This document shows, piece by piece, positions 1 through 64,000 of a stretch of 64,000 bases of DNA. The notes under the pieces were generated by a model. The model was not told the origin of the DNA and made no database searches. It saw only the letters and a list, made by a program, of their open reading frames with translations. Made by a program: the position numbers and the translations under genes. Location of the stretch: contig NC_092371.1 in assembly GCF_030028105.1 (NCBI RefSeq), forward strand, positions 205,776,031 to 205,840,030, given 5' to 3'. Positions within the stretch are counted from its first letter, which is position 1. Each line of letters begins with the position of its first letter. This DNA comes from Mobula birostris (taxonomy: Eukaryota).

Positions 1-960
1 AAGTGCAAGCAACATGGATTTGGAGAAGGAAAACAAAGAACCTTAAATTATGAGGTGAGCTATAAGAATTCACTGGCTATTTGTACTTTAGCATTTCTGT
101 GGGCTTAATTTAAATGCCTGAGTTTATAAAATGTAAGGGAAGCATCCTTAGTACAATGTATCTGCACCTTTACTCAGTTTTTTTTCCCCCATTTGGAAGT
201 ATTTGCTCTTACAATAATGCATCTATTAATGGATCATGATCGCACCATACTGACATACTGACACAAGAATATTTGCTTATGGAACAAGCAATAATAAAAA
301 AGAACCACTTTTCCTTCACTCTCAAGCCAGTTTACGCTGATGGGTAATCTCTTCATATTTAATCATTTAGAAAGAAACAAAAAAGTTGTAGTTATGCATA
401 AAAGTACAACTGGACATACACAAATATTTTTCGTTAACAGATTACTCTTGGGCTATTGTGCTTTAGCAGTCCAGACAGAGAAGCCAACTTATGTGTAGGT
501 ACAGATAGTTATGGGTTAAATGTTAGAAAATGGAATCAATCCAAATTGATATGTGTGGTTTCTGTGTGTATCCTTCTATGAGCAACTTCATACAATTACA
601 GTGAAATCTTTTGGTGACATCATTTGAATGATCGATATTGATTTGGGCATCAAGAGAATTCAGCTTCACTTCTTCAAAAAAGTGTTTATAGAATTATTTA
701 CGTCTGTTTAGATAGGCTGTCAAGCATTGGTTTAAAACATCAACCAAATATAGCATTGTTGAAGACCAATAATAGTATATTGGTGCACTACAGTAAATAT
801 TTACCTTTTCCCAAAAATTTGAAAGTATGACATATAATCAAAGCTGATAGGATAATACCATATCAAATGTCCTTGCACTAACTTATTTTTAACTTAGGTA
901 TTTGCTTAAATTATCATTAGCTTTCAAAAATTGCATTAATAAGTTTTTTAAAATCACATT

Positions 961-1545
961 AGATCATAAGATATAGGAGAAGAATTAGGCCAATTGGCTT
1001 AAGGAGTCATTCCATTATGGCTGATTCATTATCTCTCTTAACCCTATTCTCCTGCCTTGATGCCCTGTCTAATCAAGAATCTATCAACCTCCACTTTAAA
1101 TATACTCAATGACTTGGCATCCACAGCTGTCTGTGACAATGAATGAGGCAGACTAACCACCCTCTGGTTAAAGACATTCCTCCTCATCTCAGTTCTAAGT
1201 GTATATCCCTATATTTTGAGCCTGTGTTCTCTGATCCTAGACTCATCTACTACAGGAAACATCCTCTCCACATCCACTCTATCTGGACCTTTCAATTTTT
1301 GATAGGTTTAATTGGAGATCATTTTTCTAAACTCCATCAAGTATAGGCCCAAAGCCATCAAATGCTCCATGTATGTTAACCTTTTCATTCCCCGGAATCA
1401 TTCTTGTGAACCTTCTCTGGATCCTTTCCAATGCCAGCACATCTTTCCTTAGATAAGGAGCCCTGAAGTGCTTACAATCTTCCAAGTGCGGCCTGACCAA
1501 TGCCTTATAAACCATCAGCATTACATCCTTGCTTGTATATTCTTT
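961..1545 (-). mobile_element. CR1 LINE 3' fragment
   Basis: Minus-strand ORF 1327-1521 reads YKALVRPHLE..LRKDVLALERIQRRFTRMIPG (CR1 ORF2 C-terminal region); CR1-type 3' tail at about 961-975. Confidence 0.85.
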
Positions 1546-3987
1546 TGAAATTGATAGCTAAGAAAATGCATGAACTGTTTCTCTCAGAAATAACATACCT
1601 CATCCTTACCTTTATTTTATGTAATTATTAACGATTCTCCAAGTATGTACTGTATTTTTCAATACATTAAGGGATGCATCTCCCAAGGCAGTCAAAACTA
1701 AAACCACTTGCTCAGTGTAAACATGAGCATGTTTTCTAAAAGACAAAATGAACTGGAATCATAGCCAAGTTCTCTGTAAGCTCCCAAGGATCCGATGTAA
1801 GTTATGTTTCTATTTAAAAATAACACCTTAAAGATTGGCACTATTCAGTTTATAGCACTGAATTGCCCAGAACACAGTTTGACTACGATACACTGAAGGT
1901 TTTACAAAGCAAGGTAAATGTCCCATGGATATAGTACACCATGTTTTTCTTACACTAGTGCAGAGGTAGGGAGAATGTATGTTCTCTGTCTAACCTGAGA
2001 GTGCATAGTGTTGACACAGAAAATCCATAACTAAAGGTGCTATGCTCGGAATCAATGACATCTTTCATTGTAATAATTACAAAAAGTGACAAGATTATAT
2101 TTTTCCAGAAGCTATTTATGATAAGAGTCATTACTTAAATTTGCTGGGACAGACACATCATGTCGTCCATGCAAATCATTACACTAACATTTTTAAAAGT
2201 TAAAATAACCTATGGTACAATATAGACAATTGCTGAGTAATGGCAGAAGTTCAGGGGAGGTGACTATACACTGCTTAGGAATGAATAGGTTTCAATAATA
2301 GTCAGAGAAATAGTAACCTAGGGGGTTTATAAAATGTCAGAGAATAGTTGACAGGGGATTTTGTAACTAATAGTTCCACAATTATTAGCAGATACATACT
2401 GCACAATGAATATGGATATAAGACTTAGGAGTAGAAAAGGATACATAAAGTTTGAAAATTAACCTTATTGCCATTACATAAGTAAATTTAATATACAGTA
2501 AGCCTCAATAAAGGCTGTAATGCATTACAAGAGCTAACTCAATTTTTCCTTTTGAAAATGAGCAAGACTTACGTTCCTCCTCAGATATCCCAGTCATTTA
2601 TTTGAATTTGTTTCTTTTTATAACCAATTATCTGAAACATTTTGAACATACTCTCTTTTACTGCCTTTGTCAGACAACTGATGTACTTCTCTGGAAAGTA
2701 TAGCAGCAAGGTCACTTCATTACACAATTGTGCAGTCCTCTGTATTGTCAGGGTTACCAAGGTGCAATGTAGCGTCGATTTTACTCATGAGCACTCCAGG
2801 TCCATTTAATTCCTTCATTGTAGGAAGAGATAACATTTCCCAGATCTTCAGATTCAGCAAAACCAAATGTACTCATTCCAGGTTTGTTGAAATTTCCATG
2901 TTGTATTCACCTTCAGAAAGTTTGCCCCTTGTTCCTCTCAGGAAGGGTGGTCCCTCTGTAATGTGATCTACTGCTTACTTCAGTGAGCAAAGACTATTGT
3001 CAGAATCACAAAAGCAGCAATATAGAGTATATCAACAATGTATTTATCTCTACCAGTCTGTTCATCAAGGGCTCGAATGGTCTCTAAGAGAGACGTTTTA
3101 ATTGCCTTCATTAAGGACCTGACTACATTTCAAGACTGTAGAAACTGCAGATTCTGCAATACCACAAAGGGCCAGTTGTCTAACATACTCCCACTTTCAC
3201 TTCGGAGTCTCTGGATATGATCTCAGCTGCTCCCAGAGCCGCTAACTACCTGCTAGGCCACTCATAGGCCAATTCCCTACTCAGTTCTAGCCCCCACATG
3301 CATTTATTTATGATGCAGATTACACAAATTAAACCTGTCAAATCCTTGGACTGAACTAATGAACTGCGAATGCTGGAGTTTATAATCAAGGAAGAAATAG
3401 AAAAAAGCTTATTGAAATCAAACCAAGTCAACATGGTTTTATGCAAGAGAAAATGTTTGACAAATTTGCTACGGTTCTTTAAAGACATAACCATATCGAT
3501 AGGGGAGAATCTGTAGATGTGCATTTGGATTTCCGAAACAATTTAATAACGTGTCTCATAGGAAGTTAAACCTGCGGTTTTGAGGAAAATGTGTTAACAG
3601 GGATTGAAGACTGATTGTCACAAACAAATAATATAGAAAGTCGAAACAAATGCCTCTTTTTCAAAGACATAAAAAGTGGACTGCCCCATGAATCAATCCT
3701 TAACTCTGAATGATTGACAATCTATGTCAATATTGTGGAGAAAGAAGCCGAGGGTAAGGTGATCCAAGTATGATGATGAAAATAGGTTAGAGGGCACATT
3801 GCAATGAAAAGAACTGGACGTTGCAGCAACAGAGATCAGCTGAGTGAACGGGTAAGAATCCATTAAATCGTTTATATTTATAGGAAAATCAAATGACAGA
3901 GAGATGATATATCAGTTCAGCTGATTAGGACTGAGGTGTTCTTGCGCAGGAACCACAAAAGATTACCATGCGGGGAGGGAATATTCA

Positions 3988-6900
3988 AGAACATAGAACA
4001 TAGAATAGTACAGCACAGTACAAGCTCTTTGGCCCACATTGTTGTGCCAACCCTCAAACCCTGCCTCCCATATAAACCCCCACCTTAAATTCCTCCATAT
4101 ATCTGTCTAGTAGACTCTTAAATTTCACCCGCGTATCTGCCTCCACCATTGACTCAGGCAGTGCATTCCATGCACCAACCACTCTCTGAGTAAAAAACCT
4201 TCCTCTAATATCCCCCTTGAACTTCCCATCCCTTACCTTAAAGCTATATCCTCTTGTATTGAGCAGTGCTGCCCTGGGGAAGAGGCGCTGGCTATCCACT
4301 CTATCTATTCCTCTTAATATCTTGTATACCTCTATCATGTCTCCTCTCATCCTCATTCTCTACAAAGAGTAAAGCCCTAGCTCCCTTAATCTCTGATCAT
4401 AATCCATACTCTCTAAACCAGGCAGCATCCTGGTAAATCTCCTCTGTACCCTTTCCAATGCTTCCACATCCTTCCTATAGTGAGGCCACCAGAACTGGAC
4501 ACAGTACTCCAAGTGTGGCCTAACCAGAGTTTTATAGAGCTGCATCATTACCTCACGACTCTTAAACTCTATCCCTTGACTTATGAAAGCTAACACCCCA
4601 TAAGCTTTCTTAACTACCCTATCTACCTGTGAGGCAACTTTCCGGGATCTGTGGTCATGTACCCCCAGATCCCTCTGCTCCTCCAGACTATCAAGTATCC
4701 TGCCATTTACTTTGTACTCTGTCTTGGAGTTTGTCCTTCCAATGTGCGATGAACCAGATTTGATCAGGGACCTTGAGGTAAAGGAGCCATTAGGAGGTAG
4801 TGACCATAATATGATAAGTTTTAATCTACAATTTGAGAAGGAGAAGGGAAACTCGGAAGTTTCAGTATTACAGTTGAACAAAGGGAAGTATGGTGCTATG
4901 AGTGAGGAGCTGGCCACAGTTCAATGGAACAATACCCTAGCAGGGATGACAGTGGAACAGCAATGGCAAGTATTTCTGGGAATAATGCAGAAGGTGCAGG
5001 ATCAGTTCATTCCAAAGAGGAAGAAAGATCTTAAGGGGAGTAAGGGGAGGACGTGGCTGACAAGGGAAGTAATGGACAGTATAAAAATAAAAGAGAAGAA
5101 GAAGAACATAGCAAAGACGAGTGGGAAGCAGAAAGATTGGGAAACTTTTAAAGAGCAACAGGAGGTAACTAAAAAGGCAATATGCAGAGGAAAAATGAGG
5201 TATGAAGATAAACTAGCCAAGAATATAAAGGAGGATAGTAAAAGCTTCTTTAGGTACGTGAAAAGGAAAAAAATAGTTAAGACCAAAATTGGGCCCTTGA
5301 AGACAGAAATGGGTGAATTTATTATGGGGAACAAGGAAATGGCAGACAAGTTGAACAGGTACTTTGGATCTGTCTTCACTAGGGAAGACACGAACATCTG
5401 CCAGATATAATAGTGGCCAAAGGACCTAGGTTAATGGATGAATTGAAGGAAATTTATATTAGGCAGGAAATGGTGTTGGATAGACTGTTGGGTCTGAAGG
5501 CTGATAAGTCCCCGGGACCTGATGGTCTGCATCCCAGGGTACTTAAGGAGGTGGCTTTAGAAATCGTGGATGCATTGGTAATCATTTTCCAATGTTCTAT
5601 AGATTCAGGATCAATTCCTGTGGATTGGAGGGTGGCTAATGTTGTCCCTCTCTTCAAGAAGGGAGGAAGAGAGAAAACAGAATTATAGACTGGTTAGTCC
5701 GACGTCGTTGGTAGGAAAGATGCCGGAGTCAATTATAAGAGATGAAATTACGACACATCTGGATAGCAGTAACAGGATCGGTCCGAGTCAGCATGGATTT
5801 ATGAAGGGGAAATCGTGCTTGACTAATCTTCTGGAATTTTTTGAGGATGTAACTATTAAAATGGACAAGGGAGAGCCAGTGGATGTAGTGTACCTGGACT
5901 TTCAGAAAGCCTTTGATAAAGTCCCATATAGGAGATTAGTGGGCAAAATTAGGGCACATGGTATTGGAGGCAGAGTACTGACATGGATTGAAAATTGGCT
6001 GGCTGACAGAAAACAAAGAGTAGCAATTAACAAGTCCCTTTCGGAATGGCAGGCTGTGACCAGTGGGGTACCGCAGGGTTCAGTGCTGGGACCGCAGCTG
6101 ATTACAATATATATTAATGATTTAGATGAGGGAATTAAAAGTAACATTAGCAAATTTGCTGATGACACAAAGCTAGATGGCAGTGTGAAATGTTAGGAGG
6201 GCGTTATGAGAATGCAGGGTGACTTGGACAGGCTGGATGAGTGGGCAGATGCAGTTTAATGTGGATAAATGTGAGGTTATCCACTTTGGTGGTAAGAACA
6301 GGAAGGCAGATTATTATCTAAATGGAGTCAAGTTAGGAAAAGGGGAAGTAAAACGAGATCTAGGTGTTCTTGTACATCAGTCACTGAAAGCAAGCATGCA
6401 AGTACAGCAGGCAGTGAAGAAAGCTAATGGCATGCTGGCCTTCATAACAAGGGGAGTTGAGCATAAGAGCAAAGAGGTCCTTCTGCAGCTGTACAGGACC
6501 CTGGTGAGACCACACCTGGAGTACTGTGTGCAGTTTTGGTCTCCAAATTTGAGGAAGGACATTCTTGCTATTGAGGGAGTGCAGCGTAGGTTCACAAGGT
6601 TAATTCCCGGGATGGCGGGACTGTCATATGTTGAAAGATTGGAGCGACTGGGCTTGTATACTCTGGAATTTAGAAGGCTGAGAGAGGATCTTATTGAAAC
6701 ATATAAGATTATTAAGGGATTGGACAAACTGGAGGCAGGAAGCATGTTCCCACTGATGGGTGAGTCCAGAACCAGAGGCCACAGTTTAAGAATAAGAGGT
6801 AGGCCATTTAGAACGGAGTTGAGGAAAAACTTTTTCACCCAGAGAGTGGTGGATATATGGAATGCTCTGTCCCAGAAGGCTGTGGAGGCCAAGTCTCTGG

Positions 6901-7935
6901 ATGCTTTCAAGAAAGAGATGGATAGAGCTCTTAAAGATAGCGGAATCAAGGGTTATGGAGATAAGGCAGGAACTGGATACTGATTGTGGATGATCATCCA
7001 TGATCACAGTGAATGGTGGTGCTGGCTCAAAGGGCCGAATGGCCTACTCCTGCACCTATTGTCTATTGTCTATTGTCAAAGTGTACCACCTCACAGTTAT
7101 CCGGGTTGAACTCCATCTGCCACTTCTCAGCCCAGTTCTGCATCCTATCAATGTCTCTCTGCAATCTTCGACAATCCTCTACACTATCTACAACACCATC
7201 AACATTTGTGTCGTCTGCAAACTTGCCAAACCACCCTTCTACTCCCACATCCAGGTCATTAATAAAAATTACGAAAAGTAGAGGTCCCAGAACAGATCCT
7301 TGTGGGACACCACCAGTCACAACTCTCCAATCCGAATGCCCACGACCCTCTGCCTTCTGCAGGCAACCCAATTCTGAATCCACCTGGCCAAACTTCCCTG
7401 GATCCCATGCCTTCTGATTTTCTGAATAAGCCTACTGTGTGGAACCTTGTCAAATGCCTTACTAGAATCCATATAGATCACATCCATTGCACTACCCTCA
7501 TCTATATGCCTGGTCACCTCCTCAAAGAACTCTATCAGGCTTGTCAGACACGATCTGCCTTTCACAAAGCCATGCTGACTGTCCCTGATCAGACCATGAT
7601 TCTCTAAATGTCCACAGATCCTATCTCTAAGAATCTTTTCCAACAGCTTTCCCACCACAGACATAAGGCTCACTGGTCTATAATTACCCGGACTATCCCT
7701 ACTACCTTTTTTGAACAAGAGGACAATATTCGCCTCCCTCCAATCCTCCGGTATCATTCCCGTAGACAATAAAGACATAAAGATCCTAGCCAGAGGCTCA
7801 GCAATCTCTTCCCCCACCTCGTGGAGCAGCCTGGGGAATATTCCGTCAGACCCTGGGGACTTATCCGTCCTAATGCATTTTAATAACTCCAACACCTCCT
7901 CTGCCTTAATATCAACTTTAGTCATATTGTCCTCA
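3988..7935 (-). mobile_element. CR1 LINE, 5'-truncated, interrupted by another CR1 (pieces 3988-4742 and 7077-7935)
   Basis: ORFs 7317-7925, 7063-7383, 4360-4917 and 4054-4356 give RT motifs ([24 protein letters not shown]); (TTCTATG)n tail at 3988-4005; the sequence rejoins as gtccttccaa/agtgtaccacc. Confidence 0.92.
4743..7076 (+). mobile_element. Young CR1 LINE (endonuclease end, RT and 3' end), 5'-truncated
   Basis: ORFs 4712-5410 (SDHN), 5413-5688, 5639-6196 ([26 protein letters not shown]) and 6219-6983 with few disruptions; (CTATTGT)n tail ending at 7076; short CAA duplication at the junctions. Confidence 0.95.
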
Positions 7936-8477
7936 TCGTAAATGAAATATTGGCATTTATAACAAGAAGGTTGGATTTTAAAAATGGAGAAGTATTATTA
8001 CCACCGGCCAGAACAGTGGTGAGGCCACATGTGGATTACTAGATATAGCCTTGGTCTCCTTTTCAAAGGAAGGATGTACTGTCTGCATTGCCAGCATTTC
8101 AGAGAATTCTGTTATACACTGTCTGGTTTTGCTATTAAATATATAACTGGTAAAAAGAAACAGTGCTGTTTAATACAATTCGCTTCACCCCCAGGTCATT
8201 TTATTGTAGGTAAATATTCATCAATAGCCTAAACTTAGATTAGGAAACACTTCATGATGTTAATATTGCTGATGTGTATGTAGTTGCTGTATGGTAATTA
8301 TCCATATCTATGAACAAACAAAGCCTGTTTATGAAGTTTGGCTCCTTTGAAGTCAAAAGAAGCATATTTAAAAAATAAACCCCTTGCAGTTTGAGCCTTG
8401 GGTGCTGAGGATAGTTAAATTAACAAGAACGTAAGGCACATAATTCTTCATAACTTCCCAGTACATAATTCAATGTA

Positions 8478-9437
8478 ATTTCTGCCATCTCCTATAGGAC
8501 CCTACCACAAAGCATGTCTTTCCCTTTCCCCCTCCCACTCTCAGCTTTCCACAGGGATTGCTACTTACGTGACTCGCTTGTCCACTCATCCCTCACTACT
8601 GATCTTCCCTTGCAAGTGGAGCAAGTGCCACACCTGACCCTACACCTCCTCCCTCGCTACCATTCAGGGCCCCAAAGAGTCCTTCCAGATGAAGCAACAC
8701 TTCACCTGCCAGTCTATTGGGGTCATCTACTGTATCAATGCTCTGGGTGTAGACTCCTGTCTATCAGTGACACCCAATGTATATTGGGAAACCACTTCGC
8801 CAAGCACCTACGCTCCATCCGCCAGAAAAAGCAGGATCTCCCGGTGGCCACCATTTCAACTTTACTTCCCATTCACATTCCAACCTGTAAGTACATGGCC
8901 TCCTCTATTGTCACGATGAAGCCACACTCAGGTTGGAGGAGCAACACCGTATATTCCATCTGGGTAGCTTTCAACCTGATGGCATGAACATTGATTTCTC
9001 GAACTTCTGGTAACTGCTCCCCATTTTACCATTCCGTGTTCCTGCTTCTCTCTCACACCTTATCTCCTTACCTGCCCATCACCTCCCTCTGGTGCTCCTC
9101 CCACTTCCCTTTCTTCCATGGTCTTCTATCGTCTGCTATCAGATTCCCCCCTTCTCCAGCCCTTTACCTCTTTCACCAATCAACTTCCCAGCTCTTTACT
9201 TCACCCCTCCCCCTCTCCCAGTTTCACCTATCACCTACCACCCTGAACTTCTTCCTCCCCTCCCCCCACCTTCTTATCTTGACTTCTCCTCTTTCTTTTC
9301 ACTGCTGATGAAGCGACTCGGCCTGAAACGTCGACTGTTTACTCTTTTCCATAGATGTTGCTTGGCCTGTTGAGTTCCTCCAGCGTTTTGTGTGTATTGC
9401 TTTGACTTCCAGCATCTGCAGATTTTATTTTGCTTGT
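8478..9437 (+). mobile_element. Penelope-like element 3' part (GIY-YIG endonuclease plus pseudo-LTR)
   Basis: Frameshifted GPKESFQMKQHFTCQSIGVIYC..ET..LGNHFAKHLRSIRQ..LPVA, followed by a pyrimidine-rich UTR and terminal repeat; same family as 28786-29560. Confidence 0.85.
9300..9337 (+). ncRNA. Minimal type I hammerhead ribozyme motif in the Penelope terminal repeat (partly decayed)
   Basis: cactg-CTGATGA(9305-9311)-agcgactcggcct-GAAA(9325-9328)-c-GTC-gactg. Core boxes and GUC triplet are intact; stems I and II carry mismatches. Confidence 0.7.
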
Positions 9438-10314
9438 CTATAGATAACTAAGAGCACTATTCACTTGGTGTTGGACCACCTCATCTTTTACTTACCCAAC
9501 TATTTCTTTTAAGTGTTGTGCCGAAGTTGGTAGAGGCAGAGTACACTTTTAGTAAAGAAGGTTGTAGATGACTGTGAACAATTATGTTAACTCAAGGCTC
9601 AGATGTCCCAGTTTAGGGTTGCAACAAATCATAATGAGCAGCAGCAACATGACAAACAGGCAACAATGTCAGATTGGCAGCTGCAGGATCCCAGTCTTGA
9701 CAGAGGACAAGAGACTTACACTCTGCTGAGAAAGAATCATTTCCAGAGGGAAGGAATCTATTAGAGGACAGAACTCTACAGTGTCATGAGATTTTTAAAG
9801 CATCTTTGTGCAACAGTATGCAGAGCTAATTTGGATGGCAGAAGCTTCCAATGCAGGACTTGCATGTTGGGTGGTGTCCATATATACTACAATAGAATTT
9901 GAGACTTCAGCCATCAAATATTCTACCCTGGTTCAATCTGTATGTGTTGATAGGGAACTGGCCACCATATCCATAGTAGAAAGGACAGGATCCAGACTCA
10001 ATGCAAAATCTTGTTCAAGGTTTTATTTGCGGTTTCATTATTTCTGGACATCCTTGCAGGTTTTCCAGCATGTTCAACAATGACCCATGCATCTCCATGT
10101 GCAGAAACCATTACATTCTTCATTTGAATTCTTCAGAGCATTACTAATGTGCAACTTTGCCATCTGGGAAGCTGAAATCCTCTCTCCTTGCTGTAAGCCT
10201 GGCAACTCACCTCAGAACCATGTTCTAGTGTTTGCAAGATGTCAGGATCTCATTTGTTGGATACAATTGTCACCCTGAGCTAATTAGTTCATCAGCTGGG
10301 GCTAAGTCAAGTGC

Positions 10315-11645
10315 TTGAAGTTTAAAGTACATTCATTATTGAAGTACGTATATATTACCATGTATTACCTTGGGATTCATTTTATTGCAGGCTTTTTCAG
10401 AATTTATATTATATTTTAATTTTATTTGTGATACAGTGTGGAGTAGGGTCCTCCAACCTGTTGAGTCACACTGTTCCCAGCTACCCCCGACCCTGATTAA
10501 CCCTAACCTAATCACTAGACAATTTACAATGACCAATTAACCTTTGGACTGTGGGAGGAAATCAGAGCACCCGGGGGAAACCCAGGCATTCCACAGGAAG
10601 GCTGTACAGATGTCCTTTCAGTACAGTGCCAGAATTGAACTCTGAACTCTGGAACAGCCCGAGCTGTAATTATGGCTGTGTTAACTGCTACACTACTACC
10701 CTGGTGCCCAGACTGACACCAATTTATGAAAAGCAACACACAAATAGACCAAGAATGATGAACAACCAAAAGACAAACCATGCAAATAAAAAGAATAATA
10801 CTGAGAACATGGATTGTAAAGAGTCCTTGAAAGTGAGCCTCTGGGTCATCAAATTTGTTCAGAATAGTGGTGATTAAAGTTATCCACACCAGTTCAGGGA
10901 CCTGCTGGTTGTAGGGCAGTAAATTCCTGAACCTGGTCACGTGGGATCTAAGGTTTCTGTACCTCCGGCCTGAAGGCAGACGTGAAAGAAGGACATCACC
11001 TGAATGATGTGTGTCTTTGTTGATACTTTCTTGTGGCAGCGCTCCCTGTAAGTGTATTCGGTGTTGAGGAGGGCCTAGCCTGTGATGCACTGCGCTGTGT
11101 CCACCTCTATCTGTAACCTCTTCCATTCCTGGGCATTAGTATTTCCATACCAAATTGTAATGTTATTTCCATTATGGAAATGCATTAGTATAAACTTCTC
11201 CACTCTGTTAGAGTATTCTCCACTGTATATTCATAGAATTTTGTAAAAGCTTTTGATAACATAACAAATCTATGAAGTTTAAAAACTTCTAAGATAGTAG
11301 TGGCATTGTTGTGCTTTCCTTGTGACCTTGTGCTGGTCCCTGGGCAGATCCACTGACATGTTAATGGCAAGAAATTAAAAATTACTGACCCTCTCCACCT
11401 CTGTTCCCCCAATGCATCTCTGGCTTCTTCCTCCTCTAGTCAATAATCAGCTCTTTGGTTCTGCTGACATTAAGTGAGAGGTTGTAGTTATGGCACCACT
11501 CAATTAGATTTCCAATTACCCACCTATATGCCAATTTGTCACCAACTTTGATTTGGCCGTCAACAGTGGTGTCATCAATTAACTTAAATATGACATTGGA
11601 GCTATACTTAGTCACAGAATCATAAGTATAAAGTGGGATTTCCTG
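10315..11645 (-). mobile_element. Rex1/Babar-type LINE fragment, interrupted by a SINE
   Basis: ORF 11436-11675 (LYTYDSVTKYSSNVIFKLIDDTTVDG..WCHNYNLSLNVSRTKELIID) and LPSGRRYRNL in ORF 10524-11126. Confidence 0.8.
10420..10705 (-). mobile_element. V-SINE (HE1-like, tRNA-derived)
   Basis: Reverse strand contains the V-domain core gggtttcccccgggtgctctgatttcctcccacagtccaaag. Confidence 0.75.
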
Positions 11646-14600
11646 TGCATCTGAAAGATATAACAGTTTGATCATTGTAAAGGGGTAAGCAACAGTGGCA
11701 TATTTAAACTATCTGCATTTTATACACCAGAAGAGATTTTGAAATGAGATTTGTTCACACCATCATTTTCAACAAACTCATTTTCTTATTAGTCACAGAT
11801 TTTTGCTAACACTAAGCCTACGATTACCAGCGTTCTTTTGACAACGCAGGTCAGCAAGCCAGTAGAGGTCCAGTGGGCACAGTTGAACCCACTGCATGTT
11901 AGACGTCCCACTTGTTGTTGGTGACTATCAGCAAGCACCCATTGTCTGTTTGTGAGTTGCAATGTGTGATTGTGATGTTCCAGGTATGATTGAATAGCTC
12001 TATTCAAAATAGAGTGCAATGTGTCTGTTCAGATACTGGAAGAACCTCAGCATGTGAGTGAAGATCTGTTGCTATTTTGTCTCATGTACAGTACAAGTAT
12101 AAAATCACTACATTTTCCTTTGTATGAATATAGATTTTATATGCTTCATTCTTTGCATTAACCACACTGTCAACCTCTCCCAATGTCAATTCACTGTTAT
12201 CTCAGAAAGCATTAACTAAAGTATTCAGGGTTGCGATTTATTGAAAATGAAATTGAAATTCAGATTGGCCAATATTTAATTGAAAAGCTGAAGTTATGTG
12301 AACACTGAATAATATACATCTGTTTCTATCTTATATTATGCTTCAGTTCCATCTAATATTCTAAACTTTAGGCACGTAATGGAAATAAACTTCTAATTTT
12401 CATGGTGTAATGCAAATGTTCCACATTACAGCTTTGGAATGCACTGGTTTTGAAATTTTGTTCCCCTGGGTGAAAATCATCAGTTTCCTGAAAAAATAAA
12501 AGCTGGACAGAACTGCCTTCATCCCTCATTTCCTGTACATGAGTAACTGATAGAATTTAGTCTCTAGTGTGCACATTTAATCAATAATGAAGTATAGCCA
12601 AGCGCAGAGAAATGAAGGGACTGGAATGACATCAAAGTAAATAATCTGTTTTTCTTTCTCTTTCTAGGGCAGTAGTATACTTCTTAACATGGGAGGAGAA
12701 GGAGGTATACATTGCTCCTAATGTATTTTCCTCATTTAATCCAATAATGGGCTGATTTCTTAGTTGAGGAGAATCTAGTTGTCTACTGCGATTTGTGCAT
12801 TAGTATCTTTAAGTGTATTTACAGGATGACTGTGAGGATGGAATGATGGAAAACATCTGGTGGAGACCATTTTGTTAAATGGAACTCCGTAAAGTAAGAT
12901 GCTCAGATAAGCTCATTGCACAGATTTTTGATTGTGTCTTCATTAGTACTCCAAGTAGCAACATTCTGTGCTAATTTGCTACAGGATATCCATGCTAAGT
13001 TATTGACGTGCCCAGCTTTGTGGCAGATATCTAAGGCAGAATCTGACATGAAATAGCACCTTATATTTTAATTCCTTCTGAGAAAAGGTGGGTATCAAGG
13101 TAGACCTCAAAGAGGTAGTTACTGACTCAAGCACTTGTTATGGTATTTGGAGCAAAATATTGTCTCTGATCCATTTGTGTCTGTGTTGGTATTGCCATGA
13201 CTTGCCTGGATTTGGTGACTATGGCAAACAGACTGTGCTAGTTGTTCATTATTAAGTTAATCAAGCTTAATGCTTATTTTGAAGTATTTCTGAAGGTATT
13301 GCAGTTGAACTACATTCCTTCCCTTGGCACCATATTAGCAGCTGAACGACGCACAATTAAATGGAAACTGACTTGAACAGATGCCAAACAGAAAAGCTAA
13401 CTCAATACGTGCTTAATGAGATGAAACTGTATAGAACTCAAAATAACCTCTCTAGATCCATATCTTCAATGTAATGTTATGAAAACTATATCCTTAGAGA
13501 TTGTTTTAGTGATACACTTATCTACCACTGAATTTTCTGACAAGAGGGGAGTTTTTTTTCCTATTGATCTGGACTCAAAGGCTTCTTAGCACCTAGTGGG
13601 GTCAAACTTCACATAACTCAGTGTAAATGACCTCATAACCATACTGTTTCCAAACCCTTTTATAGATTATCAATGTTTACAGAATGTAAAGTATCTATTG
13701 GGATCTTGATGAACTAATCGAAAACTATTGTTGCCTTCATTCTTTCTTCAGCCTTTTAAGTTTCCCTGCTTAAAATATTTATCAGTTTTTAAGAGGGTCC
13801 ATATTTTGAAAAGTTGCATGATGCTGTAAGATCTCCTGAAAGGTTCACCACTAAAATGCTGACACAGTTTCCAGCTCCATAAATATTGCCTGATCTGCTG
13901 AATATTTCCATTTTTATTTAAGACCTAACAGATGTTGTGTACACTAGATATCATTGGAAAGAAAATTGTAAGATTTTCAGTGAATTGTATTGAATTATGA
14001 TTGACAATAACAGGTAAGCATAAGCAGCTTACAGAAGTACATGTATGAACCTTAAGATTAAAGAGCCAAAATGAAATGTCCCTGCTTGGTTGATTACATT
14101 TGAGAAAGAATGTTACTAGCTATTTTCGGTTAAAAAAAAGTACTTTTGTTGTAGGAGAGAATGATGGCTGCGAAACAGGGTAAAGGAACCACAAAACCCT
14201 TACACCAATTCACCGTATCTCCATTGAGCATAAAATAAAGGCTAATCTGTGTTAACTAAACTAAGGCTTTTTGGAACACATTCTCTTCAAATTTTACACG
14301 GAGCTATAAACAGCCCTGACCTGCATGTAAGCCACTCTTTCATCATTGTTACTAACTTAAAAACTTCCAAAATCTTACTAAGAGCATTGCAGAAGTAAAT
14401 TTACTAAGATATCCTGCTATCACCTTCTGAAGAGCTATTGGGGATGAGTACAAGCCTTGCCAGCGGCACTCACAGTGTAAGAATATTATCAGGACGTGTA
14501 GATATTGCTAATCCCCTGACTTGCTGCTTAGCTGACTGAAGCCACTGTGTGATATTCTCTTCACTAATGCACAATACTAATAGTTTTGCCATTATTCCAA

Positions 14601-15073
14601 ATATAAAATTCGCAACATCATTAATCATAAAATGTAGTCATGACAGTTACTATATGGTAATTAAGAAATGTTAATCAAAGCAATAAATACAAAATAATAT
14701 GTCAAATCAGAATGAAAATTTTAAAAAATGCAGGCTGTAGATATAAAGTCTCTTTGTCTTCAAACAGAAACATTAACTATGTATATCTTTCCAAATATGC
14801 TGCCTGACTTATTCAGTATTTTCAACATTTCTGCATTTATTTACGTTGAGCAGTTTTACCCTAGAAGATACAAGGTCAGCAGATAGTTGTACATGTGGTG
14901 AAAGCAGTATTTATGATCCAGTAATGCTGTTGCTTGAAACTGCTTCTGACAGGCACAGTTATTATTCTTATTTAGTGCAGTACACATCAAAGGCTTCCTA
15001 GTCTCCATTCCCTTTTGCTGCTATTTGGTGGTGGCACTGCTTCATTACCGGAAACCACAGTTGCTATGCTCAT

Positions 15074-15322
15074 CTAGATATTAAACAAAATGTGAGGTCG
15101 GATTTTCTTAAGGAGTGCTTTTTTCATTGAACCAACATGGAAGAGTGCTTCATCAATCTCTAGGCCCCTGTTACGAATTTTCTGCAAAGTTGTTGCTCCA
15201 TTGTTGGAGGGACTTCCATCCATGATTAAGTATGTTCGGATAGGGCATTTCTGACGTTCATTTTTGGCAAAGAACTTGCGTTGGACTCCACCAAGTAGTT
15301 CCAGAAGTTCTTCGAGAGGGTC
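15074..15322 (-). CDS. NT5C1B: NT5C1B-like terminal exon, copy 2 (divergent; stop where the DDQ motif should end; possibly a pseudoexon)
   Basis: Acceptor tttcacaaacAG, then phase-0 DPLEELLELLGGVQRKFFAKNERQKCPIRTYLIMDGSPSNNGATTLQKIRNRGLEIDEALFHVGSMKKALLKKIRPHILFNI*. Collinear without gaps with the cN-I last exon (CPIRTYL, GLEIDEALF, KIRPHI). Not in the ORF track. Confidence 0.85.
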   Translation of the reverse strand, partial: DPLEELLELLGGVQRKFFAKNERQKCPIRTYLIMDGSPSNNGATTLQKIRNRGLEIDEALFHVGSMKKALLKKIRPHILFNI

Positions 15323-15789
15323 CTGTTTGTGAAACAGGTCAATTACAACTTCAGAAAAACTAGCTGCAACATCTCTGAGAATGAGAGCATTAAGATCATA
15401 TGTTATTAACGTATCACTTTAGGCCAATTCAATTCAAAATGGTAATGGAATCAAACATCCTTCCTCATTACTTTGTTACCTGTGGTGCCCAAAAGTTGCT
15501 TTGCATGCTTCTGTGTTATGATTGTGGTTCCAGTCCAGGCTAAAGATAATGCTAGTTTAGAATAGGCATGGAATTACACTCAGAAGTTTAAGTGCAGCAA
15601 GGTTTTTTTTTCTCTTGTATTTTTGGAAGGATTTTCTGTTTTGATGAACACGGTTCCACGGGAGAATAAGCTGTGAAAACTAAATTGGATATAATCTCAG
15701 GCTGGTAGATGTGCTTCCTACATATACTAACAAAAAATTTAGGGAGCAACTAATAAATTCAAAAGTATATATGGAAGGTTCAATATTAT

Positions 15790-16610
15790 GCTGGGAAGTG
15801 CTGGAAAACTATGACAAAAAGAGAGTTTGAGCAATGTCACATCCTGTTGATGAATTAGATTAACATCACTAATAGGGAGAAATATTGAAACCTACACAAA
15901 AGGAAAATAATGAAATATATAGAAAATAAAATGAACTTGGATCTGAAAGGCTAATTCATGGCTAAATAGTCTGAAATGAGTTTTTGAAGGGACAAAGGAA
16001 ATTGTGAGAAAAAAAGAATAAAGTAATCAATACTTAGATTTTGAAAAGGACTTTGATAAGATACTGTTTAGTAGACTTCTGACATATGTCAGGGCATGTG
16101 GGTTTGAGGATAAATATGTGAAATAATAAACAGGCAAAAAATAGAAAGTAAAAAGTTGTTTTTCAGATTAATGGGTGGTAATATCTGTTAAGCCACCAGG
16201 ATCAGTGCTGACACCAAGTTATTTATGGCTTACATTTTTTATCTGGATTGAGGAAGAGGTAAAAATATTAAAATTTATTTATGACATGTAACTGCAAGGT
16301 CTAGTTAGTGGTGAAAGAGAATGCAAAGCAATACAAAAATTCCTTAAAGACGGAGCAGTTCTGCAGCAAATACATCTCAGGATAAACAGATGGATTGATG
16401 GATGTGATGGAAAACAGTCCGAAAGTGAAAATAAAAACCTGAATTGGATGGAAAAGCCACAGAATTGTAGGTGCAGATAGATAAAATAAATAGAAGTGAT
16501 TTAATTGGTCAGCAAAGCAACTAACCCATCAACAAAGCTCTGTGTTTATTTCTTGTGATATGGAATTCAGTCCACATTTAAGAGAAGTGTAGTGTTCTGG
16601 TTTCCACACA
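15790..16610 (+). mobile_element. Very old CR1 remnant
   Basis: Decayed tacttagattttgaaaaggactttgataag (YLDFEKDFDK) and ccaccaggatcagtgctg (PGSVL). Confidence 0.6.
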
Positions 16611-18787
16611 ACAAAATAAAAAGATTAGTCTAAGTTTAACTTTAAAACTTGAACAATTTATTATTGTCTGATATGCATAACTTCAAGACCATGTTGGGGA
16701 AAATGGAACATATCAAAGATACTAACATCAACCATAGAATTAACAACATGTATAGAAATAAAATATAAAAAGTGATTTCTTTTCCTTTTGTACGCATGGC
16801 TGGTTGTTTTCATTCTGGTATTTCAGAACTATATTAAAATTGTTACATACTTTGTACAGAAAAAGCAAAAGTCAGCATGAGGAATGTTAATGTATATAGC
16901 AGTGACCCCTAACTGTGTTAGTAAATGACTGATATATCTGATTACAAACGAGCACCAAATGTCCATCGTGTTTATGCTAAATATGTTCTGTTGGAAACAA
17001 GGTTATGTAGTATATTACAGAATATTTCAAACTTTGAAGCTTCATTTTATATCCACATGAAATTTAAGAGTATATTTTGTTTATAATATAGCTATTATAA
17101 GAACTGGCCTAAGCCCAGTTTATAATTTAACTCATGGAAATTAATTTAAAGACGATTTCTTCAAATTCATCAGAAGCTGAAAGTTAATGCCAAATACAGT
17201 TACCAGAAAAGTCTCTCAGGAACTTGCTGTCCTGAAAGAGATTCATCTGATAATTTTATATATCTGTATGTATCTAGACCTTCACACAAATTTAATGAAT
17301 TGGCCACTATAAAACTGTATGAAACAAACCTTAATTGAAAAAAATCAAGTTTAATGAAGTAGTTAAAGTAATAGATTTAAGGATACTTATTTAATACTTA
17401 CTTATTTATACTTATTCCTGCACTGACCACATTTGTGTCAAGTAACACTCCTGTTTTTGCGAGGTTATTAGCTTCAATCTGCACTTCAGTTTATTTGACA
17501 TTACTTGCTGCTGTAGTTGTCTAAAAGCTGTTCTTTTGTCACAGGCAACACCTGCTCTCCAGCACTAAATTCTTGTACCCAGTATTAGTTCAAAGAGGTC
17601 AGGTGGTCTGATGCCATATAATTCTGAATGGAACTCAAGTCCAGCAGTAGTTCACAAGTTGCTGGTGATTAGTTTTGTCTGACTCTCATGTTAGTTTCTT
17701 TACTTAGATAAAGATGATCAAACTGTAACTGATCCTGCTACACTTATCATGGTTATTAGGGGTAATCTACTGGGCAATCTGTACTGGCTAAGAACGTATC
17801 CAACCAGTTTCAGGAAATATACCTTGCATTGCGTGAAGAATATACTGCTACTTTTTAATATTACATGAAGTACAAAAGATCAGATAGGATTAATTCATCT
17901 TTTATGCTCATGTCTAGAATTCACCTTTGGTTGCATCTGCAGCTTCAGCATCAAATACTTGCATTTTTTTAACTTAAGTTGACAATGCTGTATAGATATG
18001 TGAAGTCCTGTGTTTAACTGCTCAGGCATTACCATCCAGTATCTTATCTTAGCTTCTTAATTTTTAATCATTACTTATAGGAAAGAGATGTGTACCTTCA
18101 ACATGACACAAGGACCATCATGTTCTAGATCAACATATTTCAGTCCTATTGGCTTAATTATCAGCCACTAATGTACGCTGGGAACGCTTTAGCAAAGATC
18201 ATGCCTGAAATGATCGTACCTTCAATGACAGGTCACAGGTACAATGTGTAGAGTACCATTTATAGAAATTTTAGCACTTAGTGTATAATTTTTTGCATGT
18301 TGCTAAGTGGATGGAAACAACGGTCAATTCAAATGTAACCTCATAGTGGTGCTAATAAAACAAAGCCTCAACAACAATTCACAAAAAAAACTGAATTGCA
18401 ACATTTAGTCAAAGAATGTTTGTGTTCCTAATTAAATCTTAAAATAAAGTCCATTAAAAAGTAAAGATGGCCCCAAATAATGTCAGTAAAACAAAACAGG
18501 AGAACTAAGTCACTTGTTTGCTGTGACATACGTAACTTGTTTAGAAATTAATTTAAGGATCATTAACGGCACAGACATTGTGCTTTTCTCTCCAGCCTGC
18601 TCCCAAGCACAATCTTCCATTGAGGAGCAGACTCTCAGTAGATCGCTGAGATTCAGTGCAGTTAAGGGCTCTTTTGGGTGTGGGTAACTGGTTCATCCCC
18701 ATGCTTCCCGGGGACTCAATGGTTGACAATGCTATTACAGCTATTGAGTGTGAGTACATACACATGTACCCAAAAACTGTATCTTAC

Positions 18788-18829
18788 CTTCTTTTTTTCT
18801 GGTGTTATGATACCATTTTGGGTTGACAT
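18788..18829 (-). CDS. Candidate short first coding exon MSTQNGIITPEKKK
   Basis: ATG plus 13 codons, then a consensus donor AAG|gtaaga, phase 0. No homology evidence beyond a basic C-terminus. Confidence 0.25.
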
Positions 18830-18883
18830 AGTAATGAAGTACATATAAGTGGGTGCTATTTGACTCCAGGTTGGTTCCATTTA

Positions 18884-19429
18884 TACTCAATGGTTACTTT
18901 ATTAGGTACTTCCTGCACTTAATAACGTGGCCATTGGGTGTACGTTCATGGTTTCTGCTGTGTAGCCCATGTACTTCAAGGTTCAATGTGTTGTGCTTTC
19001 AGAGATGCTCTTCTGCGTACCTCTGTTTAATGCATAGTTATCTGTGTTACTGTCACCTTTTTGTCAGCTTAAAGCAGCCTGGCCATTCTCCTCAGAACTC
19101 TCTCCGTAATATGGCATTTTCACCTACAGAACTGCCACTTACTGAATGTTTTTGTTTTGTTTTGCACACACTCTCTGTAAACTCTAGAGATTGTTGTGCG
19201 TGAAAATCCAAGCAGATCAGCAGTTTCTGAGATACTCAAACCACCGTCTAGCACCAGCAATCATTCCACAATCAAGGTCACTTAAATCACCATTCTGATA
19301 TTTGAACTGAACCTCTTGACCACGTCTGCATGCTTTTATGCATTGAATTGCTGCCACATGTTAGGCTAATTAGATATTTGCATTAAGAAGCAGGTGTACA
19401 GGTGAACCTAATAATGAGCCCACTGAGTA
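18884..19429. mobile_element. Tc1/mariner non-autonomous element (MITE)
   Basis: Imperfect TIRs tactcaatggttactttattaggtac / gtgaacctaataatgagcccactgagta with TA at the left flank. Confidence 0.75.
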
Positions 19430-20164
19430 AATTTAGCTTGAGTATCTTAAGTTATGTAGATCTGTTCTGTTGTTTCTGTGAGTGTGCTATTTGTAATCAG
19501 CCTCTTGGAGAACAGTTATTGCAAAGGCATTGCTATAAATTTGTGTTTTCTTGTTGCTAGGGTGGTAACTCAGTGGCTGCTGCTAAATCTCCTGGCTAAT
19601 GTCTGTGGAATCCAACTGCAATCACTGCTCAGCCTGAGGCATGATTCATCAAGCTATGCAGGTAGCATATAAGGCAATGAATTGTGGATTAGAAGCACTA
19701 TTTATATGTGACCTAAAATGATAGGAAGTAGTTTGAAAGGTCTCCCCGCTCTCCAGCTGGCTCAATGAGTACATTTAAAAACATGACATGATATGGCACT
19801 GAGTAAAGAAAATTCCATTTTCAATCCCTAATCTGAGTTGATGCCAGCAGGGATGGGGGTATGCTTTTTTAAGTTGCCTTTGTTACTCCCTTGAGAATAG
19901 TTTTTTTAAAAAAAAAGCTTTTTACTGAAACCATCTTATGTTCCCTCTCAATGCGGTTACTATTTTGGAAAATACTTCAGGACCATGTTTGTATTAAGCT
20001 GTGTATGGCTTATGCTTTATTAAGTATATCATATGTTTAATGGTACACAAGCCCTTTGTGTGAGAAGTTCACTCAGTTTCTCTACCAGCATTGTGCAACA
20101 TTTTACTGCAGCAGTTTTTTTAATTAGTGATACAGCAGTTCTGAATTTCTCTGAAATGTAGCAT

Positions 20165-20370
20165 CCCCTGGTCAATTCCCACTACTGTCTGTAAGGAATT
20201 TGTATGTTCTCCCCATGACCATGTGGGATTCTCCTGGTTCCTTCCCACAGTCCAAAGATTTACTGGTTGGTAGGTTAATCGGTCATTATAAATTGTCCTG
20301 TGATTAGGCTGGGATCAAACTGGGGAATAGCTGGGCAGTGAGGCTCAAAGGGCCTATTCTGCACTGTAAA
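20165..20370 (+). mobile_element. V-SINE fragment
   Basis: gtaaggaatttgtatgttctccccatgaccatgtggg..ttcccacagtccaaaga (V domain). Confidence 0.75.
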
Positions 20371-20544
20371 TTAACGAATAATATTGGTGAGAGATCTGAA
20401 TTTATGAATTTACTTCTTCCACAAAACATTTGCTACAAACTTCAGCCATTACCTGGCTGATATGGGTGCTAAAATTGTTTGAATTCAGCTTCACTCTGGA
20501 AGACACAAGCAGTATGGTGTTAGCTCCAGGTGTCAGGGGATACT

Positions 20545-21931
20545 CCACCCTTCAAGAAAGGAGAGACGCAGAATAAAGGAAACTATAGGCCAGTTAGTCT
20601 GACCTCAGTGGTTGGAATTGATTATTAAGGATGAGGACTCAGGGTACTTGGAGGCTGTAGTCAGCATGGTTTCCTCAAGGGAAAATCTTGCCTGACAAAT
20701 CTGTTGGAATTCTTTGAAGAAATATCAAGCAGGATAGGCAAAGGAGAATCAGTTACTGTTGTGCACTTGGATTTTCAGAAGGCCTTTGACATGGTGCCAC
20801 ACGTGAAGCTGCTTAACAACCTATGAGCCCATGGAAAAATTCTAGCATGGATAAATATGTGGCTGATTGACAGGAGGCAAAGAGTGGGAATAAAGGGAGC
20901 CTCTTCTGAGTGGCTGCCAGTGACTAGTGTTCCAAAGAGGTCTGTGTTGGGACTGATTCTTTTTACTTTATATGGCAATGATTTGGATGATGGAATTGAT
21001 GGCTTTGTTGCAAAGTTTGCAGACAATATGAAGATAGGTGGAGCAGCAAGTCACTTTGAGGAAGTAAGGAAGCTACAAAAGGATTAGCAGACAGATTAGG
21101 AGAATGGGCAAAGAAATGGCAGATGGAATACAGTGTTGGGAAATGTATGGTCATACATTTTGGTGGAAGAAATGAAAGGGTTGACTATTTTCTAAATGGA
21201 GAAAGTACAGAAAAAACTGAGATGCAAAAGGACTTGGGAGTCCTTGTGCAGGATTGACGAAAGGTTAATTTGCAGGTTGACCTTTCTGTCCGTGGTGAGG
21301 AAGGCAAGTGCAATGTTAGCATTCATTTGAAGAGGACTAGAATATAAAAGCAAGGATGTCATACTGAAACTTTATAAAGGCCTCACTTGGAGCATTGAGA
21401 ACAGGTTTCAGCCCCTTATCTTAGAAAGGAATGTGTTGAAACTGGAGAGGGTTCAAAGGAGGTTCATGAAAATGATTGCAGGATTGCATGGCTTGTCATA
21501 TGAAGAGTGTCTGATGGTCTCACTAGAATTCAGAAGAATGAGTGGTGATCTCACTGAAACCTATTGAATACTGAAAGGCCATGATAGAGTGGATGTGGAG
21601 AGGATGTTTCCTATGGTGAGACAGTCTAAGACCAGAAGACACAGAATCAGAATAGAGGGGCATCATTTTAGAGTGGAGATTAGGAGGAATTTCTTTAGCC
21701 AGAAGGTAGTGTATCTGTGGAATTCTTTGCCACAGGCAGCTCTGGAGGCCATGTCTTTATGTATATTTAAGGCAAAGGTTGATAAATTCTTGATTGGTCA
21801 GGACATTAAGAGATTTGGGGAGAAGGGATTTGAGGAGAAGGAATTTAGGGCTGAGGGGAAAATTTGATCAGCTATGATGGATCAGCAGATTCAATGGGCC
21901 AAATGACCTAATTCTGCTCCTCTATCTTATA
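20545..21931 (+). mobile_element. CR1 LINE 3' part, degenerate
   Basis: ORFs 20857-21087 (RRQRVGIKG..VAKFADN) and 21589-21867 (RRNFFSQKVVYLWNSLP). Confidence 0.88.
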
Positions 21932-22410
21932 GAAACATAGAAAACCTGCAGCACAATACAGGCCTGTTGGCCCACAAAGCTGTGCCAAACACGTCACCAC
22001 CTTAGAACTACCTAGGCTTTACCCAAAGCCCTCTATTTTTCTAAGCTCCATGTAGCCATCCAGGAGTCTCTTAAAAGACCCTATCGTTCCCCCTCCACCA
22101 CCGCTGCTGGCAGCCCATTCCACACACTCAACATTCTCTGCGTAAAAAAACTTACCGCTGACATCTCCTCTGTACCTACTTCCAAGCACCTTAAACCTAT
22201 GCCCTCTTGTGCTAACCATTTCAGCCCTGGGGAAAAGCCTCTGACTATCCACATGATCAATGCCTCTCATTATCTTGAACGCCTCTATCAGGTCACCTCT
22301 CATCCTCCATCGCTCCAAGGAGAAAAGGCTGAGTTCACTCAACCTATTCTCATAAGGCATGCTCCCAAAACCAGGCAACAACCTTGTAAATCTACTCTGC
22401 ACCCTTTCTA
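21930..22410 (-). mobile_element. CR1 3' end inserted tail-to-tail into the tail of the previous CR1
   Basis: ORF 22019-22402; (TTTCTATG)n tail at 21930; the host tail tatggtctta resumes at about 22409. Confidence 0.85.
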
Positions 22411-22446
22411 TGGTCTTACCCAGAGCAGAATGTACACCTGGTTAGC

Positions 22447-22645
22447 ATAAGACACAGGACCAGGATGAGGCCATTCAGTCCACTGTCTGTTTTGACATTT
22501 AATTATGACTGACACTTTTCCCTCTCCTCCCCACTCTCCTGCTTATCTCCCTGTAACCTTTGATGCCTTTAATAATGAAGAACCTATCAACCTCCACTTC
22601 AAATATACCCAATGATTTGGCCCCACAGCTGTTTGTGGCAATGAG
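22447..22645 (-). mobile_element. Short CR1 3' end
   Basis: Similar to 961-1140 and 41545-41818. Confidence 0.65.
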
Positions 22646-22744
22646 TGTTAATGCACACACTGGTCTTGCACACTGAAATTATAAATGGCAGATAAATCAA
22701 GGTTAAAATTTTGATTCTACCCAGCATTCTCAAATTACACATAC

Positions 22745-22800
22745 CTGATACAACTAGGAGCCAAGTGCTATTAATTCACTACCTAGCCCTTAGTATGCAA
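22745..22800 (-). other. Candidate non-coding exon (56 nt)
   Basis: Minus strand: ctctttttatatttcAG|...TATCAG|gtatgt, a strong acceptor and donor; stops in all three frames. Confidence 0.3.
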
Positions 22801-22974
22801 CTGAAATATAAAAAGAGCCAACTATAACTAAGTAAAATGCTAGTGTGCTCAAGCAAAATATACATATCCCCACACTGCTCTTGATGACCCCAGCACTGTG
22901 TAACAGAGTGGATCTTGAAATTTATTGGTCTGAATTAGGAAGGATATCCTTTGCACTAAAGGAGGTTCAATATT

Positions 22975-23170
22975 TTCTCCCTCTATCCCCACTCTCCCTC
23001 TCCCTTTACCCCTCCCCCTTCTCCCAATCTCTCTCTTCCTCCCCCTCTCTCACTACTCTCTCTTCCCCTTTCTCCTCCTCTCCCTCTTACCCATCTTTCT
23101 CTCCCCCTTCCTCCTCTTCCCTCTCCCCCTCTCCCTCTCTCTCCCCCTCTCTTCTTCTTTCAGCCTCCCC
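22975..23170. repeat. C/T-rich low-complexity tract
   Basis: About 190 nt of almost pure pyrimidine on the + strand; explains the S/P/L-rich ORF 22845-23237. Confidence 0.9.
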
Positions 23171-23212
23171 ATCTAAAATTCTGCTACCCAATGAATGTCA
23201 CTCAGGCTTTGG

Positions 23213-23545
23213 CCATAAAACATTTGAACAGAATTAGACCATTTGGCCCATTGAATCTACTCCACCATTTCACCATGGATGATTCTTCTGTCTCCTCTCT
23301 GTAAACATTGACATCCTTACTAATTAAGAACTTAGCAAACTCTTATTTATATATACCCAATGACTTGGCCTCCACAGCCATGTGCGGCAATGAATTCCAC
23401 ATGTTCACCACCCTCTGGCTAAAGAAATTCCTCCTCGTCTCTGCTCTGAAGGGGCAACTTATTCTGAGGCTGTGCCCTCTGGTCCTTCTCTCTCCCACCA
23501 CTGGAATCATTCACTCCGTGTTCACTCTATCTAGGACTTGTTGCA
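23213..23545 (-). mobile_element. CR1 3' fragment
   Basis: Antisense read DLASTAMCGNEFH..TTLWLKKFLL is the same as in other CR1 3' ends here. Confidence 0.75.
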
Positions 23546-24206
23546 TTTCATGACTGCATTGAGTTATCAAGTTCTGAAACTGCCTATAAGCTAATCAATA
23601 CAGCAGTCAAACTGTCAGTACTTGAGATGATTGTTCCAAGTATCAGGATGAGTGATCAAGTATCTTCAGATTTGATCTCTTGTTCTTCAGCTACTATCTT
23701 CTTCCAGTCAAGGGTAACGTTGTGCTGAGATGATATGAAGGCAGAGGGAGATGCCATCTTACACTTTAAGAATGTGTGTGATGAGGAGAGAAGCGGATAT
23801 GAGAGGAGGTATTCGAAACGATTATGTCATCATCTTTAATTATCTCCGACTGGCAAGACCTCATGATTCATGGCTTGAACTATCTTTTTTGAAGTTGGGG
23901 GTGGGAGTGGTATGTGAGGTGCAAAGTTGTGGTCGCAAAGACCGACCACAATTATACTGTATTGCTGCTGTTGCCGATTGTACACAACTTTGTTCTTCAG
24001 CTATGTCTCCCGGTGAAAAGTAATGGCTTTTGGATGAGCTGCTTGCCATGGTTAATTAGCTAGCAGAGTGAGATGTGGGAGTGAGCCATGGAGTGCCTAG
24101 TCTGATGAAGCCCGATTGTTGGTTGGTGAACTAGGCATTCTAGGAAGTAGGTCACAAGCTTGAGTGAGGATGTGAAGTTACAGAATTCATGGTATTGATG
24201 TATTAG

Positions 24207-24410
24207 GGTAACACACACTGGAAGAATTCATGTCAGGCAGCATCTATAGAGATGAATAAATAGTCACAGTTTCGAACTAAGACCCTTCATCAGGACCAAA
24301 GGCCCAAAATGTTGACTGTTTATTCCCTTCCACAGATGCTGCCTGACCTACTGAGTTCCTCTAGCATTTTTTGTGTGTTGCTCTGGATTTCCAGCATCTA
24401 CAGAAGCTTT
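24207..24410. mobile_element. Palindromic non-autonomous Penelope terminal-repeat element
   Basis: Two inverted copies of the terminal repeat seen at 9300-9437; the left arm has the hammerhead boxes on the minus strand (CTGATGA 24287-24293, GAAA 24270-24273). Confidence 0.75.
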
Positions 24411-24674
24411 TGGGTGTATTAAGATACTCTATTCAGCACTGACATTCCAGTTATGACTGTCTGCTCCCATTGCTACTTTAATGTGTGCGTGCAAGGCCAT
24501 TTTCTGCCTAACATAGAGAATCTATCCCACCGGTCACGGACTCCATTGCTGCACTGGAAAATCAGGGTAACCTCATCTGTGTTCAGGCAGGAAGATGTAG
24601 AAACACTTGGAAAGTCTTCCGATACTTGCTGCAACCACAATGTGCTTTCCTTTTCAATGTTGCTGACTGGGATG

Positions 24675-25275
24675 TATGTTATCTAAAACTTTGACGAAGT
24701 TTGATAGATGTGTGGTGAAGAGTATATTGACCAGTTACATCATGGTCTAGTACGGAAACACTAATGCCCTTGAATGGAAACGCCTAAAAAAAGGGTTGGA
24801 TATGCCCAGTCCATCATGGATAAAGCTCACCCCAATGAGCACATCTACATGAGCAGGCTCTCTTCTCACTACTGCCATCAGGAAGAAGGTACAGGAGCCT
24901 CAGGACCCACACCACCAGGTTCAGGAACTGTTATTACCCTGCAACCACCAGGGTCTTAAACCAAAAGATAAATTCACTCCCCCTCCAATAAACACTGAAC
25001 TGTTTCCACAATCTATTGAGACACTTTAAAAGACTTTTCATCTCATGTTCTTGATTTTTATTGCATTTATATGTTATTATTTTTTTCTTTCTTTTTGTAT
25101 TTGCAGTTTGTTGTTTTTTTGCACATTGGCTGTTGTCCATTCTGTTGGGTGCGGTCTTTCACTGATTTTATTGTGTTCCTCATGTTTACTGTAAATGGCC
25201 CAAAAGAAAATCTCAGAGTTCAGAGTTGTATATGGTGATGTATATGAAATTGATAATAAATTTACTTTGAACTTT
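24675..25275 (+). mobile_element. Rex1/Babar LINE 3' end
   Basis: ctgccatcaggaagaaggtacaggagcctc (LPSGRRYRSL); 3' end gataataaatttactttgaacttt. Confidence 0.75.
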
Positions 25276-26774
25276 CAACATTGGTTTAATATCAGCTCAG
25301 ACTGTTTCCAGTCTCTCGTGATATCATGCAGCGAGGCAATGTGCTCAAGCAATCAGCAGTTTATTTACCCCTGGCTTGACAATAAGATTATGTTAATGAG
25401 CGATCAGCTTTGTAGCACTGTCTGCAGTAGATTGAGGGGGCAAGGTAAAGTCATTCATTGTGTTCCCATCACAACTTTTCCAGCATTATCCAATTTAATC
25501 TGCCTTGCGCTTAATAATGGTTGGAGTTTTTATTTTTTTGTATATAACTGAGATTCAAATAACAAAGAAGTACAATAGTGACAATGGTAAGAGAAGCAAT
25601 GTGCATAGAAATTCAACTATATGCCGCCTTTTCACTTTTATTCCACTTTTTTAAGTGTATGCAGACAAATATTTTTTTCTGTAAGCATCTGATTATCTGC
25701 CCATATTTTCAAAATCTAAGTCTATTTCTGATAGCCTTTAGGGATTTGTGCATGGTGACTTCTGCCATAATAACTTCCAGGAGTTTCTTACCCCACTCAG
25801 GGCAAACATCACTCCTGGAACAATGCCTTTTTTGTATTTTTTAAGAAATCAATGAAAATCATTCACAGTATGAATATCTGCACCATATGAGATCCATCTA
25901 ATCTTTATATGTACTGCAGAAAGAATATTTTCTTGTCTATTGTATTGCTGGCATTTTGCAATCTGAGTCACTGAAGAATCTAAGTGCTTCTGACAATCCT
26001 TCCCTTAGGATAACAAGTGAATCACGAGTCTGATTCAAATTCAGATTGTTCTCATTTTCTTAACTGATTGCAGTCACAATCAGTAAATTACAAGGCTGTG
26101 GTACTTGGCTAACAAAAGAATTTGTTGAAAGAGAAGCTTGCAAATGATCATTAAAAAAATTGTTGCCAACTTAGCATTAATTAAATAATTGGTCAAAGCC
26201 GATGAAGCTTCAATCACATTCACTGTCTTTTAAATGCAACTCCCCAATATGCTTTTGTTCGGTAGGTACAAGGAGACCATACAGATGTTATAAATTAGTT
26301 CTCTATAATTGTCTCTTGGCAGTTATAAAGACATATCACAATTGATGATTTAATTTGGAACACGCATAAAAGATCCAACCTGGCAAACTACTAAAGGGCA
26401 TCATTCTTTTTACTATTGTTCAACATGTTCCATTGATTTTCATAAAAGCAAGCCCTGGTTCAAGATTTCAAATACTTGCATCCAATTAGCTGTTACAGTT
26501 AATCAGGGAAGAGTAATACAGCAAACTTAATTCTGGAAACCCGTAGGGACAAAATTAGAATTCAGGAAAACTCTCAGCTAACGTTTATTGTTCAATGGGC
26601 ACGATGATATCCTATATGGCTATTTATCATTTGGTTGTTGTAAGGCAATGTGCAAACTCTGGCTGCAATGTTAGCTCCATTATGCCAATGGACAATCCAA
26701 GTTGTTCACCAATCTGTTTCCAGGGATGGTGGAACTAGCACATCAAAATAAAGAGTGGATCAACTAAGCAGGTT

Positions 26775-27450
26775 TTACTAGAGCTGATTGCAGACTTCAG
26801 GAACGAGAAATTGGGATAAAATGCACCAGTTCTTTTTGAGGAGTCATCGTTAGAAAGGGTGAGCAGCATTAGGTTCCTGGGGTCAGCATTTCAGAGGATC
26901 GTCCTCCAGCCAGCACATTGATGCAATCATGGAGAAATCATGCCAACAGCACTACTTCATTAAAATTCTGAGCAGACTTGGTATATCACCAAAGACCTCT
27001 CACAAGTTTCTGTAGGTATATGGTAGAGAGCATTCTGACTACTTGTATCACAGCCTGGTATGCACAGGATCATAAGAAACTACAGAGGGTTGTAGATTTA
27101 GCTGGATCCATCACACGCACAACCCTTCCCACCATCGAGGGCAGCCTTAATAGGTGGTGCATCAAGAAAATGGCATCCATCATTGAGGACTCTCACCATC
27201 TGGTTAATGCTCTCTTCACATTACTACCATCAAAGAGGTGTTACAGGAACCTGAAGACCATGCTCAGTGATTCAACAACAGCATCTTCCCCTCCACCATT
27301 AGATTTTTGAACGTCCCATGAACAATACCTCACTATTTCCTTATTTTTAGCATAATTTATTTTGGAATTTATAGTAATTTAATGCCTTTGCACTGTACTG
27401 CTACTGGAAAACAACAACATTTTTATGTCATTTAAGTAAGTGGTAACTGT
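26775..27450 (+). mobile_element. Rex1/Babar LINE 3' part
   Basis: ORF 26978-27310 (VESILTTCITAWY..KKLQRVV..LFTLLPS). Confidence 0.8.
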
Positions 27451-27727
27451 GAGGATATCTCATTGAACAGTACCAAATTCTGCCAGAGGTGACAGACTGG
27501 ATGCAGGGAGTACATTTCCTTTGGTTAGGGGGAGCTAAAACCAGTCCATCATTCAGGACTGAGTCAGTGGAGGGTTGTGGAGGCCAAGTTGCTGAACACA
27601 TTTAAGTAGAAAACAGACAGATTTCCACATTCCAGAGAAGTGGGTCGAAATCAGATATTAGATATTGAGATAGAGAATCAACCAATCTGAATGGTGAAAA
27701 AGTCTCAAAGGTTTGAATATCTACTCG

Positions 27728-28020
27728 GATGGCATGGTAGTGTAGTGGCTAGCATAATGCATTACAACGCAGGCTCAGTTCCCACTGCTATCTGTAAAGA
27801 ATATATATGTTGTCCCCATGACCATGTGGGTTTTCTCTGAGTGCTCTGGTTTTCTCTCATATTCAAAAGCCATACAGCTTTGTAAGGTTTAATAGGTTGG
27901 TGACACCAGTGGGCTGCCCTCAGCACATTCTCAGACTGTGTTGGTCGTTGACACAAACAGTGCATTAAACTGTATATTTCCATTTCTCGATGTACATGTG
28001 ACAAATAAAGCTAATCTTTA
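27728..28020 (+). mobile_element. V-SINE-derived element
   Basis: tRNA-like head ggcatggtagtgtagtggctagc and V-domain gaccatgtgggttttctctgagtgctctggtttt; different 3' part ending aataaagctaatctttatc. Confidence 0.65.
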
Positions 28021-28785
28021 TCATTAAGTCTTAACCCTAATCCAATGTTTCTCTTTCTAAAAGCATGGCCTTCAATGTGAAGCTGTACTGGATATTGTGA
28101 AGGCACTAAAGTTGAGATCAGGGAAAGAAGCAAACAAAAGCTACTTTGAAGCATGCAAGCTGACTAGTTTATCCAGACCTACCACAGTCTTTGGAAAGGT
28201 GGCAAACTATCAGATAAATGTCAATTATAGGGTGCAACATGATACAACAAATTGAAGAAAAAAATGTGTTGGGCATCTTTCCTGTGATTCTGGCTTTCAT
28301 CCAACCATCTGCAAGTTGTGAGCGAGATATAAAAATGGTAAAGCATGTGGGTGGGGAAGACAATGCAGCAGGCTAACTTTACACAAGAGGCGAGGCTTAG
28401 CTTATGCAATTAAATCTATTTCTGCTTTTGATACAGAATAAAAAAAATGTATTGGATAGGTTTCACATTGGAAGATGTTTTTGAAGGATCAAAATGCTTA
28501 AGCAAAAGTCAGACCTTCTGATCCACAGAAGACTTTAGAAATGTCAGCTACTGATACTTCTTCAAAGCAGTAATGTGTTGAAGTTTATTTGACTATGATA
28601 TACATTATGGTCTTCTACAACTAAAGAAGTGTATGTCAAACAGTAGACACCTACGTAGACTATTGTTTATTGAATACAGCTTCATCTTCAGTACTCTAAG
28701 AAAACTCATCTCTAAGCTCTTAACGGGAGACTCCACACCTCCTTTTCTAACTACATCCTTGATATCCTGACCAACAGAATATAAT

Positions 28786-29560
28786 CACAAACAAGAGAAA
28801 ATCTGCAGATGGTGGGAATTCAAAAAACACACAGAAAATGCTGGAGGAACCCAGCCGGCCAGGCAGCATCTAGGGAAAAAAAGTACAGTCGATGTTTCGG
28901 GCTGGGAAAGTAAAGAGCTGGGAAGTTGATTGGTGAAAGAGATACAGGGCTGGGGAAGGGGGAGTCTGATAGGAGAGGACAGAAGGCCATGGAAGAAGGA
29001 AAAGGGAGAGGAGCACCAAAGGGAGGCAATGGACAGGCAAGGAGATGAGGAGAGAGGGAAAAGGAGATGGAAAATTGTGAAGCAAGGGTGGGCGGGCATC
29101 ACCAGAAGTTCAAGATATTGATGTTCATACCATCAGGTTGGATGCTAGCCAGACGGAATATAAGGTGTTGTTCCTCTAACCTGTGTGTGGCCTCATTACG
29201 ACAGTAGAGGAGGCCATGGATTGACATGTCGGAGTGGAAATGGGAAGTGGAATTAAAATGGATGGGCACTGGGAGCTCCCGCTTCTTCTGGCAGATGGAG
29301 TGTAGGTGCTCAGTGAAGCAGTCTCCCAATATATGTCGGGTCACACCTGTATACTGGAGGCCACACCAGGAGTACTGGACACAGTAAGTGACCCCAACAG
29401 ACTCACAGGTGAAATGTTGCTTCACCTGGAAGGACTGTTTAGGGCCCTGAATGGTAGTGAGGGATGAGATGTAGGAGCAGGTGTAGCACTTGATCTGCTT
29501 ACAAGGATAAGTGCCAGGAGGGAGATCAATGGGGAAGGATGAATGGATAAGGGAGATGCA
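28786..29560 (-). mobile_element. Penelope-like element 3' part (GIY-YIG)
   Basis: ORF 29099-29620: CKQIKCYTC..GPKQSFQVKQHFTCESVGVTYCVQYSWCGLQYTGVT..HFNSTSH..LEEQHLIFRLASIQPDGMN; terminal repeat 28786-28905 with an internal deletion. Confidence 0.88.
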
Positions 29561-30885
29561 TACTACAATGCTCTGTTGTGGCAATGTGGCAGCAACTACT
29601 CTGTCATAACTATTCCCCACAAGGAAACCCTAACCCTAACACTGATAATTGTATAGTAAGAAACTGGATCTGCGGACTGAATGAGTGTGACTACCTGGAG
29701 CGTATCTTCTTTGAGCAATGAGAGTTCAAAATTCAGAAATAAACACATGCAGGACTGAAAGCGAGGGTAAATCAAAGGGGGTGAATGCAATGTCAGAGGA
29801 AGAAATAGAGAAAAGGAGGAATTATATCATCAACCAGATACTTTAAAGTATTTAAAATATTATCACAAAATAATCAAAATATGTCAATTATTAAAACTAA
29901 ATAAATTGAAGATAAAACAGCAAAACGTATCACTCTGCAATGAGGTTCATGAGTATTTAAGGGGAAAATGCCCCAAAAACTTTTAATGCTGATTTGTGAA
30001 ACTAATCACACAATTTATGGAAAAAAACTATTTGGAGAGATAAATACTTGCTGGAATATTTACTCTACAATGATCATCAGAGTCACTAACTTTGCTGCTA
30101 CTTTGATGGTTAATTCCAGTTCATTAGAAGAAAATAAATTGGATTGCCTTGCATATTGTTTAATGGTTATTGACTATGTAAAGAATAAAGTGCTGATCTG
30201 CAAAAATTTATTCAGCACAATAGATTTAATGGATCTGAAACAGCATTTATGAACACAGTGTGAAAATCCAGTCATTATTAAAAAATTAAATTAAATTTAC
30301 AAGGGCTGGAAAATTTAGAATCTGGATAACTGGCACACAATTTTCACCTTTTGGTGTCAGTATAACTCGTGTGAGTGCCGAGGAACAAAAATGTGAGTGC
30401 TGTGGTTATAAAGACCTATCCAGTGCCTGACAGTACTGCTAATGTTAAAAGATGATGATAGGAGCATCTTAGCTTTCTCTTTTTATGCAGATGGAAAATA
30501 ATTGTCACAAGAACAGTGAAATGCTGACTGATACACTTATATCTTCTCAAAGCACAATTCAGATTAGTTTAAGGTTCAGTCACATTGAAGACTTAAGTCA
30601 AGAACAAAAACTCAACTGGTCCAAAATGCCCCAGACCAAAACAGTCCCATTTCCAGCATTTGGTCCATAATTTTTTAGAATTTTCCAATCCATGTACCTG
30701 TCCAATTTCCATTTAAATTTTATTATTGTACCTGCTTCAAACACTCGTTCTGATAGCTAATTCCACGTACATGCCATCTTTTGTGTAAAAAGTTGCTACT
30801 TGTCCCTCTTAAATCTTCTCCCTCTCATCTTAATTCTTATGCCTGTTAATGCTTGATTCCTCAGTCCTGCGAAAAAGACTGAGTA

Positions 30886-31449
30886 CAGTGGTTTCTGGTT
30901 AATTGGGCCATTAGTTAATCAGGGCAGCTGGTTTTTTGCGACTACTCTTAAAAGTTAATCGAGAAAATAGCTGGAATCCCTTTGTTTATTTGGGACACCG
31001 GGAGTGAAAATGAAATGATTTTGTTACTTCAACAAGTTAGACACTATGAGGAATTTAAAGGTATCGACAATCGTCTTGAATTTTACAATGAAAATGAAGA
31101 TATGGAGGATGTAATTGTTGATAGCATTGTATAAAGGCAGTCCATTATCTACACTAGGTGTCCACGCTGATTTTGCTCAATTTACCATCATACAAAAGAA
31201 CATGGCAGCGTACACTGGATGAACTATTGGAAATTAATACACAGTTTTATAGTACTGTAGTAATATTGATAGTGCTCAAATTTGTTCTTTATTTTGTTTA
31301 AATACATAACTTGTTACTCAGCTAAATAGTAGTTTGTCATTTTTATACCTTTTTAACTATTTTCATGATACTTTGGTTAGTTGGGGCAGCCACAGATTTT
31401 GGCCAAAATGTTCTGGTCTAGATGTGTCCCAAATAACCGGAATCCACTG
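30886..31449. mobile_element. Tigger/pogo-like DNA transposon MITE
   Basis: TIRs cagtggtttctggttaattgggcca / tgtcccaaataaccggaatccactg, flanked by TA and TG. Confidence 0.8.
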
Positions 31450-31996
31450 TGATTGTATATTCATCCTATATCTAGTCCCCTCATGTTTTATACGCCTCTG
31501 AAAGATGAGCGCTCGGTCTCCTACATACCATGGAATAAACCCCTAACCTAGCCAACCTCTCCTTCTAACCATTCCCTCAAGTCCTGGCAATGTAAATTTT
31601 TTGCACTCTTTCTTGTTTAATATCTTTCTTATAGCGAGTGACCAAAATCTGAATGCAGTACTCCAAGTGCAGCCTCAGCACATCCTGTTTAACCATGCCA
31701 CACACTCCCAGCTCTTATACTCAATACCCTGATTTATTAAGGCCAGCTTGCCAAAAGCCTTCTTCACCACCCTGTGACTCCATTTTCAGTGAGTCAGGTA
31801 TTTGCACTCCAAGGTTCCTCTGTCTATATCACTTAAGTACCCTAGGCTTCACTGTGAAAGTTCTACTGTGTTGCATTTTGACTTTCCAAAATGCAACACC
31901 TCCCAATTTTTCTGAATTTAACCCCATTTGCCATTCCTTGTCCCGATTACTCAGCTGATCAAGATCCCACTCCAATTTTCAATAAGCTTCTTATAA

Positions 31997-32280
31997 AATA
32001 CATGATTTTAAATGAATCGGAGTAATGTAAATAAGTGATACTTGGAATTGGATTGTGTTAAAAGATTATGATTTTTTTTGTTTTGATGTGATGATTGATG
32101 CCAAGTATGTTGTTGTATAAGTAAGAGGGGTAGGCGTAATAAACTGTAGCTTTAGCCTACACCCTTTTGGTCTGTTTTAAAGAATATCTATGCTTTTTTG
32201 TTGTAATTTTGTCCTATGAAATCATCGTTGAAAATGATACATTTGTTATGTTTGTACTGACCAAAATAAATTTCATTCAT
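31997..32280 (+). mobile_element. 3' UTR of an L2/Crack-like LINE
   Basis: Stem-loop aagaggggtaggc..gcctacaccctttt, then aataaa and a (TTCA)n tail; interrupts a CR1. Confidence 0.55.
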
Positions 32281-32949
32281 TAACTTCCTACTATACCGCC
32301 AATTTTAGGGTCTTGTGCAAAGTCACTAACAATTCCTTGTACATTCTTATTCAAATCCTTGATATAGATGACAAACAAAAGCCTACTGTTTGGCATGTGA
32401 TGTGCTCCTAATCTACTATAAGTTGCCAAGGTGTCACGAAAGCCATCATTGATATCCCGTGGGGTCATGATGGAATGAATATTTCATGCCATCCTTTTGG
32501 TCTGCAACCTCTGGCATGATTTTCCATAGGTTCCACCTTCAATGCATCTCTAGTACTTTCCAGTTGAGTGCGAATACACTCATTCGGTTCCAGCAATGCC
32601 CATTTGTTATAGCCCAAGAATCAGCACCCAGGGATTCTCCTTCCTCTCCTACTCTAACTTCAGTATTCTCCAAGAAGTTATCCTTAGCCCTTTCAATTAA
32701 AGTCTGCTGTTGGTAACATTATTAGAAAACATAGTGCCACTCTACTATATACAACAGTCAGCTTTGTCCGTCACATTGCTCAATTAATCCACTGTCATTA
32801 ATTGTCATATTGCTTGTCCAACCATCAGCTACTGCATAAGCAGAGGATTCTTCCAATAGTATTTTGGGAAGACTTAATAGAACACCTTTGATATCTGGCC
32901 TCTGATTCTATCCACTCCCTGACAAATATATGAAGCTGCACCAGACGTG

Positions 32950-33242
32950 TCATGGCAGTGTAGTGACTAGCAGGACGCAATTACAGCCCGGGGTGTTGAT
33001 GTTTCGATTTCAGTTCCCCCGCCTTCTGTAAGAAAATCTATACGTTCTTTCTGTCTGCATGTGAGGCTCCTCCAGGTGCTCTGGTATAATTCCACAATAC
33101 AAGGAAGTACGTACCAGTTAGAAGGCTAATTGGTCATTGTAAGTTGTCCTGTGATTAGGCTAGGGTTAATTTGGTGGGTTGCTGGGTAACACAGTTCAGT
33201 GGACCAGAAGGGCCTGTTCCACGCTGTATCTCTAAATAAAAA
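32950..33242 (+). mobile_element. V-SINE (HE1-like)
   Basis: tRNA-like head, V domain, and tail gggcctgttccacgctgtatctctaaataaa. Confidence 0.78.
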
Positions 33243-33467
33243 TTTATTTTTAAATCTTTGGTGGCATACTTGACTCCACAATGAACTTTAGATCACATAC
33301 CATTACCTGGGCCATTTGCTTCCAAGTTAAAACTCTGTAACACTGCTTGACATCACTCCTGGGCCTCTCACCTGCCAAAACCCTGTCCATTCCTTGCTTT
33401 CTTTTACATTTGACTATTCCGATATATTCTTTGTCTGACTTCCTTGTTTTACCATTCATAAACCAGC

Positions 33468-33653
33468 TGTGGTGATATGACGTGGAAGAGCATGATTGGA
33501 GAGAGTTCTGAGCATGCGCAGGAATGATAGAAAGAACAAGAAACATGGTATTGTAAAAACGTTGTGGTTGTTGTTAAATAAAAGTTCTATTTCTTCCAGA
33601 AGATGGTTCTTTATTAGTAACCCACAGTATGTAAAAATATAAAGAACACAACA
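33468..33653 (+). repeat. 5' LTR (186 bp)
   Basis: tgtggtgata..aacacaaca; direct repeat of 37651-37826. Confidence 0.95.
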
Positions 33654-33666
33654 TGGTGTCAGAAGT
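33654..33666 (+). promoter_or_regulatory. Primer-binding site, tRNA-Leu(CAA) type
   Basis: TGGTGTCAGAAGT immediately after the 5' LTR. Confidence 0.85.
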
Positions 33667-36600
33667 CGGTCTGGAAGAATAATACTTTTCCTAACACGGG
33701 AGAATCGAAGATAATTTTCTGAAAAAAGAGTTCAAACTGTTTTGGTTTTGCTAACAGTTTTACAAATGTGGGTTTGCAGCCTCCGTTGACACTTCAATTG
33801 TCTGGGAATGTAGCTGAGAACTGGAGAAAATTTAAGCAACGTTTTGAATTGTATTTATCGGCGATTGATGCGGATTGAAAACAGGAACAAAATGAAAGCT
33901 GCGCTTCTACTCCACGTAATAGGTGACAACGCAATTGAGGTGTATAATCATTTTATTTTTGAAAATGGAGATAATTTAAAGTTAAAATCGATAATGGATA
34001 AATTTGAAGCATTTTGTATACCGAAACGTAATGTGACGTATGAGTGGCATAGATTTTTTACGTGTATGCAGAGAGATTGTGAAACTATTGATCAATATGT
34101 TACTAAGTTGAGACATCGGAGTAAAACATGCGAGTTTGGGGAGCTGACAGACTCTCTCATCAAAGACAGAACTGTTTCTGGAATTCTGGATGATGGTCTG
34201 AGAGAAAGACTGTTAGGAGAACAAGACTTAGACTTGGAAAAAGCTTTGATGCTCTGCAAACCTTCGGAAACCGTGACATCACAGGCTAAAGGACTTTTCA
34301 TTGAGAACTGCAACATGTTAGAAAAAGTAATAAAATGATAACAAAACCGACAGAGAGCAAGACGTCATCTCAGAGAAAAAAGTGATGTGATCGCTGTGGG
34401 GGGCAGCATCGGCCAAAACAGTGTCCAGCGTATGGGAAAATGTGCAACGACTGTGGTAAGAGTAATCATTTTTCACGCTGTTGCAGAAGTAGAAAGAAAA
34501 TAAAACAAGTAAATGCAGTGCTTGAAAATGAACTGGAGGAGTTTTATATAGATGTGCTTTGTGAAAACAAACAAAGTAAGAATGGCTGGACTATTCTATT
34601 GCAAGTGAACCAAAACAATATTCTATTTAAACTTGATACTGGAGCACAAGTAAATGTTCTTGTGGAATCTCAGTTTAATGCATTAAAACCAAGACCAAAG
34701 GAACATAAGGCAAATATGATTGGGTATTCAGGTGCAGACATTCCAGTTAAAGGAACATGTGTGGCAAAAGAATCACACAAAAATATTGTGCACACACTTT
34801 CATTTGTGGTGGTGCCAAAGAATGTACAGTCAATACTCGGTTTATCTGCCTGTGAGAGACTGAATTTGGTGAGAAGAGTGTGAGTCCTGGACAGTGACAC
34901 AGAGTCAGAATACAGTGACTTGATGAAAGAGTATGAGGACTTGTTCAAAGGGCTTGGTTATCTTCCAGGACAGCACACGATTAAAATTGACAACACAATG
35001 CCACCCGTAGTACATCCATGTAGAAAAGTGCCTTTTGCATTACGTCATCAACTGAAAACAGAGCTTGACGGAATGGAACAGCTAGGAGTCATAAAAAAAA
35101 TTGATGAACCGTCTGAATGGGTCAACTCGCTTGCCATTGTTGATAAGAAAAATGAAAAATTGAGGACTTGCTTAGATCCAAGAGACTTGAATCGAGTCAT
35201 TAAAAGAGAGTGTTTCAAATTGCCTACTTGTGAACAAATTATGCCACAGTTTGATAATGCAAAGTACTTTAGTAAATTAGATGCATCCTCTGGATTCTCG
35301 CAACTTAAACTAGATGAACGTTCAAAGTTGTGTACCTTTAACACTCCTTTTGCCAGATACTGTTTTCTTTGACTTCCATTTGGAATTGCATCAGCTCCTG
35401 AAGTGTACCATAAAACCATTCACATGCTCTATGAGCACATTGAGGGCGTGGATACTTCCATGGATGATATAATTGTTTGGGGATTATCTAAACAAGAGCA
35501 TGACGCCAGGCTCAGACAAGTCTTTGAGGCAACACGCAAGGCAAACCTGAAGTTGAATAAAGACAAAATTCAGCTAGGAGTGTCTGAACTTACCTTTGAG
35601 GGTGATATCATCAGCAAAGAGGGTGTGCATCCTGATCCATTGAAGGTTTCTGCTATTGAGAACATACCAAGATCGCAATGTAAAAAGGATGTTCAAAGGT
35701 TCATGGGAATGGTCAACTACATGGGAAAACTCATACCCAATCTTTTGGAACAGCTTGCTCCATTGAGGCTGCTAACAGAAAAGAGAAACAAATGGAGCTG
35801 GAATCATGAACAGGAGAAGGCATGGCAAAATCTCAAGAAAGTGCTCACTAAAGAACCTGTGTTGAAATTCTATGATGTTGAGAGACCCATCAAAATCTCA
35901 TGTGATGCATCTCAAGCAGGCTTAGGGGCAGTATTACTCCAGAAACATGATCAGCAATGGCTAAAAGTGGCATATGCATCTCGTTCATTATCTGATCCAG
36001 AAACAAGGTACAGTATGCCCAGATTGAAAAAGAATTGCTCAACATTATGTCTGCTTGCGAGAGATTTCATCAGTTTGTGTCAGGGCAACCTATTGATGTT
36101 GAAACTGATCATAAGCCTCTGATTACATTATTTCACAAACCTTTAAGTGACTGTCCTTTGCGAATTCAGTGAACGATGATCAAATTGCAAGTTATGTATT
36201 GAATGTTTCATACACACCTGGAAAATTCATGTACACGGCTGACATACTTTCCAGAGCTGTGGATCCAACAACAAAAGACGTCACAGGGACGCTGCTGATG
36301 TTCAGGCTTTTGTTAATATGATCATAGAGACTATAACTGTTGCTCCCGAAAAGTTGGAACTGCTGCGTCTTGAGACAGAGGAGGATAAAATTCTCAGTCA
36401 TGTAATACAAGTGGTGATGGATGGATGGCCAGATAATAAGCATGACTGTACCTCAGAGGTACATGAATATTGGAACCACAGATCAAAACTTTCTGTTGTG
36501 GATGGGATATTGTACAAAGCCAGCAGAATTGTGATTCCTAGAGGTCTCTGGAAAGAAGTGCTTGGGAAAGTTCTTGAAGGCCACCTAGGTATTGAAAAAT

Positions 36601-37650
36601 GTAAAAGAAGGACACGGGAAGTGATGTTTTGGCCCAGGATGAATCAAGAAATTGTGGAATTGGTGTCTTCTTGTCAAATATGCCTTAAATACCAACCTAG
36701 CAACCCTAAGGAGCCACTGCATCCACATCCTAGTCCTCAGAGACCTTATCAGAAAGTAGGCATTGATCTTTTTGTAACTGACAACAAAGATTATCTTTTA
36801 ATAACAGATTACTGCTCATTGTATCCTAAAGTGTGTGGTCTGAGCAGAACAACTGCAGAGAATGTAATTACATGCATGAAATCAGTTTTTTCCAGACATG
36901 GTGTACCTGATGAAGTTTTCACAGACAATGGTCCACAGTTCAATGCTGAATGCATGAGACATTTTGCTCATGAATGGGGCTTTGTTCATACAACATCTAG
37001 TCCATTTTTCCTTCAATCCAATGGATTAGTTGAGAGATCGGTAGGAATTATGAAGAAACTGATGTACAAAGCAAAAGATAGTGGAGGTGATTTTTATAAA
37101 GCTTTGTTAGCCTATTGCAGTACTCCAATTGAATGTGGATTTTCACCTGCTCCGCTCTTGATGGGACACTGTTTGAGATCCAATCTGCCAATAGATGAGA
37201 GCCTTCTGAGAACAGAGGGAGGTGAACAAGTGAAAAGATGGAAAGATGAACACAAAGCAAAGCAGAAAACATACTTTGACAGATGTTCTCAATCATTACC
37301 TGAACTGCACCAAGGAGATGAAGTAAGGATACAAGACAAAATGAACACATGGACACAGAAAGCTACAGTATTTGAAGAAGTACAACCCACATCATACATG
37401 GTCCAAACAGAAGGAGCAGTGTTAAGAAGAAATCGCAAAGACCTCAAGAAAGAGCCAACTTTAGAGTTTCAGTTAACTAATGCAGACGAGACAAAACGTG
37501 GAAATAACAACGAAACGCAAGAACTGTGTGAACCGCTTAGAAGGTCTACTCGTGTTCATAAGCACCCAGGGAGGCTGATAGAGACATGTTAAATCATGCA
37601 TTTGTTACGGTCAATATTGCTAATTGTTTTTCTTTTTAAGGAAAGGAAGA

Positions 37651-37826
37651 TGTGGTGATATGACATGATTGGAGAGAGCTCTGAGCATGCGCAGGAATGA
37701 TAGAAATTTCGAGAGACATGGTATTGTAAAAACATTGTGGTTGTTGTTAAATAAAAGTTCTATTTCTTCCAGAAGAAAGTTATTTATTAGTAATCCACGG
37801 TAGGTATGAATATAAAGAACACAACA
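37651..37826 (+). repeat. 3' LTR (176 bp)
   Basis: Copy of the 5' LTR with a 10-bp deletion and about 15 substitutions. Confidence 0.95.
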
Positions 37827-39149
37827 CCAGCAGTCATTCAAAGCCTTGCTGACAGTGTCCTAACTTGTACCAAATCATGTTCAAGCACTACTAATAAACC
37901 ACCTGAATTATACTTGCAACTGGTTTAATAATTACCTCAATGTTTCAAATTTTCATCCTGTTTTGAAACTTCATCACCCCTCTCCCCCAACCCTTCATTA
38001 TAACCTTTTCCATCTTAACTTCCACCAAGGTATCTGGTCCTGCAATTTTAATCTCATCATCATTTGCAAATTTAAAAGCTCCATCATTGGCAAAAGTACC
38101 TTTTCCTACCAAGGTCTGCAGATCCAGAATTCCTTTTTAATAAATCTCCACCACTACAGTATCTCTCTCTTTCCTTTTTTTCAAAGGGTTCTTAAAATCT
38201 CCCTGTTTGACTAAACCAAACCACCTGAATTCCTTCATATGCTCTTTGGTACCAAATTTTGTTTAATAATGTTCCTTTGAAATATGTTATACATCGAAGT
38301 TCCTGTAATAGTAAATCACTGAACATATTTCTGATTCTTCAGTGTGGAATCTGCAGTTCTGAAAGATAGATTAGATGGATCAATATTGCAATATTGATTT
38401 TTCACTTTTGTCATGACTTCATTTTAAATTGATAAGTACTTTGTCTTTTTAAAAATAGAGTGGATCGTGAATCATACACTCCCACACTCCCAAGTTAGTT
38501 CATAACTTGGTACAGTCTTAATGTATTTTGATATGAAATTGGCTATATAAGTAAAATGCTTCATAATTGCTGTTAAAATTTCACATACTATTCAGATTTG
38601 TTGAAATTTATCCAACAAGCATTTTAATAATTATTTTTTGATTTTAGCAAGAAAGAGCTACGTGATGTTTGAGATTCAAACAATGCACAAACGTAAGTTG
38701 TATCTTAGGTGCCTGATAAAGTGTTTAGACCATGAATATGGGCTATTGGCTGTGCTGAACTTTTATCCTATTATTCGATATTTAAATCAGATATCCAGTT
38801 AGCTTTGGAGAATGACTTTTATGGCATATACTTTAGCAATTTTTCTTAATTGAGCTTTGAAATATGCCAGGTTTAAAGAAATTCTATACTGGGAATCAAT
38901 ATAATCCTATAATTTTAATGAATGTATATTATCTCAGAAGTAATAAAAAGCTTAAGGTGGCCAACACCACAACTTAAACAACACCATTTCTAATTAGGAT
39001 TTAAGATTAAAAGGACCAATATTTACATACTATAGATGAGTATTTTTTGTAATCATTTTAGAACCCATCAAATCTGCAATTAATGTAACCAGCCAGCAAA
39101 TGCAAATTCAACAATAAAATTCTATTTTAAAAAGGCAATGATAATACAT

Positions 39150-39155
39150 TTTATT
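39150..39155 (-). terminator. Candidate polyadenylation signal for NT5C1B-like exon copy 1
   Basis: AATAAA on the minus strand, about 160 nt after the TAA at 39314. Confidence 0.4.
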
Positions 39156-39313
39156 AGCTTTAGTTATTTTTGATCCTAATAGAGCCTGGTTAAAATTAAT
39201 AATAAAACACACAGCTACAAAATCTTCCAGTATTGTAGCTTTAATTTTCCTTGTTGTATACAGTTGGCATTGTTAAAAAAGACATCAATGATTATGAAGA
39301 ATTATTCCAGCCC

Positions 39314-39613
39314 TTAACGGATCTTGCCTTGTGTACCAACTGCTACATTTGATTGGTTGAATGCCTGTTCATCAAAGTAAAGATGTGGGCATATTTTATC
39401 TAAAAGTACCGTTGCAGATAGGTCAGATAAGATGAATGCCTCGTCAACTTCCAGCCCCCAGCTACGAATTGTCTTCAAAGCTTTTAATCCAACAGCAGAA
39501 CCGCCCTTTTTTATGATCATGAATACTCGAATTGGACAATCCTTACGTTCATTTTTGGCATAGAACTTTTTCTGGAGTTTTCCGACTGCTTCCAAAAATC
39601 CTACGAGGGGGCC
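39314..39613 (-). CDS. NT5C1B: NT5C1B-like (cytosolic 5'-nucleotidase I) terminal exon, copy 1, divergent
   Basis: Acceptor tttcacaaatAG, then phase-0 GPLVGFLEAVGKLQKKFYAKNERKDCPIRVFMIIKKGGSAVGLKALKTIRSWGLEVDEAFILSDLSATVLLDKICPHLYFDEQAFNQSNVAVGTQGKIR*. Exon boundary matches the cN-I last exon (GPLKGFLE); FYAKNER is NT5C1B-like. Confidence 0.92.
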   Translation of the reverse strand, partial: GPLVGFLEAVGKLQKKFYAKNERKDCPIRVFMIIKKGGSAVGLKALKTIRSWGLEVDEAFILSDLSATVLLDKICPHLYFDEQAFNQSNVAVGTQGKIR

Positions 39614-41818
39614 CTATTTGTGAAACAGGTGAATTACAATTTGGAGAAACAACGAGTGCATATTTTCCAAAATTTGATAATTCAACTTGTGCTACAATTA
39701 TATTCCATTATTTCAACAACTCTTTCTCTTACTCACCAATCCCACCTCCCAGCTAAATATCCAGTCACAATTTCAGAGTTTTTCTGAACTCCAATTAGGT
39801 CTAACTTTTAATCAACCTTTACATTTCACAATAAACATATCCTTTTCCTTAGGGACAAAAATTTTGCTTCGATTCAGTCAGAGTCATTTCTGGAAGAACT
39901 TCCAGTTCTACAGAAAGTTATGGAAACTTCCTTAAAACCTGCTGCATTGTTGAAATGTTTATCTCTTTTATTTTCATTCTAACATATTTATTTCAATTCT
40001 GTAGAACCCATTCTTTTCCAATTACAGTATATTCATAAGGTTTCCAGGCATTTAGGAAAGGTTAAGGTAATATTGTTCTTTTGAAATTCTACCCCTTCAA
40101 CATTGAAAGATTTCTACAAATAGAAATGTTTCACAAAATCATGTAATTAAACTTTGTGATGATATAATGAGGGTAATGTTCCATTTGCGTCTGTAGCATT
40201 TTAAGAGCAAGTCAGGTGTGGGGTTCCAAAAATACACAACAAATATGTGAAGGTCCAAAGGTACCAGATTCTACTTGTAATTTCATTCTGGAATATTGGG
40301 GAGTAGGATGGGAAAGAGAAGGCTGAAATTCCATTTGACCCAGGAAATTTGCTGAATGCCAGAGATTGTGGACCAAGAAGAAAGAAGTACACACTTGGAT
40401 TCTCTTTGCCCCCAGTAATAAGACATGCAGACCACTTGAGGACCCAAAACCTACATCCCTGTCGGAATGAAAAATGATCAATACCTACATTAAAGATATA
40501 AGTGGTACAGATAAAAGTTAGCTTAAAAACTATCTAAAGCCAGTTCCATACTCTTCTTGCACCTCAAAAGTCATCTACTTATAGTTACATTAGCACAAAC
40601 CTTCTCCCAGTGAGAAGGTCCACAAAATCAACACACTAATTTTTTTTTAATGTAGCATGATCCTTTTACCATGAGTTAACATATCTAAATATAAACAAAC
40701 AAAACAACTTTACTTTTATCTGAATTAACTATAGTGACTGATTATATTTATACAACTTTTCAACAAACTTTTTAGTATAAATTAGGTTATGATATTTCAA
40801 ATTGAGCACATTACATTCTACTGCTGTTGTTTTCAGTTTTCCAAGGTAATAAGTGGAATTGGGACATTGCCTACTGACGCGAGCAGTGTCATGACACACT
40901 AGTTTGCAGCAGTGCAGTGATTCTAATAAACCTTCAGTACCAAGATCTCTCTGCATATACTGATGTACTCCTGGGGATACTTAAGAAATGTTAAGCTGTC
41001 CGTCCTGACTTCTGAGAAACAGTCTATTTAAAAGGAATCAAAAATATCCACAGCAAGCACCAATATAAAATTATAACAATATATTGGTTTAAACAAAGTA
41101 TATTATTTAGGCATTAAGACATTGACACAAGTGTCCAAGTGAGGCACCTTTGTGTTTGTCCATGCAGGCAGGTCTGGAAATGTGCTACATGCTTGTTGAA
41201 CTGATTGCCTCGCCTAAATATCCTTGAGCCGTAGAAGCATAATCTTGAATCTTGTTATATTAAATTAAGTAATCCGTGATAGCTGAAGAACCCTATGAAG
41301 AATTTGTCTTCTTTAGTTGTGTGCTTTCAGTAGGACTACTTCACTTCAAACTTTATTAGACATTCAGACCAAACATGGACAAAAGCATTACATTTCAGTG
41401 ACAATGAGTGCTCTTGACATCAAGGAGCAGTTAATGAAGCATACCATCATGAAGCCATGAGAAATGAAGAGAACACTCTCCACTAGCAGAAGTCCTACAA
41501 AGCAACAAAAGAATGGTTGCTGTTGTTTGAAGTAAACCATCTTTTAAGACCATTAGACTTAGGAGCAGAATTGGGCCATTTGGCATATTGAGTCTGCTCT
41601 GCCACTTGATCATAGCTGATTTAACTCTGCCATTTGACCATAGCTGATTTGATCAGCTCTCAACCTCAGTCTCTTGCTTTCTCCATGTAACATTTTATGC
41701 CCTTACTAATCAAGAATCTACCAACTTCAGCTTTAAGTATACTCAGTGACATCACCTCCACAGCCATCTGTGGTAATGAATTCCACAGATTCACCATTCT
41801 ATGGCCAAAGAAATCCTT

Positions 41819-44057
41819 CATAGAAACATAGAAAATATACAGCACAATACAGGCCCTTCAGTCCACAAAGCTGTGTCGATCATGTCCCTACCTTAGAACT
41901 ACTGAGGCTTTACCCATCACCCTCTATATTTCTAAGCTCCATGTAGCCATCCAGGAGTCTCTTCAAAGACCCTATCGTTTCCGCCTCCACCACCGCCACC
42001 GCCACCAGCAGCCCATTTCATGCACTCACCACTCTCTGCGTAAAAAACTTATCCCTGACATCTCCTCTGTACCTACCTCCAAGCACCTTAAAAATATGCC
42101 CTCTCGTGCTAACCATTTCAGCCCTGGGAAAAGGCCTCCGACTATTCACATGATCAATGCCTCTCATTATCTTGTACAACTCTATCAGGTCACATCTCAT
42201 CCTCCATCATTCCAAGGAGAAAAGGCCGAGTTCAATCAACCTATCATCATAAGGCATGCTCCCCAATCCAGGCAACATCTTTGTAAATCTCCTCTGAACC
42301 ATTTCTATGGTTTCCACGTCCTTCCTGTAGTGAGGCGACCAGGACTAGGCACGTACTCCAAGTGGGGTCTGACAAGGGTCCTATATAGCTGCAACATTAC
42401 CTCTCAGCTCTTAAACTCAATCCCGCGATCGATGAAGGCCAGTACACTGTATGCCTTCTTAACCACAGAGTCAACCTGTGCCAAGAGACTTACCATTAAT
42501 GCTATATTCTGCCATCATATTTGACCTACCAAAATGAACCACCTCACACTTATCTGGGTTGAACTCCATCTGCCACTTCTCAGCCCAAGCCCTTGCATCC
42601 TATCGATGTCCCATTGTAACCTCTAACAGCCTTCCACACTATCCACAACACCCCCAACCATTGTGTCATCAACAAGTTTACTAACACAACCATCCACTTC
42701 CTCATCCAGGCCATTTATAAAAATCACGAAGAGTACAGGTCCCGAACAGATCCCTGAGGCACACCACTGGTCACCGGCCTCCATGCAGAATATGACACGT
42801 CTACAACCACTCTTTGCCTTCTATAGGCAAGCCATTTCTGGATCCACAAAGCAATGTTCCCTTGGATCCCATGTCTCCTTACTTTCTCAATAAGCCTTGC
42901 ATGGGGTACTTTATCAAATGCCTTGCTAAAATCCATATGCACTACATCTACTGATCTACCTTCATCAATGTGTTTAGTCACATCCTCAAAAAATTCAATT
43001 AGGCTCGTGAGGCACGACCTGCCTTTCACAACACCATGCTGAATATTCCTTATCATATTATGCCTCTCCAAATGTTCATAGACCCTGCCTCTCAGGACCT
43101 TCCCCGTCAATCTACTAACCACTGAAGTAAGACTCACTGGTCTACAATTTCCTGGGCTACCCCTACTCCCTTTCTTGAATAAGGGAACAACATCTGCAGC
43201 CCTCCAATCCTTCGGAACCTCCCCCATCATCATTGATGATGCAAAAATCACAGCCAGAGGCTCAGTAATCTCCTCCCTTGCTTCCCACAGTAGCCTGGGG
43301 TACATCACGTCTAGTCCCCGTGACTTATCCAACTTGATGCTTTCCAAAAGCTCCAGCACATCCTCTTCCTTAATATCTACATGCTCAAGCTTTTCAGTCC
43401 GCTGTAAGTCATCCTTACAATCGCCAAGATCCTTTTCCGTAGTGAATACTGAAGCAAAGTATTCATTAATTACCTCTGCTATTTCATAGTCATAGTCATA
43501 GTCATAGTCATACTTGACTATGTATACTTTCCTCTGGTTCCATACACATTTTTCTACTGTTACACTTGATTGGTCCTATTTTCTCACGTCTTATCGCCTT
43601 GCTCTTCATGTACTTGTAGAACGCCTTGGGGTTTTCCTTAATCCTGTCCGCCAATGCCTTCTCATGGCCCCTTCTGGCTCTCCTAATTTCATTCTTAAGC
43701 TCCTTCCTGCCAGCCTTATAATCTTCTAGAATCCTATCATGACCTAGTTTTTTGAACCTTTTGTAAGCTCTTCTTTTCTTCCTGACTAGAATTACAACAG
43801 TCTTTGCACACCACAGATCGTGCACCCTACCATCCTTTCCCTGTCTCATTGGAATGTACCTACTCAGAACCCCATGCAAATATCCCCTGAACATTTGCTA
43901 CATTTCTTCCGCATGTTTCCCTGAGAACATCTGTTTCCAATTTATGCTTCCGAGTTCCTGCCGGATAGCCTCATATTTCCCCTTAATCCGATTAAACATT
44001 TCCCTAACTTGTCTGTTCCTATCCCTCTCCAATGCTATGGTAAAGGAGATAGAAATG
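41819..44057 (-). mobile_element. CR1 LINE, 5'-truncated
   Basis: ORFs 43508-43894, 42724-43359 (DFSKAFDKVPH, GVPQGSV) and 42018-42200; (TTTCTATG)n tail; same subfamily as 21930-22410. Confidence 0.92.
43486..43527 (-). mobile_element. Ultra-truncated Rex1-type insertion (tail only)
   Basis: (CATAGT)n-catactt matches the tail of 45666-46550; flanked by a TTTC duplication (43482-43485 and 43528-43531). Confidence 0.65.
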
Positions 44058-45049
44058 TCATCTCTATTCTAAAGAGACATCTTTGTATTCAGAGGCAGCG
44101 CTCTCTAGTCCTAGACTCTCAATATTCGAAAGGTTTCAATGAAATCCCTCCTCATTTTTCTAAACACCTATTAGTGTTTAGAAAGACTAGCCCAGAGCCA
44201 TCAAGCACTCCTCATATGTTAACCCTTTCATTCATGGGATAATCCTCATGAATCTCTTCTGGATACTTTCCAATGCCAGCACATCATTTCTTAGATAAAG
44301 GGTCCATAACTGCTTACAATACTCCAAATGTGGTCTGATCAATGCCTTATAAAGCTTCGTCCAAGGCACCATTGTAGATGTTCCCCCCGGTCAATGGTGT
44401 AAGTCAAACTTTCTTTAGCTGCTTCATCAGTGACTTCCATTCCATGTAACTAGAAGTGGTAATGCTCACTAATGATTTGTTACTACTTGTAACTTACCAG
44501 AAAATGAAGCTGACTATGCTTCCATCTAGCTAGATTTGGACAATATTCAGGTATACACTGCTATGTGAGAAATAACATACATGTCACACAGATGGTAGAT
44601 AATGAGTTTGTAACCATCTACTCTTGACAGTCAAAAGTACTGCCTTTGTTGAGTACTGGAGGGAATAGCACTTACTATGTTATTGGTCAACTGGGTAAAA
44701 CAATTAAATACTGTGGCTACTTAAATATGGGTGACTCATCTCCTGATTCACTAAACCGTTCTACCACCACAAGATGGCAAACATGATGGAATCACCTCTG
44801 CTACTTTGGAAGAATGAAGTTCCAATGCTGCTCAAGAAACTCAAAACTAACCAGGGCAATGTGGAGTGCTGACTGTTCACAGAGTCATACAATCATAGAA
44901 TCACATCCAATACTCAAACATTTATCTCTTCCACAACCAGCATCCACTAACCGTGAACTGTGTATAAAGTGCATTGCATTTATTCACCCAATATACTCCA
45001 ATGTCACCATCTAACAGCATATCCTGGAACTTCTCCTTCAAACCTATAT

Positions 45050-46650
45050 ATGTCACAATCTACAACCCTGAGGTTCCTCTTCTTCAGGCCAATCACAGTA
45101 AATACAAGAAGCACAACAGAATCAATGAAAGACCAAAACCAACAGGGCAAACAACAACCAATGTCCAAAATAAAACCCAATAAACTTTGCAAATACAAAA
45201 ATAAAGAAAAATAATAAATACATATAAGACAAACAAAAAATAAATAAATATATTAAGCACATGAGATGAAGAGTCATGGGAAGTGAGTCCATAGGTTGTA
45301 GAAATAGTTCAGTGGTGAGACAAGTGAAGTTATTTCCTCTGGTTCAACAGCCTGATGGTTGGAGGGTGATAACTGTTCCTGAAGTTAGTAGAGTGGGTCA
45401 GCAGCCTCCTGTACCTTCTTCCTGATAACAGCAGTGAGAAGAGAGCATGGCCTAGATGATGGTGGGGTGGGGTGGGGTGGGGGGGTGCGATGATGATGGA
45501 TGCTGCTTCCCTGTGACAGCACTCCATATAGATGTGCTCAATAGGTGGGGAAGGCTTTGCCAGTGATGAACTGGGCCATATCCACTACTTTTGTAGGCTT
45601 TTCCATACAAGGCATCAGTGTTCCCTCCCATACCAGGCCATCATAAATCCACTCAATATACTCTCATAGTCAGAGTCATAGTCATACTTTATTGATCCTG
45701 GGAGAAATTGGTTTTCGTTACAGTTGCACCATAAATAATATAGTAATAGAACCATAAATAGTTAAATAGTAATACGTAAATTATGCCAGTAAGTTATGAA
45801 ATAAGTGCAGGACCAGCCTATCAGCTCAGGGTGTCTGACCCTCCAAGGGAGGAGTTGCCACAGGCAGGAATGACTTCCTATGACGCTCTGTGCTGCATCT
45901 CGGTGGAATGAGTCTCTGGCTAATTGTACTCCTGTGCCCACCCAGTACATTATGTAGTGGATGGGAGACATTGACCAAGATGGCATGCAACTTAGACAGC
46001 ATCCTCTTTTCACACACCACCGTGAGAGAGTCCAGTTCCATCCCCACAACATCACTGGCCTTACGAATGAGTTTGTAAGTTCTGTTGGTGTCTGCTACCC
46101 TCAGCCTGCTGCCCCAGCACACAACAGCAAACATGATAGCACTGGCCACCACAGACTCGTAAAACATCCTCGGCATCGTCCGGCAGATATTAAAGGACCT
46201 CAGTCTCCTCAGGAAATAGAGATGGCTCTGACTCTTCTTGTAGACAGTCTCAGTGTTCTTTGACCAGTCCAGTTTATTGTCAATTCGTATCCCCAGGTAC
46301 TTGTAATCCTCCACCATGTCCACACTGACCCCCTGGATGGAAACAGGGGTCACCAGTACCTTAGCTCTCCTCAGGTCTACCACCAGCTCCTTAGTCTTTT
46401 TCACATTAAGCTGCAGATAATTCTGCTCACACCATGTGACAAAGTTTCCTACCATAGCCCTGTACTCAGCCTCATCTCCCTTGCTGATGCATCCAACTAT
46501 GGCAGAGTCATCCGAAAACTTCTGAAGATAACAAGACTCCGTGCAGTAGTTCCACAACACACCTATTGAAGTTTGTCAAAATTTTATGTGATATGCCAAA
46601 TATTTGCAAACTTCTAAGAAAGTAGAGGCACTACTGTGCTTTCTTTGTAA
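45050..46650 (-). mobile_element. Rex1/Babar LINE 3' part hosting a younger Rex1
   Basis: ORF 45330-45527 (HALFSLLLSGRRYRRL..FRNSY); resumes at 46551. Confidence 0.75.
45666..46550 (-). mobile_element. Young Rex1 LINE, 5'-truncated
   Basis: Uninterrupted 244-aa ORF 45826-46560 (QKFSDDSAIVG..LQLNVKKTKELVVD..YKYLG..LYFLRRLRSF); (GACTAT)n tail. Confidence 0.92.
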
Positions 46651-49168
46651 TCCAATTATTTACCAAGCAAAACTGAAATGGTTCAAGGAGGATCAACAGC
46701 ATCTTATTAAGGGCAATTAGGAATAGGAAATAAGTTCAGTATTTTATGCCAACAGCATCATCCTACAGAGGAACAAATAATCAAGTTTCTTGATTATATT
46801 GTTAAGATTCTGATGTAAGATTCTTCAGTTTTTTTTGTCTATTAGTTCCATGCCACGACTGACTTGTGAGATTTAAAAGAGCAATCTTTAATTGGTAGTG
46901 AACTAACTTTACTTGACTGTTGTAGGTGTTCTAGCAGGCTACGGTTTAGGAATAGAAGCAAAGAAAACTCTAAAAGCAGAAGTAGCTTACACAGCAGTGA
47001 GATTCTGCTCAGTAAGTTCTGCAGTTACTAGAAGCACATAACATAGGTTTTCTGTTGGCTGTTCTTCATTCTAGAACATAGAACAGAACAGAACAGGAGC
47101 AGGCTATTCAGCCCACAATGTTGTGCCAAACCAGCTAAAAAACAAACCAGTAACACCCAAATTTCTAATCTCTCCCATCTTCACAATGTCCACATCCACC
47201 TTCCTTACATCCATGTGCCTATTGAAATGCCTCTTAAAAGCTTCTAATGTATTTGTCTTCACCACCATATCAGGCAGCTCATTCCAGGCATTCACCACTC
47301 TTGAGTAAAAAGCTTACCCCTCACATTCCCTTTGAACCTGCCCCCTCTCACCTTCAATGCATGCGCTCTGGTGTTCGACATTTCAAACGTGGGAAACAGA
47401 TACCCCCTGTCTACTCTATCTATGCCACTCATTATCTTATAAACCTCTATCAGATCTCCCCTCAGCATGCAGCGTTCCAGAGAAAACAACCCAATTCGTC
47501 CACACTCTCATGACAGCGCATGCCCTCTAAATCAGGCAGCGTCTTGGTAAACCTCTTCTGCACCCTGTTAAAAGCCTCAACATCCTTCCTATGGGGGGGG
47601 GGGCAACTAGAACGATATGCAATACTCCAGATGTGGCCTAACCAGAGTTTTATAAATTTGCAACATAACCTCTTGTTTTTGAAATCAGTGCCTCAACTAA
47701 TAAAAGCAAGCATTCCATAAGCCTTCTTGACCACCTTATCAACCTGTGTAGACACTTTCGAGGAGCTATGACCTTGGATTCCAAGATCTCTCTGCTCAGC
47801 AACATGGTTAAGGACCTTGCCCTTAACAGTGTACTGTTAACTTGCATTTGTCGTACCAAGGGGCAACTCCTCACATTTATCTGGGTTAGACTCTATCTGC
47901 CATTTCTCTGCCCAGATCAGTCACTGATCTACATTGCACTGTATTCTTTGCCAGTCTTCTACACTATCCACAACACCACCAACCTTTGTATCATCTGCAA
48001 ATTTACCAACCTACCCATCTACATTTCCATCCAGGTCATTTACATGCATTACAAACAGCAGAGGTCCCAGCATAGATCCCATATGAACACCACTAATTTC
48101 AGACCCCCAGCTCGAATAAGTCCCTTCAACCATTACCCTCTTTCTTCTATGCGAAAGCCAGAATCCAAACAGCTAATTCGCCATAGACCCCATGCATCTT
48201 ACTGTTCTGGATTAGCCTCCCATGAGTGACTTTGTCAAACACTTTACTAAAATTCATGTAGGCAACATCCACCGCCCTACCCTCAACAATCTCTCTCGCC
48301 ACCTTTCAAAAAACTCAATTAAGTTGCTAAGGCACGACCTACCACTCACAAAGCCATGCTAACTCTCCCTAATTAGGCTATGAGTTTCCAAATACTCATA
48401 CATCCTACCCCTAAGAATTTCTCTACAACTGATATGAGACTCACCAGTCTATAGTTCCCAGGATTTTCCCTTGTTCTCTTCTTAAATAGAGGTATAATAT
48501 TAGCCAGTCACAAGTCTTCCAGGACTTCGCCTACGGCTAGAGAGGACACAAAGATACTGATCAAGGCCCCAACAATCTTGTCTGTTGCCTTCTTCAATAA
48601 CAAGGGGTAAATCCCACCAGGCCCTGGGGACATCCACCTTAATACTCATTAGGAAGCCTAACACTTCCTCCTCTTTAACATCTAAATGCCCTAACATATT
48701 TATACACTCAGCATTGATCTCCTGGTCCTCCAGATCCTTTTCTTTGATAAATACTAAAGCAAACTACTCAACAGGTACCTCCACATCCAAGCAAATGTTC
48801 CCAACCTTGAGTGGTCCCATCCTAGTTATCCTCTTGCTCTTGATGTATATATCGAATGCCTTGGGATTCACCTTAATTCTACTTGCCAAGGACTTTTCAT
48901 GTCCTTTGCTGGCTTTCCTAATTTCCTTCTTTAGTTCTTTTCTGCCTTCTTGACAATCTACATGTGCTTCATTTGATCATAATGTCTGAAGCTTTACATA
49001 CTTTTCCTTTTTCTTCTTGACTATGTTCATCACATCTCTGGACACTGAAGGTTCTCTTATCGTTCCAACCCCATCCATCCTTCCTGTACTCTGTGTAATT
49101 CATCTTTTTAACACACTCCACGTGTCTGATGTGGACTTGCCAAAGAAAGGGTGTTCCCAATTAACTCT

Positions 49169-51137
49169 AAGATGAGAAAACATGCAGATTCTGGAATCAA
49201 AGCAACACCATAAGACCATAAGATGTTGGAGCAAGAAGCAGGCCATATGGCCCATCAAGTCTGCTCTGCTCTGCCATTTCATCATGGCCACTCCAATTTT
49301 CCTCTCAGCCCCACTCACCTGCCTTCTCCTCATATCCCTTCATACCCTAACCACTTAAGAACCTATCAACTTCTGCCTTAAATATACACAAAGATTTGGC
49401 CTCCACAGCTGCCTGTGGCAAAAACTCCAGATTCACCACTCTCTGGTTAAAAAAATTCATCCACATCTCTGTTCAAAAAGGACACCCCTCTATTCTGAGG
49501 CTGTGTCCTGTGGTCCTACACTTTCCCATCATAGGAAACACCCTCTCCACATTTACTCCATCAAGACCTTTCACCATTTGATAGGTTTCAATGAGGTCAC
49601 CCCTCATTCTTCTGGATTCCAGCGAATACAGGCCCAGAGCAATCAAACACTCTTCATATGAGAGGCCATTCATTCCTGCAATCTTTTTCATGAACCTCCT
49701 TTGAACCCTCTTCAGTTTCAGCACATCCTTTCTAAGGTAAGGGCCCCAATACTCCAAGTGAAGCCTCAGCAGTGCTTTATAAAGTCTCAAAATTACATCT
49801 TTGCTTTTATATTTTAATCCTCTTGAAATGAATGCCTCAGACTCTACCTGCAAATAAACCTTTGGGAAGTCCTGCACAAGGACTCCCAAGTCCCTTTGCA
49901 CCTCAGTTTTTTTTTGTATTTTCTTGACATTTAGAAGATAGGCAACCCTTACATCTCTTATACCAATATCCATACTGATATTGCATGACCATACACTTCT
50001 CAACACTGTATTCCATCTGCCATTTCACTGCCCATTCTCCTACTCTAAGTCCTTCTGTAGCCTCTCTATTTCCTCAAAACTACCTGCCCCTCCATCTACT
50101 CTCACGTTGTCTGTAAACTTTGCAATAAAGCCATCAATTTCATCATCCAAATCACTGACATATAAGATAAAAAGAATCGGTTCCAACACAGACCCCTTTT
50201 GGACACCACTAGTCACAGGCAGCCAGCCAGAAAAGGCTCCCTTTATCCCCATTCTTTGCCTCCTGCAAATCAGCCACTGCTTGAGCCATGCTAAAAACTT
50301 CCCTGTGATAACACGAGCTTCAGGTGACTTATCTACCTTCAGACCTTTCAGTTTCCCAAGATCATTCTCTCTAGTTATGGTAACTTCACACACTTCATGA
50401 CCTCTGACACCTGGAATTTCCACCATACTGTTAGTGTCTTCCACAGTGAAGCCTGATGCAAAATACTTATTCAGTGTGTCTGCCACTTCCATTACCATCT
50501 CTCCAGCATAGTTTTCCAGTGGTCCAATATCCACCCTCGCCTCTCTTTTACACTTCATGTATCTGAAGAAACTTTTGGTATCCTCTTTAATATTATTGGC
50601 TAGCTTACTTTTATATTCCAACTTTACCTTCTTAATGACTTTTTCAGTGACCTTCTGTTGGTTTTTAAAAGATTATCAATCCTCTAACTACCCAATAATT
50701 TTTGCTCTATTATATGCCCTCTCATTGGCTTTTATGTTCACTTTGACTTCTCATGTTAGCCACCGTTACGTCATCTTTCCTTCAGAATACTAATTCCTCT
50801 TTGTGAAGCATATGTACTGTGCCTTCTGAATTGGTTTCAGAAAATTCAGCCATTGCTGCTCTGCTGTCATCCCTGCAAATGTTCTTTTCCAATCAATTCT
50901 GGCCAACTTCTCTCGCATGCCTCTGTAATTCCCTTTATTCTACTGAAATACTGATACAACTGACTTTAATTTCTCTTTCTCATGACTTCAGCTTCTCCTT
51001 CTCAGACATTTGGTCCTCCTTCTCAAAGTGCTGGAGGAACTCAGCAGGCCAGACAGCATCAAAAGAAAAGAGTAAATAGTTGATGTTTGGGGCCGAAACG
51101 TCAACTGTTTACTCTTTTTTAGAGATGCTGCTTGGCG
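49169..51137. mobile_element. Palindromic Penelope terminal-repeat element, itself interrupted by a CR1
   Basis: Left end 49169-49208 and remainder about 51022-51137 (hairpin centred near 51082); flanked by caattaactct (49158-49168) and caattgattct (51138-51148). Confidence 0.75.
49209..51005 (-). mobile_element. CR1 LINE, 5'-truncated
   Basis: ORFs 50040-50621 and 49473-50006; (TCTTATGG)n tail at 49209. Confidence 0.9.
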
Positions 51138-53147
51138 CAATTGATTCTTCTTAGTTCCTGGCTAATGCCCTCATAATTTGTTCTATTCCAATTTAAAACT
51201 ATCCCCAAGGACCATCCCTCTCCTTATCTATAGCTATCCTGAAAGTTAAGGAGTGGTGGTCACTGTTTCTTAACTGCTCACCCAGTGAAAGGTCAATCAC
51301 CTACCAGGCTCATTATCGACCAGCAAGTCTAGTACAGCCCCTCCTTCTGTTGGACGGTCCACATATTGATTTAAGAAACCTTCCTGGATACACTTTATAA
51401 ATTATGCCGCATCTAAACCTCTTACACTAAGAAGGTCCCACATTAGATTAGGGAAGTTGAAAACCCTCATGACAACAACCCTGTTATTTTAACACATTTC
51501 CTTACTCTGATTACATATCTGTACCTCAATGTCCCAGTGGCTATCGGGGGGGGGGGGGGTAGTTTGTAATACAATCCCATCAGTGTGATTGCACCCTTCC
51601 TAGTCCTGAGTTCTACCCAAATGAACTAATTGTCTGATCCTCTCCAGTATACCTCTCCCGTGTGCAGCTGCGACTCCCCCCCCCCACCTCCTCCTCTATC
51701 TTTTCTAAAACCTCGAAAACCTAGTATGTTAATCACCCATTCCTGCCCCTCTCCCAACCAATTTTCAGGAATAGCCACATCATAGTTCCATGTACTGATC
51801 CATGCTGTAAATTCATCACTCTTACCCATAATGCTCCTAGAATTAAAATAAACGCACTTCAAACTATCCGACCCATCATATCTGTTATTCTGATTTTGAC
51901 TTTGAACACTTTCCCTAACATCTAACTTCTGGTCTGATCCTTCCTTTACTGACCTGGTGCTCTGATTCTCAGTCCCTTGCAAAACTAGTTTAAACTCTCA
52001 CAAGTCACATTAGCAAACCTCCTGGCCAGGATATTTATTCCCCTCCAGTTCAGATTTAACACCTGCCTCTTGTACAGGTCACCCCCTCCCTAAAAAAGGT
52101 TCCAATAACCCAAGAACTTGAAACCCTGTCTGTCCCCTGCACCGTCTCCTCAGCCACTCATTCGTCCATGCTATTATCCCACTCCTACCTGTGGCACCGG
52201 GAGTAATCCAAAAATTACCACCTTGGAGATCATTCTCTTTAACCACTTTCCTAACTCTGTTTACTCACTGCATAGGACCTCTTCCGCTTTTCTGCCTATG
52301 TCATTTAGCCAATATACCCCACGACCTCTGGCTAAGATTCCATCTTGTCAATGATTGGGCTGCTCTGTCATGGTGTAGCTCATTAGGTACAAAGCATGGC
52401 AGCACTGGGTTACAGTTAGTATGCCCTATAAATTTTGTGCAATCTGTAATTCCTGTAGTTTCAATAAAACAAAAACAGCAAGTGCTCAAAATATTGATAA
52501 GTACTTCTTTGCCATGACTGTAATCTATTCTCATTTACTTGTTTGTGCCTGCAAGTTGTGTATCCAGATGTTGAGAAGTTATGTGTCTTTCACTCAAGGC
52601 ACTTCACATGTGGGCACTATCAACATGCCCTGAACCTTGAAGGAATAGCTGTTATCTACAGAATCATGCTGTGTGTCACTGTAGTCTGCCTCAGTAACAT
52701 AATGGGGTGATGGTGGAGTAGAAGGCACATATCCATCTGGAAGAAGGAATGCATATTCTTTTACCATTGAAGTAATGCTACTCTCTTGGTGATACATTTG
52801 AAAAAAAATCTTTGCTTTGAATTAATTTACATATGTTGCTAGACTCATTTGAAATGGCTAGTTGCTCTCACTGGCTGCTTTACAAAAATGTATTCTGAAA
52901 GCATACAGTCACAATGATACTTTCAAACAGTTTCACACAATCTAATAAAATAACATCAAAGATGGACTTTAGTTTGGGCATATGTGTATCATTAGGTATG
53001 CGCGTGTATATATTACCAGGACTGTTCTGCCTCTACAACAATACCATTATTAATCAATCTTCCTGACACCCATCTGGCAACATTTCTGTGAGCCACACTG
53101 GAAACTCTGAATGAATTCAGTGTGAGTGTGATTTCCAAATATTGTTT

Positions 53148-53390
53148 TATTTAGAGATACAGCACAGTAACAGTCCCTTCTGAACAAACAAGACTGCACT
53201 GCCCAATTACACCCATGTGGCCAAATAACCTACTATCCCATATGTCTTTGGAATGTGGGAGGAATTGGGAGCAACTGGAGGAAACGTACATGGTCATGGG
53301 GAGAATGTACAAACTCCTTAGAGACAGCAGCACAATTTAACCTGGATTGCTGGTGCAGTATTAGTGTTGCGCTAACTGCGATGTGCCATA
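53148..53390 (-). mobile_element. V-SINE
   Basis: Reverse strand aggagtttgtacattctccccatgaccatg..tcctcccacattccaaagac. Confidence 0.75.
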
Positions 53391-53477
53391 CTGATTTTAT
53401 TTGTTTTATTAATACATGGTTTGATGTGATCTATAAAAACAATATGAAGCATGATTGCTGTTGCTGTTTCTCCCTTT

Positions 53478-55570
53478 TAAAGTTCAAAGTAAATTTTATA
53501 ATCATATAACCCTGAGATACATCTTCTTGTGGGCATACTCAATAAATCAATAGAATGATAATCATAACAGAACTAATGAAAGACCACCCAAAATGCATTC
53601 AACCAGAGTGTAGGAGACAACAACTTGTGCAAATACAAAAAGTAGAAATAATAATAAAAAATAAATAAGCAATAGATAATTAGAACTATCCTTGAAAATG
53701 AATCCATTGGTTGTGGGAACATTTCAATGATGGGGCAAGTATCTTTGGAATAATGGAATTTTTATCTGTATTCCACTTGAAAAATTACTGATAATTTAAG
53801 AAATAAATATGATACATTTTTGAATGTTTGGCATCCTTATTTACAAAAGATAGGATTGTATATATAGGTGCTCCGATTATAAAGATGTTAGTCCTTTGGG
53901 GAAAGAAACAAATACGTATATTAAATTTATCTCAAATCCCATGGAGCATGTGGAGACCTTCCAATATCCAGGCAGCCTTTCTTCCTTTTTTTCTTTTTCT
54001 TTCTTTTCTTTTAGGTAGGGGTATGTATCGGGGGAAGGGTTAAGGGGGAGGGGGGAGGGTAGATTTTATTATTCCATGTAATCAAGTTTGAAAATTGAAT
54101 TAAAAATTATTTTAAAAAATGATGGGGCAAGTGAAGTTTAGTGAAATTATCCCCTCTGGTTCAAGATCCTGATGGTTGAGGGTAATAATTGTTGCTGAAC
54201 CTGCTGGTCTGAGTCCTTGGGCTCTTGTACACATCACCCCTTTGCAGCAGCAAGAAGAGAGCTCGTCCTGGGTGGTGCAGGCTCCTAATACTGGATGCTG
54301 TTCTCCAGCAATGTTTCAAGTGGATGTGCTCAATGCTGGGGAGACCTTCACCCATGATGGACTGGGCTGTATCCACTACTTTTGTAGGATTTTGCATTCA
54401 AGGACATTGGTGTTTCCATACCAGGCTGTGTTGCAGCCAATCAAAATACTCTGCACTGCACATCTAAAGAGGTTTGTCTAAGTTTGAGATGTCATGCTGA
54501 ATCACCACAAACTCCTAAGGAAGTAGGGGCGGTGCTATGCATTCTTTATATTGCACTTATGTGCTGGGCCAGGACATGTCCTCTGAAATAATGATACCTA
54601 GGAATTTAAAGATGCTAATCCTCTTCATCTCTGATCCTGCAATGAGGACTGGCTCATGGACCTGAGGTTTTCTTCTCCTGAAGTCTATAATCAGCTCCTT
54701 GGTCTTGAGCAAGAGGTTGTTGTTATGAAACCACTCAGCCAGATTTTCAGTCTCACTCCAGTTTGCTGATTCATCACCGTCTTTGATTCAGCATACAATA
54801 GTGGTGTCGTCAGCAAACTTGAATATGGCATTGGAGCTGTACTTTAGCCTCACAGTAATAACTGTAAAGCGCATAGAACCAGGGTCTAAGCACACACCCC
54901 TGTGATGCACCTGTGCTGATGGAGATTGTGGAGGAGATGTTGTTGCCAATCGGAACTGACTAGCATCAGCAAGTGAGGAATTCCAGGATGCTATTGCACA
55001 AGGAGGTATTGATGCCAGGGTCTTAGAGTGTATTGATTAGTTTTGAGGGGATGATGGTATTGAATACCGAGCTATAGTCAATAACGAGCATCCTGATGTA
55101 TGCACCCTCACTGTCCAGATGTTCCAGGGTTGAGTGAAGAGGTGGCATCTGCTGTGCACCTGTTGCTTCAGTAGGCAAATTGGAGCAGATGTTAGTTACT
55201 TCTCAGGCAGGAGTTGATATATTTCATTACTAACCTCTTAAAACACTTCATCTCTGTGAATATAAGTGCTCCTGGGTGATAGTCATTGAGACAGGTCACT
55301 ACGCTTTTCTTGGGCACTGGTATAAATGAAGCCTGCTTTAAAAAGTTGGGTACCACACACTGCCAAATTGAGAGGTTAAAGATCTCAGTGAACACACTAG
55401 CCAGTTGATCAGCACAGGTTTTTAGTACTTGGCCAGCTATCATATCTGGGCCGGATGCATTTCATAGGTTCACCCTCCTGAAGGATGCTCGGTTGTCTGC
55501 TTCAGAAATCAAGATCGCAGGATCATCGGGGGAGGTGGGAGTTTGTGATGATTCCTCCATGTTTTCATGG
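53478..55570 (-). mobile_element. Rex1/Babar LINE, degenerate
   Basis: ORF 55192-55443 (LKTCADQLASVFTEIFNLS..IPVPKKS..CLNDY..MKCF), KFADD at about 54810, and ORF 54161-54397. Confidence 0.88.
53741..54117 (+). mobile_element. L1-clade LINE 3' end with 15-bp TSD
   Basis: TSD aatgatggggcaagt at 53726-53740 and 54118-54132; ORF2 C-terminal-like NLRNKYDTFLNVWHPYL; G-rich 3' UTR and A-rich tail. Confidence 0.8.
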
Positions 55571-56134
55571 ACAACGCAAGCACAGAAGGAAATAATCTGG
55601 CATCAAAAAGGAGCAGTTGTAACTTCTGTCAGGCCAGGCTTCATGGGAAGGTTCTGCCGAGTCCTGTCAAACCTGCATCCTACTTTACATATTGGAAATC
55701 TGGTACACCAGAAAACAGGGGCTAAGGTCATATTTTATATCTGTATATAGTCTAATTGTGAACTAAAAGTACAGAATGAAACTGTCTTGGGGAAAAAAAA
55801 AGATATACTTATGCAACAGTGTATCACCAGAACATATCTAAATTTTTTTACAAATTATTTTCAAGCTCAGCCACTATAATCAGAAAAACAGCATAGATCC
55901 TTCAAAAAAGCTGAATGACTAGTTAATCAAGTTGTTCAGTAATGAAGGAATATGAATCGTACAATGAGGAACAATAATATGCTTGATTTTACCGATTTAC
56001 AAGCTCAAAATATATTGAAGCACATCAGTTTAACCACACACAATCAACCAAGGAGTCAAGGAGATGGTCATGAACTGACAATTTTAGTGTCCTAGGTAAT
56101 TATGTGATCAATTGTCCTGATTTTATCTGAATAA

Positions 56135-56690
56135 TAGTCATAGAAAGCACAGAAACAGCTCTTTGGCTCATCTAGCGCTTGCCGAAGCATTTAAAATGCC
56201 TAATCCCATTGACCTGCACTAGGACCATAGCCGTCAATACCCCTGTCATCCATGTACCAATCTAAACTTCTCTTAAATGTTGAAATTGAGCTCACGTGCA
56301 GCTTGTTTCGCACTCTCGTGATCCTCTAAGTGAAGAGATTTCCCGTCATGTTCCCCTTAAACTTTTCACCTTTCACCCATATCCCATGACCTCTAATTGG
56401 AGTTCAATCCAACCTCAGTAAAAAAAAAGCCTGCTTACATTTATCCTGTCTATACCCCTCATAATTTTCTACAGCTCTATCAAATGTCCCCTCAATCTTC
56501 TACATTCTAAGGAATAAAGTCCTAACGTATTCAATCTTTCCTTATAATTCAGGTCCTCCAGTCCCAGCGACACCCTTGTGAATTTTCTCTGTATGCTTTC
56601 GAACTTATTTACATCTTTCCTGCAGGTAGGTGGCCAAAAACTGCATATAATACTCCACGTTAAGCCTTACCAACGTCTTATACAACTTCA
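56135..56690 (-). mobile_element. CR1 3' fragment
   Basis: Same 3' organisation as other minus-strand CR1s; LERL..LE..RLRG region at 56490-56560. Confidence 0.75.
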
Positions 56691-57576
56691 ACATAACCAT
56701 AAGACCATAAGACATAGCAGCAAAATTAGGCCACTTGGCCCATCGAACCTGCTCCGCCATTCAATCATGGCTGATCTTTTTCTCCCCTCCTCAACCCCAT
56801 TTCCCAGCCTTCTCCCCGTAATATTTGATGCCATGTCCAATCAACAACCTATCAAGCTCTGCCTTAAGTACACCCAACAACCTGGCCTCCACAGCTGCCT
56901 GTGGTAATAAATTCCACAAATTCACCACTCCTTGGCTAAAGAAATTCCTCCACATCTCTGTTTTGAATGGATGCCCCTCTATCCTGAGGCTGTGCCCTCT
57001 AGTCCTAGACTCCCCAACCATGAGAAACATTCTTTCCACATCTACTGTCTAAGTTTTTCAACATTTGAAAGGTTTCAATGAGATCTCCCCTCATCCTTCT
57101 AAATTCCTGAGAGTACAGACCCAGAGCTATCAAATGTTCCTCATATGATAACCCTTTCGTTCCCAGAATCTTTGTGAACCTCCTCTAAACCCTCTCCAAT
57201 GCCAGCACATCATTTTTGATATAAGGAGCCCAAAACTGTTCATAATAGTCAAGGTGAGGCCTCACCAGTGCCTTATCAAGCCTCAGCATCACTTCCCAGC
57301 TGCAAGTTAACCTTTAGGGTGTTTGGCAGAAGAATTCCCAAGTCTTTTTGCATCTCAGATTTTTGGATTTTTTCTCCGTTAAGAAAATAGTTTGCACATT
57401 CATTTCTACTACCAAAGTGCATGACCATGCATTTTCCAACATTGTATTTTATTTGCCAGTCTCTTGCCCATTCTCCTAATCTGTCGACGTTCTTCTGTAT
57501 CCTACCTGTTTCCTCAACACTACCTGCCCTTCCACCAGTCTTTATATCATCTGCAAACTTGGCAACAAAGCCATTC
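56691..57576 (-). mobile_element. CR1 3' part
   Basis: ORF 56791-57039; AKFADD at about 57545-57565; (TCTTATGG)n tail. Confidence 0.88.
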
Positions 57577-57839
57577 TGTAAACAAATATGTAGACCTTGA
57601 CCCTAATTATGAGCCAAGATTGCCACATTGGCAATGAACAATGGGATTTTCTCTCCACATCACACTTTAGTTTCTGAAATGACATCGATTCAGCTGATTG
57701 AAAACTATAAAAAGGGCAAGCATTCGGAGGAAACACCACCATCAACAGTGCATTGACGATGTCTCCTCACATGGTGACAAAATGTTTCCAAGTCAATTGC
57801 CAAGATCAGAGAACAACTCAACCCAAAACAACCATTATT

Positions 57840-60800
57840 TAGATATCCACGGCAGAGTAAATTTTAAATTGTCCCATTAAGGCCAAAAGATTTAATAGCT
57901 GAGGAGAATTTCTTATTCTTGTGGGATAATGTCCTTCCTGACCAAGGAGGTGACTCTGCTTGGCAGTTGAGACTAGTGACTGTGATACTATACCAGGTTT
58001 TGAGGTCTCCTCTATGTTGGTTGTAGGAATTGACTTTGGGACTGCAGGAAGCGGTGTGACAGCTCTAGACACTTTCTTCTCTAACAATTGACTTTGCTCT
58101 CCTCAACTGATTGATGTGTCATCACCAGATGATATCAGATGCAAACTCCATTATGCAGGAGTGGTCCAGTTCTGTCGTTCATTTTTCTCAGTACCCACTA
58201 TCGATCATGTCTGTAGTCCCTTGCCAGGGCTGCTTGACCCGGAGTGAGACACTGAACATCCTTGTTGGAAGAGCCTTCGATACAACTCCGCTGCTTGTCC
58301 TGCATACTCCCTCCGAGATAGAGTTTAAGGAGATCCAAGTGTAGTGCAAGGGATGACCCAGGAACAGCACAGTTGGTGAGATGTTGGTACTGGAGTTTGC
58401 TGCACTGCAAAGTGCAAGGAGGAAATTGGTGACCTTCTGATTCAGTGTTAATGTAGTGTCTTTTGCTGAAATTGCTCAAAGTGCCTTCTTTAGATTCTGG
58501 CCAAATCTTTCCACCAAGCCATTTTATATATAGGTGGTACCACACAGATGTAACATTTCTTAATCTGTTCATTTTCTGGAATGACTGAAACAGTTCCACA
58601 ACAAACTGTGATCCATTGTCACTGACTAAATGTTCTGAAACACCAATCCTGTGAAGAGGCTTCTCAATTCTTCAACAGCGTGTGAGGCTACAGTGGAGGG
58701 TACTGGGAACACTTCTGGCCACATTGTAGTTGCATCTGCTACTGCCATGAATTCCCTGCCAGGACAATGCAGGCCATTCCCAGAAAGGGAAAGGCACTGC
58801 TGTTGGCATCTTCTGGACATTTTGGCTTTCTAAACTGTGCATGGCGAGCTGCTCAATCTGCTGGCTTATCCCAGGCCACCAGACAAAGCTTCCAGCCAAC
58901 ACTTTCATATTACTAGAGAATACTTGAGAACCAGGATGAAGCTCCTCCAACACTTTAGCTCTCAGTTTGGATGGTACAACAACTCCCAATCCCCACATAA
59001 GGCAACCCCTATCAAGGGAAAGTTCATTCCACCCCTGGTAAAAATGGGGGAACTGGAATTTTGGGTTGCTATTGTAGACCTGAGACAGTGTGTTTTTTTC
59101 TCTCTGGTTTCCCTTTGGATTATCTCTTCCAGAAGACCAGTCTGTGCAGATTGGTGATAACATATCCTCCTCGCTGACGGTCAACACTGGCACACCTCAG
59201 GGCTGTGTGCTTAGCCCACTGCTCTGCTCTCTGTACACGCATGACTGTGTGGCTAGGCATAGCTCAAATACCATCTACAAATTTGCTGATGATCCAACCA
59301 TTTTTGGTAGAATCTCAGATGGTGATGAGAGGGTGTACAGAAGTGAGATATGCTAACTAGTGGAATGGTGCCCCAGCAACAACATGGCACTCAATGTCAG
59401 TAAGACGAAAGAGCTGATTGTAGACTTCACGAAGGAACACATACTAATCCTCATAGAGGGATCAGAAGTGGAGAGAGTGAGCAGCTTCAAGTTCCTGAAT
59501 GTCAAGATCTCTGAGGATCTAACCTGGTCGTAACATATTGATGTAGTCATAAAGAAGGCAAGACAGCGGCTATACTTTATTAGGAGTTTGAAGAGATTTG
59601 GCATGTCAACAAATACGCTCAAAAACATCTATAGTTGTACCGTAGAGAGAATTCTGACAGGCTGCATCACTGTCTGGTATGGAGGGGCTACTGCACAGGA
59701 CTGAACGAAGCTGCAGAAGGTTGTAAATCTAGTTAGCTCCATCTTGGGCACTAGCCTACCAAGTACCCAGGACATCTTCAGGGAGCCGTGTCTCAGAAAG
59801 GCAGCGTCCATTATTAAGGACCTCCAGCACCCAGGGCATGCCCTTTTCTCGCTGTTACCATCAGGCAGGAGATACAGAAACCAGAAGGAACACACTCAGC
59901 AATTCAAGAACAGCTTCTTCCTCTCTGCCATCCAATTCCTAAATGGACATTGAAGCTTTGGACTACCTCACTTTTTAAATATACAGTATTTCTGTTTTTG
60001 CACATTTAAAAGAAATCTATTCAAAATCTATGACTTATTTATTTATTATGTTTTATTTTTTTCTCTCTCTCTGCTAGATTATGTATTGCATTGAAATGCT
60101 GCTGTTAAGTTAACAAATTTCACGTCACATGCCGGTGATAATAAACCTGATTCAGATTCTGATTCCATAATAGGGAGATTTTCAATTTGCACTCGGGAGA
60201 GTACGTCAAGAGGAGTGCCCTCATTTGTAAATTTTTCAGGTATTTTCCCATCAGCATTTCCATGACTTGATGCCCTCTTGAATTCAATCTCGTATCCTTC
60301 AAGAAACAGAGCCCACCTTTGTATTTGTGCTACTGTTGTTAGTGGAACATCCTTCAGTGGATTGAAATTAGACACCAGCGGTTAAGCACAGCAGTGAGGG
60401 TAAAGTCCCTCCCATGTGAGTACTGGTTGAAATATTTTACATTCTAATCCAAACTCAAGGCCTCTCTTTCAATCTATGCAAACTTTTCGCTGCGGCAGTA
60501 AGGGAATGTGATGCAAAAGCTATGGGGTGTTCACTTCGGTCATTCATAACGTGACATGACTACACCTATACCATAAGGCAGGGTATCACAAGCAAGCTTC
60601 ATTGCACAATGTGGATCATATGTGTGAGCACATGGTCTGAAATCACCATTTCCTCTGTCTATCGAAAGCCACCTCACACTGCTCTGTCCATTGCCATTTT
60701 TTCCTGATCTGCAGTGATGAGTTCAAGGGGTGGGGTACAGTGGGTAGGTTTGGCAGGAAGCTGTTATAGTAACTGGCCAATCCTAAAAATGATTGCAACT

Positions 60801-63200
60801 GTGACATTCCCTTTGGCCTTGGGGCATCCACCACCGCTTGAATTTTCTCAGTACACTGTGCAAACCTTTGGGGAGGTGTCCAATGCAACCACAGTAGACG
60901 ATGCTTGGTTTAAAGAATTCACACTTGTGTTGTCATGGTCTGGGCCCATAATCTTCTAATCTTTTGAACGCTGTCTTGAGATTTTGGAAATGTTCCTTGA
61001 TATTCTCACTGGTAACAGTGATGTCATCCACGTAACACTGAGTGCCTGGGCAGCTTTGCAGCACCTAGTCCATAGCCTGCTATCAGAGTGCAGGTGCAGA
61101 GGCTACTCCAAAAATAAGCCTATTATAGTGATAAAGCCTTTTGTGTGTGTTTATGTTGAGAAGTTCTTTGGACTCTTTTTCCATCTCCATCCGCAGGTAG
61201 ACTTCATCTAAGTCCACCTTGCTAAAGTGTTTTCCTCCAGAATAGTTTGCAAAGATATCCTCTATCCTGGACAGAGGGAATTAATCAACTTTCAGTACTG
61301 GGTTGATCACCACAGATCCTAACAGATCCATTCTTCTTGGCTGCTGGGACAACTGGCATTGCCCATGGGTTCCACTCAACCTTGGAAAGAATTCCTTCAG
61401 CCTCAATGCTATCTACCTCACTGGCTACTTTATCATAGATGGTATATTGAACCATTTGGGCTTTATAAAACTTGGGTGTGGCATTTTCATTTAACACTAT
61501 TTTACCCTTGGTATGTTTGGGTTTTCTGATGTCATACTTGAACACTGTTGTAGCATCATACAGTATCTTTCTTAATTTACTTTCAGTTGACTCTTCTACA
61601 GGGGATGAGGTATGCAAATAGTGGATGGATCTCCAGTCTAGTAGCAGAAGTCTCAGCCACTCATGACCCTGCTATTTTCAACATATACAAGCCCATTGTG
61701 GCTTGTTGGTTGTTGTATTTCACCGTTACAAATGTCATTCGCACAGGAGTCTCTTTCCTCCTGTGTAAGTTCTTAGTTTTATATTTGCAGGCTTCAGTTT
61801 GGTATTTTTGAAATGCTGTACAAATTCATTTTCTGGAGTGACCGAAACAGGCAAGCTAGTGTCCAAATCCATTTTAACTATTTTGCTGTTCACTTCTGGT
61901 GTAAGCCATATTGAATCTCTCTTGTTTGTCTTCACAATGTAAATCTCAATGTTACCTAGTCCTGTGTCACTCTCAGCAGTATCAGTTATTTCATCAACAC
62001 CAAGCAGACTCATGCTCTTTTTAACAGTGCAACTTGACTTTTTATCTTTTTCTCTTCCTTTTGTAGACTGTTTATTTTGGTCTGCCTGTTTTGCCTTTAA
62101 ACCTGCAATGGTCCGGTGTATATGAACCCCTGCCACAATGGTAACCCAGTCAGGCCTCTGTCTAAATGCTGCAATTTTGTTCACGCTGACTTTCATTCCT
62201 AACTGCAATTCAATTGCATCTGAATGCTGTTTCCATTGATACAGTGATTTCAACTGCTCTTTTAAATGTGAGTTGTGCTTCAGTAAGGAGCCATTTTTAA
62301 ATGCTCTATTGTAAGATTCCATAAACTAAACAATCTTTCGGTGCACATTACTAGCCCATCACTGAATTGACAATAGTCAATCTCTTCAATTCAGCTATGT
62401 AAGATGAAATGGACTTCCCTTCCTTTTGATTCCACTTATGAAACATAAAGCATCCTGTAATCAAGGTGGTTTCAGTTCTAAATGTTCTAGCATTACCTCC
62501 ACGATATCAGCAAAGCTCATTTTGGCTAGTTTGGTTGCAGCAGTCAAACTTCTAAGCTAACTGTCTGACTTTCCACCAATTGCACTCAGCAAAACTGGCA
62601 TTCGTTTCTCGTTAGCTATTCAATTTGCTTCAAAATACTGCTCAATTCATTCAGTATATATCAAACAGTTGTCTCTTGTGCAATTGAACACATTTCTCTT
62701 TGCGATGCAGTCAGCCATTTCTGCTTTTTTTATTTATGATTATTATCACTCTGTACTTACTTTTTTGAACCTATGAATTTTGTCCATTTTCTGCCTGTTT
62801 TGTTAAAACTTGACCGTATCTCTCCTTTTTGAGAGAGACACACGCTATGCTTTTTTTTTTTAAATTCAACCATCTCTTTTCTCCTGTGAAGAGAAAAACC
62901 TACTGCACTTCAAAAGATTGGTAATAATTTTAGGTTCATTTCAAAACTTACTCATCACCACTGTCATTTTTGTAATGCTAAAATATAAAACTAATTCAAA
63001 GAAAAGCACAGAGCCTGGGAGATAAATGTGTCCTCTTCACTTTTACTTTTAGTGACCTCGCATATACGACATGGTGGCATAATGATGTACATTCATGTAC
63101 TTTTACATCTAACCCATTATAGATTATTTAAACAAAGAATGCTTAATCAAATAATATATTTACAAAATTACTCAATTACTGAAATACTAAATACACAACA
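57840..63200 (-). mobile_element. Degenerate Ty3/Gypsy element with only its 5' LTR (62962-63200)
   Basis: TGT..ACA LTR followed by tggtgatgag (CpG-decayed TGGCGACGAG, tRNA-Ser(GCU) PBS, 62951-62960); gag, protease MDLDTS, RT QCYVDDI (about 61022-61040), RNase H and integrase (VLEELH..VWWPGI, WPEVFP); ends HYPTRIRNSPQLLNL. Confidence 0.92.
59132..60162 (+). mobile_element. Rex1/Babar LINE inserted in the Gypsy pol
   Basis: GTPQGCVLSPLL..YKFADD (ORF 59090-59356); (GATTCT)n tail; TTCCA duplicated at 59127-59131 and 60163-60167. Confidence 0.92.
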
Positions 63201-64000
63201 AAATCCACAATTGTTAAATCTGCTGCACCCCTACATTGACTTCAGAAAATATAATGAGGTTTCTGGCACTACTCTGTAAGCAACACCCAAAACCACAAAG
63301 TCAATCAGCAATTACCATGCATATAACTGGTGGTTCCTTTAAACAGCACAGATATAATGACACTTCTTTTCGCTAAAAACTGGATCCTTGTTGCAAGTTG
63401 AATATATGATGTAAGCAAGATTAGTGATGTTTTGTTTGGTGACTCAATTGCACAGGAATTGTTATAATCTGCTCACTCCTCATGAAATTGGCACGTATGA
63501 GTGCTGTGACTCTTCCCACCTTTTCCAGTAGAAGACTTCATGACAACTGGCACAGAAACCTTATAGCAAATCAGCAACCTACAAATCCAAGCAACTGGTG
63601 CTACAGAATTTAATGTTATACCCTACATTGCTGTGAGAAGTGGAAATGGAGGGCACAGGAAGACCAAGTTGAAAGATGTATTGTATGTCAATGTCAGGAG
63701 GGGTTCCATTGGAAAATGTTTAAAAATGGGCAATATACTCCATCTCCAATACTGCACTGAGACCAACCATGTGCATTGCAACCTAAAATACTTTAGTTAA
63801 TATTAATGTACATAATGACACATGTGTAGAGTGTAACTTTCTTGCATTTGAGTGTTCTGCAACACTACTTAAAGGGATGATGATCTGCAACGGAAAACTT
63901 TGATTTAATTATCTCATTCATTCATAGATACGAGAGCAGAAAATTTGATAATATGAAAGTGAATGCATCAATAAAATTCCCTTCTTTCCAGCTCTTCAGA

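What the first reader, a model, noticed from the sequence alone, without database searches (positions are those of the whole stretch)
39314..39613. Active-site loops rewritten on a conserved scaffold: probable pseudo-nucleotidase or altered-specificity isoforms
Seen, against canonical cN-I (recalled): motif II YLVTARS becomes FMIIKKG (copy 1) and YLIMDGS (copy 2). Motif III LAGAPK becomes LSDLSA and HVGSMK. Motif IV FFDDQ becomes YFDEQ and LFNI*. Scaffold segments (QxKFxAKNERxxCPIR, GLExDEA, LLxKIxPH) are retained. Identity between copies is 2/10 at residues 31-40 and 1/10 at 61-70, versus 6-7/10 in the best-conserved blocks. Known: HAD phosphatases need the motif II Ser/Thr, motif III Lys and motif IV Asp pair, and cN-I is oligomeric. 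Inference: the fold is under selection while catalysis is lost or changed, consistent with regulatory or dominant-negative subunits or nucleotide sensors.
Basis: partly seen in the sequence, partly recalled or inferred. Interest (0 to 1): 0.7.

Follow-up and report, generated by a model that had tools for sequence, protein, structure and literature searches.

The report
Shark-ray pseudo-nucleotidase with alternative last exons
Many sharks and rays keep a second copy of the AMP-degrading enzyme NT5C1B whose phosphate-binding residues and substrate lid are lost while its front half stays conserved, so it is likely a non-catalytic regulator, and in this ray it has three duplicated last exons, two of them with splicing support.

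Summary
Confirmed and extended. The interval is the last coding exon of a tandem NT5C1B paralogue lying between the intact gene and RDH14. Databases call it 'NT5C1A-like' in 21 shark and ray species. The motif II Thr is lost in 28 of 28 aligned paralogue rows and the Lys in 27 of 28; motif I DxD and the first motif IV Asp are kept in all 28. The substrate cap has decayed, while the N-terminal HAD-fold half evolves as slowly as in the intact enzyme. 'Copy 2', and a third copy just outside the window, have no upstream exons of their own. A ray contig joins the gene's micro-exon directly to copy 2, so it is an alternative last exon; copy 3 splicing is untested. Correction: copies 2 and 3 keep the motif III Lys; their decisive loss is motif IV. 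Best reading: a pseudo-nucleotidase, likely a regulatory partner of intact cN-I (complex prediction weak: 0.53 vs 0.00). A cap-less phosphatase with a new substrate is not excluded. Constraint on copy 2 is weak. No paper was found, and no earlier scan note names NT5C1.

The parts
39314..39613 (-). Last coding exon, copy 1 (annotated form) of the NT5C1B paralogue: C-terminal HAD core with motif II Thr to Ile (39514-39512), motif III Lys to Ala (39415-39413), motif IV DD to DE (39373-39368); stop TAA. Its upstream exons lie outside the window: a 33-nt micro-exon at G000:C3:205842089-205842121 (about 2 kb past the window's end) and five more exons up to C3:205883380
   Evidence: 99/99 identical to the end of P0146 (XP_072136736.1)
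39614..39660 (-). 3' end of the intron before copy 1 (acceptor AG); matches copy 2 at 26 and copy 3 at 22 of the last 30 bases, the intact gene at 13
39150..39155 (-). First AATAAA downstream of copy 1 (candidate poly(A) signal; use not shown)
15074..15322 (-). Alternative last exon, copy 2: 82 codons; motif II Thr to Met, motif III Lys kept (15124-15122), motif IV Asp to Asn and stop two codons later. A third copy lies just outside the window's start (G000:C3:205774981-205775229; keeps Thr and Lys, Asp to Asn then stop; splicing not tested)
   Evidence: spliced to the micro-exon in run X1; orthologue 77/82 identical with the same end in P0145
14817..15073 (-). 3' UTR of copy 2 as far as the X1 contig reaches, with AATAAA at 14841-14836 (a repeat overlaps 14767-14830 and could also end the contig)

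Best explanation
This is the last exon of a tandem NT5C1B duplicate of sharks and rays that has lost its phosphate-binding Thr and Lys and its substrate cap but keeps an intact N-terminal HAD-fold half, and it is likely a non-catalytic partner that would co-assemble with and tune the intact cN-I enzyme. Shown: the gene order (intact NT5C1B, paralogue, RDH14), the residue losses, the split pattern of constraint, and splicing of copy 2 as an alternative last exon. Predicted: both HAD cores still fold and the cap is disordered. Inferred: no or only trace AMP hydrolysis (about 0.8); a working role through the conserved N-terminal half; co-assembly with intact cN-I (about 0.5); and that choosing copy 2 or 3 gives subunits that also lack the Mg site and the end of the C-terminal domain.
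For: Residues (rows include isoforms and are not independent): motif II is Ile or Val in 28 of 28 aligned paralogue rows, Ser/Thr in 266 of 268 aligned other rows; motif III Lys in 1 of 28 against 263 of 270. Both residues contact the phosphate in HAD nucleotidases and the cap binds the nucleoside (PMC3946280, passages). Same species pairs, paralogue against intact neighbour (five pairs, not independent): N-half 35/720 against 38/720 differences, cap 45/180 against 0/160, C-core 33/405 against 9/405. Models: cap pLDDT 37-42 in the paralogue, 95-98 in an intact enzyme; residues 48-193 match HAD phosphatases (Z 12.4, rmsd 2.3, 119 aligned). Tree: one clade, stem 1.24 changes per column and short branches after it; sister to the intact C3 gene at 90/83, not starred. 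RDH14 follows on the same strand. No other NT5C1 exon was found near copies 2 and 3. Complex prediction with a shark NT5C1A-type enzyme: 0.53, best of 3 controls 0.00, runs agree in at least 92% of contacts, partner pLDDT at least 75; verdict weak support.
Against: No assay. D210, D212 and D338 are invariant and position 339 stays acidic in all 28 rows, which a dead site need not keep. Two lysines are nearly fixed in the new motif II loop (16/17 and 15/17). Heptranchias keeps the motif III Lys. A complex score of 0.60 or under was reached by only 5 of 78 solved complexes and by all 4 mismatches that passed, close relatives of a true partner tend to pass, and the partner used was NT5C1A-type, not the neighbour. 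The oligomeric state of cN-I is recalled; a 2025 paper says the native structure is unsolved (PMC12195718, passages). Co-expression with the intact gene is unknown.
Confidence: 0.5

Rival explanations
1. The copy-1 isoform is a cap-less, Mg-dependent HAD phosphatase with a new, probably large substrate; the new loop lysines stand in for the lost Thr and Lys.
For: DxD and D338 invariant, 339 acidic, in 28 of 28 rows; K292 and K293 nearly fixed; a long stem followed by stasis fits a new function; small HAD phosphatases (T4 PNKP phosphatase domain, MDP-1) are among the top fold matches, though mostly to the N-half.
Against: The motif II hydroxyl is lost in all rows and the Lys in 27 of 28; the C-core evolves about 3.7 times faster than in the intact gene; copies 2 and 3 remove motif IV altogether.
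Confidence: 0.18
2. A non-catalytic protein that works without the intact enzyme: an abundant tissue-specific structural or scaffold protein, or a stand-alone ADP/AMP binder through the N-terminal half.
For: Same residue and constraint pattern as the best explanation. Contig depth differs more than 100-fold between two runs of one study (copy 2: 628.5 in X1, 4.77 in X2; copy-1 type pieces 5005.7 and 20.9), a hint of tissue restriction. cN-IA binds contractile elements (PMC10383617, passages).
Against: Contig depth is a poor measure of expression and the tissues are unknown; the weak complex score leans the other way.
Confidence: 0.3
3. Copy 1 is functional, but copies 2 and 3 are tolerated, slowly decaying exon duplicates whose products do nothing (bears only on the extra exons, so it is compatible with the readings above).
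For: Copy 2 against organism A: about 7 non-synonymous and 3 synonymous among the 10 listed changes, 2-3 more unlisted. Copy 2 against copy 3: dN 0.39, dS 0.55, and 68 of 500 bootstraps gave pN at least pS. No shark protein with copy 2 or 3 turned up. The stop removes the last helix and strand of the domain.
Against: Both frames are open and gap-free over 81 codons at dS 0.55-0.9, where a neutral simulation leaves no stop in 9-23% of runs at 0.25-0.5 changes per site, and far fewer if indels are allowed. Both keep ancestral residues where nearly all of 17 copy-1 orthologues are derived, and nesting inside rays is rejected (AU p 2e-8; long branches, 82 columns). Copy 2 is spliced and keeps its stop in organism A and in P0145.
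Confidence: 0.4
4. The interval is a neutral pseudogene fragment or an assembly artefact.
For: None found beyond the lost motifs.
Against: Full open frames in 21 species, spliced skate-like contig proteins (P0007, P0151, P0152), constraint equal to the intact gene in the N-half, copy 2 in other organisms' runs.
Confidence: 0.02

Closest known systems
Cytosolic 5'-nucleotidase I (NT5C1A/NT5C1B, Pfam PF06189), intact neighbour P0347 (XP_072107443.1)
   Same: Family match (267 bits), matching exon layout of the core exons, NT5C1B-RDH14 position, N-terminal half and motif I DGD, C-core about 58% identical to intact enzymes
   Different: Motif II Thr and motif III Lys replaced, second motif IV Asp mostly Glu, cap replaced by a variable loop predicted disordered, conserved C-tail lost, three last-exon copies
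Pseudoenzyme paralogues that regulate an active relative (e.g. the pseudokinase Fam20A, seen only as a search listing, PMC4421857; pseudophosphatases in general, recalled)
   Same: Duplicate with lost catalytic residues on a conserved fold
   Different: HAD nucleotidase family; binding and regulation not shown here
Tandemly duplicated alternative last exons (general mechanism, recalled)
   Same: Copies in a row behind one donor, with shared acceptor sequence and own stop and candidate poly(A) signal
   Different: Each copy holds motifs II-IV of the active site, broken in a different way
Degenerate teleost NT5C1-like proteins (P0212 Arapaima, P0232, P0279)
   Same: Catalytic motifs eroded on the cN-I scaffold
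   Different: Separate origin: they group with the C13 gene, not with this paralogue (long branches); motif I is lost as well

Membership tests
cN-I family (PF06189), by descent | Profile match over the curated cut-off | tested here: met
   267 bits against 28.2 for P0146; 62.5 and 42.7 for the two exons alone
cN-I family (PF06189), by descent | NT5C1B locus: next to RDH14 and sister to the intact neighbour | tested here: met
   RDH14 about 33 kb past copy 3, same strand; sister grouping 90/83, not starred
Active HAD nucleotidase | Motif I DxD | tested here: met
   DGD in 28 of 28 aligned rows
Active HAD nucleotidase | Motif II Ser/Thr | tested here: not met
   Ile or Val in 28 of 28 copy-1 rows; Met in copy 2; Thr kept in copy 3
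Active HAD nucleotidase | Motif III Lys | tested here: not met
   Ala in 27 of 28 copy-1 rows (Lys in Heptranchias); kept in copies 2 and 3
Active HAD nucleotidase | Motif IV acidic pair | tested here: inconclusive
   Copy 1: first Asp 28 of 28, second Glu 23 and Asp 5; copies 2 and 3: Asn then stop, not met
Active HAD nucleotidase | Ordered substrate cap after motif I | tested here: not met
   32% identity between shark and ray paralogues against 83% among intact enzymes; pLDDT 37-42 against 95-98
Active HAD nucleotidase | Measured nucleotide hydrolysis | not testable with these tools
   needs an assay
Regulatory pseudoenzyme | Fold kept under selection | tested here: met
Regulatory pseudoenzyme | Binds and modulates an active relative | tested here: inconclusive
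   0.53 against best control 0.00, weak support only; modulation untested
Duplicated alternative last exons | Copy 2 spliced to the shared upstream exon | tested here: met
   X1 contig: 27 loose letters match the micro-exon end 23/27, next best 18/27 in 264 kb
Duplicated alternative last exons | Copy 3 spliced to the shared upstream exon | not tested
   no read data for this stretch; intact acceptor, frame and AATAAA only

The most novel reading that the evidence does not exclude
Sharks and rays evolved a dedicated inhibitory or sensing subunit for AMP breakdown, and rays switch it by choosing among three ancient last exons that disable the active site in different ways (copy 1 keeps the Mg site but not the phosphate clamp; copies 2 and 3 keep the Lys but lose the Mg site), giving tissue-specific control of AMP, adenosine and AMPK signalling; the conserved half marks the unmapped regulatory domain of human cN-IA/IB.
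Probability: 0.2. Interest if true: 0.75.

Novelty: new variant of a known kind. Interest (0 to 1): 0.5.

Why it matters
No cN-I sequence relative is in the PDB copy searched and the role of the enzyme's N-terminal HAD-fold half is, to my knowledge, unassigned. A natural paralogue that keeps exactly this half while dropping the catalytic clamp and cap is a ready probe for where ADP activation and oligomer contacts reside in human cN-IA, an AMP/adenosine regulator and myositis autoantigen (PMC10383617, passages). It also shows that the label 'cytosolic 5'-nucleotidase 1A-like' hides a probably inactive NT5C1B duplicate in 21 species, and that a spliced isoform is missing from the protein sets searched.

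Tried and rejected
Separate genes for copies 2 and 3: tblastn and hmmsearch --max over the six frames of the window plus 32 neighbouring 10-kb stretches (ORFs cut at stretch ends could be missed) found no upstream exons for them. Copy 1 chained to copy 2 as in model P0145: its 29-residue filler has no match in the window region; treated as a probable gene-model artefact, not proven. Proteins ending in copy 2 or 3: none among 70 hits (longer), 150 listed of 177 or 28 hits; only the cluster member P0145. These searches are word-limited or clustered, so this is weak. No RNA holder listed on record. PDB sequence searches were empty; Foldseek gave nothing at E 0.001 or better. The figure 'N-half better conserved than in intact enzymes' (87.6% against 75.6%) used unequal divergence depths and is replaced (equal rates). 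Paper searches: NT5C1A + shark 3 papers, none on this by title or start of abstract; nucleotidase 1A + stingray 0; NT5C1B + RDH14 + duplication 3 (2 listed), unrelated; elasmobranch + cytosolic 5 nucleotidase/NT5C1 0; one search listed 15 of 237, none holding 'nucleotidase 1a'; for background. Supplements were not searched; expression tables there may list the gene. Earlier scan notes near this place: none.

Full report
Observation. The finding's interval is one open exon on the minus strand, 99 codons and a stop, with the motifs quoted. The second copy lies at 15322-15074. Both match Pfam PF06189 above its cut-off, and the block identities are as stated. The exon is 99/99 identical to the end of P0146, a record labelled Mobula birostris 'cytosolic 5'-nucleotidase 1A-like'.

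Locus. The window is G000:C3:205776031-205840030. On the minus strand the order is: an intact cN-I gene (core exons C3:205923985 to about 205893800, all motifs canonical), a complete second gene (start at 205883380, four more exons to 205864024, a 33-nt micro-exon at 205842121-089), three copies of the last exon (copy 1 in the finding, copy 2 24 kb on, copy 3 at 205775229, just outside the window), then RDH14. That RDH14 follows NT5C1B in mammals is recalled. The paralogue groups with the intact neighbour (90/83, not starred) and away from the NT5C1A clade (100/99), so it is best read as a tandem NT5C1B duplicate despite the database label. No upstream exons of their own were found for copies 2 and 3.

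The paralogue. Proteins with the copy-1 end are listed for 9 ray and skate species and 12 shark species; no chimaera appeared, and its absence was not tested. The 11 put in a tree form one clade with a long stem and short later branches (quick tree). In 28 aligned paralogue rows (of 29; one lacks the last exon, one lacks motif I) motif II is Ile or Val, motif III is Ala in 27, motif I DGD and the first motif IV Asp are invariant, and the second is Glu in 23 and Asp in 5. Among the other 273 rows, 266 of 268 aligned have Ser/Thr and 263 of 270 have Lys. In HAD nucleotidases these two residues hold the phosphate, the aspartates hold Mg, and the cap binds the nucleoside (PMC3946280, passages read; it numbers the motifs I-III). 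For five pairs of ray species with both genes, differences in paralogue against intact gene were 35/720 against 38/720 in the N-half, 45/180 against 0/160 in the cap and 33/405 against 9/405 in the C-core (pairs share species). AlphaFold2 gives both cores high confidence and the cap 37-42 pLDDT, against 95-98 for the cap of an intact shark enzyme. The N-half (48-193) is itself a HAD fold (Z 12.4 to the T4 PNKP phosphatase domain, rmsd 2.3, 119 aligned) and has no DxD in intact enzymes either. So cN-I is, by inference, a non-catalytic HAD domain joined to a catalytic one, and the paralogue has kept the first while eroding the second.

The extra exons. The three copies share the last 30 intron bases (22-26 of 30, against 13-14 with the intact gene) and are closer to each other at synonymous sites (dS 0.55-0.9) than to the intact gene (1.4-2.3), so they arose from the paralogue's own last exon. 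At 21 positions where copy-1 orthologues are derived, copy 2 keeps the ancestral residue at 6 and copy 3 at 10, and both share the derived residue at 2. Trees that nest them within rays are rejected (AU p 2e-8 and 6e-9; 82 columns, long branches, LG+G4); grouping them with the intact gene is not rejected (p 0.14). This suggests an origin before the shark-ray split (age recalled, about 270-300 million years), but no shark orthologue was found. In run X1 (organism A, about 95% like the window; RNA is the tool's guess) one 536-base contig covers 14817-15324 and goes on with 27 letters that match the end of the micro-exon 23/27, next best 18/27 in 264 kb. This is a splice over 50.7 kb that skips copy 1, in frame. 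A contig of X2, same study, covers 14861-15324 and also starts 27 letters before its match, but those letters were not printed. X3 covers 15063-15231 only. Run X4 (kind unknown) goes on into the intron. Copy 2 is therefore an alternative last exon. For copy 1 the junction rests on the annotated proteins and on contig-derived proteins. Copy 3 has an intact acceptor, frame and AATAAA, but its splicing is untested. Copies 2 and 3 keep the motif III Lys, copy 3 also the Thr; both turn the motif IV Asp into Asn and stop one residue later, losing the Mg ligands and the last helix and strand seen in the intact model.

Against my reading. Constraint on copy 2 is weak: 5 of 82 residues differ from the Hemitrygon orthologue (copy 1: 4 of 81; intact gene 1 of 81; cap 5 of 43), and about 7 of 10 listed changes in organism A are non-synonymous. 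dN/dS between copies 2 and 3 is about 0.7 and not distinguishable from 1. The invariant acids and the new loop lysines leave room for a changed phosphatase in the copy-1 form. The complex prediction (Stegostoma paralogue with Stegostoma NT5C1A-type enzyme, alignments not used by the tool) scored 0.53 against a best control of 0.00, with at least 92% contact agreement and partner pLDDT 75-76; the tool calls this weak, reached at 0.60 or under by 5 of 78 solved complexes and by all 4 mismatches that passed. That cN-I is a tetramer is recalled; PMC12195718 (passages) says the native structure is unsolved and reports multimers. ADP activation is from PMC10383617 (passages).

Mechanism. Shown: duplication, residue loss, split constraint, alternative splicing of copy 2. 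Predicted: fold. Inferred: a protein with little or no nucleotidase activity (about 0.8) that acts through its N-terminal half, most simply as a subunit in mixed cN-I oligomers that dilutes or allosterically tunes AMP breakdown (about 0.5), with the last exon setting the C-terminal surface and Mg site.

Known and new. It is a cN-I family member by descent and fails the tests for an active HAD nucleotidase on motifs II, III and the cap. It works, most likely, like other pseudoenzyme paralogues. Five targeted paper searches (listings only, open-access library, supplements not searched) found no description. Earlier scan notes hold no NT5C1 finding; two unreviewed notes report other catalytically altered paralogues in sharks and rays, leads only, which suggest such cases are not rare. 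Verdict: real, a new variant of a known kind, interest 0.5.

Noticed in passing
G000:C13:68845778-68877898 (L002, L008, L009, L014, L035-L038): A third, divergent NT5C1 gene with intact motifs (DGDSV, VTARS, AGAPK, FFDD); it groups with a motif-eroded teleost family (P0212, P0232), suggesting a little-noticed third vertebrate cN-I lineage (long branches).
   Followed up: partly
G000, whole genome: No NT5C1A-type gene was found, only the C3 and C13 loci (counts are lower bounds), whereas Stegostoma has one (P0038). Possible loss in this ray.
   Followed up: partly
window 36000-37590 (+): Degenerate LTR-retrotransposon pol remnant (Integrase_H2C2 and rve) about 1.7 kb beyond the copy 1 stop, inside the intron used for copy 2.
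   Followed up: partly
window 39424-39422 (-): The Asp of LSDLSA is nearly private: most orthologues have Gly; Pristiophorus also has Asp.
   Followed up: yes
P0007, P0156, P0149, P0004, P0147: More splice variants in skates and Narcine: skipping of the 41-codon exon in the N-half, skipping of the micro-exon, and a Narcine form with an unrelated last exon. The micro-exon appears only in ray and skate rows.
   Followed up: no
P0145 (Hemitrygon akajei model): Chains copy 1 to copy 2 through a 29-residue filler, leaving copy 1 where the window has a GC-type donor-like site; filler not found here.
   Followed up: partly
P0162 (Sarcophilus harrisii): A marsupial NT5C1B-like protein with motif IV FFND and a changed cap; another possible eroded cN-I.
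   Followed up: no
window 13864-13915 and 14750-14830: Short interspersed-repeat pieces that collect many unrelated contigs; the second overlaps the end of the copy 2 UTR.
   Followed up: no
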